Assembly (NCBI GenBank): GCA_963749915.1
Contig: CAVVOP010000016.1
Coordinates: 1 to 14,485, forward strand
Direction: 5' to 3'
DNA length: 14,485 nucleotides
From: an uncultured cyanobacterium
Lineage (GTDB): Bacteria > Cyanobacteriota > Cyanobacteriia > Cyanobacteriales > Cyanobacteriaceae
Shown here: in pieces, positions 1 to 14,485 of the stretch
Layout of the letters: each line of letters begins with the position of its first letter
How positions within the stretch are numbered: the stretch's first letter is position 1
Made by a program: the position numbers and the translations under genes
Notes under the pieces: model-generated
What the model was told of the DNA's origin: nothing
Seen by the model: only the letters and a program-made list of their open reading frames with translations
The model's database searches: none

Positions 1-685
1 ACCTTGGCAAATTTATTTTGTTGCCGATGCCATCTTCCTGTCTGTTGCCGGAGAATTCCATTGGTCCTCTCCAGCCTTTGGTTTCCTTTTTTACTGATCT
101 GGTGCTCTATCTCCTCTGTTAATACCCTTTGATAACCCCTTAAGCCATCAGTATTCCAGTTTTGGCATTGGGTTTTTCCTTCTGTGGTCACGAGCATCTC
201 CTCCAGAAGTTGATCCTTCCGTTTTCCTACACGAGCTGCCAGAATCAAGCCACTATCTTGAGCTAAACTAATTCCTATCCAGCAATCCCCGGCTATTATT
301 TCGTCTGGTTCGCATTGGCACTGTTTTGTCTTGGTGCGCGTTCCCTTGCGTCTTACGCCGACGCGGGGTCGCACCGCTTTTCGACAAATGACCACATTTC
401 ATCAGCGCTTACTTGTTCTGTTTCCACTTGTTGAACCTCAGCATTATGTATCATTTGAGCTTTTTGGCTAGCATCCCTAATCAAAGAAACTACGGTGCCG
501 TAAGCCCTGCCACTGATTCGACTCACTCCTCTGAGGCTACTGCCTTCAGCATGAGATTGAAGAATGGTATGAACTTCGGCCGGATTGAGATGGCGGTTAT
601 AGTTATAGCAAAGAGTCTCAAAATGTTCAGGAAAAGTTTTACCATGTTTGTAAGCTTTATGATGACCGCAGAGAGGGCATTTCAT
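1..685 (-). pseudogene. IS1-family transposase pseudogene
   Basis: ORF 353..685 is ended by a 50-bp insertion. The frame resumes KQCQCEPDEIIAGDCWIGISLAQDSGLILAARVGKR.., then shifts again near 83 into RLERTNGILRQQTGRWHRQQNKFAK. The second CxxC of the N-terminal zinc ribbon appears deleted (HGKT joined to FPEHFETL). Confidence 0.8.
328..377. repeat. 50-bp GC-rich hairpin insertion (small dispersed repeat/mini-MITE) in the IS1 gene
   Basis: gtcttggtgcgcgttcccttgcgtcttacgccgacgcggggtcgcaccgc, flanked by tttt (324-327) and tttt (378-381). Nested stems ggtgcg/cgcacc and gcgtc/gacgc. Confidence 0.7.
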
Positions 686-2127
686 AGAAATAAATGGAAT
701 ACTACTTTTCTATCATACTCTCATCCCACAGATTTTTGTTTCACGACCGTAATTATTAATGAGTCGTGCTAGTAAATTAACTTATGATCGTGGGACATTA
801 ATTTTACATCCACCCCCAAGGGGGCAAACATGGATAAATTTTGCGACATGGGATGATAGAATCGAAAAATTCCGGATTCCTGCTATATATTATCGCTCAC
901 TGATCGAAACTTTTGAACAAGAAAACATTCATTTTATCGACTCCGCTAAAGAATTTTTCCCCCTCGAAATTCAGTCCAACCTACAAAAAACTCCTTATGC
1001 TCATCAAAAAGAAGCCTTAGAAGCTTGAAAAACAGAACAAAGAAAGGGTGTTGTTGTCTTACCAACGGCGGCTGGTAAAACTTATTTGGCACAATTGGCG
1101 ATCGCCTGTACTCCGAGAACAACTTTAATTGTAGTTCCTACCTTGGATTTAATGCACCAGTGGTATGCACAAATTGAACAGGCTTTTCCCAATATTGAAG
1201 TGGGATTGTTAGGGGGCGGTTCACATGATCGATCGCCAATTTTAATAGCAACCTATCATAACCTGAGTTTTGGTTAAGCAGATTGAGGTAAAAACCATTC
1301 CAGACGAAGGCTTGGCTTCTTTGGTTGGTGACAATATGCGATTAATCCACATAATAGATTGACACAAAAATTTATTGGTGAACGATGACGAGAATGTTCT
1401 ATTTGTGAGACATTCTTTAATTGGTCATTAATTGTTTCTATAATCGATCGTTTGCGAGATAATAATTTGTCATGAAGTCTCATTAATTTGTTCTTCATGT
1501 TACGTTTAGGTTTGGCAAAAAACTCGATTCCAAAATCTTCCAGTAGCTTGGTCGCTAATTTTTGTGACACATAACCTCTATGGCCAAAGACTTTTCCCCA
1601 AAGCTCTTTTAAAAGGTCAACGACGGGTTTACGGTCATCAACATTACCTGGAGTTAAACTCATATTGATAATTTCCCCCAGTTCATTGACAACCAGATGA
1701 AGTTTAAATCCAAAAAACCAGTCCACAGAGGTTTTCCCTCTTTGGGCTAAATCCTGAAAGACCTTATGGCGTGAAATACGTCGATTATGACAGACTTGAA
1801 TTTTAGTCGAATCGATAAAACTAATCCCAGTACAATTACCAAAGCAATGTTTAAGATAAACACACAAAGGAATGATTGTTGATGGAACCCATTGAATAAA
1901 TCGCTGATAACTGGGAAGTTTAGGAAAAGCATTCGACCAATATTGTTGAACATGATTCAGGTAAAAATGTTTAAAATTACGATAATGATTTTGGTGAAAA
2001 GCAATCAGGATAGTCATAATTTCACTTAAACACAAACTTTTCCCTCGAATACGGCTGACCGCTCCATGAAATAAGAGCTTGTTTTGCCATTGAGGCTCAA
2101 ATTGTTGGCAGAAATCATCCACATGAC

Positions 2128-3409
2128 CTGAGGGGGCGACAATGAAGCTAAACAGACGATGCTATAAGGGATTGAACATGCTAATCTGGATAAAGATAAG
2201 ATATTTTCAGTTTTTATATTAATTGCCATAGAAAAAAATGTTTCAACTTCCTCAATATTATCAGGATAATTTAAAAAAGCAGTTTAATTTACCTCAATAT
2301 TTAACTCTTTGTCTTTTAGTTAACTTACTTCAAAATCTTAAAACTGTCAGGTTAGAAGAAATGGCAAAACTTTTTCCTTATCCGATTAAATTAAGAAGTA
2401 GAATTAAAAAGTTACAACGATTTCTAAGTCTGGAAAATTGGAAAATTGAAACTATCTGGTTTCCCATTTTAAAATCATGGATTATTAATAATTGGGAATC
2501 GAAAAAAGTCATCTATTTCGTAATTGATAGAACACAGTGGCAAAATATTAATATATTGATGGTAAGTTTAGTTTATAATCAACGAGCTATTCCCGTTTAT
2601 TTTACATTACTAGATAAAAAAGGAAGCAGTAATTTATTAGAACAAAAACAAGTATTAGAACCGAGTATTAATTTATTAATTGAATATAAAATAATTGTCT
2701 TAGGAGATAGGGAATTTTGCTCTGTAGATTTAGCAAAGTGGTTATCAGTAGAGAAACAGGTTTATTTATCTCTACGTTTAAAAAAGAGTGAATATGTGGA
2801 GTTAGAAACTGATATATGGTTTCAATTAAGTGAATTAGGTTTATGTCCAGGATTCTCGGTATATTATCAAGGAATAAAAGTAACAAAAACCAAGGGATTT
2901 TCAGGAATTAATTTAGCCGCAAAGTGGAAAAGAAATTATGGTCATAAATCTAGCAAAGAACCATGGTTTATTTTAACAAATTTAGAAAATATGTCGGAAA
3001 CAATCTCCGCTTATTCCAAAAGAATGGGGATTGAAGAAATGTTTAGAGATTTGAAATTAGGCGGATATAATTTAGAGAGTACAAAGATGGAAAATGAACG
3101 ACTAATTTCTTTAATTATACTAATAACATTAGCCTATAGCTATTCAACATTTATAGGGGAAGAAATTAAAAGAAAAGGAATAAGTGAATATTTGGTTCGT
3201 CCGACAGAAAAAGGAAGAAGATATAAAAGAAATAGTGATTTTTCTATTGGTTTAAATGCCATAAAATGGCTAAGTGAAATCTGCTTTTTCCAAGAACAAT
3301 TGGAAGAATTAACCTCTTTATTTCCTCAGAAACACTCTTATTATCGTCAAGGTATGAGAGCTATTTCCCTTATCCAATCTGCGTTATGAATGCGTTGTCG
3401 CCCCCTCAG
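2128..3409 (+). mobile_element. IS4-family element nested in the IS982
   Basis: Perfect 15-bp IRs ctgagggggcgacaa / ttgtcgccccctcag; 9-bp TSD ccacatgac at 2119-2127 and 3410-3418. Confidence 0.93.
2238..3389 (+). CDS. IS4-family DDE transposase, apparently intact (383 aa)
   Basis: IDRT, GDREF and YSKRMGIEEMFRDLK (YREK-like) motifs; uninterrupted ORF between the IRs. Confidence 0.9.
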   Translation: MFQLPQYYQDNLKKQFNLPQYLTLCLLVNLLQNLKTVRLEEMAKLFPYPIKLRSRIKKLQRFLSLENWKIETIWFPILKSWIINNWESKKVIYFVIDRTQWQNINILMVSLVYNQRAIPVYFTLLDKKGSSNLLEQKQVLEPSINLLIEYKIIVLGDREFCSVDLAKWLSVEKQVYLSLRLKKSEYVELETDIWFQLSELGLCPGFSVYYQGIKVTKTKGFSGINLAAKWKRNYGHKSSKEPWFILTNLENMSETISAYSKRMGIEEMFRDLKLGGYNLESTKMENERLISLIILITLAYSYSTFIGEEIKRKGISEYLVRPTEKGRRYKRNSDFSIGLNAIKWLSEICFFQEQLEELTSLFPQKHSYYRQGMRAISLIQSAL

Positions 3410-4379
3410 CCACATGACAAAATAAATAATCTAAATTAAACATAAGGCAGTAGTTAGTTTGATGTGTGCTATATTCAGCTTACTATCTGCCTGTTTTCTT
3501 ATCCAAAACTGAGGTTATCATAGTGCAGCGATTCATGCCAAGACTTTAGGAAATCATTATGGGTTGTTGATTTTCGATGAATGTCATCATTTGCCGACGG
3601 ATTTTTTTCAGGTGATTGCGGAAGAATCCATTGCACCTTATCGCCTGGGGTTGACGGCGACTCCCGAAAGAGGCGACGGAAGCCATAGTTATTTAGACAG
3701 TTTAATTGGCAAAGTTATTTATCCTAAAACTCCTGAAGAATTATCAAAAAATACTTTAGCCGAATATCAAGTTATTCCTATAAAAGTCTCTTTAGAAATC
3801 GAAGAAAAAAGAAGATATGAACAAGCAATAAAAATTAGAAATAACTTTCTAAAACAATCAAATATTTCTCTTTCTAGTCTCGATGGCTGGCAATTATTCA
3901 TTAAAGCTAGTGCAAGGACAAATCAAGGCAGACAAGCAATGTTAGCCCATAGAGAATCAAAAGAAATTGCCTCTGGTACTAATGCAAAACTAAAAGTGTT
4001 AAGTGAGTTAATTGAAAAACATTATCCTGATAAAATTTTAATTTTTACCAATGATAATACTACAGTTTATCGAATTTCTCAACAATATTTAATTCCCTCA
4101 ATTACTTATCAAACTCCTGTAAAAGAACGCCATCAAATTTTAGCTAAATATCGTAGTGGAGAGTATAAAATTTTGGCAGCTTCTCATGTACTTAATGAAG
4201 GAGTTGACGTCCCAGACGCTAAAATAGCGATTATCCTCTCTGGTACTGGTTCAACTAGAGAATATATCCAAAGATTAGGGAGAATCTTGCGTAAAGCCAA
4301 CCACACTGAAAAATTAGCGATTCTTTATGAGGTAATTGCGGAAGAAACCTCCGATGAAAAAACGGCAGCTAGACGTAAA

Positions 4380-4730
4380 AGACATCTCCAAAAATTTATG
4401 ATTCTTTCATTATAAGCATTTGAAACCTTTTTACTCCTAGGGCGATCGCGCAGCGCCACTTCGTGATCGTGAAACGGCGCTGCGCGATCGCCGGCTCTTA
4501 ATCCTGTTATTTCGTCAAAAATCAAGAAAAATCCAATTTTGATGAAAAAATATGGGTTAACAGAACATCAATTATTTCTCCCGTTTCACTCGTTTTCCGA
4601 TGTTCAATTATTAAAGTTCCCATTCTTAATCTTACCAAACCACAAACGCTCAAAAAAACTGATTCATATTCCTCTTTTTTTAGTCTAAATCTTTCTCCCA
4701 TAACCTTAAATATTTTGATTATTCTAATTA
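4380..4730 (-). mobile_element. 3' remnant of an IS5-like (DDE_Tnp_4-type) element
   Basis: Minus frame 4728-4522 reads IRIIKIFKVMGERFRLKKEEYESVFLSVCGLVRLRMGTLIIEH..DFS*, not in the ORF track, resembling the C-terminus of cyanobacterial DDE_Tnp_4 transposases. Terminus-like agacatctccaaaaa at 4380-4394. Cut by the IS5 at 4731. Confidence 0.65.
4441..4492. repeat. HIP1-bounded palindromic insertion (17-bp perfect stem)
   Basis: ggcgatcgcgcagcgcc (4441-4457) and ggcgctgcgcgatcgcc (4476-4492) are exact reverse complements with an 18-nt loop; each arm contains GCGATCGC. Confidence 0.85.
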
Positions 4731-6401
4731 GGGTTTGCTGAATAAATCACAAAAAGATTCATTAGTAGTAATAAGCAGAAATTAAGATAAGTTCTTGTTG
4801 ATTTTCACTTATCGTTTGATAATCTTTTGTTATCGATCGCTTTTGACGATATTTTATTTCTAAAAATAGATACAAAAAATCAGCAGTATCTGCCGATACA
4901 GGTATGATAAATTCATCACTAAAAATGTTAGTGATATAACTGTCATTGATGTTGATGGCAGTTTTGTCATTATTTTATTTAACCCGTATCTTCTTTTTCC
5001 TTCCCCTAATTTTCCTTCTACTCTATTTCTGACTTTTTCATTTTCTCTTGTCTCTTTTTTCTCCTCTATACTTACATTTTTCTTCGGTCTTCCCAATGCA
5101 GGTCCATTCATTTTTATCCCTTTTTCCTTGCAATAGGCTCTATTTGCCCTCGTTGTATATATCGCATCTACATGAATTGTAGCTGGATAATAACCCATTA
5201 ATTTATAATATTTTTCTACTTGTTCTATTAGATGTGTTGACTCATTGAAATTATCCCAACTTAATTTGTCTAAAAACACATAATTTTCATATACACTTAT
5301 ACTTATTTTTCCGCCAAATTCTACTGAACTCCCTGCTTTTCCTCTAACTATTGGGCGTATATGTGGTTGATTTATACTCACTATTCTATTATCTATTCTG
5401 TTTTTTTCTTCTTCATACATTTCTTTTTGTTGTCTATATACTTCGGATACTACTAATAATTTTTTATAGTCTTTTTTACCCAATTTTGACAAACTTATTC
5501 CCTGATTTATTAACTTTTCTATACTTTTTAAATTTTTGCTCATATATCTCAATTGAAGTTTGATTGCTTCTGTTCTTTCTTCTTTTTTGGGCTTCTTTTT
5601 TTTCGACACTTTTAAATATTCTTTTCGGGCTATTTCTCGATATGTTCTTGGCTTTTTACCTACCGTAATTCCTTCTCCCTCATGTAATTTATCTATGATT
5701 CTTTCTGTTTGCATTCTCCCTTGATTCAATAATCCTAAATCCGTTGGAAATGCTATATCTGCTGGGGTGCAACTCGCATCTAAAATTAGTTTTCCTTTAT
5801 TTTTTATCTTTTCTTTTGAGTCATCTTCTTCTATTTCTTCTTTTTTTTTAGTTCTTCTAATACTATCTTTTGATTTATTTTATCGATTATTTCACTATCT
5901 ATTCTTTTTCTAAAATGCACCATCATTGATGAATCAAAAGGTATTTTATTGCTGAATTTTTTCAAGCCAATAAAGCATTGTAAATAGGGATTTTCTTGTA
6001 TTTGTTCTACTGTTTCTCGGTCAGTTATTCTTGATTTTTGTTGAATTATTAATGCACCCAGTGCCATTCTAAATGGTTTGGCAGGTGCTCCTAATTTCTC
6101 ACTAAAAATATTCGCATATTCTTCCTCCAATTCTTGCCAAGGAATCAGGTTCGCCATTACTATCCAACGGTTATTTTCATCCAACATTTGATTAGAAAGG
6201 ATAAAATTTTTGGTATTGGTGGAGGATGATTGATTCTTGAGATACATTATACTTTTTGTTGAAATTTTAAATCTAAGTGTAGGTGCAAGTAATTACAAAC
6301 GATTTGATTAGGGTTGCAACGATTATAACTCATTTTTCCTTGCACCTCCTTGGGGTTAAATTCCCCTTCACACAAAGGTTTTATCTTAATTCAGCAAACC
6401 C
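4731..6401 (-). mobile_element. IS5-family element
   Basis: IRs gggtttgctgaat (from 4731) / attcagcaaaccc (ends 6401); no matching TSD in the flanks. Confidence 0.88.
4860..6247 (-). CDS. IS5-family transposase in two ORFs joined by a -1 frameshift
   Basis: ORF 5831..6247 (DRETVEQIQENPYLQ, FDSSMMVHFRKR) and the -1 frame GKLILDASCTPADIAFPTDLGLLN..EFGGK..VDAIY..RNRVEGKLGEGKR. The junction is an A9-G run (t9 at 5841-5849) containing the A AAA AAG slippery motif. Confidence 0.82.
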
Positions 6402-6507
6402 AAAGTAGTAAAATGGCTATTTAAGTTTTTTATGGACGGTCAAATATTTGATTTCCCTAAACTTTATGAATATGGAATTATGCCACAAGCTATTTAGGAC
6501 TGCTATA
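6402..6507 (+). mobile_element. 3' remnant of an IS630-family element
   Basis: 6402-6497 reads KVVKWLFKFFMDGQIFDFPKLYEYGIMPQAI*, resembling cyanobacterial IS630 transposase C-termini, followed by a terminus-like ttaggactgctata ending in TA. Confidence 0.6.
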
Positions 6508-6824
6508 TATTTATTACTTGTTAATTTCCTTTCTTTTCTTTCCCTTTTTTATCTGGGGAATGTGGTTGGTAAAACTCCTTTTCTCTTTAATTCATGTTAT
6601 AATTTCCCTGGGTTTACAGATGTTTTGTCAGGGGTAGTATTCAACTACTCCCAATTCCCCCTTTTTGCTTAAATGCTTGTAAATAGCGTGAAATTATTTC
6701 CTCTTATCAATTTTCTGGTGTCTGCTTTTTTTTTAACCAGTTGTAGCAATTATCCCCGATTATTAAGTTTTCCTTTTTCTGATAATAATAAAAGTTTCAA
6801 TAGTCGTTCATCAGAATTAAATCC

Positions 6825-8214
6825 GGCTCTCTTGGAATTGCCGTGCTTAACCACCATATCTAGTTTGGTCACAGAGAAATAACTATTGTGAGATGATTGA
6901 GATAGGAACTCAAAGGTCAACTCAATATGGATAACTATATTCACATTCCTCTCGATTTGCCAGACGTTAGGATTTTAGACGTTTCCAAGACTAGCAAAGG
7001 TCATTGGCTGATTCGCATCGAGAGTACCCTTCACGGTACTACATGTCATCGATGTGGTCGCCAAATCAACCACTTTCATGGCTGGGACCAGCCCATCCAA
7101 CTTCGACATTTACCGCTGTTTGAGACACCAGTTATGATTGAGTTACGACCAAAACGCTATCAATGTCATCACTGCGACGGTCAACCAACCACAACCCAAC
7201 GGCTCAGTTGGCATGAGCTACGCAGTCCTAACACTAAGCCCTATGAACAGTGGTTACTAAAAATGCTCATTAACTCCACTGTTGCAGATGTAGCGAGAAA
7301 ACTGGAGCTGACTGATGAGACTGTTGCTGGCGTACTCAACCGCTGGGTCACGACTAAAGTGAACTGGGATGAGTGGGAAGAAATTGAGGTAGTAGGTATC
7401 GACGAGATCGCACTCAAGCGGGGTCATAGAGACTATGTAGTACTCGTAACAGTACCTTTAATCCCCAAAGGTGTTGAAGTCTTAGCTGTCCTGAGTGACC
7501 GTAAAAAAGAGACTGTCGCCAACTTCTTGGCTTCTATTCCTCCTCGACTTCAAAAAACAGTCAAAAGTATCTGCACAGATATGTACCAAGGATTCGTGAA
7601 TGCAGCCCAAGAGCAACTACCCGAAGTCAAGATCGTCATCGATCGCTACCATGTGGCCCAAGCTTATCGAGACTGTGCTGATCAGGTTCGAAAACAGGAG
7701 CTCAAAGTTCTGAAACGAGAATTGTCTGAGGATGAGTATGAGCAGATTAAGGGAGCGATGTGGCCATTCCGTAAATGTCCGGCGAAGCTCAAGAATGAAG
7801 AGAAACAGCTTCTTGAGCGGCTGTTCAGCTACTCACCTCGGCTCAAACAGGCATATATTCTGCGAGAGGAGTTGACCGACATTTTTGAGAGAAACTACAC
7901 GAAAGGGGAGGGGAAAGATGCGATTCAGGCATGGTGTCAGCGGGTAGTTAAGAGCAACATTCATGAATTTAAAAGCTTTCTGGGAACCGTTGAGACTTGG
8001 CTGGACAAGATCAGCAATTACTTTGTAGAAAGGCTAACCAGCGGCTTTGTCGAAGGTTTTAACAACCGGGTAAAGGTTCTCAAGCGTCGATGCTATGGCA
8101 TATTTGATGTGGCTCACATATTTCAAAGACTGACACTGGACATCAATGGCTATGAAAAATTTGCCTTAACCTAACACTATATCTAGTGGCTATCACGCTA
8201 ATTACGGAAGATCC
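6825..8214 (+). mobile_element. ISL3-family element
   Basis: Imperfect IRs ggctctcttggaatt.. / ..aattacggaagatcc; 8-bp TSD ttaaatcc at 6817-6824 and 8215-8222. Confidence 0.92.
6927..8174 (+). CDS. ISL3-family transposase, apparently intact (415 aa)
   Basis: CxxC..CxxC zinc finger, GIDE, TDM, IDRYHV, TSGFVEGFNNRVKVLKRRCYG. Confidence 0.93.
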   Translation: MDNYIHIPLDLPDVRILDVSKTSKGHWLIRIESTLHGTTCHRCGRQINHFHGWDQPIQLRHLPLFETPVMIELRPKRYQCHHCDGQPTTTQRLSWHELRSPNTKPYEQWLLKMLINSTVADVARKLELTDETVAGVLNRWVTTKVNWDEWEEIEVVGIDEIALKRGHRDYVVLVTVPLIPKGVEVLAVLSDRKKETVANFLASIPPRLQKTVKSICTDMYQGFVNAAQEQLPEVKIVIDRYHVAQAYRDCADQVRKQELKVLKRELSEDEYEQIKGAMWPFRKCPAKLKNEEKQLLERLFSYSPRLKQAYILREELTDIFERNYTKGEGKDAIQAWCQRVVKSNIHEFKSFLGTVETWLDKISNYFVERLTSGFVEGFNNRVKVLKRRCYGIFDVAHIFQRLTLDINGYEKFALT

Positions 8215-8633
8215 TTAAATCCTTCTATTTCCGGACAATATATTACGTTTGTCTCCGATCGCAATGGTTCTCAGGATATATTTTTATTTGACGCCAAAAA
8301 TCGCCGTTTAATTGATTTACCCGGTTTAAATTCCATTGACGAGATTGCTTCAAATCCCTCTATCTCAGAGGATGGACGTTATTTAGTCTTTACTGCCTTA
8401 ACTCAGGGAAAATCAAGATTATATTTATATGATCGCACAACTCAACAAAAACGCCCTTTAATTACTCAAATAAGAAACGAAATTAGAAACCCAATGATTA
8501 GCAGTAACGGTGAAAAAATAGCTTTTGAAATAGCAAATAATGGTCAATGGGATATAGTGGTAGCGGATATAAAAGGAAATGCTTTGAACATACCTGGTAA
8601 CTTGTTACAATAGACCTCATTACCCTTACCGAT

Positions 8634-8796
8634 AACCTTTGTAAAAAACCTACTCTTGTCAGGTGTGGGAGGTGTGGGAAGTATTGGATTTCTCTTCCCT
8701 TTCTTCCCTATCCTTGTCACCACAGAAATTCTTCAAATCCCTCGCAGTATTGCCCCACTCCCTAACTGTTGCAAAAGTCTTTTTTGCAATGGGTTT
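8634..8796. repeat. Intergenic repeat-rich, MITE-like sequence
   Basis: Short tandem units ggtgtggga x2 and complementary-type (t)cttccc units; loose end symmetry aacctttgtaaaaaa / ttttttgcaatgggtt. Its 23-bp segment 8640-8662 recurs inverted at 9423-9445. Confidence 0.45.
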
Positions 8797-9422
8797 TATA
8801 CACTGGTTACAAAGTTAGTATCAGTAACCGAAGTACTGAGTAATTTACCAATTTCTCGTCCAAAGGCAGAAATCATGACGTCATTACCCACTTGCTCGTA
8901 ATCCCAGAGGGAACCTTTATCCTGGATGGTTAAGCCACTGTTAGCAAAGCCAATCACATCAAACTCAGGATCAAAATCATTGACTTGATTGATGTTTTCT
9001 GGAATAGCATTGATGTCCTCGATTAACCAAACTTGGTCAAAACCTGCACCTGTAGAGATGTTGTTGCCACCTCCACCAGAACCAGCGAATAAGATGTCAT
9101 CACCAGCACCTAAAATAATGCGGTTGTTAGTACCTGCAAACACGATGTCATCTCCGCTACCAGTATCGATGCGATTACCTTCACCAACCTGAGAGACATC
9201 CACCATATCGTCACCAGGACCAGTAGAGAGAAATTGCTCGTCACCGACAAACTGTTTGTTGTCAGGGAAGGCACTATCAAACTCGTCATCATCGGGAGTT
9301 CCCAAGACAAATTTAGGTGGAGGAACGACTTGATCAACTCCAAGACGCTCGTCTAAATCCAGGGGCGTAGATAATTTGATTTGGATCATCTCATTGTTGT
9401 CAATTTCTGGGGGTCGTCCCAT
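8796..9422 (-). pseudogene. C-terminal fragment of a secreted acidic protein with RTX/hemolysin-type Ca-binding Gly-Asp repeats
   Basis: TGPGDD, TGSGDD, LGAGDD, TGAGFD repeats and a DFDPEFDVIG tail. No signal peptide or catalytic domain. The ATG lies right beside a repeat-derived junction at 9423. Confidence 0.65.
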
Positions 9423-9565
9423 CTGACAAGGGTAGGTTTTTTACATTTGGGTTGAGACAAGACAAGGATGGATGTCAGAAACACCAGTATATCTGAACTT
9501 AAAAAAATGGTATTTCTTGAAAGTAATAAATGAAAAGTCTGAGAACAAAAAAAGTACATTAGATC

Positions 9566-9791
9566 TAGGGTGTTGACTATTTACAGCATAATTCACTCTG
9601 TTTTTAGTAGGGAGAAGGGAGCAGGGAGAGAAAGAACTTCAGATTTTATTAAATATAAAAACTGTCTGAAAAATTTTGTCATCCATTATTGATGTTCAGA
9701 TAAGTTGCTGAAAATAATATAATCAGGTGTTTTACTCGATTTTTTCCAGTCTAAAAACTGTCTGATTTTCCGAAGGAAAATCAACACCCTA
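9566..9791. mobile_element. ~226-bp MITE-like element
   Basis: Perfect 11-bp IR tagggtgttga / tcaacacccta; non-coding interior with gggagaagggagcagggagag and a duplicated aaaactgtctga. Confidence 0.55.
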
Positions 9792-9794
9792 CAT

Positions 9795-9865
9795 TAGACC
9801 TCTCCAAAAACCTTTACTTTTGAACGACGCCATAAGGCTTCTAGCATAATTGTTGGAGATGCCTA
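9795..9865. mobile_element. ~70-bp mini-MITE
   Basis: tagacctctccaa..ttggagatgccta imperfect IR with TA at both ends; the left end matches the IS terminus at 4380 at 14/15 positions. Confidence 0.6.
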
Positions 9866-9890
9866 TTGCTTTTGTTTCATAAATAACTTA

Positions 9891-10013
9891 TTATGAGCTT
9901 GTTTGGTTTTTATTTATCTTTTTATCGTATTTTTCTTTAAATAAGCTACCAAATCCTAAAGCAGCAATCGAGCCAAGTATAGTTAAAGGTTCGGGAACAG
10001 ATGTGGGCAAGTT
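9891..10013 (-). pseudogene. PEP-CTERM sorting-domain tail, 5' part lost at the ISKra4-like boundary
   Basis: NLPTSVPEPLTILGSIAALGFGSLFKEKYDKK: VPEP, TM helix, basic tail. Upstream codons of ORF 9891..10103 are IS sequence. Confidence 0.85.
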
Positions 10014-11330
10014 GGGAGCATCCCATTTTTGCAAAAATAGAAAAACATATACGATGCTACTAAAATAATCAGTAGTCTTAAGCAAGTAGTGCAAATTTAC
10101 CATTCAGATAAGCACAACGCAACTGCAATATTTTATTCACATCCTCTTTTTTCCACTGTGCCCCTGTTAGTTTTATTCTTTGACTGATTTGTTTTACTCC
10201 TGATTCTACTGCTCCACTACCGATGGAACAAATTTTTTCTCTTTGACAATATTCGTAATTGATGACTCGGTACCGATGCTTTTGAAGATATTTAACCATT
10301 TTTTTTCCTCCTGTTGGTTCTAATCTTTCTAATAATGAAATTGCCTCTGATACCTGTCCTGCCCATAACTGTCCTTCTAATTTTTCCAAGATGGACTTTT
10401 GTGCCTCCATTTTGTACAGATTTTCTCTCAGATGATACCAATCCAAAATTTCCACTCGATTTTCTTCCTCTCCAATCTCTTCAAATATATTCCAAACTCC
10501 ATCATGTCCATCTCCTAAACAATATATTGGTGATGTCAAAGGTTGACTGTTGATCCAATCACTTAAACAAAGATTTGATTGGAAAAAAGCTCCATAATAA
10601 AGTCCTTGTAACCTTGCTGTCTTGTAGTCTTGCCAATAGCTTGGTTCTCCTTTGACTTCACTTCTCAATCGTACTTTTCCCCCATCTACTGCTATTTCTG
10701 ATAATCCTTGTTTCATTTCTGCATCTGGCAAATCCACCTGATTTACTTTTCTATGGAAAGTCGAATGACCGACTTTAATTCCTGTCAATATGGACAAATC
10801 TTGTTGTGCATTTTGATAAGACTCATTGGCACTTAGTAAAAGACAACATTTTTCTAGCAACGGACTCAAACGAGTTGATGGTTCTATTCCCAAATATTGT
10901 GCTTGTTTTTGACTAATAGAAATAGTTCCTAAACAACTTTTAAGAGTTCTGACCCTTCCTGATAGTGGTAAATTTGTTTTCTTCTCGATAAAAAAAGGGT
11001 GAGTTGAGGACTAACAAACTCTAAAATTTGATGACGTACATGATTTTCCAAATGGGCAAAAGACTCACAATCGTCAGCGTTACTATAACGGTAAAGAATC
11101 TCACTAGCTTTTCTCAAAGAGTTATCCAACTCTAACCGATCTTCAGGAGTCATGTTAATTGTAGAAATCATAGTTAGTAAGTAGGTTTAAAATAAATGTG
11201 GATAATTCAATTATTACTCTCGGTCTGAAGAAAGTATCAAGTTTTTAAAATAAGACAATATTTTATGCTTCTGAAAGCAACACAAATAAAATTGCAAAAA
11301 TGGGATGCTCCCCAAAAATGGGATGCTCCC
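10014..11330 (-). mobile_element. ISKra4-like element with a tandemly duplicated terminal IR
   Basis: 21-bp perfect IR gggagcatcccatttttgcaa (from 10014) / ttgcaaaaatgggatgctccc (ends 11312), then a second caaaaatgggatgctccc at 11313-11330. No TSD. Confidence 0.85.
10078..11171 (-). CDS. ISKra4-like transposase in two ORFs joined by a -1 frameshift
   Basis: ORFs 10929..11171 and 10078..10893 are bridged by the -1 frame FFIEKKTNLPLSGRVRTLKSCLGTI.. at a T7 run (a7 at 10990-10996). Motifs VDGGKVR, LGDGHDGVW, LDWYHL, IGSGAVES. Confidence 0.8.
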
Positions 11331-12253
11331 GTGGAAAGCCGCACAGCCTGAAGTCTATGTGGCTGATGCAGCCCTCTACAGTGAAGAGAACATTGAAGTG
11401 TTAGGAGAGACCCCTTGGATTAGCCGCGTCCCTGCCACCATCGCCGAGGCGCAACAGTTAATGCAGACTATCCCCCAGGAGATGTTCACTGTCAGTTCCT
11501 CGAACAACAACTACTTGATAGCTGAAGTATGCAGCACCTACGCCGGAGTGCGCCAGCGCTGGCTAGTAGTCCACAGCGAATCCCGTAAACAAGCTGACCT
11601 CAAGCAATTAGACAAACGAATTGCTCAAGCCAAAACGAAGAAAATCAAAGCTCTGAAAGAACTAGGCAATCATCCCTTCGCTTGTGAAGCTGATGCAGTA
11701 GATGCCGCCAAAGCTTTTGAGAAAAAGCTCAAGTATCATCGTCTGACTGATATTGAAGTTCTCCAGAAGCCCTACTATGACAAGCCCGGTCGTCCCCGAA
11801 AAGGAGATGTGCCTAAAGGCTACACCTATCATATAAGCGCGACTTTAGCTCTCCATGAGCCAGCAGTTAAAGCACAGCGCAACCAAGCCGGACGATTCGT
11901 ATTAGCGACCAACTTACTCGATGATCAGCAGTGGCCAAAGGAGACGATTCTGCAAGAGTATAAGAACCAGCAGTCCTGTGAGCGAGGTTTTCGCTTCCTC
12001 AAAGACCCCCTCTTTTTTGCTTCTCGGGTCTTTGTCAAGTTACCGCAACGAGTGGCTGCCTTGGCCATGATTATGGGGCTATGTTTGCTGGTCTACAGCA
12101 TCGGACAGCGACAACTGCGCTCCTCTTTGGCGATCGCCTCAGAAACGATTCCTAATCAAAAGGGTAAGCAGACAGAGCGACCAACGCTGCGGTGGGTAAT
12201 GCAATGTTTTCAGTAATATTATTTTCTTTGTTGAGAAACCTGCTGAATGTCGG
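11331..12253 (+). mobile_element. IS1634-family remnant (5'-truncated, internal 3' deletion)
   Basis: VADAALYS, WISRVP, GRFVLATN, YKNQQSCERGFRFLKDP, PTLRWVMQCFQ. Stops abruptly, then YYFLC* in another frame and a terminus-like cctgctgaatgtcgg. The first codons of ORF 11305 come from the ISKra4 IR. Confidence 0.85.
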
Positions 12254-12288
12254 CTGAGTTTTTAATTTAGATTATTTATTTTGTCATG
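12254..12288 (+). repeat. Small scrap of the IS982 5' end
   Basis: 12261-12288 is an exact 28-bp reverse complement of 3413-3440 (IS982 codons FNLDYLFCH), preceded by ctgagtttt resembling the IS982 IR. Confidence 0.75.
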
Positions 12289-12382
12289 GAGTATCAACTT
12301 TTTCCCTCAAAAATAATGCCCCTGCTATTGTTGTCGCAATAACAGTTAAACCAATGATAATAGGATAAGCAATTGATAAATT
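12289..12382. repeat. 94-bp direct repeat of 12966-13059 (internal piece of the SMR/DMT gene)
   Basis: gagtatYaactttttccctc..gcaattgataaatt; one mismatch (c12295 vs t12972). Confidence 0.93.
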
Positions 12383-12680
12383 ATTTTTTCCTGATAACGA
12401 TATATTTGCTCCAAATGCATTAAGTCAAAAATACACTAATACTGGATTAGAAGGAATTACCGGACGTCTCCCTGTTGATTTAGTTACTCTGGTAGATCCA
12501 AGGACAATTGAGTTGGATTGGCGGATATTTAATGGTGTTGATGCTTTGAGAGTCATTACTTATGGTGATAGTCCCGTGAGTATTCCTGAACCCACAACCA
12601 TTTTGGGTACAGCAATATTTCTCGGTTTCGGTACGTTATTTAAACGCAAGTCATTAAAGTCAAAAATATTGACAAGATAA
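12381..12680 (+). pseudogene. 5'-truncated PEP-CTERM protein (not in the ORF track)
   Basis: Open frame LFFPDNDIFAPNALSQKYTNTGLEG..SPVSIPEPTTILGTAIFLGFGTLFKRKSLKSKILTR* (TAA 12678-12680). No start; fused directly to the 94-bp repeat. Confidence 0.85.
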
Positions 12681-12689
12681 GTATACTAT

Positions 12690-12850
12690 CCTGGATTGTT
12701 CACCAAAGGCTAAAACCCTCATTATGAAGTAACTTCAAAAAACAGACTGTTTTTTTGAGGCGATGCCAAAGGCACGGCGAAGCTGCACGCTAGGATGTTT
12801 GTTGGACAGTGCTTTTGGAGATTTTCTTTGACCTTCATGAATAATCCAGG
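12690..12850. mobile_element. ~161-bp MITE-like element with an internal GC-rich small repeat
   Basis: IR cctggattgttca / tgaataatccagg (12/13); internal hairpin tcaaaaaacag..ctgtttttttga and GC-rich gcgatgccaaaggcacggcgaagctgcacgc (12760-12790). Confidence 0.55.
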
Positions 12851-12894
12851 TTATGTAAACTGGATTTGGGGTTAGACTCTAGAATTATTATATA

Positions 12895-13237
12895 TTACGG
12901 AGAAATTTTGTTAAGAGTTATTGTTAAAAGTCCACTTAAAATTAAACCAGTACCCATCCAATGAAGAGTATTAACTTTTTCCCTCAAAAATAATGCCCCT
13001 GCTATTGTTGTCGCAATAACAGTTAAACCAATGATAATAGGATAAGCAATTGATAAATTGAATTTACCTAATACTATAATGTAAAAAACTGTGCTAATTC
13101 CATAAGTAGTTATACCGCTTAAAAGATGAATATTAATTAAGTCCTGATTCTGTTCCGAGCTTAAGTAATACTTGAGCGGTAGTATTTAAAACAACCGTAA
13201 CCAACATTAAGAAAGCAAACCAAAGATTTTGTAACAT
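12895..13237 (-). pseudogene. SMR/DMT-family small membrane transporter (ArnE/ArnF-like), frameshifted
   Basis: MLQNLWFAFLMLVTVVLNTTAQVLLKLG, then a one-base shift near 13150, then QDLINIHLLSGITTYGISTVFYIIVLGKFNLSIAYPIIIGLTVIATTIAGALFLREKVNTLHWMGTGLILSGLLTI..SP*. Not in the ORF track. Confidence 0.85.
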
Positions 13238-13257
13238 GTTTTAAAATTAAGTAATTA

Positions 13258-13776
13258 CTATTGATCAATAAAATGATCAACTTTACAAAGTTCATCAATG
13301 AAAGCATAAGGAAATTGTACCCATTTACCAAATATTTTCTCCCACCAACGAGGGGGATGAGGAAGACTAGCAACTTGAATACAAGGACAGCCAACTAAAT
13401 AGGAACCTATTATGTCCGTATGAAGACTATCTCCAATCACAACAACTTGTTTTGGTTTCAGCTTCATTACCGATAGAGCTTTCCAGAAACTAAATGGAAA
13501 AGGTTTATAAGCTGGGTTAATTATAGGTATATTTAAGCGTTCAGACCAAATTTTCGCCCGAATACGACGTTTCCCGTTAGAAAGGATAAACACTTTTAAT
13601 CTTTGTGATTTTGCTTGTTGAATCCATTCCATTGCTCCAGGTGATAAATATTTGTCATCTTCGGAAACAATTGTATTATCAAGATTGAGGATAAAACCCC
13701 TAATATCAAATTGTTTTAAGGAGAGAATATCGATAGAAGCTAGAGTATGATGTTGTTGATTAAATTTCAAGACCAT
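13258..13776 (-). CDS. YqeG-family HAD IIIA phosphatase, motif I altered (NLDNT)
   Basis: ILSN, KP and IGDSLHTDI motifs; the first Asp of DxD is Asn (AAT). Confidence 0.85.
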   Translation of the reverse strand: MVLKFNQQHHTLASIDILSLKQFDIRGFILNLDNTIVSEDDKYLSPGAMEWIQQAKSQRLKVFILSNGKRRIRAKIWSERLNIPIINPAYKPFPFSFWKALSVMKLKPKQVVVIGDSLHTDIIGSYLVGCPCIQVASLPHPPRWWEKIFGKWVQFPYAFIDELCKVDHFIDQ

Positions 13777-13809
13777 AAAACAAGATGGTTAATAAGTATT
13801 GATATATAT

Positions 13810-13942
13810 TAGACTTGGTCGGTAATGAGAGAACAAAAATGCCCTTAAATCCTTACGTGATAAACACCTCAGTTAATTTTATTTATTACAATCATTAAAA
13901 GCCTTGCTGTGTAAGATTTTCAACTATTTCCGATTAAGTCTA
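13810..13942. mobile_element. ~133-bp MITE-like element
   Basis: IR tagacttggtcggtaat / atttccgattaagtcta (14/17) with TA ends, directly after the stop codon of the upstream gene. Confidence 0.55.
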
Positions 13943-14080
13943 TTATAGTAGTCCATAGTTCTTGAGTAACATAATACTAATAATTGACAAAACCCAACAT
14001 ATGACAGTTAATAAAATGGGAAGATCTTGTAACAAAATTTCTTCGGGCCTTTCACTTTTTTCATGTTCCATATCTCTTCT
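13943..14080 (-). pseudogene. 3' end of a UbiA-family (decaprenyl-phosphate phosphoribosyltransferase-like) gene, cut at the junction
   Basis: RRDMEHEKSERPEEILLQDLPILLTVICWVLSIISIMLLKNYGLL*. ERPEEILL.D.PI plus a final TM helix resembles the cyanobacterial enzyme's C-terminus; co-oriented with the yqeG-like and SMR genes. Confidence 0.65.
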
Positions 14081-14306
14081 GTGCAACCACCTCAACAGCC
14101 TCCTCAGATGCAGCAGCCTCAGCAGCCACCTCCTCAGCAAATGCAGGCGCAGCCACCCATGCAAATGCAGCCGCCGCCGCAGAGAGCACAAGCGCCGCCG
14201 GAGCATCATCATCATCCACCACCCATTATCAAGGCAGACCCGCAAATGCAGCAGTTGCCCATTCGTGCCTACCTAGATCAGACTGTGGTTCCCATTCTTC
14301 TCGATG
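14081..14306 (+). CDS. DPY30: Eukaryotic Dpy-30 (COMPASS/Set1 complex subunit), exon with Q/P-rich region; native 5' end missing
   Basis: [62 protein letters not shown] is the Dpy-30 signature. GC is 37/60 in line 14101 vs 16/60 in line 13981. Confidence 0.92.
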
Positions 14307-14423
14307 GTAGGTTGTTCGTTAGTACTCTTTTGTTGTTGAAATTAATCTCTCTTTATAAATCTCTGCGGATCTTACACTCGACACTCAACTTGCGCTCTTC
14401 TTCAATTTTTGGATGAACAACAG
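14307..14423 (+). other. 117-nt spliceosomal GT-AG intron, phase 1
   Basis: Donor g|gtaggt, acceptor caacag|g, candidate branch ctcaac (14384-14389), pyrimidine-rich tract, in-frame TGA at 14414-14416. Removal restores a continuous Dpy-30 motif. Confidence 0.92.
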
Positions 14424-14485
14424 GCATGTCGGAATTGGTCAAGGAGCGTCCTGCGAATCCTATTGAATACTTGGCAAGCTACTTG
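14424..14485 (+). CDS. DPY30: Dpy-30, next exon (runs off the window end)
   Basis: (G)[20 protein letters not shown] matches the Dpy-30 consensus KERP.NPIE.LA.YL. Confidence 0.92.

What the first reader, a model, noticed from the sequence alone, without database searches (positions are those of the whole stretch)
13943..14485. Cyanobacterial DNA fused directly to an intron-containing eukaryotic Dpy-30 gene
Seen: at ~14080 the 3' end of an AT-rich bacterial membrane-protein gene switches to GC-rich Q/P-coding DNA with no linker, IR or TSD. After removing a canonical 117-nt GT-AG intron it encodes [38 protein letters not shown]. Established: Dpy-30 is a eukaryotic H3K4-methyltransferase (COMPASS) subunit, and spliceosomal introns do not occur in bacteria, so this is nuclear genomic DNA. 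Inference: (a) a >14-kb insertion of cyanobacterial, possibly symbiont, DNA into a eukaryotic nucleus (NUPT/NUMT-like; the sequence looks diatom/stramenopile-like to me, unverified), (b) host DNA captured by the cyanobacterium, or (c) a chimeric read/contig from a mixed sample. Both genes are cut mid-CDS, which fits either end-joining or an artefact. If the contig ends near 14485, (c) becomes more likely.
Basis: partly seen in the sequence, partly recalled or inferred. Interest (0 to 1): 0.95.

Follow-up and report, generated by a model that had tools for sequence, protein, structure and literature searches.

The report
Diatom gene fragment on cyanobacterial contig
The last 400 bases of this cyanobacterial contig really are a piece of a diatom nuclear gene with an intron, but it was most likely stuck on during sequencing or assembly of a mixed sample, not by nature.

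Summary
The window is a whole 14,485-bp contig (C16) of a 4.69-Mb cyanobacterial draft genome. At 13943-14074 (-) lie only the last ~40 codons of a UbiA-family prenyltransferase. From 14083 to the contig end lies a diatom-type Dpy-30 gene fragment, split by a 117-nt GT-AG intron at a codon where relatives also carry introns.

The interpretation as a natural inter-kingdom fusion is not supported. The foreign piece is a 403-bp tail at the extreme end of the contig and stops in sequence that is unique in the assembly.

A second contig (C17) starts with 2.9 kb of Desulfobacterales DNA. Its uvrA fragment is 701/711 residues identical to an environmental UvrA and is cut at residue 228. It abuts a 5'-cut cyanobacterial znuA. 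The missing first 25 codons of that znuA sit at the very end of contig C20, so that foreign tail displaces a true chromosomal adjacency.

The assembly therefore carries chimeric contig ends made from DNA of co-occurring organisms, and the Dpy-30 tail is best read as another one (about 0.87).

Read-level proof was not available: no public run that I could reach holds the junction. A real junction remains possible at a few per cent.

The parts
13258..13776 (-). HAD-superfamily hydrolase gene (172 aa), cyanobacterial. It is the neighbour of the UbiA gene, as in relative G024.
   Evidence: Pfam PF00702 43.4 bits and PF13242. 61% identical homologue next to a methyltransferase and a UbiA gene in G024. 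56-66% identical in records titled Leptolyngbyaceae, Leptolyngbya and Geitlerinema.
13943..14074 (-). 3' fragment (last ~40 codons plus stop) of a UbiA-family prenyltransferase gene. About 270-290 N-terminal codons are missing.
   Evidence: tblastn to 8 of 8 related loci, 46-70% identity, starting at SERPEE. The full-length relatives are 315-336 aa with PF01040. The rest of the gene was not found in the assembly.
14063..14082 (.). Junction interval of unassigned origin (20 nt). It lies between the last base with cyanobacterial homology and the first base with diatom homology.
   Evidence: Cyanobacterial similarity reaches 14059-14071. Contigs of related diatoms match from 14083 and carry other, in-frame Q/P-coding letters before it (record 4 of X3). 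No repeat spans it.
14083..14306 (+). Dpy-30 exon, cut at its 5' side. It holds the Q/P-rich N-terminal region and the first half of the Dpy-30 motif.
   Evidence: Pfam PF05186 positions 2-17 at 14261-14308. Diatom homologues share the Q/P-rich lead and the motif.
14307..14423 (+). 117-nt GT...AG intron, phase 1, within the Gly codon after LLD.
   Evidence: Among 73 metagenome loci that hold both exon blocks, 20 have a GT...AG gap of 49-702 nt at the same codon and 44 have the blocks adjacent. DNA similarity to relatives is limited to 14232-14315 and 14410-14485. 4 of 11 fetched gene calls run into non-homologous residues right after LLDG.
14424..14485 (+). Dpy-30 exon 2, cut by the contig end. 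Homologues go on for 13-15 more residues.
   Evidence: Pfam PF05186 positions 15-37, 33.4 bits. Target ranges end 13-15 residues before the homologues' ends.

Best explanation
The junction is an artefact: a chimeric contig end. The genome was assembled from a sample that also held diatoms and sediment bacteria. A hybrid molecule or read, or an assembler mis-join, attached 403 bp of diatom nuclear DNA to the end of a cyanobacterial contig inside a UbiA gene. That DNA is part of a Dpy-30 gene, intron included. Nothing competed for that end, so the tail stayed, and binning and marker-based quality control did not notice it.

Shown: the identity of both halves, the terminal position, and a proven foreign tail of the same kind elsewhere in the assembly.

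Inferred: that this particular junction arose in vitro or in silico, and that long reads were used. The contig runs through 1.3-1.7-kb insertion sequences that are 99.5-100% identical to copies on other contigs.
For: (1) The window is the whole contig C16:1-14485 of a 34-contig, 4.69-Mb assembly. The assembly is cyanobacterial: 10 phycobilisome-family matches.

(2) The diatom piece is the last 403 bp. The contig stops inside exon 2, in sequence with no other copy in the assembly. It therefore ended for lack of data, not at a repeat. The left end lies in an IS1-type repeat with 4-9 other copies.

(3) Both genes are cut mid-CDS, with no repeat, linker or duplication at the joint.

(4) Independent case in the same assembly. 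C17:1-~2921 has 57% G+C and carries atpE and a uvrA fragment. The fragment is 701/711 residues identical to a 938-aa UvrA and starts at its residue 228. The named hits at 90-99% identity are all 'MAG: Desulfobacterales bacterium'. The genome's own uvrA is on C21, at 54% identity.

(5) That tail abuts a 5'-cut znuA that is 74-81% identical to the znuA of 6 of 6 same-genus genomes. The missing first 25 codons, with the lipobox LGGCNQ, form the last 80 nt of contig C20. The true chromosome therefore runs from the C20 end into C17:~2922, and the foreign 2.9 kb is a false extension.

(6) Background from the literature. [quoted passage not shown] GUNC (PMC8201837, abstract start seen in the listing) addresses the same problem.
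Against: - No read-level evidence. The one run search found no run with half or more of the words, and the laid contigs cover only one side each.
- Unlike the C17/C20 case, no partner contig with the missing 5' part of the UbiA gene exists in the assembly. No 12-mer of 14030-14082 recurs at another contig end. The true continuation is therefore not shown.
- No intact same-species UbiA allele was found; the best were 66-68% identical.
- The two tails come from different organisms and have different lengths, so the C17 case is an analogy, not proof for C16.
Confidence: 0.87

Rival explanations
1. Real capture of diatom DNA by the cyanobacterium: environmental diatom nuclear DNA was taken up and integrated by illegitimate recombination inside the UbiA gene, destroying it.
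For: The rest of the UbiA gene is absent from a 100%-complete assembly, as expected if the gene was disrupted. The genome is rich in mobile elements and broken genes. The HAD-UbiA region is accessory, with no DNA match in 6 same-genus genomes.
Against: A real insert would be followed by more DNA at full depth, yet the contig stops 403 bp in, within unique sequence. There is no second junction back into cyanobacterial DNA. An intron-bearing gene fragment has no selectable use in a bacterium. The same assembly has a foreign tail that is shown to displace a true adjacency.
Confidence: 0.07
2. The contig is diatom nuclear DNA holding a recent insertion of more than 14 kb of cyanobacterial DNA (NUPT-like, or a transfer from a symbiont or epibiont).
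For: The tail is true nuclear-type DNA, with an intron at a position shared with diatom relatives. Related diatom sequences and a close relative of the cyanobacterial HAD region occur in estuary and sediment data sets, so the two organisms could plausibly meet (small shares only).
Against: Only one side shows eukaryotic DNA. The other contig end is an ordinary insertion-sequence repeat shared with other contigs of the cyanobacterial assembly. Internal insertion sequences are 99.5-100% identical to copies on other contigs, and open reading frames are intact, so there is no sign of decay. 13074-14082 occurs once in the assembly, so it is the cyanobacterium's only copy.
Confidence: 0.03
3. A bacterial Dpy-30/RIIa-like domain gene native to the cyanobacterium, with the 'intron' being a chance frame interruption.
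For: The Dpy-30 model gave sub-threshold matches in 10 of 14 control prokaryote genomes, so weak bacterial look-alikes exist.
Against: None of the 14 control matches exceeds the cut-off. The window's peptide is 36-38/38 identical to diatom proteins. The interruption sits where 20 of 73 related loci have GT...AG gaps. No match to the 13240-14485 query, which includes the tail, in the 40 related cyanobacterial genomes, apart from one 38-nt match (E 9.8e-4) in G022 to the low-complexity Q/P-coding repeat at about 14090-14127.
Confidence: 0.01

Closest known systems
Interspecies chimeric contigs in draft and metagenome-assembled prokaryote genomes (the problem addressed by GUNC, PMC8201837, and by preprint 10.64898/2026.10.15.759294; I saw only the search listing and abstract starts of both)
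   Same: Foreign DNA from a co-occurring organism is joined within one contig. Both genes are cut at the joint. Marker-based completeness and contamination figures do not reveal it (100% / 2.09% here).
   Different: Here the partner is a eukaryote's nuclear gene with an intron, which makes the join look like inter-kingdom transfer. The tail is very short (403 bp) and terminal.
Dpy-30 / Sdc1 family (Pfam PF05186), the small dimerising subunit of COMPASS-type H3K4 methyltransferase complexes; the function is recalled from general knowledge. Nearest named proteins: Entomoneis paludosa A0A7S2VAY1 and the Fragilariopsis cylindrus CCMP1102 Dpy-30-domain protein
   Same: Dpy-30 motif with 36-37 of 38 residues identical, a Q/P-rich N-terminal lead, and an intron at the same codon as in many related loci.
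   Different: It is only a fragment. The 5' end is cut in the low-complexity lead and the 3' end by the contig end (model positions 2-37 of 42). No same-species full-length gene was found.
NUPT/NUMT-type insertions and endosymbiotic gene transfer
   Same: Prokaryote-type DNA lies directly next to nuclear DNA.
   Different: There is only one junction, no decay of the prokaryote part, and the contig belongs by its repeats to a complete cyanobacterial genome. Read support could not be tested.
UbiA-superfamily prenyltransferases of cyanobacteria (310-336 aa; some sources label them 4-hydroxybenzoate polyprenyltransferase)
   Same: The C-terminal 37-41 residues align at 46-70%. The gene sits next to a HAD hydrolase gene, as in G024.
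   Different: The catalytic PF01040 domain is entirely missing from the window and from the assembly.

Membership tests
Dpy-30 (PF05186) | Match to the Dpy-30 motif profile above Pfam's cut-off | tested here: met
   33.4 bits (cut-off 22) for 14417-14485 and 17.3 bits for 14261-14308, together covering model positions 2-37 of 42. Exon 1 alone is below the cut-off.
Dpy-30 (PF05186) | Close sequence relatives are annotated eukaryotic Dpy-30 proteins | tested here: met
   29 hits. The named ones are Dpy-30 proteins of diatoms or JGI 'protein dpy-30'. 36-38/38 identity.
Dpy-30 (PF05186) | Complete gene able to give a functional protein | tested here: not met
   Cut at 14083 in the N-terminal lead and at 14485 by the contig end, 13-15 residues short.
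Spliceosomal intron | GT...AG ends, restoration of the frame, and exon-limited conservation with variable or absent intron in relatives | tested here: met
   20 of 73 loci have a GT...AG gap at the same codon, 44 of 73 have none, and 9 of 73 have gaps without GT...AG in my projection. Several loci are duplicates of one organism, so these are not independent counts.
Spliceosomal intron | Spliced RNA of this very gene observed | tested here: inconclusive
   The laid metatranscriptome contigs of relatives carry the intron or a different intron. No joint was reported.
UbiA prenyltransferase (PF01040) | UbiA catalytic domain present | tested here: not met
   No Pfam match for the 43-aa fragment. 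The domain lies in residues ~27-259 of the full-length relatives, and that part is absent here.
Chimeric contig end (assembly artefact) | Foreign segment at the contig terminus, with genes cut at the joint | tested here: met
Chimeric contig end (assembly artefact) | Other foreign tails in the same assembly that displace a true adjacency | tested here: met
   The C17 tail from Desulfobacterales, with the znuA start at the C20 end.
Chimeric contig end (assembly artefact) | Few or no independent reads span the joint; depth step | not testable with these tools
   No reachable run holds the junction. No depth information is held.
NUPT-like nuclear insertion / real inter-kingdom transfer | Foreign DNA flanked on both sides by host DNA and supported by many reads | tested here: not met
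   There is one junction only, and the other contig end is a cyanobacterial insertion-sequence repeat. Read support is not testable.

The most novel reading that the evidence does not exclude
The joint exists in nature: a living cyanobacterium carries a freshly integrated piece of diatom nuclear DNA, intron included, inside its UbiA gene, or a diatom nucleus carries a fresh piece of more than 14 kb of cyanobacterial chromosome. That would be a snapshot of inter-kingdom DNA transfer before any decay.
Probability: 0.08. Interest if true: 0.8.

Novelty: not a real feature. Interest (0 to 1): 0.07.

Why it matters
As biology it most likely does not matter. As data hygiene it does. This genome is held as its species' representative in the tool's genome collection, and at least two of its contigs end in DNA of other organisms (a diatom and a Desulfobacterales bacterium).

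Such tails can seed false claims of inter-kingdom gene transfer, false 'eukaryotic-like' proteins in bacterial proteomes, and false duplicates of core genes such as uvrA and atpE.

The C20/C17 case also gives a concrete scaffold join for the assembly. If the junction proved real after all, it would be a rare direct view of eukaryote-prokaryote DNA exchange.

Tried and rejected
(1) Public-run search with 13700-14485. Five runs were listed, all with small shares (0.04-0.10), and none had half of the words.

(2) Laying four of them. Three estuary metatranscriptome runs gave contigs covering parts of 14083-14460 only; one of the four pieces is 95-99% alike and three are below 95%. One sediment run covered 13526-13830 only. 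Nothing bridges the joint, so neither support nor refutation comes from reads. No spliced joint was reported.

(3) Partner contig for the UbiA 5' part: not found with a 336-aa relative as query, and no shared 12-mers at other contig ends.

(4) Intact same-species UbiA allele in the 5.8-billion-protein set: the best hits were only 66-68% identical.

(5) Same-species diatom locus among 80 metagenome loci: the best DNA identity was 79-89%, over the exons only. The natural flank of this exact gene was therefore not seen.

(6) Rfam on the window and on three contig ends: no family at gathering score.

(7) Repeats at the joint: only the Q/P-coding repeats and an intergenic 22-nt imperfect inverted repeat at 13805-13947.

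(8) A genome-wide 4-mer outlier scan flags many internal segments as well as C17:501-2900. I did not classify the internal ones, so I cannot say that foreign DNA is confined to contig ends.

(9) C23's G+C-rich 958-bp tail: no match in 20 related genomes. The flanking cyanobacterial DNA is a multi-copy family, so no partner could be traced. Its origin remains open.

(10) Earlier notes of this scan: nothing similar to the tail. The one note on this genome concerns another contig.

Full report
WHAT THE WINDOW IS

The 14,485 bases are the whole of contig C16 of an assembly of 4,693,193 bases in 34 contigs, rated 100% complete and 2.09% contaminated. The assembly is cyanobacterial: the phycobilisome family PF00502 matches ten places in it, and among 14 control genomes it matches only Synechococcus elongatus.

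The contig is packed with insertion sequences. Transposase ORFs of the IS1, DDE_Tnp_1, DDE_Tnp_1_2/DUF772, DDE_Tnp_1_3 and ISL3 types were found. Twenty-three alignments of 700 nt or more link it to other contigs. Several are 99.5-100% identical over 1.3-1.7 kb, and some lie at other contigs' ends.

Only 13074-14485 has no other copy in the assembly. Because the contig runs through such long near-identical repeats, I infer that long reads took part in the assembly. This is inference, not shown.

THE OBSERVATION

It is correct.

- Composition. G+C jumps from 30.0% (13680-14082) to 50.6% (14083-14485). The genome's 403-nt windows average 37.5 +/- 5.9%.
- Cyanobacterial side, HAD gene. 13258-13776 (-) is a HAD-type hydrolase gene.
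- Cyanobacterial side, UbiA fragment. 13943-14074 (-) is the C-terminal end of a UbiA-family prenyltransferase. It aligns to the last 37-41 residues of 310-336-aa proteins with PF01040 in 8 of 8 related loci compared, at 46-70% identity. Similarity begins at the motif SERPEE.
- Synteny. In relative G024 the HAD homologue (61% identical) lies two genes from such a UbiA gene on the same strand. The arrangement is therefore native, and the UbiA gene here lacks roughly its first 270-290 codons.
- Missing part. The missing part is not elsewhere in the assembly. Only a 27%-identical paralogue on C21 appears.

THE EUKARYOTIC SIDE

- Intron and peptide.
- Pfam. Dpy-30 matches in two halves that overlap at the splice point: positions 2-17 at 14261-14308 and 15-37 at 14417-14485. 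The second half scores 33.4 bits against a cut-off of 22. No control prokaryote genome exceeds the cut-off.
- Protein relatives. A search with residues 43-82 of the exon-1 ORF gave 29 hits. All the named ones are Dpy-30 proteins, and the ones with organism names are diatoms, Entomoneis paludosa and Fragilariopsis cylindrus. The 38 residues are identical in 38, 37 and 36 positions to P0006, the Entomoneis protein and the Fragilariopsis protein.
- Intron in gene calls. Four of 11 fetched gene calls run into unrelated residues, or hold an in-frame insertion, right after LLDG.
- Intron in metagenome loci. Of 80 metagenome loci, 73 hold both exon blocks. Of these, 20 have a GT...AG gap of 49-702 nt at exactly this codon, 44 have the blocks adjacent, and 9 show gaps without GT...AG in my projection. 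Several loci are copies of one organism, so these are not independent events.
- DNA similarity. Similarity to these loci is confined to 14232-14315 and 14410-14485.

The gene is cut on both sides. Homologues continue 13-15 residues beyond the contig end. A metatranscriptome contig of a close relative matches from 14083 and carries different, in-frame Q/P-coding letters before it. The joint therefore lies in 14063-14082. No repeat, linker or duplication was detected there.

REAL OR ARTEFACT

Reads would decide, and I could not get them. The laid contigs cover one side or the other, never the joint. The argument is therefore circumstantial, but it has one strong leg.

First leg: position. The foreign piece is a 403-bp tail at the very end of a contig, and the contig stops in sequence that is unique in the assembly. 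Assemblies stop in unique sequence when data run out, which fits a rare hybrid molecule and not an insert present in every cell. The other end of the contig is an ordinary insertion-sequence repeat.

Second leg: the same assembly holds another such tail, and that one can be shown to be false.

- What the tail is. C17 begins with about 2,921 bases at 57% G+C. It carries an ATP synthase c-subunit gene and a uvrA fragment.
- Its source. The uvrA fragment is 701 of 711 residues identical to a 938-residue UvrA and starts at that protein's residue 228. The named hits at 90-99% identity are all labelled as Desulfobacterales MAGs.
- The genome's own copy. The cyanobacterium's own uvrA is on C21 and is only 54% identical.
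- What it abuts. At C17:~2922 the sequence turns into a znuA gene that is 74-81% identical to the znuA of 6 of 6 same-genus genomes but lacks its start.
- Where the start is. That start is 25 codons ending in the lipoprotein box LGGCNQ. It forms the last 80 bases of contig C20 and matches the first 80 bases of the same-genus znuA at 83%.

The true chromosome thus runs from the end of C20 into C17:~2922, and the 2.9 kb of sediment-bacterium DNA is a false extension.

A third end is not explained: the last 958 bases of C23, at 51% G+C with no convincing ORF and no match in 20 related genomes.

Interspecies chimeric contigs are a known and frequent flaw of genomes assembled from mixed samples. 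I saw only the listing and abstract starts of PMC8201837 and of preprint 10.64898/2026.10.15.759294, the latter reporting 444 of 640 near-complete benchmark MAGs affected.

WHAT REMAINS AGAINST THIS READING

For C16 I found no partner contig holding the rest of the UbiA gene and no intact same-species allele. The true continuation is thus not shown. It may sit on a short contig that did not enter the genome, or the gene may be truly truncated.

I did not classify the internal compositional outliers, so I cannot claim that foreign DNA occurs only at ends.

A real integration of diatom DNA into the cyanobacterium (about 0.07), or of cyanobacterial DNA into a diatom nucleus (about 0.03), is not excluded.

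COMPARISON AND VERDICT

The tail is a fragment of a diatom member of the Dpy-30 family. Profile, relatives and intron position are all met, but completeness is not. The cyanobacterial piece is the remnant of a UbiA-family gene without its catalytic domain. The junction fits a chimeric contig end in every feature that could be tested.

Novelty class: not a real feature. Interest is low. The practical value is to flag the record, trim C16:14063-14485 and C17:1-2921, and join C20 to C17.

Noticed in passing
G000 contig C17:1-2921 (locus L028) and the C20 right end (C20:283401-283480): A 2.9-kb tail at 57% G+C with atpE and a uvrA fragment that is 99% identical to Desulfobacterales MAG proteins. 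It is fused to a 5'-cut cyanobacterial znuA whose first 25 codons lie at the end of contig C20. This is a demonstrable chimeric contig end and an implied C20-C17 join.
   Followed up: yes
G000 contig C23:17232-18189 (L029:3233-4190): A 958-bp terminal stretch at 51% G+C with no convincing ORF. It starts right after a hairpin downstream of a small multi-copy cyanobacterial gene. There is no match in 20 related genomes and no Rfam family. It may be another foreign tail; the origin is unknown.
   Followed up: partly
window 759-1028 and 3564-4415 (+), with 1274-2122 (-) and 2238-3389 (+) between: An XPB/ERCC3-like helicase gene (damage-recognition domain, then ResIII end plus Helicase_C) appears split by two different insertion sequences. 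Its 3' part (3516-4382) has two further copies on C5 that are 99.7-99.9% identical.
   Followed up: no
window 13240-14082: The HAD-UbiA region has no DNA match in 6 same-genus genomes. The HAD protein's best relatives (56-66%) are in records titled Leptolyngbyaceae, Leptolyngbya and Geitlerinema, and in G024 of another family (61%). It is an accessory region, perhaps exchanged among cyanobacteria.
   Followed up: partly
window 12895-13237 (-): Two short ORFs (34 and 30 aa) with membrane-helix-like sequence lie in different frames. They may be a frameshifted small membrane-protein gene next to the HAD gene.
   Followed up: no
window 14183-14460, laid runs X1-X3: Estuary metatranscriptome contigs of close relatives of the diatom gene still hold the intron (X1 record 1) or a different sequence upstream of exon 2 (X1 record 2). 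Unspliced RNA or DNA carry-over of related diatoms is therefore present in those libraries.
   Followed up: partly
window 8796-9422 (-): A 208-aa ORF with a weak RTX/hemolysin-type calcium-binding repeat match (18.2 bits, below the cut-off) in a G+C-richer patch. It has 1-3 partial copies elsewhere in the assembly.
   Followed up: no
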